64,000 nt of DNA. Source: Thermoanaerobaculales bacterium (GTDB lineage Bacteria; Acidobacteriota; Thermoanaerobaculia; Thermoanaerobaculales; Sulfomarinibacteraceae). Position 1 is the stretch's first letter. Every line of letters starts with the position of its first letter. This document shows, piece after piece, positions 1 to 64,000 of the stretch. The position numbers were made by a program, and so were the translations under genes. The notes beneath the pieces were generated by a model. It was not told the origin of the DNA. It did no database searches and saw only the letters and a program-made list of their open reading frames with translations. The stretch covers positions 22,100 to 86,099 of the forward strand of contig DAOPQC010000001.1 of NCBI GenBank assembly GCA_035358815.1. The letters run 5' to 3'.

Positions 1-414
1 GTGGGCACCGGCCCGCAGCTGCGCCGGCTTCGGCGGTTCGCCGGCAGTCACGTCCGCTTCCGCGGCTGGCTGCAGCGCGGCGAGCTGCGCGAGGCCTACC
101 GCAGCGCCGCGGCCGTGCTGGTGCCGAACATCGAGGACTTCGGCATGGCGTCGGTCGAGGCCCTGGCGTGCGGGACCCCGGTGGTCGGCATCGCGGCGTC
201 CGGGACGGCCGATGTTGTGCGCGACGGGATCGAGGGCCGGCTCGCCGGGGAGAACTCGGTCGACGCGCTGGTCGAGGCGACGGCGGGCGCCCTCGACCGG
301 GCGTGGGACCCGCTCGAGCTGCGCCAGCGCACCGAAGGGTTCTCGCGCACCGCCTTCCAGCTGAGGTTCCGCTATCTGCTCGACCGGCTCGAGCTCGGTG
401 GGGGACGGGGATGA
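1..414 (+). CDS. Glycosyltransferase family 1 (GT-B, GT4-like), C-terminal fragment; 5' end lies outside the window
   Basis: The ORF is open at the window start. It carries the C-terminal GT1 motif 'EDFGMASVEALACGTPVVG...DGIEG'. Its stop overlaps the next start (ATGA at 411-414). Confidence 0.8.
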   Translation: MGTGPQLRRLRRFAGSHVRFRGWLQRGELREAYRSAAAVLVPNIEDFGMASVEALACGTPVVGIAASGTADVVRDGIEGRLAGENSVDALVEATAGALDRAWDPLELRQRTEGFSRTAFQLRFRYLLDRLELGGGRG

Positions 415-1811
415 TCCAGCGGCGGCGCCAGATCGAGGCGCTGATCAAGCTCGCGGGCGACGTCGTCGCCACGGCGGCTGCCGTCATGGTGGCCTACTGG
501 CTGCGCTTCGAGGTCCAGGTCCAGCCGGTCACCAAGGGGCTGCCGCCGATCGAGCCATACCTGCGCCTGCTGCCGGCGGTGGTCGTGCTGTGGCCCGTCG
601 TCTTCTACTTCCAGGGCCTGTACCACAGGCGCCGCATGCTGTCGCGCGCGGACGAGGCGGTGCGGGTCGCGCTGGCGGTGCTGCTCGCGACCGTGCTGCT
701 GACCGCGGGCCTCACCTTCTACCGCGATTTCTCCTACTCGCGGCTGTTCCTGGCCATGTTCGCCGCCGTCGACGCCGTGCTGGTGACCGGCACCAGGCTG
801 GCGATCCGCGCCGCCCTCGGCCGCATCCGGCGCTCGGGCGGCAACCTGCAGCAGGTGCTGGTGGCGGGTGCCGGGGATCTCGGCCGCGAGGTCGTGGAGC
901 GCCTGCGCGAGCACCGGGAGCTCGGCTTCAAGGTGGTCGGGTTCCTCGACGACGACCCCGGCAAGCAGCAGCGGAAGATCCATGGGGTCCAGGTCCTCGG
1001 CACCATCCAGGATCTCGAGGCCGTGGTCGCGCAGCATGCGGTCGACCAGCTGTTGATCGCGCTGCCCCTGAGCGCCCACCAGCGCACGGTCCAGCTCATC
1101 CGGCAGGCCGGCCAGCTGCTGCTCGAGGTGAAGGTGGTGCCGGACCTGCTGCAGTACTACGTGCTGCGCGCCGGCGTCGAGGACCTCGACGGGCTGCCGG
1201 TCATCAACCTCAGCCAGATCCCGCTCGACGGCTGGAACCAGATCGTCAAGCGGACCTTCGACATCACCGTGGCCGTGCTCGCGCTGCTGCTCACCGGCTG
1301 GATGTTCCCGATCATCGCCTGGCTCATCAAGCGCGAGGACGGCGGGCCGGTGCTCTTCACCCAGGTCCGCACCGGCATGGACGGGCGCTCGTTCCGGCTC
1401 TACAAGTTCCGCTCGATGCGAGTCGACGCGTCGGCCAACGGGCAGGCGCAGTGGACGCGGGCGCGCGACCCCCGGATCACCCGGATCGGCGCGGTGCTGC
1501 GCCGCTTCAACCTCGACGAGCTGCCGCAGCTCCTCAACGTCGTGGTCGGCGACATGTCGCTGGTCGGCCCGCGGCCCGAGCAGCCGGAGTACGTCGAGCG
1601 GTTCCGCGCCCGCTACCCGGAGTACAACACGCGGCACCTGGTGCGGTCGGGCATCACCGGCTGGGCGCAGGTCAACGGCCTGCGCGGCGACACCTCGATC
1701 CGGCAGCGGATGGTGCACGACCTCTACTACATCCAGAACTGGAGCTTCGCGCTCGACCTGCGGATCCTGTGGCGGACGCTGCGGCTCGCGGTGGGCGATG
1801 CCAGGGGGTAG
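411..1811 (+). CDS. Polyprenyl-phosphate hexose-1-phosphate transferase (WbaP/EpsL-type priming sugar transferase)
   Basis: The ATG at 411 is within the 168..1811 ORF. The protein has N-terminal TM helices, a central 'VLVAGAGDLGREV' Rossmann-like segment, and bacterial sugar-transferase motifs 'FRLYKFRSM' and 'DELPQLLNVVVGDMSLVGPRP'. Confidence 0.9.
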   Translation: MIQRRRQIEALIKLAGDVVATAAAVMVAYWLRFEVQVQPVTKGLPPIEPYLRLLPAVVVLWPVVFYFQGLYHRRRMLSRADEAVRVALAVLLATVLLTAGLTFYRDFSYSRLFLAMFAAVDAVLVTGTRLAIRAALGRIRRSGGNLQQVLVAGAGDLGREVVERLREHRELGFKVVGFLDDDPGKQQRKIHGVQVLGTIQDLEAVVAQHAVDQLLIALPLSAHQRTVQLIRQAGQLLLEVKVVPDLLQYYVLRAGVEDLDGLPVINLSQIPLDGWNQIVKRTFDITVAVLALLLTGWMFPIIAWLIKREDGGPVLFTQVRTGMDGRSFRLYKFRSMRVDASANGQAQWTRARDPRITRIGAVLRRFNLDELPQLLNVVVGDMSLVGPRPEQPEYVERFRARYPEYNTRHLVRSGITGWAQVNGLRGDTSIRQRMVHDLYYIQNWSFALDLRILWRTLRLAVGDARG

Positions 1812-2175
1812 GGGATAAGATCGAGGATCTAGGATCTAGGATCTGGGGCGCCCACCCGCGCTTGTCACGGCGTAGTGCAGAGCACGAAGCCGGATCCGTT
1901 CCCGTTTCCGAGAAGACCCGCTTCCGCGCCCGCTTCCGCTTCCGCGCCCGAACCCCGCCCGAACGCCGCCCGACCAGCATCTGGGATTTGGGGGATAGAA
2001 TCTCGCCCCACCCGTCCGCTTCCGCTTCAGAACTCAACCCGAAGAAGCTCGCCTCAGCTCACGCCTCGCGTATCCCCAGCCAGCGGGATGCCTTGCTGTC
2101 GAGTCAGCTTCTGGACGGACCACGGCATCCGGGCGCGGGCGCGGAAGCGGGCACGGAAGCGGAAGCGGAAGAGGG
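1812..2175. repeat. Composite intergenic repeat block (convergent gene ends)
   Basis: (GGATCTA)3 at 1825-1848. The TGTCACGGCGTAGTGCAGAGCACGAAGCCGGATCCGTTCCCGTT box at 1863-1925 is about 95% identical to 5816-5877. The C-rich arm (CGCTTC/CGCGCC)n at 1917-1950 is inverted relative to the G-rich arm (GCGGAA/GCGGGC)n at 2131-2172. Confidence 0.85.
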
Positions 2176-3309
2176 TTATGCCCTGGCCGTTGCTTCCGCG
2201 ACGACCCGCGCGAGCACCGCATCCCACGCCTCGACGACCGGCTCCCAGCGCAGGGACGGGGCGCGGGCCGCGGCGCGCCGCCGCAGCTCGGCGGTGACCT
2301 CGGGCTCGAGCGCCCGGCCGATCGCCGCCGCCAGCGCCGCCGGGTCGCCCGGCGGCGTGAACAGCGCGGCGTCGCCTGCGGCCTCGCGCAGCGCCGGGAT
2401 GTCGGAGGCGACCGCCGGCGTGGAGCACGAGATCGCCTCGGCGAGCGGCAGGCCGAAGCCCTCGACCTCGGAGGCGAGCACGAAGGCCTCGGCGTGGCGC
2501 AGCAGCTCGCGCGCCTGCTCGCGGCTGACGTAGCCGGGAAGGTGGATGTGGCGCCGCGCGGGTGAGCTCTCGATGGCGGCCATGATCGGAGCGACGCCCC
2601 AGCCGGGCGCGCCGGCGATGACGAGCTCCGGCGGGTCGGAGAGCCGGCCGCGCAGCTGCTCATACGCGCGCACCAGGGTGCCGATGCCCTTGCGGGGCTC
2701 GAGCGTTCCCAAATGGAGGAGGTAGCGCAGTCCGCTCGCGAACCTCTCGCGGGCCGCCGAGCCGTCGTCGCCGCCGGCGGGCGGCGAGAAGGTCGCGTCG
2801 ACGCCGTACGAGATGTGTGCGAGCTTCGATCGCACGAACGGCAGGTGCTCGAGCAGCGCGGCCTCGGTGGCGGCCGAGCCGGCGACCACGACCGCGGCGC
2901 GCTCCAACGACTCCTCGAGGTAGGCGTTGAAGCAGAAGCGGTTGGCCAGGGTGTGGCGGTGGGGGTGGGTGCGGGGCGTGATGTCGTGGACCATCGCGAC
3001 CGCCGGCACCGGGCAACGCCGCGGGACCACCGCGAGGGAGGCGATGAACACGTCGGCGCCGCTGCGGGCGAGCTCGCGCGGCAGCAGGGTGTGGAGCCAG
3101 AGCGTGCCGGGAATCGGCGGCCGCGGCGGGGGCAGCTGCCGGACCCCGGCTGTGCGGAGCTCCTCCGGCAGCTCGAACGCCCGCGACGCGGCCAGGCTGA
3201 CGGTCCGTCCCTGGCGCCGCGCCAGGCCCGCGGCGACCTCGGTCAGCCAGGTGGCGACCCCGGTGCGGCGGCCGACCAGGGAGCGGGCGTCACACGCGAT
3301 ATTCATCAT
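2176..3309 (-). CDS. Glycosyltransferase family 1 (GT4-like)
   Basis: I chose the internal ATG pair at 3309/3306 (MMNIACDARSL...) of ORF 2176..3588. The GT1 motif 'EVEGFGLPLAEAISCSTPAVASDIPALRE' is present. The gene overlaps the upstream GT gene by 20 nt, which suggests an operon. Confidence 0.8.
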   Translation of the reverse strand: MMNIACDARSLVGRRTGVATWLTEVAAGLARRQGRTVSLAASRAFELPEELRTAGVRQLPPPRPPIPGTLWLHTLLPRELARSGADVFIASLAVVPRRCPVPAVAMVHDITPRTHPHRHTLANRFCFNAYLEESLERAAVVVAGSAATEAALLEHLPFVRSKLAHISYGVDATFSPPAGGDDGSAARERFASGLRYLLHLGTLEPRKGIGTLVRAYEQLRGRLSDPPELVIAGAPGWGVAPIMAAIESSPARRHIHLPGYVSREQARELLRHAEAFVLASEVEGFGLPLAEAISCSTPAVASDIPALREAAGDAALFTPPGDPAALAAAIGRALEPEVTAELRRRAAARAPSLRWEPVVEAWDAVLARVVAEATARA

Positions 3310-4609
3310 CGGCTCCGCTGTCGCGGCCTCCCGCCTGGAGAAGAGCCGCGCTGGTGGCAGCGGCCGCGCGGTTCCACGAGAACTTCGCGGCGCGCTCGCG
3401 GCCGAGCCGGACCAGGCGCTCACGCAGCTCGGGATCGCCGAGCAGCGAGGCGATTCCCGCTGCGATGTCGCGGGGGCTCGCCGGGTCGACGTAGACCGCG
3501 GCCGGTCCGGCGACCTCGGCCATCGCCGAGCAGCCCGAGGTGACCACCGGCGTGCCGCAGGCCATGGCCTCGAGCAGCGGCAGGCCAAAGCCCTCGATCC
3601 ACGACGGGAAGAGCAGCGCGTCGGCGCCCCGGTAGAGGCCGGGCAGCTCGCCGCGCTCGACGTAGTCGAGGTGCAGGATGCGGTCGCGCACCGGCGAGGA
3701 GTCGAGGGCGCGGCGGATCGCCTCGGTGCGCCACCCCCAGCGGCCGACCAGCACGAGGTGGCCGGCGTAGCCCGCCTGGGCGGCGAGCTCGAAGGCCCCG
3801 AGCACGCCCTCGACGTTCTTGCGCGGCTCCAGCGTGGACACGAACAGCAGGTAGCGAGCCGGCAGCTCGGGACCGGCGCCGGCAGCCTGATGCTCGCGGG
3901 CGAACGCAGGGTCGAGGCCCTCGTGGATGGTGTGGATCCGGCGCCGGTTTGCCGAGAGCCGGCTCGCGAGCTCGCCGGCGGTGGCCTCGGACACCGCGAT
4001 CAGCCGGTCGGCGCGGAACAGGGTCGCCGGGAGGTGGGCGTGGAGCAGGCGCAGCGTGTCCGGGGCCACCGTCTCCGGCATCGCCGCGAAGGCGAGGTCG
4101 TGGACCGTGGCGACTATGGCGCGGCCGAACGGCAGCTGGCGGGCGGGCATGAAGAAGTTGGGCGCCCACAGCACGTCGTTGCTGTCGAGCACCCGCAGCA
4201 CCGGCTCGACGAGGAAGCGCAGCGCGGCGAGCGTCGGCCCGACCGGCAGCAGCAGGTCGGGAGGCAGGTGGTGGGCGCGCAGGCGCAGGTTGCGGCGTCC
4301 CGGCGTCGCCGGCGCCGGCGGGTCGCCGGGCGCCAGGAAGGTGTGGGCGTAGAGGTTGAAGACGAGACTGTCGTCGCGGCGGTCGAGGGCCTCGAGCAGA
4401 TTCCACTCGTACCAGCCGACCCCGGTCAGGCGCTCGGTGAAGGGGAAGACGTCGACCCCGACCACGAGCTCGCCACCGCCCTCGGCGAGCCGGCGGTGGA
4501 AGCGCTGCCAGCGCGTCCGGAAGGTCCCGGCGAGGTCGCGAGCCACATGTCCGAAGAAGCGCAGTGTCGAGCGCAGCGAGCGCGACATGGCGAGGACATG
4601 GTAGCGCAC
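3290..4609 (-). CDS. Glycosyltransferase family 1 (GT4-like)
   Basis: 440-codon ORF with motif 'PSWIEGFGLPLLEAMACGTPVVTSGCSAMAEV'. The start could instead be the ATG at 4588. Confidence 0.8.
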   Translation of the reverse strand: MRYHVLAMSRSLRSTLRFFGHVARDLAGTFRTRWQRFHRRLAEGGGELVVGVDVFPFTERLTGVGWYEWNLLEALDRRDDSLVFNLYAHTFLAPGDPPAPATPGRRNLRLRAHHLPPDLLLPVGPTLAALRFLVEPVLRVLDSNDVLWAPNFFMPARQLPFGRAIVATVHDLAFAAMPETVAPDTLRLLHAHLPATLFRADRLIAVSEATAGELASRLSANRRRIHTIHEGLDPAFAREHQAAGAGPELPARYLLFVSTLEPRKNVEGVLGAFELAAQAGYAGHLVLVGRWGWRTEAIRRALDSSPVRDRILHLDYVERGELPGLYRGADALLFPSWIEGFGLPLLEAMACGTPVVTSGCSAMAEVAGPAAVYVDPASPRDIAAGIASLLGDPELRERLVRLGRERAAKFSWNRAAAATSAALLQAGGRDSGADDEYRV

Positions 4610-4639
4610 GCTCGTCGTGACTCGGTCGCCGGCTCACCG

Positions 4640-4930
4640 CCCGCTTGCGCGTGCGAAGGAGATCGCTGCGTCGGGGCGCGGGCGCGGAAGCGGGAGGGGA
4701 AGTGCGGAGTTCGGTGCCTGGCACCATTGTGCCCGGGAGTGGAAGAGCGGAGTTCGGTGCCTGGCACCATTGTGTGTGCTTCCGCCTCCGAGCCTGGATG
4801 AAGACTCCGAGGTCGTGTCGAATATCCGGGCGCCGGAGTTGATCGAGACATTTCGGGAGCGGGAACGGGAGCGGGAACGGGTGGGGGCTATCCCCCAAGC
4901 CCCAGCCCCTATCCCCTGGAAGGGAGGGCG
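4640..4930. repeat. Composite intergenic repeat block
   Basis: (GCGGGC/GCGGAA) run at 4676-4700. Two copies of GCGGAGTTCGGTGCCTGGCACCATTGTG (4704-4731 and 4747-4774). G3-tract hexamers at 4855-4887. Confidence 0.85.
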
Positions 4931-4945
4931 GCGTACCATTCCGTC

Positions 4946-5791
4946 ATGAGCGAGATCGTCCTCGAGCGGAGAGAAGGCCCGGTCCTGGTGCTCACCCTGA
5001 ACGATCCGGAGCGGGCCAACCCGCTGTCGGCGGCACTCGCCGATCGCCTGTACCGCGCCCTGGCGGAAGCGGCCGAAGACGCGACGGTGCGTGCGGTCGT
5101 GTTGACCGGAGCCGGCCGGCACTTCTCGGCCGGCGCCGACCTCGCGGCTCTCGAGCGGCTCGCCGAGGGCGGCACCGAGGCCGACAACCGGGAGGACTCG
5201 GAGCGGCTGGAGCGGCTCTACGCCGAGCTGCTCGACCACCCCAAGCTGACCGTGGCGGCGGTCCACGGCGCGGCGATCGGCGGCGGTTGCGGCCTGGCGA
5301 CGGCCTGCGACCTGGTGATCGCCGAACGGAGCGCGCGCTTCGGCTACACCGAGCTCACGATCGGTTTCATCCCGGCGCTGGTGTCGACCTTCCTGACCCG
5401 CCGGGTCCCAGGTCACGTGGCCCGCCGGCTGCTGCTCGACCCCGGGCTGGTGGACGGCGAGCGGGCCGTCGCGCTGGGGCTGGCGGACGAGCTGGTCGAC
5501 GACGGCGCAGCGATCGAGGCCGCGATCGAGCGCGCGCGGTCGATCGCGCACCGCAGTTCGGGTGCTGCCCTCGCCGCCACCAAGAGGCTGCTCAACCTGA
5601 CCGTCGGCATGGGCTGGCGGGACGCTCTCATGGCGGCGTCGCGGGCCAACGTCCAGCAGCGACGGCACCCGGACTGCCGGCACGGCGTGCGCACCTTCCT
5701 CGCCACCAAGTCGACGCCGGACTGGCTCGCGGAGGGGGGCGAGAAGGCGGAGTCGGTGCCGAAGGACGAGGATCTGGGATCTGGGGAATAG
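4946..5791 (+). CDS. Enoyl-CoA hydratase/isomerase (crotonase) family protein
   Basis: Crotonase motifs 'VVLTGAGRHFSAGADL' and 'AAVHGAAIGGGCGLATACD'. Confidence 0.85.
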   Translation: MSEIVLERREGPVLVLTLNDPERANPLSAALADRLYRALAEAAEDATVRAVVLTGAGRHFSAGADLAALERLAEGGTEADNREDSERLERLYAELLDHPKLTVAAVHGAAIGGGCGLATACDLVIAERSARFGYTELTIGFIPALVSTFLTRRVPGHVARRLLLDPGLVDGERAVALGLADELVDDGAAIEAAIERARSIAHRSSGAALAATKRLLNLTVGMGWRDALMAASRANVQQRRHPDCRHGVRTFLATKSTPDWLAEGGEKAESVPKDEDLGSGE

Positions 5792-6125
5792 GGTCCAGCC
5801 CCACCGGCCCGCTCGTGTCACGGCGTCGTGCAGAGCACGAAGCCGGATCCGTTCCCGTTCCCGAGACGACCCGCCCGCTTCCGCTTCCGCGGGCAGCCAG
5901 GATGGCTACCCCACAACGCCCGGGTGTCGTTCCCGTCCCCGTTCCCGTTCCCGCTCCCGTCCCCGTCTCTCACAGGAAACGGTGCCAGGCACCGAACTCC
6001 GCACCTCCGCTTCGGCCTCCGAAATGGTGCCAGGCACCGAACTCCGCACCTCCGCTTCGGCTTCCGGATCCGCTCCCGTTCCCGGGCGCGTCTCTTCTTG
6101 GAGCGGTCTCATGGTGTGGAGGTCA
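5792..6125. repeat. Composite intergenic repeat block, roughly the reverse complement of 4640-4930
   Basis: GATC heptamers at 5768-5785. TGTCACGGCGT box at 5816-5877. (CGTTCC/CGTCCC)n at 5928-5968. Two copies of GGTGCCAGGCACCGAACTCCGCACCTCCGCTTCGG (5981-6015 and 6026-6060). Confidence 0.85.
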
Positions 6126-6132
6126 AGTAACC

Positions 6133-6221
6133 GGACCGCGGAGGGCGCCGAGAACGCGGAGAAGGATCAACCGATTGTGCGCCCTGGCCTCAGCGCTCTC
6201 GGCGCTCTCAGCGGTTCACGT
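6133..6221 (-). repeat. ~90-nt hairpin-forming repeat element (GTGAACCGC...GCGGTTC type), copy 1
   Basis: Its reverse complement aligns along its length with 50297-50388 and 53482-53572. The termini GTGAACCGCTGAGAGCGC and GGCGCCCTCCGCGGT(T)C are inverted. Confidence 0.8.
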
Positions 6222-6320
6222 GGGGTGGGAGTGCGAGACGACCCGCGCCTGCCTCCGAGATCGTTCCCGAAGCGCCAGTCTGCTTGATGCCGCGATGCGG
6301 CGAGCATACAATCCGCCGCC

Positions 6321-6974
6321 ATGGCCGGCCGACCAGCACGTCCGCGTCGCGGCGAGGAGATCGCCAGCGCCGTCACCCACGGCCTCGGCGCCGCCGCGTC
6401 GGTCGCCGGCTTGGCCGTGCTCGTCGTGGCCGCGGCGGGGCGAGGCGACGCGTGGCACGTTGTGAGCGTCAGCGTCTTCGGTGCGACGCTGGTCCTGCTC
6501 TACGCCGCGTCCACCCTCTACCACGGCCTCCCGCTCGGCCGGGCCAAGGCGGTCTTCCGGGTGCTCGATCACAGCGCGATCTACCTGCTCATTGCCGGCA
6601 CCTACACCCCGTTCGCCCTGGTCAGCCTGCGCGGTCCGTGGGGCTGGTCCCTGTTCGGCGTGATCTGGGGCTGTGCGGTGGCCGGGATCGTGCTCAGGAC
6701 GACGTTCGGTGTGCGCTGGCGGGTCGCGCTGGTCGTCCTCTACGTGGCGATGGGTTGGGCGGGGGTTGTCGCGGTCAGGCCGATGATCGCCGCGATGCCC
6801 GCCCCCGGCATTGCCCTGGTGGCGATGGGGGGCCTGGCCTACACCTCGGGAATCGCGTTCTACGGCTGGCGCCGGCTGCCGTACCACCACGCGGTGTGGC
6901 ACCTGTTCGTGCTCGCGGGCAGCGCGCTCCACTTCCTCGCAGTGCTGCTCTACGTCGTCCCGCGAGGTACGTGA
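6321..6974 (+). CDS. Hemolysin III / PAQR family membrane protein
   Basis: Seven predicted TM segments. Family motifs 'EEIASAVTHGLG', 'YAASTLYH' and 'DHSAIYLLIAGTYTPF', plus the C-terminal 'HHAVWHLFVLAGSALHF'. Confidence 0.85.
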   Translation: MAGRPARPRRGEEIASAVTHGLGAAASVAGLAVLVVAAAGRGDAWHVVSVSVFGATLVLLYAASTLYHGLPLGRAKAVFRVLDHSAIYLLIAGTYTPFALVSLRGPWGWSLFGVIWGCAVAGIVLRTTFGVRWRVALVVLYVAMGWAGVVAVRPMIAAMPAPGIALVAMGGLAYTSGIAFYGWRRLPYHHAVWHLFVLAGSALHFLAVLLYVVPRGT

Positions 6975-7011
6975 GCCCTGACCGGCAGGATGGCCCGGGT
7001 GGCGCCGGCGT

Positions 7012-7728
7012 TCAGCCCAGCCGCCGCGGCCAGTCGAACTCCCGGATCTCGAGCCGCCAGCCGGCGCCCCGGATCGCGACTGCGCCCACCGCCGGCCCTG
7101 GCAGCCGTACCTCGAGCAGCGTCCAGTCGCCGGTGGCAACCGGGACGTCCGCGACGCGAACCAGCGCAGGCCGCTCGGGATCGACCTCGATCGCGGCCAG
7201 CGCCATCGCGATCCCGCTGCCGACCGCCTTGAGGTAGGCCTCCTTGAAGGTCCACAGCGACAGCACGCAGCGCTCACGCTTGTCGGCGGGCTTCGCCTGC
7301 AACCAGCGCTGCTCGGAGGGAGCGAAGAACCTGGCCGCGAAACGCTCGGCCCGCGGGAACGGCCGCAGCGCTTCCACGTCGACCCCGAGCTCACGGTCCG
7401 CGAAGGCGGCCACCGCGAGATCGCCGGAGTGCGCGAGGTTGAAGTGCGGCGCGGCTGCCGTTGGATCGATCAACGCGGGCTTGCCGTGCGGACCGGACGT
7501 GAACGCGAGACGCTGCGGCGGGACGCCGGTGCGCTCGGCGAGCAGGCCGCGCAGCATGGCGTGCGTGGCCACGAAACGCTGCCGCCCCTCCTCCACCCGG
7601 AAGCGATCGGCACGCCGTCTCTCATCGGCATCGAGCAGGCGGAGGAGATCCGGCAGGTCGGGACGCGCCGCGGACACCGAGCCCCACCACAGCTCGACGG
7701 TCGGTCGGGACGGCGGCTGGTCGGACAT
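7012..7728 (-). CDS. 4'-phosphopantetheinyl transferase (Sfp-type)
   Basis: Motifs 'FNLAHSGDLAVAA', 'GVDVE' and 'WTFKEAYLKAVG'. Confidence 0.85.
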   Translation of the reverse strand: MSDQPPSRPTVELWWGSVSAARPDLPDLLRLLDADERRRADRFRVEEGRQRFVATHAMLRGLLAERTGVPPQRLAFTSGPHGKPALIDPTAAAPHFNLAHSGDLAVAAFADRELGVDVEALRPFPRAERFAARFFAPSEQRWLQAKPADKRERCVLSLWTFKEAYLKAVGSGIAMALAAIEVDPERPALVRVADVPVATGDWTLLEVRLPGPAVGAVAIRGAGWRLEIREFDWPRRLG

Positions 7729-7772
7729 GCGGGGATGCTAGCAGAGGGCGGGAGGCTGCTACCCTGGCAGCC

Positions 7773-8195
7773 ATGGACGGCTATCCCTTCTCGTGCCCGA
7801 TCCAGGTCCGCTGGCGGGACGTCGACGCCCTCGGCCACGTCAACAACGCGGTGATCGTGACCTTCCTGGAGACCGCGCGGGCCGAGCTGTGGCGGGAGCG
7901 GTTCGGCGGCGGCACGGCGATCCCGTTCATGGTCGCCCGCCTCGAGGTCGACTACCGCCGGCAGATCTCGCTCGACGACCCGGTGCGGGTCGGCATCAAG
8001 GTCAGCGGCCTGCGCGGGGCCCGCTACAGCTTCGAGTACCGGGTCGAGGCGGGCGGCGAGCTGGCGGCCGAGGCGGTGACGGTGATGGCCCACGTCCGGG
8101 CCGGCGAGCGCCGGCCGTCGCGCATCCCCGACGAGCTGCGCGCCCGCCTCGCAGCCCTCGAGGAAGCTGCCAGCCCCCTGATCCCTGACCCCTGA
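7773..8195 (+). CDS. Acyl-CoA thioesterase, 4HBT/YbgC (hot-dog fold) family
   Basis: N-terminal 'VRWRDVDALGHVNNAVIVTFLETAR', typical of YbgC-like thioesterases. Confidence 0.85.
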   Translation: MDGYPFSCPIQVRWRDVDALGHVNNAVIVTFLETARAELWRERFGGGTAIPFMVARLEVDYRRQISLDDPVRVGIKVSGLRGARYSFEYRVEAGGELAAEAVTVMAHVRAGERRPSRIPDELRARLAALEEAASPLIPDP

Positions 8196-8214
8196 CCGCT
8201 GACCCCCGTCACCC

Positions 8215-9984
8215 TCAACCGAGATCCAGCCACGAGAACCAGATCGGGTGGTTCTCCTTGTACCAGCGCAGCACGTCCGCGATGAGCCGCTTCTTGTCCG
8301 CCGGCAGCACGGCGTCGTCGACCCGGTCGAGGCGGACCCGCATGCGGTTGTCCGCCGTGTACTCGATCGCCTCGGAGGCCAGGGTCTGCAGCTCGTTGCG
8401 GATCCGCCCGGAGTCCGAGATCTTGACCGCGCGGGTGCGGTAGTCCTGGCCGGCGTAGAAGCGGTCGAGCAACGGCGAGAACACCATCCGCATCTCGTCG
8501 ACCGGCTCCATCAGGCGCAGCGACATCGTGACCTGGAGCAGCCCGTTGCGGGTGCCGGCGCGGCAGGTGACGCGGTAGACGCCGTCGGCGACCTGCTCGA
8601 CGCCGGCGGCTCCGGTGTAGGGGTCCGGCAGCATGTACCCGGCGAGCGCGAGCACCCGCCACTCCTTCTCGGGGAAGAAGTCGTCGGCGACGATGGTCCG
8701 GCGCTGGAGCGGCATCAGCGCCTTCGCCGCCTCGCGCAGGATCTGCCGGTACTCGTCGACCTGGCGCTGTTCGAGCTCAATGCCGAGGACCTCGGTCAGC
8801 CGGGGGCCGAAGTCGGCGGCCTCGGGGTCGAGCCGCATGACGTGGCGCTCGCGCTCGTACGAGACCTTGAACTTCGACGAGAACACGCACATCGAGGTCC
8901 GGGTGCCGAGGACCGGGTCGAGGCTCGCCGCCTGCATCGCCTCGGCGGTGGCGGCGTAGCCGTCGCACAGGAACACGTGCTGGGCGCCGTCCTCGTCCAC
9001 GAACTGCCCGACCCTGAACACCGGCGCGTAGGTGCCGGACTCGGTGAACGCGGGCAGCCCGGTCTGCGGGATCATCCAGTCGTCCTCGACCAGGTGGACC
9101 CCGAGCTCGCGCCACTCGCTCCACAGCGTGCCCAGGCGGTGCTCCCGCGACGGGCCGCCCAGGGTCCAGACGTGGACGTTGGCGCGCGCGATCCCGGGGT
9201 AGGCGGCCTCGATCGCCCCCATCACCAGCGGCCGCGGGGTCAGGAAGTCGATCAGGATCGAGCGCTCGGCCGCCTTCTCGACCACCGCCCCGGGCAGCAC
9301 CAGGGTGCCCATGTAGCCCTCGTAGGGCTCCGCGACCTTGAGCGGCTGGTCGAAGAGGTGGACCACGGTCATCGCGCCGGTTGGGCTGCCCTTGGCGAAC
9401 CGCGATGTGTTCTCCAGGGTGTCCACCGCGGCGCCCCACACCGTGATCCCCTCGGCCTCCACCTCCCGGTAGAAGTCGGGCCAGTGGTAGTGGGGGTCGT
9501 TGACCAGGCGGTTGACCCGGCGGTCGAGGAAGCGCGCCACCTGCGGCCGCGCGTAGACCCGCCCGAAGCCGAGCAGCGGGTTGGAGCCCATCTCGGGGGT
9601 CTCGCCGGCCTTCGGCATCAGGCCCTCGCCGAGGCACACCATGACCGCGTGGTTCTCGGGCAGGCTGCGCGTCAGGTACCAGAGGGCCTCCGACAGCGCA
9701 TAGGCCGAGACCGCGTCGGCGTCCTTCTTCACCCGGTTGATGCCGGCCTTGTCGAGACCGGCGGCCTCGCCCCAGCGGCCGAACAGCCGGGTGCCGAGCG
9801 CGGTGACGCCGGCCGCCATGATGAACGCCCGGTCCAGCCCGTCGCCGGCGAACGAGAAGCCGCCCTTGCGGCCGCCCTGGATCCACTCTTCGTCGACGTC
9901 CTCGAGCCAGAGGTGGAAGCGGCCGAGAATGGCCCGGGTGTCGAACGCCCACTGCGCGATCCGGTTGCGCCGCATGCTGTCCAT
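8215..9984 (-). CDS. Large hypothetical protein with a divergent class II fructose-1,6-bisphosphatase (GlpX)-like core and a ~200-aa C-terminal extension
   Basis: The ATG at 9984 follows the SD-like 'GAGGGGGG'. By eye it aligns to GlpX blocks: 'LGEGL' vs GlpX 'IGEGE', 'AAVDTLENTS' vs 'AVDPIEGT', 'LCDGYAATAEAM' vs 'GIGGAPEGV'. It lies downstream of rfbD and the epimerase on the same strand. The CDS call is solid; the function is tentative. Confidence 0.55.
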   Translation of the reverse strand: MDSMRRNRIAQWAFDTRAILGRFHLWLEDVDEEWIQGGRKGGFSFAGDGLDRAFIMAAGVTALGTRLFGRWGEAAGLDKAGINRVKKDADAVSAYALSEALWYLTRSLPENHAVMVCLGEGLMPKAGETPEMGSNPLLGFGRVYARPQVARFLDRRVNRLVNDPHYHWPDFYREVEAEGITVWGAAVDTLENTSRFAKGSPTGAMTVVHLFDQPLKVAEPYEGYMGTLVLPGAVVEKAAERSILIDFLTPRPLVMGAIEAAYPGIARANVHVWTLGGPSREHRLGTLWSEWRELGVHLVEDDWMIPQTGLPAFTESGTYAPVFRVGQFVDEDGAQHVFLCDGYAATAEAMQAASLDPVLGTRTSMCVFSSKFKVSYERERHVMRLDPEAADFGPRLTEVLGIELEQRQVDEYRQILREAAKALMPLQRRTIVADDFFPEKEWRVLALAGYMLPDPYTGAAGVEQVADGVYRVTCRAGTRNGLLQVTMSLRLMEPVDEMRMVFSPLLDRFYAGQDYRTRAVKISDSGRIRNELQTLASEAIEYTADNRMRVRLDRVDDAVLPADKKRLIADVLRWYKENHPIWFSWLDLG

Positions 9985-10077
9985 CGTCCCCCCTCGCCGT
10001 TGACTCGGGCCGCGGCCCCACCGTCCCGGACGCACCAACTCTGACACGTCACCGGGCGGTTCTCAAGACGGCGGGGC

Positions 10078-11067
10078 TCACTCTTGCTGCCGCCACCACT
10101 CGAGGAGGTCGGCGAGCGTGCGCTCGATCGGGATCGTTGGCGCCCACCCGGTGGCCTCGCGGAACCGGCGCGGGTCGCCGATCAGGAGCGGGATGTCGGC
10201 CGGCCGCATGCGCTCCGGATCGGTGCGGACCGTGACCTCGCAGCGGGCGAGCCCGCGCAGCAGGTCGAGGACCTGGCGGATGCTGACCGCGCGGCCCGAG
10301 CAGACGTTGAAGACCTCGCCGCGGAGGTCGCGGCGGGCGGCCAGACGGTAGGCGCGGGCGACGTCGCGCACGTCGACGAAGTCGCGGCGGGCGTCGAGGT
10401 TGCCCACCCGGATGACCGGCTCCTGGAGGCCGCGCTCGATGCGCGCGATCTGGCGGGCGAACGACGACGCCACGAACTGCTCCGGGTGGCGCGGCCCGGT
10501 GTGGTTGAACAGCCGCAGCCGGATCACCCGCATGCCGTAGGCGCGCGGGTACTGGGCCGCCACCAGGTCCTGGGAGGCCTTGCTCGCGGCGTAGGGCGAC
10601 AGCGGCCGCAGCGGCGACTCCTCGGTCAGGGGGTGTGCCTCGTCGTCGGCGCTGCCGTAGACCTCGCCGGAGGAGGCCACCACCGTGGTTGCGTCGAGCC
10701 CGAGCCGGCGGACGCCCTCGAGCAGGCGCAGGGTCCCGAGGGCGTTGACCTCCAGGCACTCGGCCGGCCGGTGCCAGGCCGCCGCACCGGAGGAGGCGCC
10801 CGCCAGGTGGAAGACGACCTGGGGGCGCGCCGCCTCGAGCACGGTGCGGATCGAGCCGTCGTCCGTGATGTCGCCCTCGAGCGTCTCGAGGCCGGCGGGC
10901 AGCGCGCCGTTGGCCTTTGCGGCGCTCGCGTCAAGGGCCATTCCGAACAGCTCGGCGCCGGGCTCCCCAACCAGCTCGGCGGCGAGATACGGTCCGACGA
11001 AGCCGGTGACCCCGGTGATCAGGGCGCGCACGGGCCCTCCAGGTAGCGGGCGAGGGCGTCCTGCCAC
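10078..11067 (-). CDS. NAD-dependent sugar epimerase/dehydratase (GDP-mannose-4,6-dehydratase/reductase-like SDR)
   Basis: 'ALITGVTGFVGPYLA' Rossmann motif and 'YAASKA' (YxxxK). The start may be the GTG at 11031 instead of 11067. Confidence 0.8.
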   Translation of the reverse strand: MAGRPRPLPGGPVRALITGVTGFVGPYLAAELVGEPGAELFGMALDASAAKANGALPAGLETLEGDITDDGSIRTVLEAARPQVVFHLAGASSGAAAWHRPAECLEVNALGTLRLLEGVRRLGLDATTVVASSGEVYGSADDEAHPLTEESPLRPLSPYAASKASQDLVAAQYPRAYGMRVIRLRLFNHTGPRHPEQFVASSFARQIARIERGLQEPVIRVGNLDARRDFVDVRDVARAYRLAARRDLRGEVFNVCSGRAVSIRQVLDLLRGLARCEVTVRTDPERMRPADIPLLIGDPRRFREATGWAPTIPIERTLADLLEWWRQQE

Positions 11068-11870
11068 GGCGGCAGGTGGTGCCCGATTGCGGCCGCCATG
11101 AGCGAGGTGTCGAGGACCGAGTAGGCCGGCCGACGCGCCGGCCGCGGGAAGTCGGCGGTGGTGACCGCGTGGACCTCGACCTCGGCGCCGAGCCGGCGCA
11201 CGATCTCGACCGCGAAGCCGTGCCAGCTCGTGCTGCCGGAGTTGGCGGCGTGCACCACCCCACGCGCCTCGGCGTCGATGAGCTCGAGCAGCGCCCCCGC
11301 CAGATCGTCGCAGAAGGTCGGCGAGCCGACCTGGTCGGCGACCACCCGCAGCGAGGCCGCGCCGCCGTCGATCTGGCGGCGGATCGCCTCGACGAAGTTG
11401 GCGCCGCCGCGGCCATAGAGCCAGGCGGTGCGGACGATGAGGTGGCGATCGGCGGAGCGGGCGAGGCGCTCGCCCGCGAGCTTGCTGCGGCCGTAGGCGC
11501 TAGCCGGCGCCACCGGGTCGGTCTCGGTGTACGGGCGTGTGCCGTCGCCCGCGAACACGTAGTCGGTGGAGAGGTGGACGAGCAGGGCGCCGGCGACGTT
11601 GCACGCCGCCGCGAGGTGGCCGACCGCGGTGCCGTTGATCGCCGTCGCCGTGGCCTCGTCCGTCTCGCAGGCGTCGACCGCGGTGAAGGCCGCGCAGTTG
11701 ACCAGGACCCGCGGCCGGAGCCGGCCGATGAGCTGCGCCACCGCACCGTTGTCGCGGATGTCGAGGGTGTCGAGGTCATGGCCTTCGACGCTGAGCCCGC
11801 GCCGCCGCGCCAGCCCCTCGAGCGCGCGGCCGAGCTGGCCGTGGACCCCGGTGATCAGCAGGTCGATCAT
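11019..11870 (-). CDS. rfbD: dTDP-4-dehydrorhamnose reductase
   Basis: The ATG at 11870 (MIDLLITGVHGQLG) lies inside ORF 11019..12329. 'SAYGRSKLAGE' provides YxxxK. The RmlD-like length is 283 aa. Confidence 0.85.
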   Translation of the reverse strand: MIDLLITGVHGQLGRALEGLARRRGLSVEGHDLDTLDIRDNGAVAQLIGRLRPRVLVNCAAFTAVDACETDEATATAINGTAVGHLAAACNVAGALLVHLSTDYVFAGDGTRPYTETDPVAPASAYGRSKLAGERLARSADRHLIVRTAWLYGRGGANFVEAIRRQIDGGAASLRVVADQVGSPTFCDDLAGALLELIDAEARGVVHAANSGSTSWHGFAVEIVRRLGAEVEVHAVTTADFPRPARRPAYSVLDTSLMAAAIGHHLPPWQDALARYLEGPCAP

Positions 11871-12106
11871 CGCCGCGATCGTAGCAGAGGCAGACCGCTG
11901 CGGTTCACGCTGTTGCTTCCACTCGCTTCCGCGTCCGTGCCCGCTTCCGCACCGCGGTCCTTCGACCCATGAGCCACAGAGCCGTCCAGCCGTCATGGGC
12001 GTCCGGAGCATGGGAAACGTATGATTGATGTGATCCCCAGCGCATGTCCTGCGTGATCGCCTCACGTCTGCTTTCGTGGATCCGCTCCCTTTCGGGAGGT
12101 GTTGCC

Positions 12107-15100
12107 ATGTCTCGTCGGCGAACTGTCGCATGCGCCGCCGTGCTGCTCCTGGCTTGGATCGATCTCCAGGCCGACTGCCCGGAGCGGGTTGCACACTTGC
12201 CTGGGTACGTTTCCGCGGTTGCCGTCGTGGGTGGCTACGCCTATGTCGGCGGCGCGAACTCCTTCTGGATCGCTGACGTCTCGGATCCGTCGGCGCCGCT
12301 GGTGGTCGGCGAGGTGGTCGCGTTGTCACATGGGGTGGAGGACATTGCGGTTTCCGGCGAATATGCGTATGTCGGCACGTTCAATCGTCTCCACGTGTTC
12401 GACATCAGTGACCCCTCTGCGCCGGTCGAGGTCGGGTCGACGGGATTCGGAGTACCGTTCCACTCGCCACGGGCGGTAGCGGTTTCGGGCGGCTACGCCT
12501 ACGTCGCAGTCTGGGGTGTGGGCCTCAGCGTGATCGATGTGCGCACGCCGTCGGCGCCGGTCGAGGTGGGCTTTCTCGAAACGCCCGGCAGCCCCTCTGA
12601 CGTCGCTGTCTCGGACGGCTACGCCTACGTGGCTGACTCGTCGTCCGGCCTGCGAGTGATCGACATCTCCACTCCGTCCTCGCCGGTGGAGGTGGGTTTC
12701 ATCGACACGGGAGGCGATGCCCTTTCTGTTGCGGTGTCGGGTGAGTACGCCTACGTTGGAGTCCCACACCTTCTCTATGGTGACGCGGGGCTCATCGAGT
12801 TGATCGACGTGAGCAGGCCATCGGCGCCGGTGATGGTTAGCTACGTTTACACCGCGTCAGGCATCTCCGACGTCACGGTGGATGCAGGCTTCGTCTTCCT
12901 TCCTTGGGGCCGGAGCTATAGCGACAGAGGGGGCCTTCGCATCATCGACGTGAGAAACCCGTTCACGCCGGAACAGGTTGGCGTCCTCGATGCGCTGGGC
13001 AGGGCCTGGGACATCGCCGTGGAAGGCGGCATAGCCTATGTCGCGGGCAGCCACGGTCTTCGTGTCATCGACGTCAGTGACCAGTGGGCGCCGGCGGAGG
13101 TGGGGTTGCCGGGCGCAGCGGGCGGCGTCTTTGCCGGAAGCGTCGCGGTGTTGGGCAGCTTCGGGTACGTCGCAGGAGAGGAGTGGGGGATCAAGGTCAT
13201 TGATGTCAGCAGGCCCACGACGCCGCTGGTGGTGGGCCTTCTCGACGCGCCGTACTGGACCGTCAGCGTCGCGGTTTCGGGCAGCTATGCCTACGTTACC
13301 TGGAGTGACTACCACAGCGGAGGCTTGCGTGTCATCGACGTCAGCGCTCCCGCGGCGCCGGCGGAGGTCGGTTCCGTCGACGTCCCGAACCCGTATGCAG
13401 TCGCCTTGTCCGGCGGCTACGCCTACGTCACGTGGAATCACCTCGGCGGAGGCCTTAGCGTCATTGACGTCAGCGATCCCTCGGCACCGGTCGAGGTCGG
13501 CTCCATCGACACGCCACAGTATGCCGTGGATGTCGCCGTTGCGAGCGACTATGCGTACGTTGCCTGGGGCGATTGGGGTTCCAGTACAGGCGGTCTTCGC
13601 GTGATCGATGTGAGCAGACCGTCGGCGCCAGTTGAGGTGGGCTTCGTCGACACGCCAGGCTACGCAGCAGCTGTGGCCGTCGCGGGTGACTATGCATACG
13701 TTGCTGACAACGATGCCGGACTTCGAGTGATCGACGTGAGCTCGCCTTCCGCTCCGGTCGAGGTGGGCTTCGCCGACACGCCAGACTATGCCTGGGATGT
13801 CGCCGCTGCGGGTGACTATGCGTACGTTGCCTGGGGCAATTGGGGTCCCAGTACAGGCGGTCTTCGCGTCATCGATGTGAGCAGGCCGACGGAGCCGGTG
13901 GAGGTGGGATATGACAGCACCGCCTTGTCGAGCGCTGTCGCGGTCGCGGACGGAATCGTGATCCTCGCAGGCGATGGCTTGTACATCTACAGTGAGTGTG
14001 GCTCACTCGGGGACCCACGCGAGTCCTATATCCCGGCGGCGGCGTATGCGGCCGGCGCCGAGGGAAGTCACTTCCAGACCGACGTCGAGATCAACAACAC
14101 CGGGGCGGAGGACGCGCAGGTTGTCTTCAAGTGGCTCCCGCGCGGGGAGGACAACTCTGAGCCGGTCGAGTCCGAGCCGATCACGCTCGCTCCTGGCCAG
14201 AGCCTGCGCTACGAGAACGTGTTGGCAGAGCTCCTTGGCCTTGTGCCCGACTCCCTCGGCGCCCTCAAGCTGGTGGCGAGCACCCCCTCCGTGATCGGTA
14301 TGAGCAGGACCTACAACCTGCCTGCCGGAGCGGCTGCAGGCTCCTTCGGCCAGGGCCTGCCCGCCATCCGGGCGGTCGAGATGATCCAGGGCACCGAGCC
14401 GCGGCGCATGCTCTTTCTGAGCGAGAATGGCGACTTTCGAGCCAATGTCGGCTGTGTCAACGGCACGGACCGACCGCTCCGGGTCAACATCTGGGTCTTC
14501 GACGACGAAGGCTCGTTCCTCGAGGCGAAGGCCATGGACCTTGGTCCTTACTCCGACAACCAGGTCAACCGGGTCTTCCGAGACTGGTCGCCGGTCGATG
14601 GCTACGTCGACGTGTGGGCCGACCGCGACGACGCCCTCTATACCTGCTATGGCTCGCTGCTCGACAATATGACGTCCGACCCGACGACGATTCTGCCGCA
14701 GGTGCCGTCTGACGAGCGGACGTTCATCCCGGCCGCGGCGCTGAGCGCCGGGCTGGAGGGCTCGTTCTTCCAGACGGATGTCGAGCTCAACAACGTCGGA
14801 TCGAACGATGTCACCTACGAGCTGCTGTGGCTGCCGCGGGGGGCCGACAACAGCGAGCCCATCCACAGCGAGGGGTTCTCGCTCGCCTCTGGCGCCGGGG
14901 TGCGCTACGCCAACGTGCTCGACGAGGTATTCGGGCTAGAGGCCGACCAAGTTGGAGCGCTGGCGGTCGAGGCGAGCGGCGAGGAACTGCTGGCGATGAG
15001 CCGGACCTACAACCTGCCGTCGGCCAAGGTCGCGGCCACCTTCGGCCAAGGGCTGCCAGGCATCCCGGCTGGCCGGATGATCCGTTCGGGGGTGAAGAAG

Positions 15101-15403
15101 CGGATCCTCTTCATGAGTGAGAACGACGACGTCCGCTCAAACGTCGCCTGCCAGAACGGCTCGCGGCAGACGGTGCGGGTCCTCATCGAGCTCTTCAACG
15201 CTGAGGGCGAGTTGCTGAAAACCAGGACCATGTTCCTGGCGCCCTGGTCCAACAACCAGATCACCCGGGTGTTCCGCGACCATGCGCCGATCGAGGCCGG
15301 GTATGTCGACGTGTGGACGACCACCGCGGGCGCATCGATTGCCTGCTACGGCTCGGTCCTCGACAACGTCACCAACGACCCCACCACCGTGCTGCCGCAG
15401 TGA
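12107..15403 (+). CDS. Secreted LVIVD-repeat beta-propeller protein (~13-14 blades) with two tandem ~220-aa C-terminal domains of unknown function
   Basis: The ATG at 12107 follows 'GGGAGG'. A signal-like N-terminus is present. The motif '[LI][RS]VIDVSxPSAPVEVG' occurs 13 times. Two paralogous C-terminal modules each contain 'FQTDVE[IL]NN' and end in 'DPTT[IV]LPQ'. Confidence 0.85.
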   Translation: MSRRRTVACAAVLLLAWIDLQADCPERVAHLPGYVSAVAVVGGYAYVGGANSFWIADVSDPSAPLVVGEVVALSHGVEDIAVSGEYAYVGTFNRLHVFDISDPSAPVEVGSTGFGVPFHSPRAVAVSGGYAYVAVWGVGLSVIDVRTPSAPVEVGFLETPGSPSDVAVSDGYAYVADSSSGLRVIDISTPSSPVEVGFIDTGGDALSVAVSGEYAYVGVPHLLYGDAGLIELIDVSRPSAPVMVSYVYTASGISDVTVDAGFVFLPWGRSYSDRGGLRIIDVRNPFTPEQVGVLDALGRAWDIAVEGGIAYVAGSHGLRVIDVSDQWAPAEVGLPGAAGGVFAGSVAVLGSFGYVAGEEWGIKVIDVSRPTTPLVVGLLDAPYWTVSVAVSGSYAYVTWSDYHSGGLRVIDVSAPAAPAEVGSVDVPNPYAVALSGGYAYVTWNHLGGGLSVIDVSDPSAPVEVGSIDTPQYAVDVAVASDYAYVAWGDWGSSTGGLRVIDVSRPSAPVEVGFVDTPGYAAAVAVAGDYAYVADNDAGLRVIDVSSPSAPVEVGFADTPDYAWDVAAAGDYAYVAWGNWGPSTGGLRVIDVSRPTEPVEVGYDSTALSSAVAVADGIVILAGDGLYIYSECGSLGDPRESYIPAAAYAAGAEGSHFQTDVEINNTGAEDAQVVFKWLPRGEDNSEPVESEPITLAPGQSLRYENVLAELLGLVPDSLGALKLVASTPSVIGMSRTYNLPAGAAAGSFGQGLPAIRAVEMIQGTEPRRMLFLSENGDFRANVGCVNGTDRPLRVNIWVFDDEGSFLEAKAMDLGPYSDNQVNRVFRDWSPVDGYVDVWADRDDALYTCYGSLLDNMTSDPTTILPQVPSDERTFIPAAALSAGLEGSFFQTDVELNNVGSNDVTYELLWLPRGADNSEPIHSEGFSLASGAGVRYANVLDEVFGLEADQVGALAVEASGEELLAMSRTYNLPSAKVAATFGQGLPGIPAGRMIRSGVKKRILFMSENDDVRSNVACQNGSRQTVRVLIELFNAEGELLKTRTMFLAPWSNNQITRVFRDHAPIEAGYVDVWTTTAGASIACYGSVLDNVTNDPTTVLPQ

Positions 15404-15520
15404 CAGCCCCCACCCGCCCAGGATCCAGGATCTGGGGGCGAGGATCGAGCCCCGCCCGCCCGCTCTGGTCACGGTGTAGCCCGCTGGATGAAGCCGGCTC
15501 TTTGCGAAAGCGGTAGCGGG
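15404..15520. repeat. Divergent copy of the GATC-heptamer + GTCACGG(T/C)GTAG module
   Basis: 'CCCCCACCCGCCCAGGATCCAGGATCTGGGGGCGAGGATCGAG...CGCTCTGGTCACGGTGTAGCC' parallels 1825-1875 and 5768-5828. Confidence 0.6.
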
Positions 15521-15555
15521 GCAATGCTCAGCCCCGCTGATGCGGGACGAAGGTC

Positions 15556-15915
15556 TCAGTCGTCCAGCAAGCTCTCCAGAGTCGTCACGAGACCGGGGAG
15601 GTCGACCGCAGCTACGTCCCACACGATGTCGTGGTCGACCGCAGCATAGCCATGGACGAGGCGGTTCCGCATTCCGATGATCTCGCGCCAGGGGACCTGC
15701 GGCAGGTCTCTTCGCGTAGCTTCCGTGACCTTGCTCGCAGCCTCGCCGGTCACCTCGATGAACCGCTCAAGCGCAGCCGCCAGGACCGGATCGGCGTCGA
15801 GATCCTCTCTGCGGCAGTGAGCCACCGCGTTCACCGCACGCCGCGCGTGGTCGAGCATGTCGCGAAGGAGGACGTCGTCCTCAGCCGGCCTCATAAATCG
15901 GTAACGCGTCGACAA
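15556..15915 (-). CDS. hepT: HepT (DUF86, HEPN RNase) toxin of an MntA/HepT toxin-antitoxin pair
   Basis: HEPN Rx4H motif 'RNRLVHGY'. The gene overlaps the upstream nucleotidyltransferase gene. Confidence 0.85.
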   Translation of the reverse strand: MSTRYRFMRPAEDDVLLRDMLDHARRAVNAVAHCRREDLDADPVLAAALERFIEVTGEAASKVTEATRRDLPQVPWREIIGMRNRLVHGYAAVDHDIVWDVAAVDLPGLVTTLESLLDD

Positions 15916-16204
15916 GCACGCGCTGTCGGAAGTGCGGGCTCAGGAAACCCGGTGTGCTGAGGTCCACTTCGCGATCGAAGAGATGGGAGAGCTCATCCTG
16001 GAGGGTGATGAATCGGAGACCGACGCGTTGTCCTGGCAGGAACTCGACGAGCAGGTCGAGGTCACTCTCCGGATCGGAGTCCCCCCGCGCGACTGAGCCG
16101 AACACCGCGAGCCGACGGACGCCGTGCCGCCGGCAGAGCCGCGCCAGTCGCTCCTGATCAACTTTGAAATGCCGGATCGCCATGGCGTCATCATGATACC
16201 CCAT
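15881..16204 (-). CDS. mntA: MntA minimal nucleotidyltransferase antitoxin
   Basis: 'FGSVARGDSDPESDLDLLVEF' (GSxxRG..DxD NTase motif). Alternative start at 16183. Confidence 0.85.
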   Translation of the reverse strand: MGYHDDAMAIRHFKVDQERLARLCRRHGVRRLAVFGSVARGDSDPESDLDLLVEFLPGQRVGLRFITLQDELSHLFDREVDLSTPGFLSPHFRQRVLVDALPIYEAG

Positions 16205-16524
16205 GGCTCTGCGACGGTGGGTTATTGAGCAAGGCCTCGGGTCGCACTTTCGTCCGCTCAGGGGTTAGGGGAAGGGGAGTTGAGGGCAGGGCCCCCGCCC
16301 TCTGTTGTCGCGGCGGAGCCAACGGCGAAGCCGGGAAAACCGAGCCGGATGCCCCCGGTGCCGGGACCGACACATCGGCAATTCCTTTGGAATGGCCGAT
16401 GCTGCAACTGAGGAGCTCTGTGAGTCGTACTCTCGCTTTGGTGGAGTCGGGACGGCCGTGTTGACGACGGCAGCGAGAAATCCTGAGACTCGCACTGTTT
16501 CATCTACGGATGGGGGTTCGGGAT

Positions 16525-17844
16525 ATGAAGAGTACGGCCCTCCGCGGCATTCTCGTGCTTTCGCCGTTGCTGCCGCTGACGGCATGCCTCGCCCCTCAAC
16601 AAGGAACATCCGCCGACGAGAGGATCAGGAATGTCGAGAACGGGCTCGTCAGGTACACGTTTGACGAGAGCTTCACCATGGGCCAGATCGTTGACTTCAA
16701 ACGGATCGACGCCCTTCCGAGATTCAACATTCTGGAGAACATGCAGAACTACAAGGTGCCCGGGGTGAGCGTGGCGGTCATCGACAACTTCAAGATCGCC
16801 TGGACAAAGGCGTATGGAGTGATGGACGCTGGAACGAACAGAGCGGTCACCACGGAAACCATGTTCCAGTCCGGCTCGACCACGAAATTGCTGATGGCGA
16901 TCGTCATCCTGAGAATGGCTGAGGAGGGGAAGCTCGATCTCGACGCCAACATCAATACCTACTTGAAGACTTGGAAGGTCCCCCAGCATCCCTCTGGGAG
17001 GATGGTCACTCTCCGCTTGCTGCTGACCCATCGGGCGGGAATCAACCGTCCGGGAGACGGCTTCGAAACCGAGCCCGGGAGCTCGCCGACCCTCCTGCAG
17101 TTCTTGAAAGGGGAAAGACCGGTCCTCAGCGATGCCGTCTCTTTTGACAACCCGCCGGGGACACGACAGTCCTACTCCAATTTCGGGTACCTCATCATGC
17201 AGTACATGCTTGAGGACCGTTTTCAGACGTCCTTCGCCGAGCTGGTGGAACAGTACGTCTTCAGGCCCTTGAGGCTGGAATCGAGCTTCATCGAGTACCC
17301 CTTTCCACCCCAATACGCCGCCCGGGTCATTCGCCCGCACGATCGAGAGGGGAAGCCCTCTGCGGACGACGGTCTGTATTCGTCGGCACTGGCCCAGGCC
17401 GGAATGATCGCCACTCCGTCCGACTGGGCCAGAATCGCGTGCGAACTGATGCTGGCCTCTGCGGGCCGGTCGGACACTATGCTCTCGCAAGAGTCGGTCA
17501 GGGCCATGTTCCGGACGGAAGCAGATCTCAATCCCGCCGAATTCGAAGGAATCTCCGGCCAGGGGCTGGGCGTGTTCCTCTTCAGTGAGGGGCAACAGCA
17601 GTACTTCCTGCATCACGGGCACAACAGCCCAGGCGCGAATTGCGTCCTCATCGGCTCGCAGACCACGGGGCAGGGGGCCGTCATCATGACCAACGGGATG
17701 AGAGGGATCCCTTTGTCCTATCAGATCGTGTCGTCCATCTCGAAGGAATACGGCTGGGACCAGGACCACGAAGGGATGACGAGGACCGCCGCTTCTCGCC
17801 AGCACGAGTCAACCTCCGCAGACCGAACCTCCGCTGGAGCATGA
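16525..17844 (+). CDS. Beta-lactamase-family serine hydrolase (class C/esterase-like), probable lipoprotein
   Basis: Start at MKSTALRG. Lipobox-like 'LPLTAC'. The SxxK motif is 'SGSTTKLL'. Local GC is lower than in the flanks. Confidence 0.8.
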   Translation: MKSTALRGILVLSPLLPLTACLAPQQGTSADERIRNVENGLVRYTFDESFTMGQIVDFKRIDALPRFNILENMQNYKVPGVSVAVIDNFKIAWTKAYGVMDAGTNRAVTTETMFQSGSTTKLLMAIVILRMAEEGKLDLDANINTYLKTWKVPQHPSGRMVTLRLLLTHRAGINRPGDGFETEPGSSPTLLQFLKGERPVLSDAVSFDNPPGTRQSYSNFGYLIMQYMLEDRFQTSFAELVEQYVFRPLRLESSFIEYPFPPQYAARVIRPHDREGKPSADDGLYSSALAQAGMIATPSDWARIACELMLASAGRSDTMLSQESVRAMFRTEADLNPAEFEGISGQGLGVFLFSEGQQQYFLHHGHNSPGANCVLIGSQTTGQGAVIMTNGMRGIPLSYQIVSSISKEYGWDQDHEGMTRTAASRQHESTSADRTSAGA

Positions 17845-17939
17845 CCGCCGCAGGTGCCGGAACCGACATGTCGGAGTCCTCCGCCGTTCGAGCACAGGAA
17901 CGAAGCGGGAACGAGTGACGCGCGGGTACGACTCGGGCA

Positions 17940-18046
17940 TCCCACGCGCCCCCGCTCCCGCGCCCGCTTCCGCGCCCGTCTCCGATGATGGCCTCGTCGG
18001 TTTCTGAGCGCACTGTCGGGAACGGGGACGGGAACGAACAGGGGCG
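17940..18046. repeat. C-rich/G-rich inverted hexamer arms
   Basis: 'CCCCCGCTCCCGCGCCCGCTTCCGCGCCCGTCTCC' (17950-17985) faces 'GGGAACGGGGACGGGAACGAACAGGGG' (18018-18044). Confidence 0.7.
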
Positions 18047-18150
18047 CTGGGCACCACGCAAGCCGAGCGAGTGCGGGGTGTATGCTGCCTCGTCGATGGA
18101 ATAGGGGCGGCGAGGCGGGGCTTTCCCCGACCATGTGGCGAGGAGGCATC

Positions 18151-18801
18151 ATGCAACCGGTGAGAACGGTGGACGAGGGGCGCTCGTCGTTGATCGACAA
18201 GGACAGCAACTCGATTCCGAAGGGCAGCGAGGGCGCCATCGTCGAGCGCGTCGCCGGCCACGTGGCCGCGATGATGCAGGATCTGAACCTCGACCTCGCC
18301 GACCCCAACTTCGAGGACACGCCCCGGCGGGTCGCCGAGATGTACCTCGAGATGTTCCACGGGCTGCGCGAGGGCTCCGAGCCGAAGGTGACGAGCTTCC
18401 CCAACGACGGCGGCTACCACCACATGGTGATCGAGCGGGAGATCCCCTTCTACTCGATGTGCGCCCACCACTTCGTGCCGTTCTACGGGCATGCGCACAT
18501 CGCCTACATCCCGGAGTCGAGGATCGTCGGGCTGTCGAAGCTGCCCCGGATCCTCGAGTTCTACGCCAAGCGTCCGCAGCTGCAGGAGCGGCTGACCGAG
18601 CAGGTTGCCGAGTTCCTGTGGACGACGCTGCGGCCGCAGGGGGTGATGGTGGTGGTCGAGGCCCGGCACCTGTGCGTGGAGATGCGCGGGGTCAAGAAGC
18701 CCGGCGCGCTGACCACCACCTCCGCGCTGCGCGGCTGCTTTGCCGACCGCAAGGTGCGCGAGGAGTTCCTGGCGCTGCTGCGCCGCCAGACGTCGTGGTA
18801 G
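18151..18801 (+). CDS. folE: GTP cyclohydrolase I
   Basis: The ATG at 18151 lies 5 nt after 'GAGGAGG'. Motifs 'FYSMCAHHFVPFYGHAHIAYIP' and 'RPQLQERLT'. Confidence 0.9.
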   Translation: MQPVRTVDEGRSSLIDKDSNSIPKGSEGAIVERVAGHVAAMMQDLNLDLADPNFEDTPRRVAEMYLEMFHGLREGSEPKVTSFPNDGGYHHMVIEREIPFYSMCAHHFVPFYGHAHIAYIPESRIVGLSKLPRILEFYAKRPQLQERLTEQVAEFLWTTLRPQGVMVVVEARHLCVEMRGVKKPGALTTTSALRGCFADRKVREEFLALLRRQTSW

Positions 18802-18897
18802 GCGGCACGGTCGCGCGCGGGGCGGTGACCCGGCGACATCCGATGCGGCGACGGTGAGGCCGCGAAGCCCCGCCCGGTCCCGGGCCGCTGGCAGCGA

Positions 18898-19380
18898 TCA
18901 CTGAACCTGGAGGAAGAGGTAGACGCGGCGCGCCGCGAGCAGGTCGGCGCCGGGGGCCGTGAAGCTGTGCAGGAAGTCCCTGGTCTTGCCGCCGCCGAGG
19001 TGGACCTCGGGGCAGGCGAGGCGCTGGAGCCGGGCTCCGCTTTCGTCCTCGAGCAGCACGACGACCACCAGATCGACGCCGCGCTTGGACCGGTTCTCGA
19101 AGCGCAGGCTGACGAGGGCCGTGCTGTCGACGCCGGGCGCGGGCTGCTCTCCCTCGGGCACCGACACCCGGACGGCGGCCCACAGCACGCCCTCGACCTC
19201 GACGTTGACGGCGAGCTCCCGGCCGAGCTCGAAGGCGACGTCTTCCTGGTAGGGGTTCGGCGACCGCCGGGGGGCATCGTCCTGCGCCGCGAGCGGGACC
19301 GCACCGGCCAGAGCCATCACTGCGGCCACGACAGCACGCCAGCCACCCACGGCCAACATCCCCTGGGCGAGCCTCCCCAC
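18898..19380 (-). CDS. Hypothetical secreted protein
   Basis: 160-aa ORF with a signal-like N-terminus (AVVAAVMALAGAVPLAAQ), directly downstream of the CsgG-like gene. I recognise no family. Confidence 0.5.
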   Translation of the reverse strand: MGRLAQGMLAVGGWRAVVAAVMALAGAVPLAAQDDAPRRSPNPYQEDVAFELGRELAVNVEVEGVLWAAVRVSVPEGEQPAPGVDSTALVSLRFENRSKRGVDLVVVVLLEDESGARLQRLACPEVHLGGGKTRDFLHSFTAPGADLLAARRVYLFLQVQ

Positions 19381-19435
19381 CCATCATAGTACAGGCCGGC
19401 GGCGATGGCCGCCGCCGGCGAGCACCAGCCGTCCC

Positions 19436-20344
19436 CTACTTGATGTGGACCTTCATGCCCTTCTCGACCGCCGATGCGCTGCCGTCGACGACCGAGCAGA
19501 TGGTGACCTTCTCCTTGACCTCGCTGGCCTGGAGCCGGGCGAGCTCGGTCATGTCCTCGTCGAGGACCTCGCCGGTGTCGGGATCGCGGATGACCTCGAC
19601 CTCGCCGACCGCGAACTGCTGGCCGACCGACACCCCCTCGCGGCTGCCGCGGTTGATGTACACGTTGCCGTCCTTGACCATCACCACCGAGCCGGTCCAC
19701 GGCACGCTGGCCAGCTGGGCGGTCAGGAAGTCGACCGCCTGGGCGCAGGCGTCCTGCACCGCGAGCCCGACGTTGTCGTCCTTGTTGCCGCCGAAGGCCG
19801 CGCCCCAGCTCCCGGTGTCGTAGCCGACGTTCGCAGCCCGCTTCTTCGAGGTGCCGACCACGTTCGTCGAGGCCAGCACCTGGCCGGTGGTGGAGTCCAC
19901 CATGTAGATGGTGACGTTGATCTCGGACTTGCCGCCGCCGCCGCCGACCCGGAAGCCCTTGATCCGGACGCCGCCACCGCCGCTGGCGGTGTCGTCCTGG
20001 ACGTGGGTGATGGCGCCCTTGATGAGGATCTGCGCCGGGGTCATCTGCCCGGTGGCCGGCGCCTTGGCGCCGCCGGCGGTGCGGCCTGACGCCGCGAGGT
20101 CCTGCTCCGCCATCGCCTCGTACCGCATGTCGGTCTCGCCGAGCACGATGAAACGCCCGCTCTGGTTCAGCAGGTCGGTGAGGACCGTGCCCCAGGCGTT
20201 GCCGATGTCCCAGTGGCCGTACCAGCCGGCCTCGTTCTCGAACTGGCTGACCGTCACCGAGTACCTGAGCCCGCCGGTCTCGGCCGCTCCCAGGGGAGCC
20301 ACGGCGGCGGCGCAGACAGCGATCAAAAGGAGCGCGTGCTTCAT
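19436..20344 (-). CDS. CsgG/HfaB-family periplasmic or outer-membrane protein
   Basis: The ATG at 20344 (MKHALLLIAVCAAA) follows 'GGGAGGGAGAA'. CsgG-like core 'TVSQFENEAG...LTDLLNQSGRFIVLGE...ILIKGAITH'. Confidence 0.7.
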   Translation of the reverse strand: MKHALLLIAVCAAAVAPLGAAETGGLRYSVTVSQFENEAGWYGHWDIGNAWGTVLTDLLNQSGRFIVLGETDMRYEAMAEQDLAASGRTAGGAKAPATGQMTPAQILIKGAITHVQDDTASGGGGVRIKGFRVGGGGGKSEINVTIYMVDSTTGQVLASTNVVGTSKKRAANVGYDTGSWGAAFGGNKDDNVGLAVQDACAQAVDFLTAQLASVPWTGSVVMVKDGNVYINRGSREGVSVGQQFAVGEVEVIRDPDTGEVLDEDMTELARLQASEVKEKVTICSVVDGSASAVEKGMKVHIK

Positions 20345-20568
20345 TGTTCTCCCTCCCAACAGGGTCTCGCGTCGCGTGGATGATACTACCGGGAGCGTGT
20401 AGGGCATAGGCCCCTGAGCGCGCTCCTGATGTGGTGGTTGTGGTTGGCCTCCGCCCTCACGCTCCCCGGGATGCGTGCAGCGCATCCATGTCTAGAAGCG
20501 CGCAGGGCACCAGGCACCGACGTGAGCGGAGCTCGGCAGCCCGTGGAGGCTCCGGTGCCCAAGCGTTT

Positions 20569-21012
20569 CTAGACCGGGTACTTGCCGGTGATGTAGTTGA
20601 CGAGATCCTGGATGTGGTACTCGTGGTTTCGCGTGACCCAGTGGGTGAGGTCGCCGGCCGAGACCAGGCCCACGAGACGGCCTTCGTCGACCACCGGCAG
20701 GTGCCGGCAGCGCTTCTCGGAGACGACCGCCATCGCCTCGTTGACGGTGGCGGCGGCGGTCACCACCACCGGGTTTCCGGTCATCACCTCGGCGACGCGG
20801 GTGGTGCCCGGGTCGCGGGTCCGGTCGACGACCCTGGTGAGCACGTCGCGCTCGGTGAAGATCCCGACCAGGTCGTCGCCGTCCATCACGAGCAGCGCTC
20901 CGATCCGCTCCTGGTTCATCTTGCGCACGGCCTCGAGCACCGTCGCCTGCGGCGGCACCGAGTGCATGGTGTGGCCCTTCTTCTTGAGCAGCGCGCGGAG
21001 AGTCTCCCTCAC
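20569..21012 (-). CDS. CBS-domain pair protein
   Basis: Two CBS repeats ('GALLVMDGDDLVGIFTERDV' and 'HLPVVDEGRLVGLVSAGDL'). Confidence 0.8.
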   Translation of the reverse strand: MRETLRALLKKKGHTMHSVPPQATVLEAVRKMNQERIGALLVMDGDDLVGIFTERDVLTRVVDRTRDPGTTRVAEVMTGNPVVVTAAATVNEAMAVVSEKRCRHLPVVDEGRLVGLVSAGDLTHWVTRNHEYHIQDLVNYITGKYPV

Positions 21013-21134
21013 GTCGGCCTCCAGGGTTGCCGGTCGGGCACCGTTGCACCGCGCCAGGGTCGCTTGCGGCCCGATCGGAGCTCGGCCCGGCCGCGGAGCG
21101 GCCCTCGCTCGGCGGGTTCTCGCCCCCTACAACC

Positions 21135-23429
21135 TCAGCGAGGCGCGAGCTCTTCCGCCAGCTCCGCCATGTCCCGCTGCGCCTTGCGCACGCACATCGC
21201 GGTCATGTTGACGATGTCGGTGACCTCGACCCCGCGCTGCAGGACGTGGACCGGGGCGCCGATGCCGGACAGGATCGGCCCGATCGCCTCGACCTTGCCG
21301 AGCCGCCACAGCAGCTTGTAGGCGATGTTGGCCGACGCCAGGTCGGGGCAGACCAGGACGTTGGCGTCGCCGAAGATGCGCGAGCTCGGGAAGGTGTCGC
21401 GGGCGATGTTCGGATCGACCGCGGTGTCGGCCTGCATCTCGCCCTCGATGACCAGATCCGGCCACCTCTGCTCCGCGATCGCCACCGCCTCCTGGATCTT
21501 CCTGGTGTGCTCGTCGGAGTTGGAGCCGAAATTCGAGTAGGAGAGCATCGCCACCCGCGGCTGCTCGCCGAAGTAGGTCTGGGCGACCGCAGCCGCCATG
21601 TGGGCGATCTCGGCGAGGTCCTCGGCGGTCGGGTCCTGGTTGACCGTGGTGTCGGCGATGAACAGCATCCGGTCCTCGAAGAGCAGCAGGTAGACGCCGC
21701 ACGCCTTGCGGACGCCCTTCAGCGTCTTGTGGATCTGCAGCGCCGGCCGGATGGTCTCCGGGTACGACATGGTGAGCCCGGCGATCAGGCCGTCGGCGTC
21801 GCCCTCGTGGACCATCATGTTGCCGAAGTAGACCGGGTCCTGCATCAGCTTGGCGGCGGTGACCGCGGTGACGCCCTTGCGCCAGCGCATCTCGTGGAGC
21901 CGCTCGGCGTAGTGGGCAGCGCGCTCGTCGGTCGCCGGATCGACGACCTCGACCGAGTCCGCGCCGATCTCGTGCTCGGCCAGCATGCGGCCGATGGTCT
22001 CGCGCTGGCCGAGCAGCACCGGCCGACAGAGCCCCTCGTTGACCAGGATCTTGGCGGCACGCACGATCTTCTCGGCCTCGCCCTCGGGGAACACGATCCG
22101 CTTGGGGTTCAGCCGCGCCTGGTCGAAGACGAAGTGCATCACCTGGCGGGTGCGGGAGAGCCGGTTCTCGAGCTCGCGCACGTAGTCGGTCCGGGAGCTG
22201 TAGGGCGCGCGCGCCACGCCGGTGCGGATCGCGGCCTCGGCCACCGCCGGCGCCTCCCAGAGCAGGACGCGATAGTCGAAGGGCTTCGGGATGACGTAGT
22301 TGCGGCCGAACTTGAACGGTTGCCCGCCGTAGGCCCGGATCACGGAGTCGGGCACGTCCTCCTTGGCGAGCGCGGCCAGCGCGCGCGAGGCCGCGAGCTT
22401 CATCTCCTCGTTGATCGAGCTCGCGGCGACATCGAGGGCGCCGCGGAAGATGAACGGGAAGCCGAGCACGTTGTTGACCTGGTTCGGGTAGTCGGAGCGG
22501 CCGGTGGCCATGATCACGTCCTTGCGGACCGCGAACACCTCCTCGGGCGTGATCTCCGGGTCGGGGTTGGCCATCGCGAAGATGATGGCGTCCTTGGCCA
22601 TGGTCTTGACCATCTCCTGGGTCAGCATGCCCTTGGTGGAGACGCCGGCGAACACGTCGGCGCCGCGCATGGCGTCGGCCAGGGTGCGTGCGTCGGTGTC
22701 CTGCGCGAACTTCTCCTTGTAGGGGTTCATCCCCGCGGTGCGGCCCTTGTAGATGACGCCCTTGGTGTCCACCATCAGCAGGTTCTCGGGCTTCACGCCG
22801 AGCAGCAGGTAGAAGTTGGCGCAGGCGATGCCGGCAGCGCCGGCGCCGCAGAACACCACCTTGATCTTGTCGAGGGGCTTGCCCACGATCTCGCAGCCGT
22901 TGAGCAGGGCCGCGCCGGAGATGATGGCGGTCCCGTGCTGGTCGTCATGGAACACCGGGATGCCCATCGTGCGCTTGAGCTCCTCCTCGATCTCGAAGCA
23001 CTCGGGCGCCTTGATGTCCTCGAGGTTGATGCCGCCGAGCGTCGGCTCGAGCAGCTGGCAGAAGCGGATGATCTCCTTGGGGTCGTGGGACTCGACCTCG
23101 ATGTCGAACACGTCGATGTCGGCAAACCGCTTGAAGAGCACACCCTTGCCCTCCATCACCGGCTTGCCGGCAATGGCGCCGATGTCGCCCAGGCCGAGCA
23201 CGGCGGTGCCGTTCGAGACCACCGCGACCAGGTTGCCCTTGTTGGTGTACTCGTAGGCCAGCCGGGCATCCTTGGCGATGTCGAGGCACGGCTCGGCCAC
23301 CCCGGGCGTGTAGGCCAGCGACAGGTCGCGCTGGGTCACACAGGGCTTGGTGGCGATCACCGCCAGCTTGCCGTGCCGTTTCCCGGTGTGGTACTCGAGC
23401 GCCTCGGCGCGGGTGATCTTCTTCTGCAT
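21135..23429 (-). CDS. maeB: NADP-dependent malic enzyme with a C-terminal phosphotransacetylase-like domain
   Basis: 764 aa. Motifs 'SLAYTPGVA', '[15 protein letters not shown]', 'FHDDQHGTA' and 'FCGAGAAG', followed by a PTA-like C-terminal half. Confidence 0.9.
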
Positions 23430-23584
23430 GTGTCGACTCCCGGGTGTGTTGTCGGGTGGGTGCCGCGACTGGGCGGCCCACGACCATGGAACATAGACCC
23501 GTCACGGGAGAAGGTCAACTGAGCGCGCATGCAGCTCGCCAACTTGAGCCCCTCGGGAGAAGCCTGGCGATGAGAGTCGGTGCG

Positions 23585-23720
23585 GCTCACCCCCGTGCCC
23601 GTCTCCGTGCCCGTCTCCGTTTCCGGTCGGGGGGTGCCCGCCGGGAGCGTCCATTCGGGAACGGGAACGGGAACGGGATCGGGAACGGGTGGGCCTCGAA
23701 CCCCTGACCTCCAACCCCTC
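23585..23720. repeat. C-rich/G-rich inverted hexamer arms
   Basis: 'CCCCGTGCCCGTCTCCGTGCCCGTCTCCGTTTCC' (23590-23623) faces 'GGGAACGGGAACGGGAACGGGATCGGGAACGGGTGGG' (23657-23693). Confidence 0.8.
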
Positions 23721-24780
23721 ACCCCTTCTTCGCGCCGTGCCGCTCCTCCGCGAGGCGCACGAGCTCGTCGAGCAGGTCCGGGTAGGGCAGGCCGCTGAGC
23801 TGCCACAACCGCGGGTACATCGAGATCGCGGTGAAGCCGGGGATCGTGTTGGCCTCGTTGACCCACAGCGTGCCATCGCCGCGATCGAGAAAGTGGTCGA
23901 CCCGGGCCATGCCGGCGCAGCCGAGCGCGCGGTAGGCGGCCACCGCCATCCGCTGGACTTGCTCGATGGTCGCCCCGTCGAGAGGCGCCGGCGCGAGCAG
24001 CTGGCAGCTGTCGTCGAGGTACTTGTCGTCGTAGTCGTAGAACTCGTGCCCCGGCACGATCTCGCCAGGCAGAGAGGCGCGCGGTTCGAAGTTGCCGAGC
24101 ACCGCCACCTCAATCTCGCGCGCGTCGAGGCCGCGCTCCACGATCGCCAGGCGATCGTGGGCGAATGCCTCTGCGAGGGCCGGGTCGAGGCCGCTTTCGT
24201 CGGCGACCTTGGACACGCCCACCGAGGAGCCGAGCCGGGCGGGCTTGACGAACAGCGGCAGCCCGAGGGACAGGCAGCGGCGGCGGATGTCCCCGGCGTC
24301 GCGCGCCCACGCTTCGCGCTCCACCGCATGCCAGGGCGCCGTGGGCAGGCCGGCAGCCACCAGCAGCCGCTTGGTGATCGTCTTGTCCATGCACACCGCG
24401 GAGGCTGCGTGATCGCTGCCGACGTACGGGATGTCGAGCATCTCGAGCAGCCCCTGGATGGTGCCGTCCTCGCCGTACGGCCCGTGGAGCACCGGGAACG
24501 CGACGTCGATCGACCCGTCCAGGAGCCGGCCGTCGAGACGCGACGAGCCTTCGAACTCGAGCACGCGGTCGGTCCGGTCACCCGAGGCCTCGAGGACGCG
24601 GGCCGCCGTTTCGGGGTCGGCCCACCGGCCGCGGCGATCGATCGCCATGGCCACCACGTGGTAGCGGTCCCGGCGCAGCGCTCCGGCCACCGACCTCGCC
24701 GACACCACGCTCACCTGGTGCTCGCGGGAACGGCCTCCGAAGATCAGGGCGAGGGTCTTGCGGTCGGTCGTGCGCACCAT
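23719..24780 (-). CDS. ddl: D-alanine--D-alanine ligase
   Basis: The ATG at 24780 (MVRTTDRKTLALIFGGRSREHQVS) lies inside ORF 23719..24891. ATP-grasp motifs are present ('FPVLHGPYGEDGTIQG', 'EANTIPGFT'). Confidence 0.9.
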   Translation of the reverse strand: MVRTTDRKTLALIFGGRSREHQVSVVSARSVAGALRRDRYHVVAMAIDRRGRWADPETAARVLEASGDRTDRVLEFEGSSRLDGRLLDGSIDVAFPVLHGPYGEDGTIQGLLEMLDIPYVGSDHAASAVCMDKTITKRLLVAAGLPTAPWHAVEREAWARDAGDIRRRCLSLGLPLFVKPARLGSSVGVSKVADESGLDPALAEAFAHDRLAIVERGLDAREIEVAVLGNFEPRASLPGEIVPGHEFYDYDDKYLDDSCQLLAPAPLDGATIEQVQRMAVAAYRALGCAGMARVDHFLDRGDGTLWVNEANTIPGFTAISMYPRLWQLSGLPYPDLLDELVRLAEERHGAKKG

Positions 24781-24884
24781 CGGGACCTCCTCGGCGAACA
24801 CGGTAGCGCGGAATCGTGGCGGGGCGAAGGCGGCGGCGGGGCAGGGCAACCGCGCGACCGCCGGGACTGGGGTTGGCGGGAGAC

Positions 24885-25100
24885 GTATCACGTATCACCT
24901 ATCACCTCCTCGGGGACGGGAACGGGAACGGGAACGGGTGCGGGCACGGATCCGGCGTCGCCTTCGCATACCCCTTCACAATTGCGGGCGCGGGCGGGCA
25001 CGGAGACGGGCACGGGGCGGGCGGTATCACCTATCACGTATCAGTTCGTCGGGCGCGGAAGCGGAAGCGCGCGCGGAAGCGGGCGACCCGGCCCCGCCAC
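24885..25100. repeat. Heptamer-bounded G-rich repeat block in the ddl / DUF1343 divergent region
   Basis: GTATCAC-GTATCAC-CTATCAC (24885-24906) and GTATCAC-CTATCAC-GTATCAG (25024-25044) bracket the G3-tract arrays at 24912-24949 and 24985-25025. (GCGGAA)n follows at 25050-25085. Confidence 0.8.
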
Positions 25101-25125
25101 CCCCAGCCCGAGGTACGATGTCGGC

Positions 25126-26310
25126 ATGAGCCGCGTCATCACCGGCCTCGAGGTGCTGGCGGAATCGCCGGGCGTGATCGGCGGCCGCCCCTGGATCCTG
25201 CTCTCCAACCAGGCGGCGGTGACCCGCGATCTCGAGCCGGCGCGCGCCGTGCTGCGCCGTGCCGTGCCCGGCCCGTTGCTGCGCCTGCTCGCGCCCGAGC
25301 ACGGCCTCGAGGGCGTCGCGCAGGACATGGAGGCGGTCGAGGACACGCGGGACCCGCTGACCGGCTTGCCCGTCCGCTCGCTGTACGGCCGCGACGCCTC
25401 GACCCTCGAGCCGCGGCCCAGCGACCTCGACGGTGCGGACGTGGTCGTCGTCGACCTGCCGGACATCGGCTGCCGCTACTACACCTTCGCCGCGACCATG
25501 GACGCGGTGATGGCGGCGTGCGGCCGCGCCGGTCTTGAGGTGGTGGTGCTCGACCGGCCGAACCCGATCGGCGGGATCGCGCGCGAGGGCGGGCCGGTCC
25601 GGCCCGGCTTCTCCTCGTTCGTGTCCCGGCTGCCGACCCCGGTCCGCCACGGCCTGACGCTGGGCGAGCTGGCGCTGCTGCTGCAGCGCGAGCGGCATCC
25701 GGCGCTCGAGCTCACGGTGGTGACCTGCCGCGGCTGGAGGCGGGGTTGGTGGTGGGACGCCACCGGCCTGCCCTGGGTGCCCCCCTCGCCGAACATGCCG
25801 AGCCTCGAGACCGCCGCGCTGTACCCGGGGCTGTGCCTGGTCGAAGGGACGACCCTGTCCGAGGGGCGTGGCACCACGCGCCCGTTCCACCTGGTGGGGG
25901 CGCCCGGGCTCGACGCGGAGGCACTCAGGTGCGAGCTGCGGCGGCTGGCCCCGGCCGGCGCCGGCTTCCGCGCCGCCCGCTTCCGTCCCGCCTTCGGCAA
26001 GCACGCCGGCCAGCTGTGCGCGGGGATCGAGATCCATGTCGGCGACCGCGTGGCCATGCAGCCGCTCGCGCTCGGCCTCGCGCTGCTGCAGGCCGTGCGG
26101 ACGGTTGACCCGGAGCGCTTCGCGTGGCGGGCGGAGCCCTACGAGTTCGTCGGCGAGGTTCCGGCCATCGACCTCCTGACCGGCTCGGCCGAGGCGCGCG
26201 AGGCGATCGACGGCGGCCGGCCGCTCGAGCCCCTGCTCGAGGAGTGGCGCCGGTCGGTGGCTGACTTCGAGGCGTCGCTCGCCGGGGTGCTGCTGTACCA
26301 CGAGAGCTGA
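25126..26310 (+). CDS. DUF1343 family protein (NamZ/YbbC-like exo-beta-N-acetylmuramidase family)
   Basis: The ATG at 25126 lies inside the 873-aa ORF 23689..26310; only the 3' 395 codons look coding. Motifs 'VDLPDIGCRYYTF', 'VLDRPNPIGG' and 'PSPNMPS'. Confidence 0.8.
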   Translation: MSRVITGLEVLAESPGVIGGRPWILLSNQAAVTRDLEPARAVLRRAVPGPLLRLLAPEHGLEGVAQDMEAVEDTRDPLTGLPVRSLYGRDASTLEPRPSDLDGADVVVVDLPDIGCRYYTFAATMDAVMAACGRAGLEVVVLDRPNPIGGIAREGGPVRPGFSSFVSRLPTPVRHGLTLGELALLLQRERHPALELTVVTCRGWRRGWWWDATGLPWVPPSPNMPSLETAALYPGLCLVEGTTLSEGRGTTRPFHLVGAPGLDAEALRCELRRLAPAGAGFRAARFRPAFGKHAGQLCAGIEIHVGDRVAMQPLALGLALLQAVRTVDPERFAWRAEPYEFVGEVPAIDLLTGSAEAREAIDGGRPLEPLLEEWRRSVADFEASLAGVLLYHES

Positions 26311-26438
26311 GGCGGCCCCGGCGGCGGCAAGCAGCCTGCCGGCCGGCCCGCTTCCTGAGGGCAGAGGTTGCGGGCAAAGTCCCGCCGCGGCTACTATTCG
26401 GCTTCCGGCACGCCGCCGCCGGCGGCCAGAGGTGCTGC

Positions 26439-27665
26439 ATGGACTCAGGCCCGACACCGGACGACATCCTGATCTCGGTCGAGGAGGGCATCGCCCGCAT
26501 TGCGAGCGGCGAGGCGCTGATCGTGGTCGACGACGAGGACCGCGAGAACGAGGGCGACCTGATCGTGGCGGCTGACCTGGTGACGCCCGAGTCGATCAAC
26601 TTCATGGCGCGTCACGGCCGGGGCCTGATCTGCATCGCACTCACCCCGGAGCGCTGCGACGAGCTGGACCTGCCGCTGATGGTCGAGAGAAACACCTCGT
26701 CGCACGGCACCGCTTTCTGCGTCACGGTGGAGGCGCGGGACGGCACCACGACCGGGATCTCGGCCCACGACCGGGCAGCCACCGTGCGCGCCCTGGTCGA
26801 TCCCGCGACCCGCCCCGACGGGCTGCGGCGGCCCGGCCACATGTTCCCGCTGCGGGCCCAGCGGGGAGGGGTCCTGAAGCGCGCCGGGCACACCGAGGCC
26901 GCGGTGGATCTGACGCGGCTCGCCGGGCTGACACCGGCCGGGGTCCTGTGCGAGATCATGGACGACGACGGCGAGATGGCGCGGCTGCCGCGCCTGCGGC
27001 GGTTCGCCCGCGAGCACCGGCTCGGCATCATCACGGTCGCGGACCTGATCGCCTACCGGATGAGGACCGAGAAGCTGGTGGAGCGGGTCGCCGGACCGCT
27101 GCTGCCCACCGAGCACGGCAACTTCCGGATCTACGCCTACCGCAACCACGTCACCGGCGAGGAGCACGTGGCCCTCGTGATGGGCGACATCGAGCCTGAC
27201 GCGCCGGTCCTGGTGCGGGTGCACTCGCAGTGCCTGACCGGCGACATCTTCGCGTCGCGCCGCTGCGACTGCGGCCTCCAGCTCGAGGCCGCGATGGACC
27301 GGATCGCCCACGAGGGGCGCGGCATCCTGCTCTACCTGCTCCAGGAGGGGCGGGGCATCGGGCTGTTCAACAAGCTGCGGGCCTACGAGCTCCAGGACCG
27401 GGGTGCGGACACGGTTGACGCGAACCTCCACCTCGGGTTCAAGGCCGACTCCCGCGACTATGGGACCGGCGCCCAGATTCTGCACGACCTCGGCGTTCGC
27501 CGCCTGCGGCTGATGACCAACAACCCCAAGAAGTACGCGGCGTTGCGAGGGTTCGGGCTCGAGATCGTGGAACGGGTGCCGCTGGAGATGCCTCCCACCG
27601 ACGCCAACCGCAGCTACCTCGAGGCCAAGAAGAACAAGATGGGGCATCTGCTGAAGCTGGTCTAG
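26439..27665 (+). CDS. ribBA: Bifunctional 3,4-dihydroxy-2-butanone-4-phosphate synthase / GTP cyclohydrolase II
   Basis: 'VVDDEDRENEGDL' (RibB) and 'VRVHSQCLTGDIFASRRCDCGLQL' (RibA). Confidence 0.9.
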   Translation: MDSGPTPDDILISVEEGIARIASGEALIVVDDEDRENEGDLIVAADLVTPESINFMARHGRGLICIALTPERCDELDLPLMVERNTSSHGTAFCVTVEARDGTTTGISAHDRAATVRALVDPATRPDGLRRPGHMFPLRAQRGGVLKRAGHTEAAVDLTRLAGLTPAGVLCEIMDDDGEMARLPRLRRFAREHRLGIITVADLIAYRMRTEKLVERVAGPLLPTEHGNFRIYAYRNHVTGEEHVALVMGDIEPDAPVLVRVHSQCLTGDIFASRRCDCGLQLEAAMDRIAHEGRGILLYLLQEGRGIGLFNKLRAYELQDRGADTVDANLHLGFKADSRDYGTGAQILHDLGVRRLRLMTNNPKKYAALRGFGLEIVERVPLEMPPTDANRSYLEAKKNKMGHLLKLV

Positions 27666-27744
27666 GAGCTCGTACCGCAATGGCCTTCTCGGCGGACGTG
27701 GCTGACCGGAGTGTCGTCGGACGGCCACTGCCGCACCCGGAGCC

Positions 27745-31122
<3,378 letters not shown>

Positions 31123-31147
31123 GGGCGGCCGCGCTACCATCGGCGCA

Positions 31148-32404
31148 GTGAGCACCCCACGACGGCTCGACCTCGGCGCGGGCGTTGGCGTGACGCCGCT
31201 TCCCGACGCCAACCTGCTGGTGCGCAGCGCGCGGCTGCGCCTGCCGTGGTCGCCGCGCCGCGGGGCGGCCGCCGGCACCGCGGTGCTGGTCGACGGCACG
31301 CCGTTCGAGGCGGTGGAGCGCCAGCGCGCCGGCAGTGGCGAGGCGTGGACGCTGCGGCCGTGGCCCGAGGACGAGGCGATGCGGGTGGTCGTCACCCTCG
31401 ACGAGGCGTGGGTTGCCGGCCTCGAGCGGGAGCGCGCCGACGACCGCGCCGCGCGGCGGCGCTGGTGGCTGCTGCCGGTGGTGCCGTTGCTCGGGCTCGC
31501 GCCGGCTTCCCTGCAGTCGTCGTGGGAGCTGCGCTGGGGCTTCCCCGCGACGACCGCGACCCTGCTGTCGGCGCTCGCCGAGCTGGCGCTGTCCACGCTC
31601 GGGGTCGTCCACACGCTGGCGGCCGCCCTCGGCGGTGGTGGCGCCGCCTCGGGCCCGCTGGCGTGGCTCGGGCTGGCGTCGCCGCTGCTCCTGGTCGAGT
31701 CGATCGTGCGGCTCAAGCACGTCTCGGCGGCCCACGAGCCGATCGGGTCGGTTGTCGGCCTGCCGCTGTCGCTGCTGGCGACCACCGGTCAGCCGGCCGC
31801 CAGCGTTGCCGCCCCCGAGGTCCGCTGCCTCGACCGCGAGGCCGACACGCTCGAGCTGCGGTCCGGGATCCACCGCGCCGACTGGTCGGCCCAGGGCGTG
31901 CTGTGGTACCGCGACCAGCCCTACCGGCTGGCGTCGGTCGGCCGCGAGGGGCGGGATTGGATCTACCTCTTCAGCCGTGCCGACGCCACGATCGACGGGC
32001 CGGCCCTGCGGCTGCTGCCGCCGGCGGACCGGCCGCTGCCGGTGGCGCGGGAGCGGCCACCGAGCCTCGTCCGCTCGACCATCGCCACCGCGCTCGCGTG
32101 CCTCGCGCCGCGCGACCTCCAGGAGGCGTGGGCGGGCCGGATCGCCGTCCGACCGGTGCTGCTGACGGTGCTCGGCGCCGGCGTGGAGTGCTGCGGGGCG
32201 CTCGTCAACCTCCATTCGGGCGCAGCTGACGGCTCGCCGGTCGCGCTTGCCGTGAACCTCATGGTGCTGGTGGAGGGGGCGGTCCGATTCGCACTGCTGA
32301 TCGGCAGCGGCCGGCCGGCCGGCAGCCTGCTCGGCGTCGTGCTGCGCCGGCCCCTCGCCCGGCTCCTCGCTGCGAACCCCTCATCGCCGACCCCAAACCC
32401 CTAA
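31148..32404 (+). CDS. Hypothetical membrane protein
   Basis: GTG start. 418 aa with several hydrophobic segments. It sits between mfd and the PPIase genes. I recognise no family. Confidence 0.5.
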   Translation: MSTPRRLDLGAGVGVTPLPDANLLVRSARLRLPWSPRRGAAAGTAVLVDGTPFEAVERQRAGSGEAWTLRPWPEDEAMRVVVTLDEAWVAGLERERADDRAARRRWWLLPVVPLLGLAPASLQSSWELRWGFPATTATLLSALAELALSTLGVVHTLAAALGGGGAASGPLAWLGLASPLLLVESIVRLKHVSAAHEPIGSVVGLPLSLLATTGQPAASVAAPEVRCLDREADTLELRSGIHRADWSAQGVLWYRDQPYRLASVGREGRDWIYLFSRADATIDGPALRLLPPADRPLPVARERPPSLVRSTIATALACLAPRDLQEAWAGRIAVRPVLLTVLGAGVECCGALVNLHSGAADGSPVALAVNLMVLVEGAVRFALLIGSGRPAGSLLGVVLRRPLARLLAANPSSPTPNP

Positions 32405-32417
32405 CCGCTCAGCTCCC

Positions 32418-33290
32418 GTGCTACGCTTCGCCGTCATGGACGAGGGTCGCCGGTTCACCACTGCCGCGATCGCGGCCGTGGGCGCGCTCGCCGCGCTCGG
32501 CTGCGCAGTCGACGAAGGCGTGGTGGCGACCGTCGGCGGCCGCGAGGTCGAGGTCGCAGCCATCCAGGCCTACGTGGCGGCGGCGACCGGGGTGTCCTGG
32601 CAGTCGGTGGACGACCGGGTCGCGTCACGGCTCCTCGACCAGTTCCTCGACCAGGAGGTGATGGCGGCGTCGGCCGGACCGTCCCGGTGGCGCGAGATCC
32701 CCGGGGAGCCGGCCGCACGGTCGTCGCAGGTGCGGTCGCTGGTGGCCGAGGTCTGCGGCCCATCGCCGACGCCCACCCCCGACGAGCTCGAGCGCGCGCT
32801 CGAGCAGCGGCTCGAGAAGATCAGCCCGGCGCGGGCCCGCGTGCGCCAGCTGCTGCTTCCGACCGCGCAGGACGCCGCGGCCGCGCAGGCTCGTCTCGCC
32901 GCAGGTGAGCCATTCATCGAGGTGTCGCGCCAGATGTCGAGGGCGGCCAACGCGGCGACCGGCGGCGAGCTCGGCGTGCTGTCCCGCGGAACCCTGCCGG
33001 ACGAGCTCGACGAGGTCGTGTTCTCGCTCGCCGAGGGCGAGGTGTCGGCGGCGGTGGAGTCGCCGGCGGGGTACCACGTGTTCCAGGTGTTGGAGGTCGT
33101 GCCCGAGGGCCCGGTCAGTCGCCGGGAGCTCGAGTCGACGGTGCGGCGCGAGCTCGTCGACGAGCTCGCCCGCGTTCACGCGCGCCGCTGCATCGGCGAC
33201 CGCGCCGCCCGGGTCGGCGTCGCGGTGCGCGCGCAGAACCTGTGGTTTCACTACGAGGGCCGGTACGGTGCTTCATCCAACGCTTCGTAG
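32418..33290 (+). CDS. Peptidyl-prolyl cis-trans isomerase, parvulin (PpiC) type, probable lipoprotein
   Basis: 'LAALGC' lipobox. Parvulin-like C-terminal domain 'ARVRQLLL...GGELGVLSRGTLPDELDEVVFSL..GEVS..VESPAGYHVFQV'. Confidence 0.7.
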   Translation: MLRFAVMDEGRRFTTAAIAAVGALAALGCAVDEGVVATVGGREVEVAAIQAYVAAATGVSWQSVDDRVASRLLDQFLDQEVMAASAGPSRWREIPGEPAARSSQVRSLVAEVCGPSPTPTPDELERALEQRLEKISPARARVRQLLLPTAQDAAAAQARLAAGEPFIEVSRQMSRAANAATGGELGVLSRGTLPDELDEVVFSLAEGEVSAAVESPAGYHVFQVLEVVPEGPVSRRELESTVRRELVDELARVHARRCIGDRAARVGVAVRAQNLWFHYEGRYGASSNAS

Positions 33291-34260
33291 CCTGTCCGCC
33301 GCCGCCTTCGCCGCGGCGATCGGCGTCGCCTCGGTCGCGTGGTGCGGCGATCGCGAGCTGGTGGAGGCGATCCTGGTGCGGGTCAACGACCGCATCGTGA
33401 CGGTCTCCGACTTCCGCGAGCGGCTCACCGCAGAGCTGTCGCAGCTGCCATCGCCGCCCGAGGGCGCGGCTCGCGAGCGCTTCGCGCGCGAGCTCTTCAC
33501 CACCGTGGTCGACGAGCTGATCCTGCTCGAGCGGGCGCGCGAGAAGAAGCTGACGATCGACGACGAGATGGTCGACAAGGCGATCGGCGAGCTGCGCGAG
33601 CAGAACCAGCTCCAGGACGACGCGGCCTTCAAGGCGGCCCTCGCCAGCGCGGGGCTCACCGAGCAGGCGCTGCGCGAGCGTTACCGGCACAACATGCTGC
33701 TGCAGCGGGCGGTGCAGAGCGAGATCAAGCCGACCGAGATCACCGAGGAGGAGATCCGCCAGCGCTACGAGGCGGACAAGGAGCAGTTCCGGGTGCCAGC
33801 GAAGGCGGAGCTCGAGCAGGTCTTCCTGCCGGTCGCGGCCGACGGCTCGGATCGCCGCCAGGTGATGAGGACGGCGCAGGGGCTGGTGGAGCGGGTCCGC
33901 GGCGGCGCCGACCTGCGGGCCGAGGCGACGCTCGCCGGCGGAGAGGTCCAGGAGCTCGGCGCGATCCCGGTCGCCGACATGCGCGAGGACCTGCAGCGGG
34001 TCCTCGAGCCGCTCGCCGACAATGGGCTGACCGATCCGCTCGAGACCCCGGGCGGCGTGCAGATCGTCCGGCTCGTGCGGCGGATTCCGGCCGGGTACCA
34101 GCCCTTCGAAGAGGTCGAGGAGTCGATCCGTCGGCAGCTGTCGCAGGGCGCGTACCAGGATCAGACCAAAGGCATGGTCGACCGCCTCAAGGGCGAGTAC
34201 CTGGTCGAGATCCACGAAGACCGGCTCGAGATGATCATCGCGCAGCTGCGCGGCGCGTGA
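33268..34260 (+). CDS. SurA-like periplasmic chaperone / PPIase
   Basis: GTG at 33268 inside ORF 32905..34260. Signal peptide, SurA_N-like 'ILVRVNDRIVTVSDF', and a parvulin-like C-terminal half. Confidence 0.7.
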   Translation: MLHPTLRSLSAAAFAAAIGVASVAWCGDRELVEAILVRVNDRIVTVSDFRERLTAELSQLPSPPEGAARERFARELFTTVVDELILLERAREKKLTIDDEMVDKAIGELREQNQLQDDAAFKAALASAGLTEQALRERYRHNMLLQRAVQSEIKPTEITEEEIRQRYEADKEQFRVPAKAELEQVFLPVAADGSDRRQVMRTAQGLVERVRGGADLRAEATLAGGEVQELGAIPVADMREDLQRVLEPLADNGLTDPLETPGGVQIVRLVRRIPAGYQPFEEVEESIRRQLSQGAYQDQTKGMVDRLKGEYLVEIHEDRLEMIIAQLRGA

Positions 34261-34303
34261 CGCCGGCGCGGGCTCGCGCCCGCGCCGCCGCGAGGGTAGG
34301 ACG

Positions 34304-35293
34304 ATGACGACCGCATCCGACCGACGCTGGGTGAGGGACCTCAAGGCGGCGACTGACGTCGACGAGGTCTACGTGGTGCGCAGCAAGGACGTCCGCCAGC
34401 GCCGCGGCGGAGGCCCCTATCTCGCCCTGACCCTCGGCGACCGGACCGGAGAGGTGACCGGGCTGGTCTGGGAGAACGTCGAGCGGATCGGCAAGCTCTG
34501 CGAGGTCGGCCAGGTGCTGCGGGTCCACGGCCAGGTGCAGCGCTACAACCAGCGGCTGCAGGTCGTGGTGCGGGGCGTCGAGCCGTTGGCGGCCGGCGAG
34601 ATCGACCCGGCGCTCTTCGTGCGATCCTCCGAGGTGGATCCTGACATCCTCTGGCAGCAGCTGATGGCCCTGGTCGAGGAGGTCGCCGATCCACACCTCA
34701 AGCAGCTGCTGTTCAGGGTCTTCGCAGACCCGGAGGTGGCGCGACGCTACCGGGCCGCTCCGGCGGCGCGCGGCATGCATCACGCCTTCCGCTCCGGGCT
34801 GCTCGAGCACACGATCTCGATGACGACCACGGCGCGGGCGCTCGCCCGTCACTACCGGCTGCACGAGGACATGGTGGTCGCCGGGGCGCTGCTGCACGAC
34901 CTCGGCAAGATCTGGGAGCTCACCATCGATCCGTCGATCGAGTACACCGACGATGGCCGGCTGCTCGGGCACCTGGCGATGGAGGTGCTGCACGTCGACC
35001 GCACCATCGCGGAGCTGCCCTCGTTCCCCGCGGAGCACCGCCGCCACCTGCTGCACATCCTGCTCTCGCACCACGGGGAGTACGAGTTCGGGTCGCCCCG
35101 CCGTCCCAAGACGCCGGAGGCGCTGCTCGTGCACATGGCCGACAACCTGGACTCGAAGATGGCGGGCATGCTCGAGGCGATCGGAGCGGGAGGGGACGAC
35201 GAGGACGCCTGGTCGGAGTTCTCACGCATCCTCGACCGGTACGTCTACCGCCGCCGGCCGCCGGCGCCGGACAACGGCTCGTCCGGCTCCTGA
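34304..35293 (+). CDS. OB-fold + HD-domain phosphohydrolase (YhaM-like 3'-5' exoribonuclease family)
   Basis: N-terminal OB fold ('YLALTLGDRTGEVTGLVWE') and HD motif 'LLHDLGK ... SHHGEYEFGSP'. Confidence 0.75.
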   Translation: MTTASDRRWVRDLKAATDVDEVYVVRSKDVRQRRGGGPYLALTLGDRTGEVTGLVWENVERIGKLCEVGQVLRVHGQVQRYNQRLQVVVRGVEPLAAGEIDPALFVRSSEVDPDILWQQLMALVEEVADPHLKQLLFRVFADPEVARRYRAAPAARGMHHAFRSGLLEHTISMTTTARALARHYRLHEDMVVAGALLHDLGKIWELTIDPSIEYTDDGRLLGHLAMEVLHVDRTIAELPSFPAEHRRHLLHILLSHHGEYEFGSPRRPKTPEALLVHMADNLDSKMAGMLEAIGAGGDDEDAWSEFSRILDRYVYRRRPPAPDNGSSGS

Positions 35294-35319
35294 TCCGGCG
35301 CCCCCATCGCCGGGCCGTC

Positions 35320-35500
35320 CGCCCGTTCCCGTACCCGTTCCCGCTTCCGCTTCCGCGCCCGCTTCCGAGGAAGTGACCGGTGAGAGGTGATACGGCCCCC
35401 CCAGCCCGTGCCCCTGCTCGTCACGCCGGAGCCGAAGGCCGCGCCGGATTCCCGCCTGTCACGGCGTAGCCGAAGGCGAAGCCGGATTCCCGACCGGCGA
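35320..35500. repeat. Composite intergenic repeat block
   Basis: 'CCCGTTCCCGTACCCGTTCCCGCTTCCGCTTCCGCGCCCGCTTCC' (35322-35372). Two TCACG(C/G)CG(G/T)AGCCGAAGGC..GCCGGATTCCCG boxes follow (35425-35495). Confidence 0.75.
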
Positions 35501-35734
35501 TCAGGCCTTCGGCCGCAGCCCCCTGATCGCCGCCTCGACCTCGCCCGGTTCCGGGAAGCGCCCGAGGGTGCGCTTGGAGAACACCAGTTCGCCGTCGACC
35601 GTGACGTCGAAGACGCCGCCGCTGCCGCGGATCAGCTCGGCCTGCGCGCCGAGCTCTTTCTGAAGGTCGGCCGCCAGCCCGGCGGCCCGCGGGAGGTAGT
35701 TTCAGGACCCGCAGTACTCGATGGTGATGCGCAT
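35501..35734 (-). CDS. Rdx/SelW-like small thioredoxin-fold selenoprotein; the in-frame TGA at 35702-35704 is read as selenocysteine (CGSU redox motif)
   Basis: Hand translation of the minus strand gives ATG(35734) R I T I E Y C G S TGA N Y L P R A A G L A A D L Q K E L G A Q A E L I R G S G G V F D V T V D G E L V F S K R T L G R F P E P G E V E A A I R G L R P K A stop (35501). 'GGAGGGGAG' lies upstream of the ATG. The CxxU position and 'GGxFxVxVDGxLxxSK..GRFPE' match the Rdx family. The gene is absent from the ORF track because the TGA splits it. Confidence 0.75.
35669..35687 (-). promoter_or_regulatory. Candidate bacterial SECIS stem-loop downstream of the Sec-UGA
   Basis: The mRNA reads UGA-N14-GGCCGCC-GGGCU-GGCGGCC, a perfect 7-bp stem with a G-rich 5-nt apical loop. 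It starts 15 nt after the UGA. Confidence 0.55.
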
Positions 35735-35985
35735 GCTCCCCTCCACTTCGATCCAGACAACAGCGGACGGCGCCGATCCGTTCCCCGTCACGCGCGCCGC
35801 CGGTGGACATCGCAGGTGCTTTCTCATCATGGACTTGTGGCACACGGCCGAGGTGGGGTGCTACGATCGGGGCGGCGGTCCCAACGCCGATGCTCGGAGG
35901 TCCGTACACTCGATGGAGACAGGTGATGACGCCGGGAAAGCTGTGCGTCCTTCCCGCGGCGGGAGAGGACCGGACTGCGGCTGCG

Positions 35986-36561
35986 ATGGATGACCGCGAG
36001 GCGGTGCGTGCCGCGAGGGCCGGCGACGACGACGCGTTCGCTGCGCTGGTCCGGCGCTACTCGGGCGGTCTCCACCGGGCGATCGCCAGGATCCTCGCCG
36101 ACGATGCCGAGGCCTGGGACGTGGTCCAGATGGCCTTCGTGCGCGCCTGGCAGGGCCTCGACCGCTACGACGAGCGATGGAGCTTCTCCACCTGGCTGTA
36201 CCGCATCGGCACCAACCTCGCGATCGACCTGCTCCGCTCGCGGACCAGCCGCGAGAAGGCCCACCGGGCGGGCGCCGAGCACCGTTTCCGGGTCGTCGGT
36301 GAGATGCCTCCGGCCTCGGAGCTCGCCGACCATCGCGAGGTCGACCGCCTGTTCGACGAGCTGGTGGGCTGCTTGACACCGCAGCAGCGCAGCGCCTTCG
36401 TGCTGCGCGAGCTGCAGGGGCTCGACACCGCCGACGTCGCCAAGGCGCTCGGGTGCACGACGACGACGGTGCGCAACCACGTGTTCCAGGCACGCAAGCT
36501 CCTGCGCGAGGAGCTGGCCCGCAGGTTCCCGGAGTACCTGCCGCCGTCACGGAGAGCTTGA
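35986..36561 (+). CDS. ECF (sigma-70 group 4) RNA polymerase sigma factor
   Basis: Region 2 'FAALVRRYSGGLHRAIARIL..AWDVVQMAFVRAW' and region 4 'LTPQQRSAFVLRELQGLDTADVAKALGCTTTTVRNHVFQARKKL'-like. Alternative start at 35926. Confidence 0.85.
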   Translation: MDDREAVRAARAGDDDAFAALVRRYSGGLHRAIARILADDAEAWDVVQMAFVRAWQGLDRYDERWSFSTWLYRIGTNLAIDLLRSRTSREKAHRAGAEHRFRVVGEMPPASELADHREVDRLFDELVGCLTPQQRSAFVLRELQGLDTADVAKALGCTTTTVRNHVFQARKLLREELARRFPEYLPPSRRA

Positions 36562-36562
36562 T

Positions 36563-37069
36563 ATGCGCTGCACCGACATCCCCGATCTGCTCGACGCCTA
36601 CCTGGCGGACACCCTGGATGAGCCCCGCCGCAACGCGGTGCGCGGCCATCTGAGGGCATGCGAGCGCTGCCGGGCGGCGGCGGTCGACGCCGACCCGAGC
36701 CTGCTGTTCGTCGCCGCGGCGCCGGGCCCGCCCGACCCGGTCCGCGTCGAGGACACGGCCCGAGCGGTGATCGCCCAGGTCCGCCAGCAGCGGATGCAGC
36801 GGCGGCTCGGCCACCGCCGGCCCTGGCTGGCGGCCGCTGCCGCGGTGGTGCTGTCGCTGGTCACGGTCGCCGGATGGCGGCTGCTGGCGCCCGGCAGCGG
36901 CCCCGACGACGCGGGCCCGGACGCCGCCCGGGTGGCCGAGACTCCCAGCCCGCCGCCCCGGATCGAGGTCGACATGGCCGGCGAAGGGGTCCGCGTCTAC
37001 CAGTACGCAGACCAGCAGGACTCGGACACGGCAGTCACCTTCATCGTCAACCCCGAGCTGGAGCTGTGA
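36563..37069 (+). CDS. Anti-sigma factor (zf-HC2 type, single TM)
   Basis: It starts 2 nt after the sigma gene stop. N-terminal 'H-x3-C-x2-C' ('RGHLRACERCRAA') and one TM segment ('WLAAAAAVVLSLVTVAGW'). Confidence 0.7.
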   Translation: MRCTDIPDLLDAYLADTLDEPRRNAVRGHLRACERCRAAAVDADPSLLFVAAAPGPPDPVRVEDTARAVIAQVRQQRMQRRLGHRRPWLAAAAAVVLSLVTVAGWRLLAPGSGPDDAGPDAARVAETPSPPPRIEVDMAGEGVRVYQYADQQDSDTAVTFIVNPELEL

Positions 37070-37072
37070 TCC

Positions 37073-37789
37073 ATGGCCCGCCACCTGACAGTGCTGATGG
37101 TGCTTCTCTCGCTGGCCGCCGGGGCGCCGGCCCTGTGGGCGAGCGAGCCGACCACGGTCCGGGTCTTCCAGGTCCGCCACTGCGCGGTCACCGAGGTGGC
37201 GGCTGCCGTGCAGAAGCTCTTGACCGAGGACGGAAGCCTCACCGTCCACCCGCGCCAGTCGCGGATCACGGTCCAGGATCGTCCCGAGGTCGTGGCCGCC
37301 GCCGCCGAGATGATCGCGAAGATGGACCGCTCGCCGGACCGCTACCTGATCGAGGTGGTGCTGCTGCAGGGCGTGGCCCAGGAGCTCCCTCCCGGCCAGC
37401 AGGCGCCGGTCGACGCGCGGCTGAAGCGGATGTTCCCGTTCGTCGCCTACCGCCGCATCGGTGCCACGAGCTTCGACGGCGTCATGGGCGACCCGGCGTC
37501 CGCCGACCTCGGCGAGGGCCACCGAGTGTCCTTCCTGGCGAGCTCGCTGGGGATCAGCGACGACACCCCCTGGGGCATCCCCGACACCGCCAACCGGGTC
37601 CACCTGCAGTGGCTGACCCTGCATCGGCTCACGACCGATCGGACGGGCAAGCAGCGGTCGGTGGAGATCCTGAGAACGAGCGTGTTCCTGTCCGAGAAGC
37701 AGGAGGTGTTCATCGGCGCCGGCGCGTCCGAGGACTCGAGCCAGGGCCTGGTGCTGATCCTCCAGGCGCACGAGATCGGGGGCGACTAG
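37073..37789 (+). CDS. Periplasmic protein with a secretin N-domain-like module
   Basis: Signal peptide. 'VRVFQVRHCAVTEVAAAVQKLLTEDGSLTVHPRQSRITVQDRPEVVAAAAEMIAKMD' resembles secretin N1/STN-type domains. The gene is tightly packed between the anti-sigma gene and gspF. Confidence 0.5.
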   Translation: MARHLTVLMVLLSLAAGAPALWASEPTTVRVFQVRHCAVTEVAAAVQKLLTEDGSLTVHPRQSRITVQDRPEVVAAAAEMIAKMDRSPDRYLIEVVLLQGVAQELPPGQQAPVDARLKRMFPFVAYRRIGATSFDGVMGDPASADLGEGHRVSFLASSLGISDDTPWGIPDTANRVHLQWLTLHRLTTDRTGKQRSVEILRTSVFLSEKQEVFIGAGASEDSSQGLVLILQAHEIGGD

Positions 37790-38998
37790 TTGCCCGAGTT
37801 CCTCTGTCGGATCGGCTCCCCGGACGGCTCGGTGCTCGAGCTGCGACGGGTCGCCGTGTCGATGGAGGCTGTGCAGCGGGAGCTGGAGAGCGAGGGCTTC
37901 CACGTCTTCAGCGTCGGCCGCGCCAGGTCCCGGCTCCGCGTGCCGCTGGTGTCGCGGGCCGAGAAGGTCCCGTCGCAGGACTTCCTGCTCTTCAACACCC
38001 AGCTGCGCACCCTGCTTCGCGCCGGCCTGCCGCTCGCCCAGTCGCTCGAGCTGCTCAAGGCGCAGCAGACGCACCCCCACTTCCGCGTCCTGCTCGACAA
38101 GGTCCACCAGCAGGTGACGACCGGGGTGTCGCTGTCCGACGCCTTCCTGTCGCTGGGCGACGTCTTCCCGAAGCTCTACGCCAACTCGCTGCGCGCCGGC
38201 GAGCGGTCGGGCGACCTCGAGAGCGTGATCGGGCGCTTCGTCCAGTATCAGCGCCTGGTCGAGTCGGTCCGCAAGAAGATCGTCGCCGCCCTGACCTACC
38301 CGGCGGTCCTGGTCGCGCTCGCGGTGGCCCTGGTGGTGCTGCTGGTGGCCTACGTGATCCCGAGGTTCTCGGACTTCTACACCCAGTTCGGGTCCGAGCT
38401 CCCGCTGCCGACCCGGATCGTGCTCGGGGTCGCACACACGGTCGAGAGCAACCTGATCCTGATTATCGTCGGCGGGGGGCTGGCGATCTGGGGCTTCCGG
38501 GCCTGGAAGGCGTCGCCGGCCGGCCGGCGGGTGGTCGATCGCTGGACGCTCCGGCTGCCGCTCCTGGGACGGCTCGCCCAGCAGTTCGCCCTGTCCCAGT
38601 TCACGCGCTCGCTGGCGGTGCTGCTGCATGGCGGCACCCCGATGGTGCCGGCGCTCGAGACGGCGGCGACGTCGGTGAAGAACGTCTACATTTCCGAGCT
38701 GTTCCTCGGCTGCGTCCGGGAGGTGCAGGAGGGGCGGCCGCTGTCCGACGCGCTCGAGGACACCGGCCGGGCCCCGGGCCTCGCCCTGGCCATGATCCGG
38801 GTCGGCGAGTCCACCGGAGCGCTGCCCGAGATGCTCGAGCACACCTCCAACTTCTTCGACGAGGAGATCGAGTTCTCCCTGACCCGGATCACCACCCTGT
38901 TCGAGCCGATGATCCTGGTGTTCATGGGCATCGTCATTGCGGGCCTGCTGCTGGCCGTCTACTATCCGCTGCTCAGGCTCGTGTCGACGATCGCGTGA
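37790..38998 (+). CDS. gspF: Type II secretion / type IV pilus platform protein (GspF/PilC family)
   Basis: TTG start. 402 aa with two T2SSF repeats and three TM segments. Confidence 0.85.
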   Translation: MPEFLCRIGSPDGSVLELRRVAVSMEAVQRELESEGFHVFSVGRARSRLRVPLVSRAEKVPSQDFLLFNTQLRTLLRAGLPLAQSLELLKAQQTHPHFRVLLDKVHQQVTTGVSLSDAFLSLGDVFPKLYANSLRAGERSGDLESVIGRFVQYQRLVESVRKKIVAALTYPAVLVALAVALVVLLVAYVIPRFSDFYTQFGSELPLPTRIVLGVAHTVESNLILIIVGGGLAIWGFRAWKASPAGRRVVDRWTLRLPLLGRLAQQFALSQFTRSLAVLLHGGTPMVPALETAATSVKNVYISELFLGCVREVQEGRPLSDALEDTGRAPGLALAMIRVGESTGALPEMLEHTSNFFDEEIEFSLTRITTLFEPMILVFMGIVIAGLLLAVYYPLLRLVSTIA

Positions 38999-39005
38999 GG
39001 TAGCC

Positions 39006-40649
39006 ATGGCGACAGATCCCACACTGGACCGGACGCTGGTCATGCTCGATGAGCAGGACGCGACCGAGGTCCACGACGACGTGGCCGAGGCCCGCGCCCT
39101 GGCTGCGCGGATCGGCCTCCCGTTCGATCCCCTCGACGAGTTCCACATCGATCCCGAGCTGTTCCGCGCGATCCCGGTCGAGGTGATGCTGCGCTACCAG
39201 TTCCTGCCGCTCGCGTCGGACGGCGAGGTCCTGCGGGTGGTGATGGCGGACCCATCGAACGTGGTCCAGCTCAACGAGGTGGAGCTGGCGCTGGCGCGTC
39301 CGCTCGACGTGCTGGTGGGGCCGCCGACGCGGATCGCGGACATCCTCGAGAAGTCGGAGTCGACGCAGCGCGTGCTCGACGAGGCGACGGAAGGCTTCCA
39401 GCTGCAGCTGGTCCAGGAGGCGGAGGACGGCGAGGAGGTGCTGTCAATCGACCGGATCACCGCCGACTCGTCGCCGATCATCCGGCTGGTCGACTCGGTG
39501 CTCTTCAACGCCATCCAGCGCAGGGCCTCGGACATCCACATCGAGACCCAGGACCGCGAGGTGGTGGTCAAGTACCGGATCGACGGCGTGCTCTACCAGG
39601 CCATGAAGTCGATCGACAAGCGCCACCACTCGACCATCATCTCCCGGATCAAGGTGATGTCCGAGCTCGACATCGCCGAGAAGCGGATCCCCCAGGACGG
39701 CCGCTTCAAGGTGCGCTTCTCCGGCCGGACGATCGACTTCCGGGTGTCGATCATGCCCAACGTGCACGGCGAGGACGCGGTCATCCGGATCCTCGACAAG
39801 GAGTCCACCAACGCCGAGTTCCGGACCCTGAACCTGAGCGTGCTCGGGCTCGAGGAGGACACCAAGGCCCAGCTCCGGAAGTTCATCCGGGAGCCCTACG
39901 GAATGGTGCTGGTCACGGGGCCGACCGGGTCGGGCAAGACGACCACCCTCTACGCCTGCCTGTCCGAGATCCAGTCCTCCGAGGACAAGATCATCACCAT
40001 CGAGGACCCGGTCGAGTACCAGCTCAAGGGCATCACCCAGATCCCGGTGAACGAGAAGAAGGGGCTCACCTTCGCCCGCGGCCTGCGGTCGATCCTCCGC
40101 CATGACCCCGACAAGATCATGGTCGGAGAGATCCGTGACGAGGAGACGGCGGCGATCGCCGTGCAGTCGGCGCTGACCGGCCACCTGGTGTTCACCACGG
40201 TGCACGCCAACAACGTGGTCGATGTCATCGGCCGCTTCCTCAACATGAACGTCCACCTCTACAACTTCGTGTCCGCCCTGAACTGCGTGCTGGCGCAGCG
40301 GCTGGTGCGTCGAATCTGCGTCCACTGCAAGCGCCCGGCGACCGTTTCCGACCAGCTGCTCGACGACTCCGGGCTGGAGCCCGCCCGCTACCGCGACTTC
40401 GTCTTCTACGAGGGCGCCGGGTGCATCGAGTGCAACGGCACCGGCTACCGGGGGCGGCTCGCGATCGCCGAGCTGCTCAACCTGTCGGACAACATCCGGC
40501 AGCTGATCATCGACCACCGGTCGGCGGCCGAGATCAAGCGCGCCGCCAAGGCCGAGGGCATGCGCTTCCTGCGCGAGTCGGCGCTCCAGAAGGTCTTCGC
40601 CGGGGAAACCACGCTCCATGACATCAACAAGGTGACCTTCGTGGAATGA
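39006..40649 (+). CDS. gspE: Type II secretion / type IV pilus assembly ATPase (GspE/PilB family)
   Basis: The ATG at 39006 lies inside ORF 38937..40649. T2SSE_N domain, Walker A 'GPTGSGKTTT', a tetracysteine motif ('CVHCKRP...CIECNGTGYRGR') and 'TGHLVFTTVHAN'. Confidence 0.9.
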   Translation: MATDPTLDRTLVMLDEQDATEVHDDVAEARALAARIGLPFDPLDEFHIDPELFRAIPVEVMLRYQFLPLASDGEVLRVVMADPSNVVQLNEVELALARPLDVLVGPPTRIADILEKSESTQRVLDEATEGFQLQLVQEAEDGEEVLSIDRITADSSPIIRLVDSVLFNAIQRRASDIHIETQDREVVVKYRIDGVLYQAMKSIDKRHHSTIISRIKVMSELDIAEKRIPQDGRFKVRFSGRTIDFRVSIMPNVHGEDAVIRILDKESTNAEFRTLNLSVLGLEEDTKAQLRKFIREPYGMVLVTGPTGSGKTTTLYACLSEIQSSEDKIITIEDPVEYQLKGITQIPVNEKKGLTFARGLRSILRHDPDKIMVGEIRDEETAAIAVQSALTGHLVFTTVHANNVVDVIGRFLNMNVHLYNFVSALNCVLAQRLVRRICVHCKRPATVSDQLLDDSGLEPARYRDFVFYEGAGCIECNGTGYRGRLAIAELLNLSDNIRQLIIDHRSAAEIKRAAKAEGMRFLRESALQKVFAGETTLHDINKVTFVE

Positions 40650-41557
40650 GCTGGGCACGCTTCCTCATCAGTCCGCCGCCGACCACGAGCTGGATCCTCG
40701 ACGGCTCGGTGGTCGCGGCGATCCGGCGCGAGCCCAGGGGCGGCGTCCTGTGGGCCGCCGAGGCGACTCCGCCCGGGTCGTTCGAGGTCGGCCCGGTCGG
40801 CCTGCAAGCGGTCGACCGCCGCAAGCTGGTCGCGGCGCTCGGCTCGATCCACGGCCGCCTCGAGGGCGCGCGCCGTGCGGCCGTGGTGGTGCCCACCGGC
40901 TGGACGCGGAGCTACGTGCTCTCCTTCCAGGATCTGCCCCGCCGGCAGCGCGAGATCGAGCAGGTCGTGCAGTGGCGGCTGAAGAAGCTGCTGCCGGCGC
41001 CGCCGTCGGAGCTGAGGATGTCGCTCGTGAACCTGGCGCCGACCGACGGTGCCCGGCCCATGCTCGTGATGGTGGCGATGGAGCGCGCGCTGTCAGAGCT
41101 CGAGGCAGCGTTCCGGGAGGTCGGGGTCGAGCTCGGCCTGATCACCGGCCAGATCTTCGCGCTCGCCGCCGCCTCCGCACCGGGGACGCGGCTGCTGGTG
41201 CAGCAGGAGCAGGGCTTCCTGAGCCTGCACCTGTCCGAAGGCGACGACCTGCGGCTGATCAGGACCAAGCACCTCGCGTCGTCGGGCCGGGTGGGCGAGG
41301 CCGTCCGGCGGGAGCTCAACCTCACGCTGGGCTACATCCGCGAGACCCTCGGCGTGCCCGGGGAGCTCGGCATCGAGGTGTTCGCCGACAGCGCCGTGCT
41401 CGAGCGGGAGATCGAGGACTGGCGCTTGATGCAGCCCGGCGTGACGAGGCTGCCCGAGCGGCCGGCACCGCCCTTCACGGTGGCCGGTGCGGAGGGCCGC
41501 CTCGGCCAGGCGCGGATCCAGCCGCTGTGGGCGGTGATCGCGGAGGCCCACCCGTGA
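40646..41557 (+). CDS. PilM/GspL-like (actin-fold) assembly protein
   Basis: 4-nt overlap with gspE. Its position and ~300-aa size match PilM. The sequence similarity is only loosely PilM-like. Confidence 0.55.
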   Translation: MSWARFLISPPPTTSWILDGSVVAAIRREPRGGVLWAAEATPPGSFEVGPVGLQAVDRRKLVAALGSIHGRLEGARRAAVVVPTGWTRSYVLSFQDLPRRQREIEQVVQWRLKKLLPAPPSELRMSLVNLAPTDGARPMLVMVAMERALSELEAAFREVGVELGLITGQIFALAAASAPGTRLLVQQEQGFLSLHLSEGDDLRLIRTKHLASSGRVGEAVRRELNLTLGYIRETLGVPGELGIEVFADSAVLEREIEDWRLMQPGVTRLPERPAPPFTVAGAEGRLGQARIQPLWAVIAEAHP

Positions 41558-42126
41558 TGACGCCGAACCTCGCCGAGCGCCCCTTCCTCAACACCCGCCC
41601 GGTGTGGCTGGTCGCGGCGGCGGCCGGCGCGCTGGCGCTGGCGCTGATCGTCGCCAACGCCGTCTCCTTCGTGTACACCGGCAGCACCCTGGCGCCGCTC
41701 GTCGAGCGCCGCGACCAGCTGGTGGTCGAGGAGCGGGCGCTCGTCGCCAGGCTGTCGGGCCTGGTGACGGACCTGTCCAAGGTCCCCTGGAGATCGCTGG
41801 GGGCGCGGATCGACGCCACCAACGTCATCCTGCGCGAGCACAACTTCTCCTGGCTCGCGATGCTCGATGACGTGGAGCGGGTGATGCCGTACGACGTGCG
41901 GATCGTCCAGATCTCTCCCGACGTTGGTCCGGCCGAGGTCGACCTGAACCTGAGGGTGATCGCGAAGACCCGCGAGGCGATGATCGAGTTCCTGGAGAAC
42001 CTGGTCTCCGATCCGAGCTTCTCGAGGCCGACCCCACAGTCCGAGACCACGCCCGAGCAGTCGCAGTCGGGCTCGTATCAGATGTCACTCAGCGTGCGCT
42101 ACCACCCGCCGAAGGAGTCGTCGTGA
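41557..42126 (+). CDS. PilN-like bitopic inner-membrane protein
   Basis: The ATG overlaps the upstream stop (GTGATGA). N-terminal 'NLAERPF' followed by a TM segment, as in PilN/fimbrial assembly proteins. Confidence 0.65.
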   Translation: MTPNLAERPFLNTRPVWLVAAAAGALALALIVANAVSFVYTGSTLAPLVERRDQLVVEERALVARLSGLVTDLSKVPWRSLGARIDATNVILREHNFSWLAMLDDVERVMPYDVRIVQISPDVGPAEVDLNLRVIAKTREAMIEFLENLVSDPSFSRPTPQSETTPEQSQSGSYQMSLSVRYHPPKESS

Positions 42127-42878
42127 CCGTGGACCTGCGTCCGTGGCGGCGCCTGCTGCCGGTCTGGCTCCCGGCGGTCGGGCTGTGCCTGATCGCCGCC
42201 GCCGCCTACGTCTGGCAGAGCTCCGCGTCGGGAGGCCGCGCCGCTGGCGTGCGCGCCGAGATCGACGAGCTCGAGACCGAGATCGGCCGCCTGCAGGGCC
42301 TCCTCGCCCAGGTTGAGGGCGAGCGGGCGACGGTGGCGAGCGTCAACGAGACCTTCGACCTGCTGTACGGCAAGGTCTTCCGGAGCCTCGACGATCGTCT
42401 GACCAACATCCTCCGGGAGGTCGGCCTGGCGACCAGGAGCGCCGGCCTGCTGCCGGGCGCCTACAAGTACCAGGCCGAGGAGGACAAGAAGACCGGGTAC
42501 GTGAGGTTCTCGATCGTGTTCTCGGTGAACGGCCAGTACGCGCAGATGCGGCAGCTGATCGCCGCGATCCAGTCGAGCCCGGAGTTCCTGGTCGTCGAGG
42601 GGATCGCGTTTTCCGGGGATGAGCAGGCGGCCACCCAGGAGCTGATGATCGCGGTGAGGGTCGCCACCTATCTCTCCGAGGCCAGCCGGGAGACGCTCGA
42701 CCGACTGACGGGGGGCATTCGCCAGGCGGCCGCCGCCGATGCCGCGGCGACGCCTGACGGTGATGCCCAGGCGGCGCCGGGTGGCGAGCCGCCCGCGGCC
42801 GGCGGCGGTGATGCCCGGGTGACCCCAGATGGCGAAGCTCAAGTGACCGGGGAAGTCGATGCCGAATCCGAAGGATAG
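42123..42878 (+). CDS. PilO/GspM-like bitopic inner-membrane protein
   Basis: 4-nt overlap. TM segment, then a coiled coil 'EIDELETEIGRLQGLLAQVE', then a ferredoxin-like C-terminal part. Confidence 0.6.
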   Translation: MTVDLRPWRRLLPVWLPAVGLCLIAAAAYVWQSSASGGRAAGVRAEIDELETEIGRLQGLLAQVEGERATVASVNETFDLLYGKVFRSLDDRLTNILREVGLATRSAGLLPGAYKYQAEEDKKTGYVRFSIVFSVNGQYAQMRQLIAAIQSSPEFLVVEGIAFSGDEQAATQELMIAVRVATYLSEASRETLDRLTGGIRQAAAADAAATPDGDAQAAPGGEPPAAGGGDARVTPDGEAQVTGEVDAESEG

Positions 42879-43449
42879 CCGGGGCCGCGTGGCGCTGCTG
42901 GTCGGCCTGATGGTCGTCCTGGGGGCGGTGGTCGTCGTGCAGCTGCTGCGCGATCGCAGCGCGGTCAGCCGCGGCCTGTCGGACAAGCGGATCACCTACG
43001 AGGCCCACTCCCTGTCGCCGTTGGAGCCGCTCGAGCCTCGCGGCGACACCGGCAGTGCGGAGTTCCGCAGGAACCCGTTCATCTATGGGGTGCCGCCGAC
43101 CGCCACGCCGCGGCCGGTCACGCCGCTGCCGACGCGACCCCCGGTGCAGAGGACGCCACAGCCGACGCCGACGCCGCGCATGGCTCGCGGCGCTGACGGC
43201 AGGCCCAAGCCGCCGCCGCCGCCGTTCGATCGTGAGTTCCTCGGCCACTTCGGCCCCCTGAGGATGCAGGTCGCTGCGTTCCGCAGGCCGGGGCTGTCGC
43301 CGGAGCTCTCCGAGATCGAGGTCGCGAAGGTGGGCGACGTGCTCGACGGCATCTTCATCGTTCGCGAGATAGGATTGGAGTCGGTCAAGATCGGCTTCGT
43401 GGGCTATGACCCGTCGGAGGACACCCGTGTTCCGTTGTCTGAGAACTGA
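42859..43449 (+). CDS. PilP/GspC-like membrane-anchored, proline-rich periplasmic protein
   Basis: TM segment, Pro-rich linker and a small C-terminal beta domain. Its position is immediately before the secretin gene. Confidence 0.45.
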   Translation: MPNPKDSRGRVALLVGLMVVLGAVVVVQLLRDRSAVSRGLSDKRITYEAHSLSPLEPLEPRGDTGSAEFRRNPFIYGVPPTATPRPVTPLPTRPPVQRTPQPTPTPRMARGADGRPKPPPPPFDREFLGHFGPLRMQVAAFRRPGLSPELSEIEVAKVGDVLDGIFIVREIGLESVKIGFVGYDPSEDTRVPLSEN

Positions 43450-45850
43450 CGCTCCGGCGTTCCGGATCGCCGTCCTTGGCGCGCTGCTGGCCGCCGCCGT
43501 CGGCTGCTCGACCCAGCAGGCCGCGCAGGCCAGCAAGGAGGCGGTCAAACACGAGAACTGGGACGCCGCCGTCTACCACTACCTCGAGCTGGTGGCGAAG
43601 GAGCCGGAGAACCTCGAGTACCGGATCGGGCTCCGGCGCGCCCGCCAGAACGCCGCCCACGTCCACTTCCAGCGCGGCGTTGCCCTCCGCGACGCCGGTC
43701 GGGTGGTCGAGGCTCGCGACGAGGTCCAGATGGCGGTCCAGCTCGACCCGACCCACCAGTTCGCGGAGCAGGTCCTCGACGGCCTCAACAAGGAGATCGA
43801 GATCCTCTCCGGTCCCGGCGGCAAGGGCGAGCTCGAGGACCTGAAGCGCCAGGCCCGCGAGGCGAAGGTGAAGCCGCCGGTCCTCGACCCGGCGTCCAAG
43901 GAGCCGGTCACCCTGGTGTTCCCCAGCCCGAAGCCGGTCAAGGAGATCTACGACGCCATCGGCAAGGCGTACGGCTTCAACGTGATCTTCGATCCCAAGC
44001 TGAAGGACGACCGGCTCCCGGTCGAGCTGCGCGACGTCACCGCCGAGCGGGCGCTCGAGATCGTGATGCAGGCGGCCGGCCACTTCTACAAGGTGCTCGA
44101 CCCGAAGACGATCATCGTCGCCGAGGACAACCCGCAGAACCGGCGCGACTACGAGGACCTGGTCATCAAGACCTTCTTCCTGTCGAACGCCGACGTCAAG
44201 GAGGTCGACAAGCTGCTGCGCTCCTTGATCGAGGCGCGGCGGCTCTCGACCAACGAGCAGCTCAACGCGATCACGCTGCGCGACACCGCCGACAAGGTCG
44301 CGATCGCCGAGAAGCTGATCACGGTCAACGACAAGGCCAAGGCCGAGGTGCTGGTGGATGTCGAGCTGATGGAGGTCGACACCGGGGACCAGTCCGAGAT
44401 CGGGATGAGCCTCTCCACCTACAGCTTCATCCTGGCCGCCGACACGGCGCAGACCAGCCCGGACGCGCCGGAGGGCAGTTCCTTCCTGGACGACCTGTCG
44501 AACATCGCCCGCGAGAACGTGTTCATCAACGTGCCGTCGGTGACCATCAACCTCGTCAAGTCGAGCGGCAAGGCGTCGATCCTCGCCCAGCCGCAGCTGC
44601 GGATCACCGAGGGCGAGAAGGCCTCGCTGCACCTCGGCGACCGGGTGCCGATCCCGGTGACCTCTTTCAACACCTCGAACACCATCGGCGGCAACGTGGT
44701 GCCGATCACCTCCTTCCAGTACCAGGACATCGGCATCAAGATCGAGGTCGAGCCGCGGGTCCACCACAACCGTGAGGTCACGCTCAAGCTGACGGTCGAG
44801 GTCTCGCAGCTCGGCGACACCGTGCAGGTCGGTCCGGGTCAGGAGGCGGTGACGATCGGGACCCGCACCATCACCTCGGTGATCCGGCTGCGCAGCGGCG
44901 AGTCGAGCCTGCTGGCCGGCCTGATCCGCAAGGACACGACCTCCGGCTCGACCGAGATCCCGCTGCTGTCGGACATCCCGTACCTCGGCCGGCTGTTCAC
45001 CAACACCAAGAAGCAGACCAAGACCACCGATCTGGTGCTGACCCTGACCCCGCACATCATCCGCTTCCCGGCGATCGAGGAGGAGGACCTGGCGCCGGTC
45101 TGGGTGGGCACCGAGAGCCGGATCTCCTTCTTCGGCTCGAGCTCGCCGCGCGTGCAGTCCGGGACCTCGCCGCAGGGGCCGTTCGACTCGGGCGGTGAGG
45201 ACTACCAGGGCGACCAGGGCGAGAAGCCGTCCGAGGGCTCGGGGGAGGACGCGCCGGCGCCCTACGGCGTCCGCGGCCGGTCGGTCAGCCCGCGGCGGGT
45301 GACGCCGCCAACCGGTGACACCGGGGGCGTCGAGCTGGTTCCCAGGGGCGACAGCCGCGACACCTGGCCCGGGGATGACGGCGCGCCGCAGCAGCAGGCC
45401 GAGGAGACCAAGGCAGCGGCCGTGGTCGATGACAGCCGGCCACCGCTCATCATCGGCCTCGAGCCGGCGGTGGCGGCGCTGCCCAGCGGGAGCGAGATCG
45501 TGCTCCAGCTGGTGGTGAAGGGCGCGCCGGGCTCGTACCGGCTGCCGCTGGGCCTGTCGTTCGATCCGGGACGGGTGACCGTGCAGTCTTTCGAGCCGGC
45601 GCCCGGCGTCAACGTCATGGAGGGCAGCATCGAGCTCGACAACGGCTGGATGTCTCTCGACCTGGTGGTGCCGGCGGCCGACGACGGCGCTCGTGCCATC
45701 GGTGCGATCACGGTGCGGGCAGAGGCGCCCGGCCCGGTTCCCCTGGCCTTCACCTCGCCCGGCGCGACCATGTCCGACGGCACGGTGCTGCCGGTGGCGG
45801 CGAGCGACGGCGCGGTCTTCGTGTCCGCGGCCGGGGAGGGCGGGGGCTGA
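43406..45850 (+). CDS. Secretin (GspD/PilQ family) with an N-terminal lipoprotein-TPR module and a C-terminal cohesin-like extension
   Basis: 'LLAAAVGCS' lipobox. TPR-like helices occupy residues ~40-130. The canonical secretin C-domain runs 'ILAQPQLRITEGEKASLHLGDRVPIP...IPLLSDIPYLGRLF'. A ~250-aa tail follows. The start is uncertain because it overlaps the upstream gene. Confidence 0.85.
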   Translation: MTRRRTPVFRCLRTDAPAFRIAVLGALLAAAVGCSTQQAAQASKEAVKHENWDAAVYHYLELVAKEPENLEYRIGLRRARQNAAHVHFQRGVALRDAGRVVEARDEVQMAVQLDPTHQFAEQVLDGLNKEIEILSGPGGKGELEDLKRQAREAKVKPPVLDPASKEPVTLVFPSPKPVKEIYDAIGKAYGFNVIFDPKLKDDRLPVELRDVTAERALEIVMQAAGHFYKVLDPKTIIVAEDNPQNRRDYEDLVIKTFFLSNADVKEVDKLLRSLIEARRLSTNEQLNAITLRDTADKVAIAEKLITVNDKAKAEVLVDVELMEVDTGDQSEIGMSLSTYSFILAADTAQTSPDAPEGSSFLDDLSNIARENVFINVPSVTINLVKSSGKASILAQPQLRITEGEKASLHLGDRVPIPVTSFNTSNTIGGNVVPITSFQYQDIGIKIEVEPRVHHNREVTLKLTVEVSQLGDTVQVGPGQEAVTIGTRTITSVIRLRSGESSLLAGLIRKDTTSGSTEIPLLSDIPYLGRLFTNTKKQTKTTDLVLTLTPHIIRFPAIEEEDLAPVWVGTESRISFFGSSSPRVQSGTSPQGPFDSGGEDYQGDQGEKPSEGSGEDAPAPYGVRGRSVSPRRVTPPTGDTGGVELVPRGDSRDTWPGDDGAPQQQAEETKAAAVVDDSRPPLIIGLEPAVAALPSGSEIVLQLVVKGAPGSYRLPLGLSFDPGRVTVQSFEPAPGVNVMEGSIELDNGWMSLDLVVPAADDGARAIGAITVRAEAPGPVPLAFTSPGATMSDGTVLPVAASDGAVFVSAAGEGGG

Positions 45851-45851
45851 G

Positions 45852-46325
45852 ATGATCCGCCACCTGCACCGCCGCCGCAGCGAGAGGGGCTTCACGCTCG
45901 CTGAGCTGGTGATGGTCGCGGCGCTGATCGCGGTCCTCTCAACGATGGCCCTGCCGGTGGCCAAGTTCACCGTCAAGCGCCGCAAGGAGGCCGAGCTGCG
46001 GCTCGCGCTGCGGCTGATGCGCAACGCCATCGACGAGCACAAGCGCCTGTCCGACCAGGGCTTGATCCCGTTGACCCTGGGTGGCGAGGGCTACCCGGAG
46101 GACCTCGACGTGCTGGTGGAGGGCGTCGACCTGGTGGGGCAGGAGACCAAGCGCCGCTTCCTGCGCCGCATCCCGTGGGACCCGATGACCGGAGAGCAGG
46201 AGTGGGGCAAGCGGTCCTACCAGGACGACCCCGACTCTGACAGCTGGGGGAGCGAGAACCTCTACGACGTGTACTCGTTGTCGGACGGCACCGCCATCGA
46301 CGGCACGAAGTACAAGGACTGGTGA
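45852..46325 (+). CDS. GspG-like pseudopilin (prepilin-type N-terminal cleavage/methylation domain)
   Basis: ATG at 45852. The leader is 'MIRHLHRRRSERG|FTLAELVMVAALIAVL'. Confidence 0.8.
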   Translation: MIRHLHRRRSERGFTLAELVMVAALIAVLSTMALPVAKFTVKRRKEAELRLALRLMRNAIDEHKRLSDQGLIPLTLGGEGYPEDLDVLVEGVDLVGQETKRRFLRRIPWDPMTGEQEWGKRSYQDDPDSDSWGSENLYDVYSLSDGTAIDGTKYKDW

Positions 46326-46861
46326 GCATGAACATCCCGGATATCGGACTCGGGACCGCGGCCCTCCGCCGGGCGACCGCGAGCGAGCCCTGGGGCCCCG
46401 CCTCCGCCGGTCGCGGGCCGTCCGTCAGTCCGCGGCCCCCCGCCCGCGGCCGCCGGGCCGGCGGGTTCACGCTGATCGAGCTGATGGTCGTGGTCGCGAT
46501 CATCGGCATCCTCGCGGTGGTGGCGCTGCCGGCGATGCGGACGGCGCCCCTCAAGGCCCGCGAGGCGGTGCTCAAGGCCGACCTCTACCAGATCCGGTCA
46601 TGCATCGACCAGTACCTCGGCGACAAGGGCGAGTACCCGGAGTCGCTGCAGGGCCTGGTCGATGCCGGGTACCTGCGCTTCGTGCCGGTCGACCCGATCA
46701 CCCGGTCGGCCGACACCTGGGTCGAGCTCGAGGCCACGCCGACCGAGACCGAGGACCTCGAGCCGATCGAGGAGGACCTCGGCGGCACGGTGGGCATCAT
46801 CGACGTCAAGTCGGGGGCCGACGGAGTCGCCCTTGACGGCACGCTCTACTCGGACTGGTAA
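46322..46861 (+). CDS. gspG: GspG-like major pseudopilin with an unusually long predicted leader
   Basis: 'G|FTLIELMVVVAIIGILA' lies 46-48 codons after the only upstream in-frame starts (GTG 46322, ATG 46328). The C-terminal part, 'YPESLQGLVDAGYLRFVPVDPIT', is GspG-like. Confidence 0.7.
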   Translation: MSMNIPDIGLGTAALRRATASEPWGPASAGRGPSVSPRPPARGRRAGGFTLIELMVVVAIIGILAVVALPAMRTAPLKAREAVLKADLYQIRSCIDQYLGDKGEYPESLQGLVDAGYLRFVPVDPITRSADTWVELEATPTETEDLEPIEEDLGGTVGIIDVKSGADGVALDGTLYSDW

Positions 46862-46865
46862 CGGA

Positions 46866-47756
46866 ATGTCGTCGGGCGTGCGGGAACCGCGGATCGCTGA
46901 GAGCCAGCCGGGATCGGCGTCGTTCCCGCTCCCGTGCCCGTTCCCGCTCCCGGATGTGACATCGATCCGGTCGGCAGCGGCCTCGCGGTCGGGGCCCGTG
47001 GACACGGCACGGACTGGCCACCGGCGAGAAGTTGGGAACGGGGACGGGAACGGGAACGGGAACGCGGAGGGGGGCTACACCCTGGTCATCGTGGTGCTGG
47101 TGGTCGCCATCATGTCGATCATGATGGCGGTGGCGGTGCAGACCGTGGAGTTCCAGATGCGCCGCGAGCGGGAGGCCGAGCTGATCTTCCGCGGCCAGCA
47201 GTACGTCGAGGCGATCCGGCTGTACCGGATGAAGTACGGCCGCTACCCGATGCGGATGAAGGAGATCTGGGAGGCCAACCCGAGGGTCGTCCGCAAGCGG
47301 TGGAAGGACCCGATGACCGACTCCGAGAGCTGGGGCCTGATCTTCCTCGGCCAAGAGGGCCGGCGGATCGGCGCCGACAACCCGCTCGGGAACACCCCGA
47401 ACGCCACCCGGACCGTCACCTACGACGGCAGCGGCCTCGATGAAGGCGGGCGGGACGATGGGACGACGATGGGGCCGGACGGCGAGAAGATCGGGCCGAT
47501 CGTCGGCGTCCACTCCACCTCGTGCGAGGAGAGCATCAAGGTCTACGAGGGGCGGACCACCTACTGCGAGTGGCAGTTCGTGTTCCGTGAGGTGCGCGGG
47601 GTCGGCGGCGGCCGCCCCCCGTCGGGCGGCTACCATCCCGGCAAGACCCCCGTCGTGCCCGGTGGGGGCGAGGGCGGCGGGAGCGGCGGCGGCGGTGGCG
47701 GCGGTGGCGGCGGCGGGAGTCCGCCGCCGGGCTACACGCCGACCATCTACCCGTAA
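46866..47756 (+). CDS. Pseudopilin-like protein (no Glu5) with a Gly-rich C-terminal tail; the 5' leader is built from intergenic-repeat sequence
   Basis: 'GG|YTLVIVVLVVAIMSIMMAVAV' hydrophobic helix. The only in-frame starts upstream are ATG 46866 and GTGs at 46878, about 46956 and 46998. The tail reads 'GGGEGGGSGGGGGGGGGGGSPPPGY'. Confidence 0.6.
   Translation: MSSGVREPRIAESQPGSASFPLPCPFPLPDVTSIRSAAASRSGPVDTARTGHRREVGNGDGNGNGNAEGGYTLVIVVLVVAIMSIMMAVAVQTVEFQMRREREAELIFRGQQYVEAIRLYRMKYGRYPMRMKEIWEANPRVVRKRWKDPMTDSESWGLIFLGQEGRRIGADNPLGNTPNATRTVTYDGSGLDEGGRDDGTTMGPDGEKIGPIVGVHSTSCEESIKVYEGRTTYCEWQFVFREVRGVGGGRPPSGGYHPGKTPVVPGGGEGGGSGGGGGGGGGGGSPPPGYTPTIYP
46915..47066. repeat. C-rich/G-rich inverted hexamer arms lying inside the 5' region of a pseudopilin ORF
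   Basis: 'CGTTCCCGCTCCCGTGCCCGTTCCCGCTCCCGG' (46921-46952) faces 'GGGAACGGGGACGGGAACGGGAACGGGAACG' (47034-47064). Confidence 0.8.
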
Positions 47757-47785
47757 GGTCCCTCTGGTACACTCCGCGGCTGGAA

Positions 47786-49015
47786 ATGCGTAGACGAGGT
47801 CTCGATTCCCCGGCCCTCCTGGTCCACCCGACGCCCGGACGCAGCACCGTCACGGCCGGGGTCTGGCTCGCCGCCGGCTCGGCCCACGAGCCGCGGGCGC
47901 TGGCCGGGGCCACCCACATGGTGGAGCACCTGACGCTGCGCCGGTGCGGTGCCCGCGACCGCTTCGCCCTCGCCCGGCTCGTCGACCGCCTCGGCGGCGA
48001 CGTCGACGCGTGGACCAGCTCCGAGCTGATGGGCGTCACTGTGCAGACCACCGTCGACGCGATCGACGAGGGCCTCGCGCTGCTGGTGGACGCGATCCTC
48101 GAGCCCAGCTTCGACGCCGACGACTTCGATCTGGAGCGGCGGATCGCGCTGGCCGAGCTCGAGCTGCTGCAGGACGATCCGGCGGAGCGGGTCGAGGAGG
48201 ACCTGCTGCGCGCGGCGTGGGGGGACCACCCGCTGGCCCGGCCGGTGATCGGGACGGCGCGCTCGCTCGCGGCGCTGACGCCGCAGGCGCTGCGCCGCCA
48301 TCACGCCGCAATGGTGCAGCCGGGCCGCGTGCTGGCGGCGGTCACCGGCGACATTGACCGGGCGCAGCTTCAGGACCGGCTGCGGCGCCTGCCGCTGGCC
48401 GAGTCGGTGTCGCCGCCGAGCCTGCCGCCGCTGCGCTGGCGGGGCCGGGACCAGGTCGTGCGGCGGCCGGCAGCCGATCAGGCGCATTGCCGGCTCGCCT
48501 TCCCGGCAGTGGCAGCGGCCAGCCCCGACGCCACCGCGGTCGGCGTGCTCAATCGGATTCTCGGCGTCGGCGCGTCGAGCCGCCTGTTCCAGCGGCTGCG
48601 CGAGGTCGAGGGCCTCACCTACGACATCTGGTCGAGCGCGATGCTGCGCCGCGGCGGCGGCCTGCTCGAGATCGGCTGGGCGTGTGCGCCGGCGGTCCTC
48701 GACCAGGTGCGCACGCTGGTCAACGAGGAGCTGCGACGGATCGCGGTCGACCTCGTCGACGACGAGGTCGAGGTGGCGCGGGAGGGCCTGGCGCGCGGGC
48801 TCGCGATGGAGGTCGAGCTGCCGGCCGCCTACTGCGCGATGGACGTGGCCGAGCTGCTCGACCGTGGGCGCCGTTTCGACCTCGAGGTCGCCCGGGCGGA
48901 GATCGCGGCGGTCACCGCGCCGCAGGTGCAGCGGATCGCGGCCGAGCTGCTGCGGCCGGAGCGGATGGCGACGGCGCTGTGCGGCCCCGACGGGGTCTCG
49001 GCGCGGGTCGCGTGA
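47786..49015 (+). CDS. M16 (pitrilysin/insulinase) family zinc peptidase
   Basis: Inverted zinc motif HxxEH is present as '[11 protein letters not shown]'. Confidence 0.8.
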
Positions 49016-49458
49016 TGGTCGAGGTCCGGGTCCGCCGGCTCGCCCACGCCCAGGGGCTGCCCCTGCCCGACTACGCCACCGCCGGATCCGCCGGCGCCGA
49101 CCTGAGGAGCGCCGAGGCCGGAGACGTCGCGCTGGTGCCCGGCGGCCGGCTGGCGGTGGCGACCGGTCTGGTCGTCGAGATCCCACCCGGCTACGAGGCG
49201 CAGGTGAGACCCCGCTCCGGCCTCGCCCTCCACCACGGGCTGACGGTGGTCAACGCGCCGGGCACGATCGACGCCGACTACCGGGGCGAGGTCAAGGTGC
49301 TGCTCATCAACCTCGGCAGCGAGCCGGTGGTGATCCGGCGCGGCGACCGGATCGCCCAGCTCGTGGTCGCGCCGGTGACCCGCGCCGCCTTCCGCGACGC
49401 GGACGAGCTCGCCGGCAGCGACCGCGGGGCCGACGGCTTCGGCTCGACCGGGAGGTAG
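49015..49458 (+). CDS. dut: dUTP diphosphatase
   Basis: The ATG overlaps the upstream stop (GTGATG). Motifs 'GSAGADLRS' and '[26 protein letters not shown]'. Confidence 0.9.
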
Positions 49459-49461
49459 CGG

Positions 49462-50256
49462 GTGGAGGCGCTGGTGCTCGCCTCGGGGTCGTCGGGCAAC
49501 GCGGTGCTGCTGCGCTCCGGCCCCACCTCGCTGCTGGTGGACGCCGGGATCTCCGCTCTCCAGGTCCGCCGCCGGCTCGAGGTCTTCGCGCGCCGGATCG
49601 AGGACGTCACCGCGGTGCTGCTGACTCACGAGCACTCGGACCACGTGCGCGGCGTCGAGGTGCTGGCCAGGCGCCACCGGCTGCCGGTCTGGGCGACCGC
49701 CGGCACCTGGTCGGCGTTGTCAACGCGCAGCGAGGGCGGCGGCGAGCTGGCCACAGGCCGGACGACCGCGTTCGGCGCGATCCGGGTGACGCCCGTCTCG
49801 ACCAGCCACGACGCCCTCGAACCGGTCGCGATGGTCTTCGACGACGGCCGCCACCGGGTCGCGCTGTGCACCGACACCGGGACCTTCACCGCGCTCCTCG
49901 AGCACCGGCTGGCCGGCTGCGATCTGCTGCTGCTCGAGGCCAACCACGACGCCGACCTGCTGCGCGCCGGCCCTTACCCGTGGGAGCTCAAGCAGCGCAT
50001 CCTGTCGCGGCACGGGCACCTCGGCAACCACCAGGCGGCCGAGGCGGTCGAGCGGCTGGGATCGGCCGCGCTGCGCGCGGTGGTCGGCCTCCACCTCTCG
50101 GCCGAGAACAACCAGCCGGAGATGGTGCTCGAGGCCCTGCACGAGGGCGTCGGCGGCGCGGTGCCGGTGCACTGCGTGCCGCGCACCGAGATGCTGCGGA
50201 TCTCCCTCGAGGACACCCTGGTCTTCGAGCGCCGCGAGCTGCCGCTCGGGCAGTGA
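49462..50256 (+). CDS. MBL-fold metallo-hydrolase
   Basis: GTG start after 'GGGAGG'. 'LLTHEHSDHVRG' is the HxHxDH motif. Confidence 0.8.
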   Translation: MEALVLASGSSGNAVLLRSGPTSLLVDAGISALQVRRRLEVFARRIEDVTAVLLTHEHSDHVRGVEVLARRHRLPVWATAGTWSALSTRSEGGGELATGRTTAFGAIRVTPVSTSHDALEPVAMVFDDGRHRVALCTDTGTFTALLEHRLAGCDLLLLEANHDADLLRAGPYPWELKQRILSRHGHLGNHQAAEAVERLGSAALRAVVGLHLSAENNQPEMVLEALHEGVGGAVPVHCVPRTEMLRISLEDTLVFERRELPLGQ

Positions 50257-50296
50257 GATGGGGGACGGCCACGGAGGCGGACCGTCCTCCCGCCCG

Positions 50297-50388
50297 ACGT
50301 GAACCGCTGAGCGCGCAGAGAGCGCTGAGACCAGGGCCGCGCACTTCCAATGACCCTTCACCGCGTTCTCGGCGCCCTCCGCGGTTCG
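50297..50388 (+). repeat. ~90-nt hairpin-forming repeat element, copy 2
   Basis: 'ACGTGAACCGCTGAGCGCGCAGAGAGCGCTGAGACCAGGG...CACCGCGTTCTCGGCGCCCTCCGCGGTTCG'. Confidence 0.8.
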
Positions 50389-50446
50389 ATCGCTCCGCCC
50401 CTACGTGATGAAACCGTGCCACGAAGAAGAGAGCCCGGGCACGGAG

Positions 50447-50825
50447 GCGGGCGCGGAAGCGGGCGCGGAAGCGGGCGGGGGAGCAAGTCCACAACGGTGG
50501 CAGGTACCGCCATTGCGGTCATGATCAGTGGCGGAGCCAACCGAGCTTCACGGCAGGGCGGGAACGGGAACGGGAACGGGAACGGCTGGAGCCCCTATCC
50601 CCCAGATCCAAGATCCTCGTCGGAAGCGGGCGCGGAAGCGGGCGCGGAAGCGGGCGAGGGAGCAAGTCCACAACGGTGGCAGGTACCGCCATTGCGGTCA
50701 TGATCAGTGGCGGAGCCAACCGAGCTTCACGGCAGGGCGGGAACGGGAACGGGAACGGGAACGGCTGGAGCCCCTATCCCCCAGATCCAAGATCCTCGTC
50801 GGAAGCGGGCGCGGAAGCGGGCGAG
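50447..50825. repeat. Tandem direct repeat, 179-bp unit x ~2.1
   Basis: 'GAGCAAGTCC...' starts at 50481 and again at 50660. The units are near-identical and each contains (GCGGAAGCGGGC)n, GGTGGCAGGTACCGCCATTGCGG, (GGGAAC)4 and CAGATCCAAGATCC. Confidence 0.9.
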
Positions 50826-50907
50826 AGTCCTGGCGTTCTTCAACGCCTTGGCCGGCCTGCAGTCGAAAAGCGGTATCATGGAGGAACAGACGACGGAGGA
50901 GCGAGCC

Positions 50908-51675
50908 ATGACAACGGCGCGCCGGGTGACGTTGGTGGCGATCGTGGCGCTGGGCGTGGCGACTGCCGGCGCGGCCCAGACCGCGAGCCAGAAGTGTGTC
51001 GGCGCGGTGCACACGGCCTATCCCGAGGAGCCGGCGGTGTGGGTGGTCGCGGCCCACAGCGCGGCCGACCACAGCGAGCTCGAGTGGCGCTCGGCATCAG
51101 GCCGGGTCGGGGTGTGCCGGCTGGAGCCGGACGGCCGGATCTCGGACGTGAAGGCCACCGGGTTCGCGCAGCCGGCGGCCCCGGCGGCGGTGGAGCCGCA
51201 GGCCTTCGAGCCCTACCAGCTCACCTGCGAGTCCGAGCACGGCGGCCGCCACGAGTGCGAGATCGAGGGACCGGCAATCGTGGTCATGGTCGAGCAGCTC
51301 GGCGACGTCGACTGCATCGAGAACCTCAGCTGGGGCCAGGGCGAGGGCGCGATCTGGGTCGACGGCGGCTGCCGGGCGGTGTTCGAGGTGAGGCCCCGGC
51401 CGCCCAAGCTTGATCCGGGCACGCTACGCGGCCCGGCCGCCGGCGAGCCCGCGGCGGCCGAAGGGATGGCCCACCCCCGCTTCCGCGAGGCCCGTGCCCA
51501 GGACCGCTGCCGGGCCGCTGCCGCCGCCGGCGGGATGATGGTGCAGCGCGTGCTCGGCACCCGGATCGACGGGGCCGCGGTGGTCGTGTTGATGGAGGTC
51601 GCAAGCTGGAGCCAGCGCGGGGAGGTGACCTGCCGCTGGGACTCCGCCACCGACCAGGCGGTCATCGCGAGGTAG
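50908..51675 (+). CDS. DUF3011-domain secreted protein
   Basis: The ATG at 50908 lies 7 nt after 'GGAGGA'. Signal peptide. 'CESEHGGRHECEI...VEQLGDVDCIENLSWGQGEGAIWVDGGCRAVFEV' matches the DUF3011 cysteine pattern. Confidence 0.7.
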   Translation: MTTARRVTLVAIVALGVATAGAAQTASQKCVGAVHTAYPEEPAVWVVAAHSAADHSELEWRSASGRVGVCRLEPDGRISDVKATGFAQPAAPAAVEPQAFEPYQLTCESEHGGRHECEIEGPAIVVMVEQLGDVDCIENLSWGQGEGAIWVDGGCRAVFEVRPRPPKLDPGTLRGPAAGEPAAAEGMAHPRFREARAQDRCRAAAAAGGMMVQRVLGTRIDGAAVVVLMEVASWSQRGEVTCRWDSATDQAVIAR

Positions 51676-51823
51676 GGGGGACGAGAGGGGAGAGGGTCCC
51701 GGGACCCGTGGGTGGAGGGTCACGACCCGCCCGCTACCGCGCCCGCTTCCGTGCCCGCGCCCGCTCGTTCGTTCCGTCCTCGAGATCGCTTCGCGCCGAT
51801 GCTCTGGAGGCGCTCCCCGAGGG

Positions 51824-51898
51824 AGCCACCTTTGGCGATTTCGGGCCTCGAGCGATTCTTCAGAAGGCCCCCCGCCCCCGAAATCGCCAAAGATGGCA
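51824..51898. repeat. 22-bp inverted repeat (21/22 matches) with a 31-nt spacer, between convergent genes
   Basis: GCCACCTTTGGCGATTTCGGG (51824-51845) pairs with CCCGAAATCGCCAAAGATGGC (51877-51898). It occurs once in the window. Confidence 0.8.
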
Positions 51899-51939
51899 CG
51901 CCCGCGGGACGCGCACCCCTCGTGCTCGCCTGGCCTCCC

Positions 51940-52185
51940 GGGATCGGGAACGGGGACGGGAACGGGGACGGGAACGGGGACGGGAACGGGAGCGGGAACG
52001 AGGTACGGTACGGGCGGGGCGCTCTATTCCCGAGATCTCAGATCCCAGATCCTGGTCGGACGCGGAAGCGGATCCGACTTCCGGCTTCGCTCGAAGCTTC
52101 GCCGGGACGAGTCGCCTCCGGCTTCGCCGTGACAGGAGCGGGAGGGGGGCCTACCCCCTAGATCCTAGATCCTAGATCCTGCCCG
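51940..52185. repeat. Longest G3-tract hexamer array plus GATC heptamers
   Basis: 11 G3-4 tracts (GGGATCGGGAACGGGGACGGGAAC...) at 51940-52000. GATCTCA-GATCCCA-GATCCTG at 52033-52053. (TAGATCC)3 at 52157-52178. The reverse of the GTCACGGCG box lies at 52108-52125. Confidence 0.85.
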
Positions 52186-53394
52186 GGCCGGGAGGTGGTC
52201 CCCGACACGGCACACCAACCCCTTCAGGTACTCGGACTCCGGGAACGAGAGCAGCACCGGGTGGTCGGCAGGCTGGCCGAGCCGCTCCACCACCTGCGCC
52301 TCGACGCCGGCGTCCAGGGCGGCACCGGCGACGATGCTCTGGAACAGCTCGCCGCCGATCGCGCCCGAGCACGAGAAGGTCGCCAGCACGCCGCCCGCCT
52401 CGAGCAGCTTGAAGGCGAGCAGGTTGATGTCCTTGTAGCCGCGGGCCGCGCGCTCGCGCTGGCTGGCGGTGGCCGCGAACTTGGGCGGGTCGAGCACGAT
52501 CAGGTCGAAGGTGCGGCCGCGGTCGCGCAGGCCGCGCAGCACCTCGAACACGTTGCCCTCGACCAGCTCGCAGGTCTCCGCGGCGAGGCCGTTCAGCTCG
52601 AGGTTGGCGCGGGTCATCGCCAGCGCGTCGGCCGAGGCGTCGACCGCCAGCACCGAGGCAGCGCCGCCGGCCAGGGCGTGGACCGTGAAGCCGCCGCTGT
52701 AGCAGAAGGCGTCGAGCACCCTCCGTCCGGCCGCCAGCTCGCCGACGCGGCCGCGGTTGTTCCGCTGGTCGAGGTAGAGGCCGGTCTTGTGGCCGTGGTG
52801 GACGTCGACCCACAGCCGCAGGCCGCCCTCGCGGACCGCGATCCGGGGTGGCGGCTCCTCGCCGGCGAGCGGTCCGACCCGCGGCTCGAGGCCCTCGAGG
52901 GCGCGCACCTCGACGTCCGAGCGCTCCCACACCCGCTGCACCCCGGTCACGGCCGGCAGCAGGTTCGCGATCGGTGAGCGCCAGCGCTCGGCGCCGGCGG
53001 TGGCGAGCTGGATCACCAGGGTGTCGGCGTACCGGTCGACAATCACGCCGGGCAGGCCGTCGGCCTCGGCGTAGACCAGCCGGCAGGCGCCCTCAGGCCC
53101 GCCGGCCGCGGGCCCGCCGCGGGCTGCGATCGCGGCCTCGAGCCGGCGCGCGATCAGCGCCTCGTCGACCGGCTCGTCACGGAAGGTCCAGGCGCGGGCG
53201 CGGATCTGCGAGTGAGGGCTGTAGGCGGCGCGGGCGAGCAGCTCGCCGTCGGCCGACCGCACGTCGACCGTGTCGCCGGGGCCGGGGTCGCCCACGACCC
53301 GCGCGATCGCGCCGGAGAACACCCAGGGGTGGCGGCGCTTCAGCGACCGCTCGCGGCCGCGCCGCAGCCAGAGGGTGGGTGTGGGTGTCGACAT
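52165..53394 (-). CDS. rlmI: 23S rRNA (cytosine-C5) methyltransferase RlmI-like (PUA + class I SAM MTase)
   Basis: 'RRHPWVFSGAI' N-terminus and the SAM-binding segment 'VLDAFCYSGGFT'. 409 aa. Confidence 0.8.
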   Translation of the reverse strand: MSTPTPTLWLRRGRERSLKRRHPWVFSGAIARVVGDPGPGDTVDVRSADGELLARAAYSPHSQIRARAWTFRDEPVDEALIARRLEAAIAARGGPAAGGPEGACRLVYAEADGLPGVIVDRYADTLVIQLATAGAERWRSPIANLLPAVTGVQRVWERSDVEVRALEGLEPRVGPLAGEEPPPRIAVREGGLRLWVDVHHGHKTGLYLDQRNNRGRVGELAAGRRVLDAFCYSGGFTVHALAGGAASVLAVDASADALAMTRANLELNGLAAETCELVEGNVFEVLRGLRDRGRTFDLIVLDPPKFAATASQRERAARGYKDINLLAFKLLEAGGVLATFSCSGAIGGELFQSIVAGAALDAGVEAQVVERLGQPADHPVLLSFPESEYLKGLVCRVGDHLPARAGSRI

Positions 53395-53481
53395 CAGCGC
53401 TCTCCGTGCGTCCGGAGTCTACACCTCGGGTGACGGACTTCGGGGCTTGGAGCTTGGGGTTCGGGACACCGCCAGCTCGGC

Positions 53482-53572
53482 GTGAACCGCCGAGAGCGCT
53501 GAGAGCGCAGAGGAGTCGCGAGGAAACGGTGAGACGACCTTACTCCGCGTTTTTGGCGCCCCCCGCGGTTCA
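53482..53572 (+). repeat. ~90-nt hairpin-forming repeat element, copy 3 (most divergent)
   Basis: 'GTGAACCGCCGAGAGCGCTGAGAGCGCAGAGG...CTCCGCGTTTTTGGCGCCCCCCGCGGTTCA'. Confidence 0.7.
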
Positions 53573-53722
53573 ATTCCAACGCGCCCACCCCCCGAGGCCT
53601 CACCACGACGACGCCTGAACGCCACGGGTGGGGAAGGGGAGGTGCACCGACGGACGTGGAGCGGTCAACCTGACTCGGGAACGGGAACGGGGACGGGAAC
53701 GGGCAGCGACACTCGACCGTGG

Positions 53723-56700
53723 TCAGCCGCGCTCGCACCACTCCCTGGCGTTCTGGAACAGCTTGAGCCACGGCGAGGCGGCGAGCGTGCGCTGCCAGTC
53801 GCGCGGCATCCACCCCCATTGCCAAGTCAAGAAGGTCCGCTCCGGATGGGGCATCAGGGCGAGGTGGCGGCCGTCCGGCGAGGTCAGGGCCGCGATCCCG
53901 TGCGGCGAGCCGTTGGGGTTGAGCGGGTAGGCCTCGGTCGGCGCGCCGCCGTCGTCCGCGAAGCGGATCGGCGCCAGGTGATCGGCGAGCACCCGCTCGA
54001 GCACCGCCTGCTCAGGGAAGCAGGCGCGGCCCTCGCCGTGCTGCACCCAGATGCCGAGCGTCGAGCCGGCCATGCCGCGCAGCATCACCGCCGGGCTGTC
54101 GAGGATGGTGACGGTGGCGAAGCGCGACTCGAAGCGGCCGGAGGCGTTCTGGATGAAGCGCGGCTGCGCGGTGTCCGGCAGCCCGCGCCAGGGCAGCCAG
54201 CCGAGCAGCGCGAACAGCTGGCAGCCGTTGCAGACGCCGAGCGAGAAGGTGTCGGGCCGCTCGTAGAAGGCGTCGAACTGGCCGCGCAGGCCGTCGTTGA
54301 AGCGGATCACCCCGGCCCAGCCCTTGGCCGAGTCAAGGACGTCGGCGTAGGAGAAGCCGCCGACCGCCGCGAGGCCGCGGAACCGCTCGAGCGTCACCCG
54401 GCCGGCCAGCAGATCGGACATCGTGACGTCCCACGGCTCGAAGCCGGCGAGGTGGAAGGCGGCAGCCATCTCGCGGTCGCCGTTGGAGCCCTCCTCGCGC
54501 AGGATCGCCACCGGCAGCTTGCGGCGGCGGCGCAGCACCGCCGGCGGGGTCGGCACGGGCGAGAAGGCGAGGGCGTAGGCCGGCGGCCGCCGGTGGCGCA
54601 GCCCCGCCCGTTCCTCGGCGACGCAGACCGGGTCGGCCTGCAGCCGGTCGAGCTCGAAGGAGGTCGCTTCCCAGAGTCCGCGCAGCTCGCGCATCTGCTC
54701 CTCGAGCACGAGCTCGCCGGCAACGCCGATCCGGATGACGGGCGCGGCCAGCGTGCGCCCGATGGCGACGCACGGCACGTCGCGGCCGGCGAACGCGGCC
54801 AGCGCCTCGTCGAGGTCGCCGGGGTCGACCTCGAGGACGAGGCCCAGCTCCTCGGCGAACAGCACCGCGATCGGGTCGGCCCCGGCGGGCTCGGTGCGGA
54901 GGTCGACCTCGATCCCGCAGTCGCCGGCGAAGGCCATCTCGAGCAGGGTCGTGACCAGGCCGCCGTCGGAGCGGTCGTGGCCGGCGCTGACCAGCCCGCC
55001 GGCGATCAGCTCCTGGACCGCGGCGAAGGCCCGGGCGAGCAGGCCGGAGTCGTCGACGTCGGGCGGCTCCTCGCCGACCTGGCCGAAGACCTGGGCCAGC
55101 GCCGAGCCGCCGAGCCGGCGCCGCCCGCCGCCGAGGTCGACCCAGAGCAGCACGCCGCAGCCGGGCAGCTTGAGGTCCGGGGTCACGGTGGCGGTGATGT
55201 CCGGGCAGCCGACGTAGGCCGAGACGACGAGCGAGCCGGGCGCCTTGACGACCTCGCCGTCGGGTGCGAGCGCGGCCATCGAGATCGAGTCCTTGCCGCC
55301 GTCGACGGCGATGCCCAGCGTGATCATCAGGTCGCGCATGGCGACCGCCGCATCGTGGAGCGCCGCGCCCTCGCCGGGCAGCTTGGCCGCCCACATCCAG
55401 TTCGCCGAGCAGCGCACGTCGGGCAGCGCGCTGACCCGCGCCCAGACCAGGTTGGTGAGCGCCTCGCCGACCGTGAGGCGGGCCATCGCCGCCGGGTCGA
55501 GCAGGCCCTTGATCGGCTGCTCACCGATCGCGGTCGCGCCGCCGGTCGTACCGAGGTGGGAGTGGGCGATGACCGCGACGTCGGCGACCGTGAGCTGGAG
55601 CGGGCCGGCGCAAGGCTGGCGCGCGATCAGGCCGGTCACCGCGCGGTCGACCTTGGTGGTGAGGAAGCGCTTGGATCCCACCGACAGCAGCCGCAGCACC
55701 CGCTCGAGCGCGGCGCGCACGGTCAGGCCCTCGGGCAGCGCGAGCGGCGCGGGCCGCGGTTGCACGCGATCGAGCGCGAAGGTCTTCTGGGGCATGTCGC
55801 CGAGCACGTCGGCGAGGGCGAGGTCGACCGGGGTCGAGCCGTCGCGCTCGTCGTGGACCACCACCCGGCCGTCGCCGGTGACGCGGCCGACGAGGGCGAC
55901 CGGGACCTTCTCGCGCTCGCACAGGGCGCGGAAGGCCGCGGCGTGCTCGGGCTTGAGCAGCAGGGCGTCGTTCTCCTGGTACTCGGCGCCCCAGATCTCG
56001 AGCACCGACAGGGTGTCGTCGCCGACCGGCATCGAGCGGATCTCGATCGTGGCTCCGGCCGGGTCGACGATTTCCTTGAGGACGTTGCAGTTGCCGCCGG
56101 CGCCCTGGTCGTGGATGCTGACGATCGGGTTGTCGTCGCCGAGCTCGGAGCAGGCGCGGATGACGCGGTTGAGCTTCTGCTCCATCTCGGCGTCGCCGCG
56201 CTGCACGGCGTTGAAGTCGAGCTCGGCCGCGTTCTCGCCCTGCACCATGCTCGAGGCGGCGCCGCCGCCCATGCCGATCCGGTAGGCCGGACCGCCGACC
56301 TTGACCACCAGCATGCCGGGCTCGGGCGGCTGCTTGGCGGCGTGGCGCGCGTCGAGGCGGCCGATGCCGCCCGAGAACATGATCGGCTTGATCCACTCGC
56401 GGCGCTCGCCATTCGGCAGCCGCAGCCCGAACGAGCGGGTGTAGCCGGCGATCACCGGCTCGCCGAACTTGTTGCCGTAGTCCGAGGCGCCGTTGGAGGC
56501 CTCGATCTCGATTTGGAGCGGCGGCGCCAGGTTGGAAGGGTAGGGGAACCCGGGGTCCTCCCACGGCAGCTGGTAGCCCGGGATGCGCAGGTTGCCGACG
56601 CAGTAGGCGGCGGTCCCGGCCGTGAACAGCGACCCGCGGCCGGTGGCGTGGGTGTCGCGCAGGCGGCCGCCGGTGCCGGTCTCCGCGCCCGGGAAGGGCG

Positions 56701-57640
56701 CCACCCCGGACGGGAAGTTGTGAGTCTCGGCCGTGAACAGCAGGTGCTCGTCGATGCTGCGCGGGACGAGCGGCGAGGGCGCTCCGGCCGTGGCCGGGTG
56801 GAGGACGCGAACCCGGTGGCCGCGGATCGCGCTCGAGTTGTCGGCAAACGCGATGACGCTGTTGTTGGGGTTGGCCTCGAGCGTCTGCCGCACGACGCCG
56901 ATCAGGTGGTCGGGGGCGGCGGCGCCGTCGATGACGAGCCGGCCCTTGAAGAACCAGTGCCGCGAGTGCTCGCTGTTGGACTGGGCGATGTCGAAGCACT
57001 CGACGCTGGTCGGGTTGCGGCCGAGCCGGCGGGCGAACAGCTCGGTGTAGTAGTCGAGGTCGCGGTCGTCGAAAGCGAGCCCGAGCTCGCGGTTGATGCG
57101 CGCGAGCGCCGCGCGGCCCTGCTCGAGCACCGGCACCTCGACCACCGGGTCCGGCTCGACGCCGGTCGCGAACGAGCGCAGCGGCTCGGGGTACCGGCAC
57201 TCGGTCATCCGGTCGTGGATCGAGGACAGGAACGCAGCGGGCTGGTGGTCGGCGAGCGGGCGCGAGCTGCGCAGCAGGTAGCGCCGGGAGCGCTCGATGC
57301 GGAGGACGTCGGCGAGGCCGCAGGCATGGCAAACCGCGACCGCGTTGGTCGACCAGGCTGTGGTGAAGCTGAGGCGCGGCCCCACCTCGAGAATCGGGCC
57401 GGCCGCCTCCTCGAGGAAGCTCGTCGGCCGGCAGCGCTCGGGCTCGAAGGTTTCGGCGAGCAGCCACCTCAGGGCCTCGAGCTCGGCGGCGGACAGCGGG
57501 CGACGGAGCGCGATGTTGAAGCAGTGCTCGGTGTCGACCGCCGTGACCTCGGGTCCGATCAGCGTGCGGGCGGTGTCGAGCAGCGTCCGGCGCTGGCCCT
57601 CGGGCACGCCCGGCGCCCGATAGAGGTGCTGCAGCTCCAT
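53723..57640 (-). CDS. purL: Phosphoribosylformylglycinamidine synthase, single-chain large form
   Basis: The ATG at 57640 (MELQHLYR) lies inside ORF 53723..57775. 1305 aa. AIRS-like repeats and a C-terminal glutaminase domain ('GVCNGCQ'). Confidence 0.9.
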   Translation of the reverse strand: MELQHLYRAPGVPEGQRRTLLDTARTLIGPEVTAVDTEHCFNIALRRPLSAAELEALRWLLAETFEPERCRPTSFLEEAAGPILEVGPRLSFTTAWSTNAVAVCHACGLADVLRIERSRRYLLRSSRPLADHQPAAFLSSIHDRMTECRYPEPLRSFATGVEPDPVVEVPVLEQGRAALARINRELGLAFDDRDLDYYTELFARRLGRNPTSVECFDIAQSNSEHSRHWFFKGRLVIDGAAAPDHLIGVVRQTLEANPNNSVIAFADNSSAIRGHRVRVLHPATAGAPSPLVPRSIDEHLLFTAETHNFPSGVAPFPGAETGTGGRLRDTHATGRGSLFTAGTAAYCVGNLRIPGYQLPWEDPGFPYPSNLAPPLQIEIEASNGASDYGNKFGEPVIAGYTRSFGLRLPNGERREWIKPIMFSGGIGRLDARHAAKQPPEPGMLVVKVGGPAYRIGMGGGAASSMVQGENAAELDFNAVQRGDAEMEQKLNRVIRACSELGDDNPIVSIHDQGAGGNCNVLKEIVDPAGATIEIRSMPVGDDTLSVLEIWGAEYQENDALLLKPEHAAAFRALCEREKVPVALVGRVTGDGRVVVHDERDGSTPVDLALADVLGDMPQKTFALDRVQPRPAPLALPEGLTVRAALERVLRLLSVGSKRFLTTKVDRAVTGLIARQPCAGPLQLTVADVAVIAHSHLGTTGGATAIGEQPIKGLLDPAAMARLTVGEALTNLVWARVSALPDVRCSANWMWAAKLPGEGAALHDAAVAMRDLMITLGIAVDGGKDSISMAALAPDGEVVKAPGSLVVSAYVGCPDITATVTPDLKLPGCGVLLWVDLGGGRRRLGGSALAQVFGQVGEEPPDVDDSGLLARAFAAVQELIAGGLVSAGHDRSDGGLVTTLLEMAFAGDCGIEVDLRTEPAGADPIAVLFAEELGLVLEVDPGDLDEALAAFAGRDVPCVAIGRTLAAPVIRIGVAGELVLEEQMRELRGLWEATSFELDRLQADPVCVAEERAGLRHRRPPAYALAFSPVPTPPAVLRRRRKLPVAILREEGSNGDREMAAAFHLAGFEPWDVTMSDLLAGRVTLERFRGLAAVGGFSYADVLDSAKGWAGVIRFNDGLRGQFDAFYERPDTFSLGVCNGCQLFALLGWLPWRGLPDTAQPRFIQNASGRFESRFATVTILDSPAVMLRGMAGSTLGIWVQHGEGRACFPEQAVLERVLADHLAPIRFADDGGAPTEAYPLNPNGSPHGIAALTSPDGRHLALMPHPERTFLTWQWGWMPRDWQRTLAASPWLKLFQNAREWCERG

Positions 57641-57687
57641 GGCGGTGGTTGTAGCAGGTCGCTGGCGCTTGTGCCAGACCCGGTGTC

Positions 57688-57731
57688 CCTCCGTTCCCGT
57701 TCCCGTTCCCGTTCCCGTTCCCGAACTCCCC
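57688..57731. repeat. (GTTCCC)5 array in the purL/purM divergent promoter region
   Basis: 'CCCTCCGTTCCCGTTCCCGTTCCCGTTCCCGTTCCCGAACTCCCC'. Confidence 0.85.
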
Positions 57732-57848
57732 GTCCATTTGATTCCGCTCGGGCGCCACCCGTGACTGGTTGTCATCGTCGCCCCGGGCGGCTATGTTCGA
57801 GTAGGCTCGTGGGCGCACGAGCTCATCGAACGGGGGGCACGAGGCCGC

Positions 57849-58907
57849 ATGACGACGTATCGCGATTCGGGGGTGGACATCGACGCCCAGGACCAGGCGC
57901 TGGCCCGGGTCAAGGAGCTGGTGCGGTCGACCTACACCGACGGCGTGCTGTCGGACCAGGGCTCGTTCGGCGGCATGTTCCGGCTCCCGACCAAAGGCCT
58001 CAAGGAGCCGGTCCTGGTGGCCTCGGCTGACGGGGTCGGCACCAAGCTCAAGGTGGCGTTCGCCGCCGGCCGCCACGACACGGTCGGCCAGGACCTCGTC
58101 AACCACTGCGTCAACGACATCCTGGTCCTGGGCGCGCGGCCGCTCTTCTTCCTCGATTACCTGGCGACCGGCCGGCTCGACCCTGCGGTCGCGGCGTCGG
58201 TGATCGGCGGCGTCGCGACCGCCTGCAAGGAGCGCGGGATCGCGCTGCTCGGCGGCGAGACCGCCGAGATGCCGGGCTTCTACGCCGACGGCGAGTACGA
58301 CCTCGCCGGCTTCATCGTCGGGGTCGTCGACCGCAAGCGGATCCTCGACGGCTCGGCGGTCGAGGAGGGCGACGTGCTGGTCGGGCTGCCGTCGACCGGC
58401 CTCCACACCAACGGCTACTCGCTCGCGCGCAAGGTGCTGTTCGAGGTCCTCGGCTGCCGGCCGGACCAGGTCCTGCCCGAGCTCGGCGTGAGTGTGGCCG
58501 ACGAGCTGCTGAAGGTCCATCGCAGCTACCTCGAGCCGGTGTGGCCGCTGCTCGAGGAGGGGTGGGTGCACGCCGCCGCGCACGTCACCGGCGGCGGCAT
58601 CACCGACAACCTGCCGCGGGTGCTGCCCGAGGGCGCGCGGGCGCGGATCAAGGTCGGCGCCTGGGAGGTCCCGCCGGTGTTCCGGCTGCTCGCCGAGCGC
58701 GGCGAGGTTCCCGAGGACGACATGTGGCGGACCTTCAACCTCGGCGTCGGCATGGTCCTGGTGGTGCCGCCCAAGGTCCTCGGCAAGGTGCTCGAGTCGC
58801 TCAAGCGCGACGGCTGCCCTGGTTTCCCCATGGGCAACGTCATCGCCGGCGCGCGCGGCGTCGAGTACGACCACCCCCCGGCCGGTTTCCCGAGCGGCTG
58901 GCGGTAG
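57849..58907 (+). CDS. purM: Phosphoribosylformylglycinamidine cyclo-ligase (AIR synthetase)
   Basis: 'YRDSGVDIDA', 'DGVGTKL' and 'VNDILVLGARPLFFLDY'. Confidence 0.9.
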   Translation: MTTYRDSGVDIDAQDQALARVKELVRSTYTDGVLSDQGSFGGMFRLPTKGLKEPVLVASADGVGTKLKVAFAAGRHDTVGQDLVNHCVNDILVLGARPLFFLDYLATGRLDPAVAASVIGGVATACKERGIALLGGETAEMPGFYADGEYDLAGFIVGVVDRKRILDGSAVEEGDVLVGLPSTGLHTNGYSLARKVLFEVLGCRPDQVLPELGVSVADELLKVHRSYLEPVWPLLEEGWVHAAAHVTGGGITDNLPRVLPEGARARIKVGAWEVPPVFRLLAERGEVPEDDMWRTFNLGVGMVLVVPPKVLGKVLESLKRDGCPGFPMGNVIAGARGVEYDHPPAGFPSGWR

Positions 58908-59028
58908 GCCTTCGTCCCGCATCGGCCTGTTCGCCGGTTGTGCTGGGACGGCCGGCGGGCACAAACAATAGTGCAGGCCGCCAGCGCGGCCGTCGTCGAC
59001 GGGCCCAACGACTGAAGGGCGGGAGCGT

Positions 59029-59077
59029 GTGGTCGGCGTTCTGCCGGAACATCAACCACCGTGCCTGGCACCATTAC
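59029..59077 (+). repeat. Left copy of the direct repeat flanking the hicA/hicB-HEPN cassette
   Basis: GTGGTCGGCG..CCGGAACATCAACCACC-GTGCCTGGCACCA. The core CCGGAACATCAACCACC at 59044-59060 recurs at 60544-60560. Confidence 0.75.
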
Positions 59078-59138
59078 TGGCACCATTACAGAAGAAAACG
59101 AAAGACTTGGTGGTCATGGTCTTGACATTCGGACAAAA

Positions 59139-59378
59139 ATGTCCGAGATTGTTGATGTGACCGGGGCGGAGTTCATCAAGAAGGTCAAGAAGCTGGGGCG
59201 GCGACGTGGAGTGTCGGTCGAGTTCATCGTCGAGCGAGGGAAAGGCAGCCACGGAACCCTCTACTTCGGCGGCCGTTTCACGGTCGTCAAGCACAGAGCT
59301 GCCGAGCTGACGCCGGGACTGCTCCACGCGATGCTGAAGCAGCTCGGCCTGGCGCTCGATGACCTCCGCGGTGAGTAG
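59139..59378 (+). CDS. hicA: HicA-family mRNA interferase toxin
   Basis: The ATG at 59139 lies inside ORF 59061..59378. 'GKGSHGTLYFGGRFTVVKHRAAELTPGLLHAMLKQLGL' is typical of HicA (YcfA-like). Confidence 0.8.
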   Translation: MSEIVDVTGAEFIKKVKKLGRRRGVSVEFIVERGKGSHGTLYFGGRFTVVKHRAAELTPGLLHAMLKQLGLALDDLRGE

Positions 59379-59387
59379 GAGCGAGAC

Positions 59388-60449
59388 ATGACGCACGAGT
59401 TTGCATACCCGGTGGTTCTGGCGACGGACGCGTCCGGAGGTTACGTCGTGAGCTGCCCGGACCTGCCCGAGCTGCTCACCCAGGGTGAGGACCGCGCAGA
59501 CGCCGTCGCCAGCGCCATCGACGCTCTCGAGGAGGCAATCGCGGGTCGAGTCCGCCGGGGCGACGACATCCCGGATCCGTCGGAGCCTCCCGAGGACCTG
59601 GATGTCGAGCTCATCCGGTTGCCGCCGATCATGGCAGCCAAGGCCGCGCTCGCGATCGCGCTCCGGGAGAGCGGGCTGAGCCAATCTGCGTTCGCCCGCG
59701 AGACCGGAGTTGACGAGAAGGAGGTCCGTCGGCTCCTCGACCCTCGGCACCCGTCGAAGCTCCCGCGGCTCCAGAAAGCTCTCCTGTCCGTCGGCAGGGA
59801 GGTGGAGATACGGGTCGTGCCCGTGGCGCGCCCGTCATCTCCCCGTGAATTCGACCAAGTGCCAAGCCAACCTTGTCGAGTCCGGGAAGCCAAACAGCCC
59901 GGATACTCGACCATGGCACGATCAACCGACAGGCGCGCTGATGAGAAGCTGCGATTCGCGAAGGTGCACCTCCGCGAACTCATCGACCACGCCCAGGTTG
60001 GAGGCCACGACAAATGGGAGACCGCTCATCAGGAGAGCTGCTTCTATCACCTCGCCGGGGCGGTGGAGGCTGTCCTGCACGAGATCAACGCCGGCTATGG
60101 GTTGAACCTCGGGCTCAAGGACATCGACTGGAACACTGTTCGCGCCAAGCTCACCACGTCGAACCAGTCGTCGCCAGCGTTCGATCTCCTTTTGGCCACG
60201 AAGACGGACAAGTCGAGCTGGCTTTGGCAGCTGTTCGAGTGGCGCAATCACGGAGCTCATCGTGGGCGAGTCGGGGAAATGATCCACCTGTCGACCAGCA
60301 GGGTGGTGGACAACGAGTTCAAGGACCCCAGGACCGGCGAGGTGCAGTCGGTATACCCAGAGCTGGGCTGCCTGGACGTGCTCAGGAGATTGACTGTGGA
60401 CGTCGAGCACCTGATCGATCGCTGCCGCATCATCGACCCCAGTCTCTGA
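59388..60449 (+). CDS. hicB: HicB-family antitoxin (HicB fold + HTH) fused in frame to a ~190-aa C-terminal HEPN-like domain
   Basis: N-terminus 'YPVVLATDASGGYVVSCPDLPELLTQGEDRADAVASAIDALEEAI' is HicB-like. 'SQSAFARETGVDEKEVRRLL' is the HTH. A Pro/Ser linker follows. The helical C-terminal domain carries 'EWRNHGAHRG', which fits the HEPN R-N-x3-H motif. There is no stop between the parts. Confidence 0.7.
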   Translation: MTHEFAYPVVLATDASGGYVVSCPDLPELLTQGEDRADAVASAIDALEEAIAGRVRRGDDIPDPSEPPEDLDVELIRLPPIMAAKAALAIALRESGLSQSAFARETGVDEKEVRRLLDPRHPSKLPRLQKALLSVGREVEIRVVPVARPSSPREFDQVPSQPCRVREAKQPGYSTMARSTDRRADEKLRFAKVHLRELIDHAQVGGHDKWETAHQESCFYHLAGAVEAVLHEINAGYGLNLGLKDIDWNTVRAKLTTSNQSSPAFDLLLATKTDKSSWLWQLFEWRNHGAHRGRVGEMIHLSTSRVVDNEFKDPRTGEVQSVYPELGCLDVLRRLTVDVEHLIDRCRIIDPSL

Positions 60450-60450
60450 G

Positions 60451-60575
60451 GTGGTCGGCGGACACTCCGCGGTCGGCGCACCGAAGCGCAAACCGCACAG
60501 TCGGTGGCGTATCTTGCCAACCCTCTGGTTGGAACGGCCGTGACCGGAACATCAACCACCTCACCCGGCACCACC
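60451..60575 (+). repeat. Right copy of the direct repeat flanking the hicA/hicB-HEPN cassette
   Basis: GTGGTCGGCG (60451-60460, immediately after the hicB stop), a 78-nt extra segment, then CCGGAACATCAACCACC-TCACCCGGCACCA (60544-60573). Confidence 0.75.
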
Positions 60576-60654
60576 TTCGCGAATGCTCGACGTTGCGGCG
60601 GCCGGTTTGAGCTGCACACGCATCATCGCCCGCTGGTCAGTGCGCGCCTTGACC

Positions 60655-61179
60655 CTACTTGCGAAGGCTGCTGGCTTTTTCGGCTCTTGCCGCCTTGATC
60701 TTGAAACGGTTGACGATGGCGTCTGTGATGAACGCCCTGTTGGTCCGCTGGATCGCCATCGCTACCTCGATCGCGTCGCGGCTGGACAGCACGGAGCTCG
60801 CCACCAGCCGCAGCATGATTTCGAGTCCCCACTGCACGCTGACGTCGGATGCTCTGCACGCTGCACGCAGCGCTCGGTCGTTTGTCACGCAGCACCAACC
60901 GTTGTCCCTGGCCATGACCAGGCACACGACGTCGTCGAACGCGAGCCCCGGCCTCCTCACCGCCGCTTCCAGGAGCTGGCTGAGCGAGGGCACAGCAATC
61001 GATAAGCCGAGCTCCTCGCAGACCGTGACGTCAAGCTGATCGACTTTGGCGAGGACTTCCGTGGCGACGAACAGGGGCCCCGCTTCTCTCGCCACAAGCG
61101 CGAGCACCGAAGGCTCTGTATCCAGATAGTCGATCAGCACATTCGCGTCTACGATCAGCGGACGGTAGTCGCTGATCAA
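60655..61179 (-). CDS. PIN-domain nuclease (DUF4411-like)
   Basis: The TTG start comes immediately after the stop of the upstream Xre-ImmA gene. 'LIVDANVLIDYL' is the first PIN acidic motif. Later 'CVTNDRALR' resembles the PIN C-terminal D motif. Confidence 0.7.
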   Translation of the reverse strand: MISDYRPLIVDANVLIDYLDTEPSVLALVAREAGPLFVATEVLAKVDQLDVTVCEELGLSIAVPSLSQLLEAAVRRPGLAFDDVVCLVMARDNGWCCVTNDRALRAACRASDVSVQWGLEIMLRLVASSVLSSRDAIEVAMAIQRTNRAFITDAIVNRFKIKAARAEKASSLRK

Positions 61180-62322
61180 CTACAAGCTTCCGACCCAGGT
61201 GTTTGCGACCGCACGCATTTCCCTCAACGGGACGCCGAGAACTTCTGCTCCTCGCGACATGGTGATGTGTCCGCCCTCGATTCCCCGCCGAACGAGCAGA
61301 GCCAGGCGATCTTCGCGGAAGTCATGAGGCGACAGCTCGTGCGGCTCATGCCCGCGGGAGTATTCCGGGAAGCTCGCCTGATATGCGTCGGCAGCGAGAG
61401 CTTCGGGTTCATCCTCCCGCAGAAGGGTTCGACCGTACCTCCGCTCGTACTCCTGCTGGAAGAGCCTCCAGATGTTGACTGACGCGCCGGCCGACTGCGA
61501 AAGCCGATAGAGAACAGTCTTGTAGCTCACGCGGAAGATCCGCTTGACCTTCAGCACGCGGTCGACCAGCGCCATCCCCGCGGTCTCGGCCCACTCCTGT
61601 TGGAATACCGCTTCTGGCATGAGGAAATAGGACGCGAACGCGTTCGCCTCCTGCTCGCGGCTTCTCTCCTCTCTGATTTGCACCACGTCATAGTCGCCGG
61701 GGTGGAGCGCGAGATGGCCCAGCTCGTGGGCCGCAGTGAAGATCCAACGCTCGACCGAGATGCGCTCCCAGGTGTTGACTGCCAGGGCCGGCCCCCCATC
61801 CCCCGGACCCACGGACAGCCCGAAGAAGTCGCTCGATGCCCTTTTCGTCGACAGGACCTTCAGCCCCTTTGACTCGAGTCGGCCACAGATGTCACGAATA
61901 GGCTCTCGTTCATCGATCCCAAGGATCGACCTCACGCGTGCGGCCGCCGCTTTTGCACCTTCGGACCGCTTCGATCCGAGATCCGGACACTCGACGCGGT
62001 CATTCAGCAGCCCCTCGAGCTCATTGAACGCCTCGAGCCACCCCGCAACGTCGGCGAGGATCGCGTCTCTGGTGTTGAGGCGCTTGAGCGATCGGAACCT
62101 CACCTGTCGGAGTTGACGCACCGGCACGATCAGGTCCTGCAGTGGAATGGAGAGTGATTCCGCCAGAGCGTGGAGGGTGTCGACACGCGGAAGCGACTTG
62201 CCAGCCTCGAGGTTGCGATAACCCACCCGAGACAGGCCCGCGGCTTCCGCCACCGCGGCCTGAGTCAGCCCTTTGGCCACCCGAACCCGCCGCAGGTTTG
62301 CAGCAAGTGCGTTTGCTTCCAT
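61180..62322 (-). CDS. Xre-family HTH fused to an ImmA/IrrE (COG2856, DUF955) zinc metallopeptidase
   Basis: I prefer the ATG at 62322 because it follows 'GAGGGGGGAG'. HTH 'GLTQAAVAEAAGLSRVGYRNLEAG'. HEXXH motif 'AAHELGHLALH'. Confidence 0.8.
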   Translation of the reverse strand: MEANALAANLRRVRVAKGLTQAAVAEAAGLSRVGYRNLEAGKSLPRVDTLHALAESLSIPLQDLIVPVRQLRQVRFRSLKRLNTRDAILADVAGWLEAFNELEGLLNDRVECPDLGSKRSEGAKAAAARVRSILGIDEREPIRDICGRLESKGLKVLSTKRASSDFFGLSVGPGDGGPALAVNTWERISVERWIFTAAHELGHLALHPGDYDVVQIREERSREQEANAFASYFLMPEAVFQQEWAETAGMALVDRVLKVKRIFRVSYKTVLYRLSQSAGASVNIWRLFQQEYERRYGRTLLREDEPEALAADAYQASFPEYSRGHEPHELSPHDFREDRLALLVRRGIEGGHITMSRGAEVLGVPLREMRAVANTWVGSL

Positions 62323-62342
62323 GGCTCCCCCCCTCGATGAAG

Positions 62343-62371
62343 AAGATAAGTCTTGTGACAATTTCTGTCAA
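62343..62371 (-). promoter_or_regulatory. Candidate sigma-70 promoter of the Xre-ImmA/PIN operon, overlapped by a TGACA-N5-TGTCA operator-like palindrome
   Basis: The minus strand reads TTGACA (62371-62366), a 17-nt spacer, TATCTT (62348-62343), 20 nt including the SD, then ATG 62322. The palindrome TGACA(62356-60)/TGTCA(62366-70) overlaps the -35 element and spacer. Confidence 0.4.
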
Positions 62372-62557
62372 GCTGATAACTTTAGAATCGTGGCCGCCAT
62401 CGCCGAACGAACACCCTTCGATCGCCGAGCGACTTTGAATGTGGTCAGCGTGCCTCTCGTTGGGGATCCGGTGGTTTCCTCGACAAACTCCGCTCAGCCC
62501 GCGCGTCGTCAATGGCTTAGAGCGTGGCCCTGAAGCCCCGTGGCGGGAGGCGCTAAG

Positions 62558-64000
62558 ATGGTCAATGCAATGGCCGAGCAGAAGACACCTGAGCAAGAAG
62601 CGCGGGAACTCATCGACGCCCAGCTTGCCGAGTCGGGTTGGGTCGTCCAGAGCCGTGACGGAATCAACCTCTCGGCCGGGCAGGGCGTCGCGATCCGCGA
62701 GTTCCCGCTCAAGTCCGGGCACGGCTTCGCGGACTACCTGCTCTTCATCGACGGCCAGGCGGTCGGCGTCCTCGAGGCCAAGAAGGTCGGCTTCCCCCTG
62801 ACCGGCGTCGAGGTGCAGGCGCAAAGGTACTCCGAGGGTCTGCCCGATCACCTTGACGCTCCGTACCGGCCGCTTCCATTCTGCTACCTCAGCACGGGCG
62901 CGGTGACCATGTTCTCGAACGGCTTCGACCCACATCCTCGAAGCCGCCGCATCTTCCAGTTCCACCGGCCGACGACCCTGGCGGAGTGGCTCCGGATGGA
63001 TACCCTCGACGCCTGGGTCCGCAGCACCCTGCCCGACGGAGGGTTCTTCACCGGCGCGGACGACACAAAGCCCTCATCTCTCCGGTCCCGCCTCCAGACC
63101 CTCCCGCCGCTCCAGCCGTCCTTCCTCTACCCGAACCAGATCAAGGCCGTCACCAACCTCGATCAGTCGCTCAAGGAGGATCGCCCCCGCGCCCTCATCC
63201 AGATGGCGACCGGCTCGGGCAAGACCATCATGGCGGTCACGGCGATCTACCGCCTCATCAAGTTCGGCGGCGCACGGCGGGTCCTCTTCCTGGTGGATCG
63301 AGGCAACCTCGGCGAGCAGGCCGAGAAGGAGTTCGCCAACTTCCGCTCCCCGGATGACAACCGAAAGTTCACCGAGCTCTATAACGTCCAGCGCCTCGCC
63401 TCAAACAACATCGGCGCCTCGTCCAAGGTGGTGATCTCCACCATCCAGCGCCTCTACTCCATGCTCAAGGGCGAGGAGGAGCTCGACCCGACGGCCGAGG
63501 AGACCTCGCTCTTCGAGCTCGAGGCCGCCGTTCCGAAAGAGCCGCTGCCGGTCGTCTACAACCCGGCCATCCCGCCCGAGCACTTCGATGTCATCGTCGT
63601 CGACGAGTGCCACCGCTCCATCTACTCGCTCTGGCGGCAGGTGCTGGAGTACTTCGACGCCTACCTGATTGGACTGACGGCCACACCCGCCAAGCACACC
63701 TTTGGCTTCTTCAACCAAAACCTGGTGATGGAGTACGGCCACGAGGAGGCGGTCGCCGACGGCGTGAACGTGGACTTCGAGCTCTACCGCATCCGCACCA
63801 GGATCACGGCCGACGGCTCCACCATCGAGGCCGAGGACGGCACGATGGTCGGCATCCGCGACCGCCAGACCCGCCAGACGCGCTGGGAGCAGCCGGACGA
63901 GGACGTGATCTACGACGCGGACGAGCTCGACCGCCGCGTCGTCGCCAAGGACCAGATCCGGCTCATTGTCCAGACCTTCAAGCAGCGGCTCCCAATTGAC
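62558..64000 (+). CDS. hsdR: Type I restriction enzyme R subunit (HsdR, COG4096-like), 5' part; it runs off the window end
   Basis: This ORF is not in the supplied track because it has no stop in the window. My hand translation from the ATG at 62558 is open to 64000. PD-(D/E)xK motif 'ADYLLFIDGQAVGVLEAKK', Walker A 'QMATGSGKT', 'VVVDECHRS' and 'GLTATP'. Confidence 0.85.
   Translation, partial: MVNAMAEQKTPEQEARELIDAQLAESGWVVQSRDGINLSAGQGVAIREFPLKSGHGFADYLLFIDGQAVGVLEAKKVGFPLTGVEVQAQRYSEGLPDHLDAPYRPLPFCYLSTGAVTMFSNGFDPHPRSRRIFQFHRPTTLAEWLRMDTLDAWVRSTLPDGGFFTGADDTKPSSLRSRLQTLPPLQPSFLYPNQIKAVTNLDQSLKEDRPRALIQMATGSGKTIMAVTAIYRLIKFGGARRVLFLVDRGNLGEQAEKEFANFRSPDDNRKFTELYNVQRLASNNIGASSKVVISTIQRLYSMLKGEEELDPTAEETSLFELEAAVPKEPLPVVYNPAIPPEHFDVIVVDECHRSIYSLWRQVLEYFDAYLIGLTATPAKHTFGFFNQNLVMEYGHEEAVADGVNVDFELYRIRTRITADGSTIEAEDGTMVGIRDRQTRQTRWEQPDEDVIYDADELDRRVVAKDQIRLIVQTFKQRLPID

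Follow-up and report, generated by a model that had tools for sequence, protein, structure and literature searches.

This locus raises the question of whether a protein that combines an Xre helix-turn-helix (HTH) with an ImmA/IrrE-type zinc peptidase forms, with the PIN-domain protein encoded directly behind it, a protease-gated toxin–antitoxin (TA) system that controls its own promoter, as proposed in a first-pass annotation of the window (i.e., the whole 64-kb stretch of DNA that was analysed). Overall, the pair is a real, conserved two-gene TA or phage-defence module. The functional part of the initial proposal fits the gene pairing, co-divergence, selection, folds, and operator core described below, whereas the supposed novelty of the system, the tentative assignment of its toxin to DUF4411, and the conservation of the full operator palindrome did not hold.

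Organization of the locus

Both genes are encoded on the minus strand. Based on the ORF listing and the raw sequence, the antitoxin/regulator gene (61180..62322, −) encodes 380 aa: the minus-strand ORF spans 61180..62361, and the ATG at 62322 that yields the 380-aa protein corresponds to the Met start common to all aligned antitoxin homologues, while an alternative upstream TTG at 62361 falls within the promoter. The toxin gene (60655..61179, −) encodes a 174-aa protein recognized as PIN-fold through alignment, AlphaFold2 (AF2), and Foldseek. At the junction (61177..61182, −), the sequence reads as initially annotated, with the antitoxin TAG stop (61180-61182) directly abutting the TTG start of the PIN ORF (61177-61179), and both genes are likewise predicted at this locus by public gene callers. 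We infer from this junction that the two genes may be translationally coupled. Abutting junctions of the TAG/TTG type were also found in two relatives (L084 and L086). Across 80 relatives, the two genes are mostly spaced or overlap by 4 to about 15 nt, and by more than this in a few cases. Stop-codon read-through or a split fusion, as suggested by the same-frame TAG and TTG, was considered and rejected: the antitoxin and PIN ORFs share a reading frame in the window, but this is the case in only about one third of the 80 relatives and none of these is fused (0/80), so that the shared frame is best attributed to chance.

The first-pass annotation had placed the pair head-to-head with a type I hsdR gene, and an hsdR-like gene is indeed oriented away from the operon, with its start at 62558 (+), 235 nt from the antitoxin gene. 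Its 957-aa product matches ResIII (6e-39), HSDR_N, and an NCBIfam type I endonuclease model (3e-67), with hsdS/hsdM located past the window end. The locus is flanked by HicAB and a type I restriction-modification (R-M) operon, and loci of relatives adjoin CBASS, BREX, DISARM, Argonaute, or integrase genes.

Conservation and co-divergence of the pair

Co-occurrence in other genomes had been put forward as a check on the pair, and the association is strongly conserved. Among PIN-seeded genome loci spanning at least 15 phyla, an Xre–M78 gene was found immediately upstream and on the same strand in all cases (80/80), and a PIN gene was found downstream in 69 of 77 antitoxin-seeded metagenome loci. 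The toxin was missing in about 10% of antitoxin-seeded loci, and one relative (L087) carries an internal deletion in the PIN gene. The two proteins also co-diverge: their all-pairs identities are correlated at r=0.815, a value reached by 0/2000 Mantel permutations, while the correlation of identity to the window proteins alone (r=0.20) is uninformative. Ratios of dN/dS ranged from 0.10 to 0.20 across both genes, and from 0.12 to 0.20 for PIN, consistent with purifying selection. The family derives mostly from uncultured lineages, mainly through metagenome-assembled genomes.

No recurrent third gene or defence-island signature was detected in the flanks: among 103 flanking ORFs, no family occurred more than twice, so that the gene pair is autonomous. 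A 57-aa basic protein is conserved downstream of the pair in the closest relatives and is absent at the window locus.

Domain architecture of the antitoxin

Pfam searches on the 380-aa protein identified HTH_3 (residues 10-64, E=7e-13) and Peptidase_M78 (residues 188-275, E=2e-18), in agreement with the Xre-ImmA/IrrE fusion carrying a HELGH motif that had been read from the ORF, and the domains are arranged as Xre HTH, FR linker, M78 zinc peptidase, a second (internal) HTH, and a C-terminal region. The single-chain AF2 model reached a pLDDT of 80. Its top Foldseek matches were CapP (7t5t) and IrrE (3dti), with alignments spanning just 165-180 columns, and profile searches against the PDB retrieved CapP (1e-6) and VapB52 (9vzy_A, 2.4e-3). 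In PADLOC, 14 RmrA HMMs matched the protein, the best one (4.4e-36) over residues 10-295, i.e., near full length, while the NCBIfam spr1629 antitoxin model was matched partially and far below its cut-off (4e-19).

The N-terminal Xre HTH (residues 5-68; 62119..62310, −) has the recognition helix SRVGYRNLE, and its Y35, R36, and E39 are invariant in an alignment of 33 homologues. Its best sequence matches in the PDB include DdrO (7e-8) and the N-terminal domain of CapH (3e-7), i.e., the natural substrates of IrrE and CapP. This HTH is followed by a VRFRS linker motif (V74-S78; 62089..62103, −) modelled as a beta-strand by AF2. Across the 33 homologues, V74, R75, and R77 do not vary, and the conservation of F76 is 90% or higher. 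F76-R77, the "FR motif", represents a candidate self-cleavage site.

The M78 peptidase domain extends over about residues 118-278 (61489..61971, −), as delineated from Pfam, alignment, and profile matches. Its HELGH sequence (61714-61728, −) is an HEXXH motif in which H199, E200, and H203 are all invariant, as is H207, and E225 lies within an EANxFA motif. The stretch from H203 to E225 is free of Cys in all 33 aligned homologues: the column of the "cysteine switch" relative to 9vzy_A falls at Y211 or in a gap, within a shorter loop that carries Y211-D212 instead.

These features bear on where the protease acts. The peptidase may work in trans, either degrading PIN, and thus neutralising it enzymatically, or cleaving a separate Xre repressor encoded elsewhere in the genome, with the toxin freed when host proteases of the ClpXP type degrade the antitoxin. 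This would be in line with ImmA, IrrE, and CapP, which all cleave separate repressors (PMC5499597, PMC10440598), with the dependence of Rosmer-type RipAB neutralisation on ClpX (PMC12795458), and with the missing VapB52 cysteine-switch residue. However, the invariant VRFRS sits exactly at the position of the VapB52 FR motif, the HTH attached to it is similar to DdrO and CapH, which are themselves cleaved as substrates, and no conserved third gene that could provide a separate repressor is found beside the pair, so we regard an action in trans as unlikely and favor self-cleavage.

The C-terminal region (residues 300-380; 61183..61425, −) comprises a highly conserved segment (302-337) predicted as disordered (pLDDT<50) and, after it, three short helices, and the invariant residues E305, P306, P319, E320, E326, P327, L330, D334, and F335 sit where pLDDT is 29-50. 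By likeness to the C-terminal domain (CTD) of VapB52, which covers the VapC52 active site, this region is a candidate for the part that neutralises the toxin.

A predicted PIN-fold toxin and its active-site residues

Taken alone, the window toxin displayed a weak similarity to Pfam PIN (E=0.0016, below cut-off). Its initial identification as a PIN protein was nevertheless confirmed at the level of sequence and model: D11, N13, D17, D83, and D101 are invariant in a family alignment of 28 sequences, the single-chain AlphaFold model has a pLDDT of 95.2, and Foldseek matched this model to the VapC/PIN structures 3h87, 2mdt, 1y82, 4chg, and 3tnd with probability 1.0. The PIN core covers about residues 8-117 and is extended by three C-terminal helices. 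Among the 28 family members, 11 and 9 match Pfam PIN (PF01850) or PIN_9, respectively. Precomputed PF11848/DUF3368 assignments also occur in the family, most members of which are without any Pfam domain on record. DUF4411 (PF14367), tentatively suggested at first, was matched by 0/28 members, and a PDB search with the PIN alignment profile (E≤1) retrieved nothing that resembles VapC52. Similarly, neither RmrT nor any other PADLOC model matched the window PIN, and one of the 28 family members showed a marginal PDC-S70 match. Because this toxin is without a model, current defence-finder models would miss systems of the window type.

The conserved acidic residues whose presence the first-pass annotation had put up for checking are there (D11, D17, D83, and D101). 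As a caveat, the canonical second acidic position (45) is occupied by Lys in the window protein and its subclade. In the window protein and its closest relative, this Lys45 follows Ala44, at a site where most family members have (D/E)-E. With a Lys at this canonical Glu position, the catalytic strength of the window PIN is uncertain. This substitution would fit a module that serves chiefly for selfish addiction or stabilisation, or is in decay, plays no part in defence or stress sensing, and has a PIN attenuated by the Glu to Lys change, as would the loss or internal deletion of the toxin in some of the related loci and the variable active-site conservation of COG2405-like PIN families (PMC5499597). 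We consider this improbable, however, given that dN/dS of PIN is 0.12 against its nearest relative with K45 in both proteins, that the other four acidic residues are invariant, and that the locus and its relatives lie beside the defence and integrase genes listed above.

Promoter and candidate operator

A single sigma-70-like site was detected within 60300-62700 (shuffle mean 0.1), and corresponds to the near-consensus TTGACA-17-TATCTT promoter seen at first pass. The −35 hexamer TTGACA (62366..62371, −) was found in 29/67 related upstream regions, and the −10 hexamer TATCTT (62343-62348, −) lies inside a conserved ACTTATCTT box (62343..62351). A Shine-Dalgarno-like GGGGGGGAG (62326..62334, −) can be read 3 nt upstream of the ATG, with GGAGG-like runs at the same place in relatives.

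A dyad, TGACA-N5-TGTCA (62356..62370, −), overlaps the −35 hexamer and the spacer, and constitutes a candidate inner operator. The exact palindrome occurs once in the whole window, where a dyad with ≤1 mismatch is expected 0.59 times and would be unremarkable alone; its significance comes from the conservation of its core across relatives and not from its rarity in the window. Specifically, the core ACA-N5-TGT was found in 21/71 related upstream regions (shuffles: mean 1.5, maximum 5), located −32 to −59 from the ATG and in 17/21 cases at −43 to −52, while other spacings of ACA/TGT from N1 to N11 were found in 0-3 related regions. The full 5+5 palindrome is limited to the window locus and one other, so that the operator initially proposed is present but conserved only in its ACA-N5-TGT core. 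In the closest relatives, with antitoxins 87% identical, the right arm of the dyad is lost and two TTATC-containing boxes are kept.

The first of these boxes, AAAGTTATCAGC on the minus strand (62372..62383, −), lies just upstream of the −35 hexamer, and is a candidate outer operator half-site retained in the closest relatives (L084-L088). Its family consensus is AAAcT(a/t)(t/a)yCAT, and in 32 non-redundant promoters the positions −10, −8, −4, −3, and −2 relative to TTGACA are A (25/32), T (24/32), C (25/32), A (25/32), and T (24/32), respectively. The −10 box is a direct repeat of this upstream TTATC box, 30 bp apart. TA is found at +23/+24 relative to TTGACA in 28/32 and 31/32 promoters, respectively, and close relatives without exception retain the CTTATC extension. 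The outer boxes in the window clade are thus direct and not inverted repeats, an uncommon arrangement for a dimeric Xre protein, and no clear split was seen when recognition helices were compared to operator classes for covariation among relatives. Taken together, the conserved layout of promoter and operator predicts autoregulation.

The same region speaks to whether the Xre-M78 protein might instead be a C-protein-like or ImmR/ImmA-like controller of the type I R-M operon or of a mobile element, with PIN as an accessory. Such a role is suggested by the divergent hsdR, by the superposition of the N-terminal HTH on the R-M controller proteins C.AhdI, C.BclI, and C.Esp1396I in Foldseek, and by an HsdM fragment near the locus of relative L086. 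In contrast, the candidate operator belongs to the promoter of the pair itself and is separated by about 190 nt from the start of hsdR, the 80 loci have heterogeneous neighbors with no R-M family recurring among the 103 examined, and the PIN gene is the only conserved partner, all of which makes an R-M controller highly unlikely.

Proposed mechanism

We believe that the module is probably a self-contained, horizontally mobile pair of an HTH-M78 protease antitoxin and a PIN toxin, i.e., a RosmerTA-like TA or abortive-infection system with an architecture equivalent to VapBC52 and a self-cleaving antitoxin. Under this model, one sigma-70 promoter would drive both genes, translationally coupled via TAG/TTG. 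The 380-aa protein would bind the PIN nuclease directly and keep it inactive, possibly via its N-terminal HTH domain along with the conserved C-terminal segment, which would be disordered until bound. Meanwhile, its Xre HTH may bind the composite operator (−35, spacer, and −10), so that the operon would repress itself. The M78 peptidase would be activated by stress or phage, with ssDNA as the signal in the case of VapB52 and CapP, and would then cut its own chain at the VRF76-R77S linker between HTH and protease. Once cut, the antitoxin would lose its HTH and let go of the PIN RNase, which is probably a tRNase, and the promoter would be de-repressed, leading to growth arrest or abortive infection. 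The gene pair, folds, motifs, co-inheritance, and conservation of promoter and operator are shown by the present analysis, while binding, cleavage, trigger, and RNA target are predicted parts of the model. Several observations count against this explanation, namely the remote similarity to VapB52, the missing cysteine switch, Lys45 in PIN, the direct repeats in the operator, and the near-absence of the family from phages and plasmids: searches of phage and plasmid collections for PIN returned 0 phage records and 1 plasmid, and the antitoxin was found on 1 contig in IMG/VR.

Since the cysteine-switch residue is absent, the activation signal may differ from that of VapB52 and CapP. A more far-reaching version, which we put forward tentatively and would not expect to be correct, is that the family represents a mechanistic variant of VapBC52/CapP, with another signal or zinc gating, an operator that couples self-cleavage to de-repression, and, in relatives, the 57-aa protein as a third component. 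This variant draws on the missing cysteine switch, the invariant His207, and the conserved Tyr211/Asp212 in the shorter loop, and its composite operator would combine the outer TTATC-type box, ACA-N5-TGT over the −35 hexamer, and the second box over the −10 hexamer.

Comparison with known systems

The first-pass annotation noted that COG2856-Xre proteins had been predicted as TA components by Makarova, and the COG2856-Xre and PIN module was indeed predicted in 2009 (PMC2701414) and again by Matelska in 2017 (PMC5499597), with self-cleavage of the HTH already proposed as the trigger. These predicted "three-component" TA systems have the same architecture, i.e., a PIN-like gene preceded by a gene for an HTH-DUF955 fusion, with COG2405, DUF4411, and PIN_14/20/26 as PIN-like partners. 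They were derived from gene neighborhoods, and the PIN family of the window is mostly without annotation. An association between HTH-M78 and PIN was also described in PMC10440598, where the ImmA node of NetFlax is associated with PIN-like toxins. The suggestion that PIN-linked versions were experimentally uncharacterised, on the other hand, is contradicted by the literature: Rv2514c was found to be toxic and rescued by Rv2515c in 2019, which established a Mycobacterium tuberculosis TA pair (PMC6504116), and the same pair was solved and dissected in 2026 as VapBC52, with Rv2515c as antitoxin and Rv2514c as toxin (PMC13273310). VapBC52 forms a 1:2 complex in which the VapB52 CTD occludes the VapC52 active site, undergoes ssDNA-triggered self-cleavage, cleaves tRNA, and confers phage resistance (PMC13273310). 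Its conserved FR motif (F75-R76) was proposed as the probable cleavage site, and VapB52 Cys229 acts as a zinc-capping "cysteine switch" also found in CapP (PMC13273310).

The window module resembles VapBC52 in having a large antitoxin gene first and a PIN toxin gene second, and in the order of antitoxin domains (Xre HTH, FR linker, HEXXH M78, internal HTH, and a small helical C-terminal domain). Structural neighbors (CapP 7T5T, IrrE 3DTI, and C-proteins) are common to both antitoxins, and HExxHxxLH and E..N..A..LMP align with VapB52 (9vzy_A) over 150 residues. Nevertheless, sequence similarity to this PDB chain is remote (E=2.4e-3) and limited to the peptidase part, and the linkers (F75-R76 in VapB52 and F76-R77 in the window antitoxin) are alike by motif and position only, with no alignment obtained between the window linker alone and that of 9vzy_A. 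The antitoxins also differ in length (380 aa in the window and 415 aa for VapB52) and in the Cys229 switch, which is without counterpart in the window protein. The toxins show no detectable relation beyond the fold, the window toxin being PF01850/PIN_9/DUF3368-like with 174 aa and a three-helix tail, and VapC52 a DUF4411 protein of 153 aa.

RosmerTA (RmrT/RmrA) was reportedly described as a defence system by Millman in 2022. It likewise comprises two genes with a Zn-peptidase antitoxin, and the window antitoxin matches RmrA models, but the antitoxin gene comes first in the window and the toxin matches no PADLOC RmrT model. Characterised RmrT toxins are membrane-depolarising or DnaN-targeting, not PIN nucleases (PMC10440598, PMC12795458), and examples of this type include RmrTA of phage Kita (PMC10440598) and RipAB/Spr1630-1629 (PMC12795458).

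For CapH/CapP and DdrO/IrrE, the likeness lies in the peptidase and internal HTH, for which 7t5t and 3dti are the best PDB structural and sequence matches, and in a shared logic whereby an M78 protease activated by DNA damage or ssDNA inactivates an Xre repressor. In these systems, as in ImmR/ImmA, protease and HTH substrate are separate, whereas the window encodes both in one polypeptide. Furthermore, IrrE and CapP carry a GAF-like C-terminal domain that the window antitoxin does not have, and the predicted output of the window module is the release of a co-encoded toxin instead of the de-repression of CBASS or repair genes. Canonical VapBC systems differ by their small (8-13 kDa) VapB of the RHH/AbrB/Phd type, as opposed to a 380-aa protein with HTH and M78. 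Finally, R-M controller (C) proteins have a similar HTH fold, but the window family shows neither conserved R-M linkage nor a C-box at an R-M promoter.

The value of this locus lies in its annotation and in a few testable predictions, beyond which current understanding is left unchanged. Two points, the conserved promoter and operator layout and the natural variation of the switch residue, go beyond what the VapBC52 paper appears to address (PMC13273310). Overall, the window pair is not a new kind of system but a further example of a type predicted in 2009 and solved as VapBC52 in 2026. The scheme in which a protease antitoxin cuts itself and so sets a PIN RNase free is known from a single mycobacterial case, and would be extended by this pair to a family present in at least 15 phyla.

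Gene pair and neighbouring genes

An ATG-initiated gene at 61180-62322 on the minus strand encodes a 380-aa protein with an N-terminal Xre-type HTH (residues 10-64; Pfam HTH_3, E=7e-13) and an M78/IrrE-type zinc peptidase (PF06114, E=2e-18; HELGH at residues 199-203), and its TAG stop (61180-61182) is followed without a gap by the TTG start codon (61177-61179) of a 174-aa PIN gene on the same strand (60655-61179). Exactly these two genes are annotated in public assemblies of this organism, a Thermoanaerobaculales MAG. In the window the pair belongs to a small island: purL, purM, HicA, HicB-like, PIN, Xre-M78, then hsdR-S-M. The type I hsdR starts at 62558 (+), head-to-head with the pair; its window part (62558-64000) continues in a longer contig (L081:1-8622), where it reaches 957 aa (EcoEI_R_C) and precedes an hsdS-like 424-aa protein (weak Methylase_S match), hsdM (501 aa), and a 406-aa protein of unknown function. 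The first-pass annotation had described this fusion, codon junction, and divergent hsdR, and its sequence observation was confirmed in full.

Convergent with the PIN gene, window positions 59061-60449 (+) hold a HicA-like toxin gene and, after it, one for a HicB-like protein of unusual length (353 aa; HicB N-terminal domain plus a weak DUF6586 match); in L086, a close relative, the Xre-M78/PIN pair likewise has a HicBA pair and an HsdM fragment beside it. Two repeats were also noted: a perfect tandem array of a hexamer, (CCGTTC)x5.5, at 57691-57723 in the intergenic or 5' region of the divergent purL and purM, and a 12-nt direct repeat, ATCGCCGA(A/G)CGA, present in two copies 22 nt apart at 62399-62432, in the half of the divergent intergenic region nearer to hsdR.

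PIN identity of the second gene

By itself, the window PIN protein falls under the Pfam PIN threshold (E=0.0016). We found 117 homologues, and an alignment of 28 of these showed the conserved PIN acidic residues D11, D17, D83, and D101, along with N13, to be invariant. AlphaFold models the protein with very high confidence (pLDDT 95.2), and the model's top PDB structural matches are all PIN/VapC proteins (Rv0301, SSO1118, PAE2754, Shigella VapC, and FitB; probability 1.0, TM ~0.6 on target). Among the 28 members, 11 match PF01850 (best 7e-9) and 9 match PIN_9, while DUF4411, the family initially suggested, matches none and was dropped; PF11848/DUF3368 (COG2405 group) is precomputed on some family members. 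Because of this alignment, model, and set of structural and family matches, we consider it settled that the second gene belongs to the PIN fold, its own sub-threshold score notwithstanding. One caveat on this identity is that, at alignment position 45, the window's subclade carries Lys or Arg in place of the Glu that serves as the canonical second acidic residue, and the window protein has Ala just before it; despite this change, the gene is under purifying selection (dN/dS 0.12 against an 83%-identical relative).

Conservation and mobility of the pair

A PIN-seeded scan with one genome per species returned 163 relatives, of which 80 loci were kept, and each of the 80 has the Xre-M78 gene as its immediate upstream neighbour in the same orientation. 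These loci span Acidobacteriota, Chloroflexota, Myxococcota, Planctomycetota, Beta- and Gammaproteobacteria, Spirochaetota, Bacteroidota, Bacillota, Verrucomicrobiota, Gemmatimonadota, Nitrospirota, CPR, and others. Conversely, an antitoxin-seeded metagenome scan found a PIN gene downstream in 69 of the 77 loci with enough room; no alternative toxin was seen in the other 8, which look like orphaned antitoxins after toxin loss. The expectation that the genes co-occur in other genomes was therefore borne out by both scans, and all-pairs identities of the two proteins are strongly correlated (r=0.815; as high in 0 of 2000 Mantel permutations).

Most junctions across the 80 loci are gaps or overlaps of 4 to ~15 nt, with a few longer, and ATGA/GTGA overlaps, typical of translational coupling, are common. 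We rejected the idea that the window's same-frame TAG/TTG arrangement is meaningful: since about a third of the loci share this frame and none carries a fused gene, it is coincidental. Flanking genes are heterogeneous, including CBASS cyclases, PglX, DrmD, an Argonaute, integrases, resolvases, and phage genes, with no family recurring in more than 2 of 103 neighbours of related loci. Strict pairing within such variable flanks therefore indicates that the pair is an autonomous, mobile two-gene unit.

In one close relative (L087:2253-2330), an internal deletion joins ~12 N-terminal codons of the PIN gene to its C-terminal end, next to an 87% identical antitoxin. Directly 3' of the PIN gene, the closest relatives conserve a 57-aa basic ORF (MAKNPPAGDGHRHGAVRDRSQFFNP...FKGVRKEK; L084:4676-4849, L001:6506-6676, L002:6515-6685, and also L085, L086, L087, L088, and L089) that lacks any Pfam hit and has no counterpart in the window; this ORF may encode a third component or be an unrelated passenger.

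Promoter and candidate operator

The near-consensus promoter previously noted upstream of the pair (TTGACA-17 nt-TATCTT, 62371-62343, minus strand) is the sole sigma-70-like site in the surrounding 2.4 kb (shuffle mean 0.1), and is indeed overlapped by TGACA-N5-TGTCA (62356-62370), whose exact copy is unique in the 64-kb window. Its layout is common to 32 non-redundant relatives: TTGACA, a 17-nt spacer, and TA(y)(y)(w)T, ~48 nt before the ATG. Conservation extends outside the sigma-70 consensus to a box abutting the -35, AAAcT(a/t)(t/a)yCAT, to spacer positions +12 G (24/32) and +13 T (22/32), and to G-G-y right before the -10.

Spacer GT and -35 ACA together make up the palindrome core. Of 71 upstream regions, 21 contain ACA-N5-TGT (shuffles: mean 1.5, maximum 5), at -32 to -59 from the ATG and mostly at -43 to -52, whereas other spacings (N1-N4, N6-N11) occur in only 0-3 regions each. 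In other lineages the core is embedded in longer palindromes, e.g., CCATATCTACA-N5-TGTAGATATGG. What is conserved is the core of this candidate operator and not the full 5+5 form, which the window shares with just one other locus. In the closest relatives, whose antitoxins are 87% identical, the right arm is gone, while two boxes persist that form a direct repeat 30 bp apart: AGTTATCAT on the upstream side of the -35 and CTTATC(T/A)T across the -10. The antitoxin recognition helix, SRxxYRN(I/L)E, hardly varies within the family. Because the operator predicted from these patterns would span the -35, spacer, and -10, it supports autorepression. Separately, in L088 (1593-2795) and the related locus L089 (684-1886), a second, divergent 400-aa Xre-M78 gene lies back-to-back with the operon and shares its intergenic promoter region.

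Antitoxin domains and conserved segments

In PADLOC the antitoxin falls under RmrA, the antitoxin of RosmerTA (best match 4e-36, covering nearly its full length), and the NCBIfam spr1629 (RipB) antitoxin model matches partially, far under its cut-off; no PADLOC defence-system model recognises the window toxin. In the AlphaFold model (pLDDT 80), the peptidase and internal HTH match CapP (7t5t) and IrrE (3dti), and the N-terminal HTH matches DdrO, CapH, and R-M controller proteins. Profile searches likewise place DdrO (7e-8) and CapH (3e-7), which are cleaved by IrrE and CapP, respectively, among the closest to this HTH. A profile of residues 70-380 aligns with CapP (1e-6) and, over 150 residues, with PDB chain 9vzy_A (E=2.4e-3). 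Judging from its motif series (HEFVH, then LH, Cys nine residues after the second His, then E..N..A..LMP) and 393-aa length, 9vzy_A is M. tuberculosis VapB52-delta-23.

Across 33 homologues, little or no variation is seen in the linker after the HTH (V74-R75-F76-R77-S78), at residues H199, E200, H203, H207, and E225, and in a long C-terminal stretch (302-337). AlphaFold nevertheless leaves this last stretch disordered (pLDDT 29-50); strong conservation together with predicted disorder is typical of antitoxin segments that become folded when they bind the toxin.

Proposed mechanism and relation to known systems

The HTH-M78 antitoxin and PIN architecture is not new. Makarova et al. (2009) counted 60 COG2856-PIN pairs, with Rv2515c among the cited cases, and put forward a three-component TA under protease control (PMC2701414); Matelska et al. 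(2017) reported several PIN families, COG2405 and DUF4411 among them, in shared transcripts with HTH-DUF955 fusions and suggested HTH self-cleavage (PMC5499597); NetFlax noted ImmA-PIN links (PMC10440598); and anti-phage defence was demonstrated for RosmerTA, whose antitoxin is a Zn-peptidase (Millman 2022). The earlier statement that PIN-linked versions are uncharacterised is out of date, because Rv2514c is toxic and rescued by Rv2515c (PMC6504116), and the pair was characterised in June 2026 as VapBC52 (PMC13273310). In that study, crystal structures show one antitoxin per toxin dimer, bound via its N-terminal HTH domain and a C-terminal domain occluding the active site; ssDNA activates the VapB52 peptidase via a cysteine-switch loop, leading to antitoxin self-cleavage, with the conserved FR motif F75-R76 as the proposed site; and VapC52 cleaves tRNAs and confers phage resistance when overexpressed (PMC13273310). 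Promoter and autoregulation appear to lie outside the scope of that study.

The present analysis documents the genes, their folds and motifs, co-inheritance, selection, and the conservation of promoter and operator, and by analogy with VapBC52, CapP, and IrrE a way of binding, self-cleavage, a trigger, an RNA target, and a role in defence can be proposed. A single promoter would yield a coupled antitoxin-PIN transcript, and the antitoxin would bind and block PIN while repressing its own promoter. A trigger would then activate the M78 site for a cut at F76-R77, and HTH loss would free the PIN RNase and lift repression. As with VapB52 and CapP, ssDNA may act as the trigger, although this is uncertain because the switch residue differs from VapB52.

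The window antitoxin and VapB52 share their domain order and FR motif (F76-R77 and F75-R76, respectively). However, the zinc-capping cysteine of VapB52 is absent from the window antitoxin, whose shorter inter-ligand loop carries the invariant H207 and conserved Y211-D212, and the window toxin, with a three-helix C-terminal extension, belongs to a different PIN subfamily from VapC52. Overall, the window pair is a genuine system of a known, now experimentally characterised kind, and its value lies in the breadth of a large, mostly unannotated family in uncultured phyla, in a predicted operator, and in a natural variant of the protease switch.
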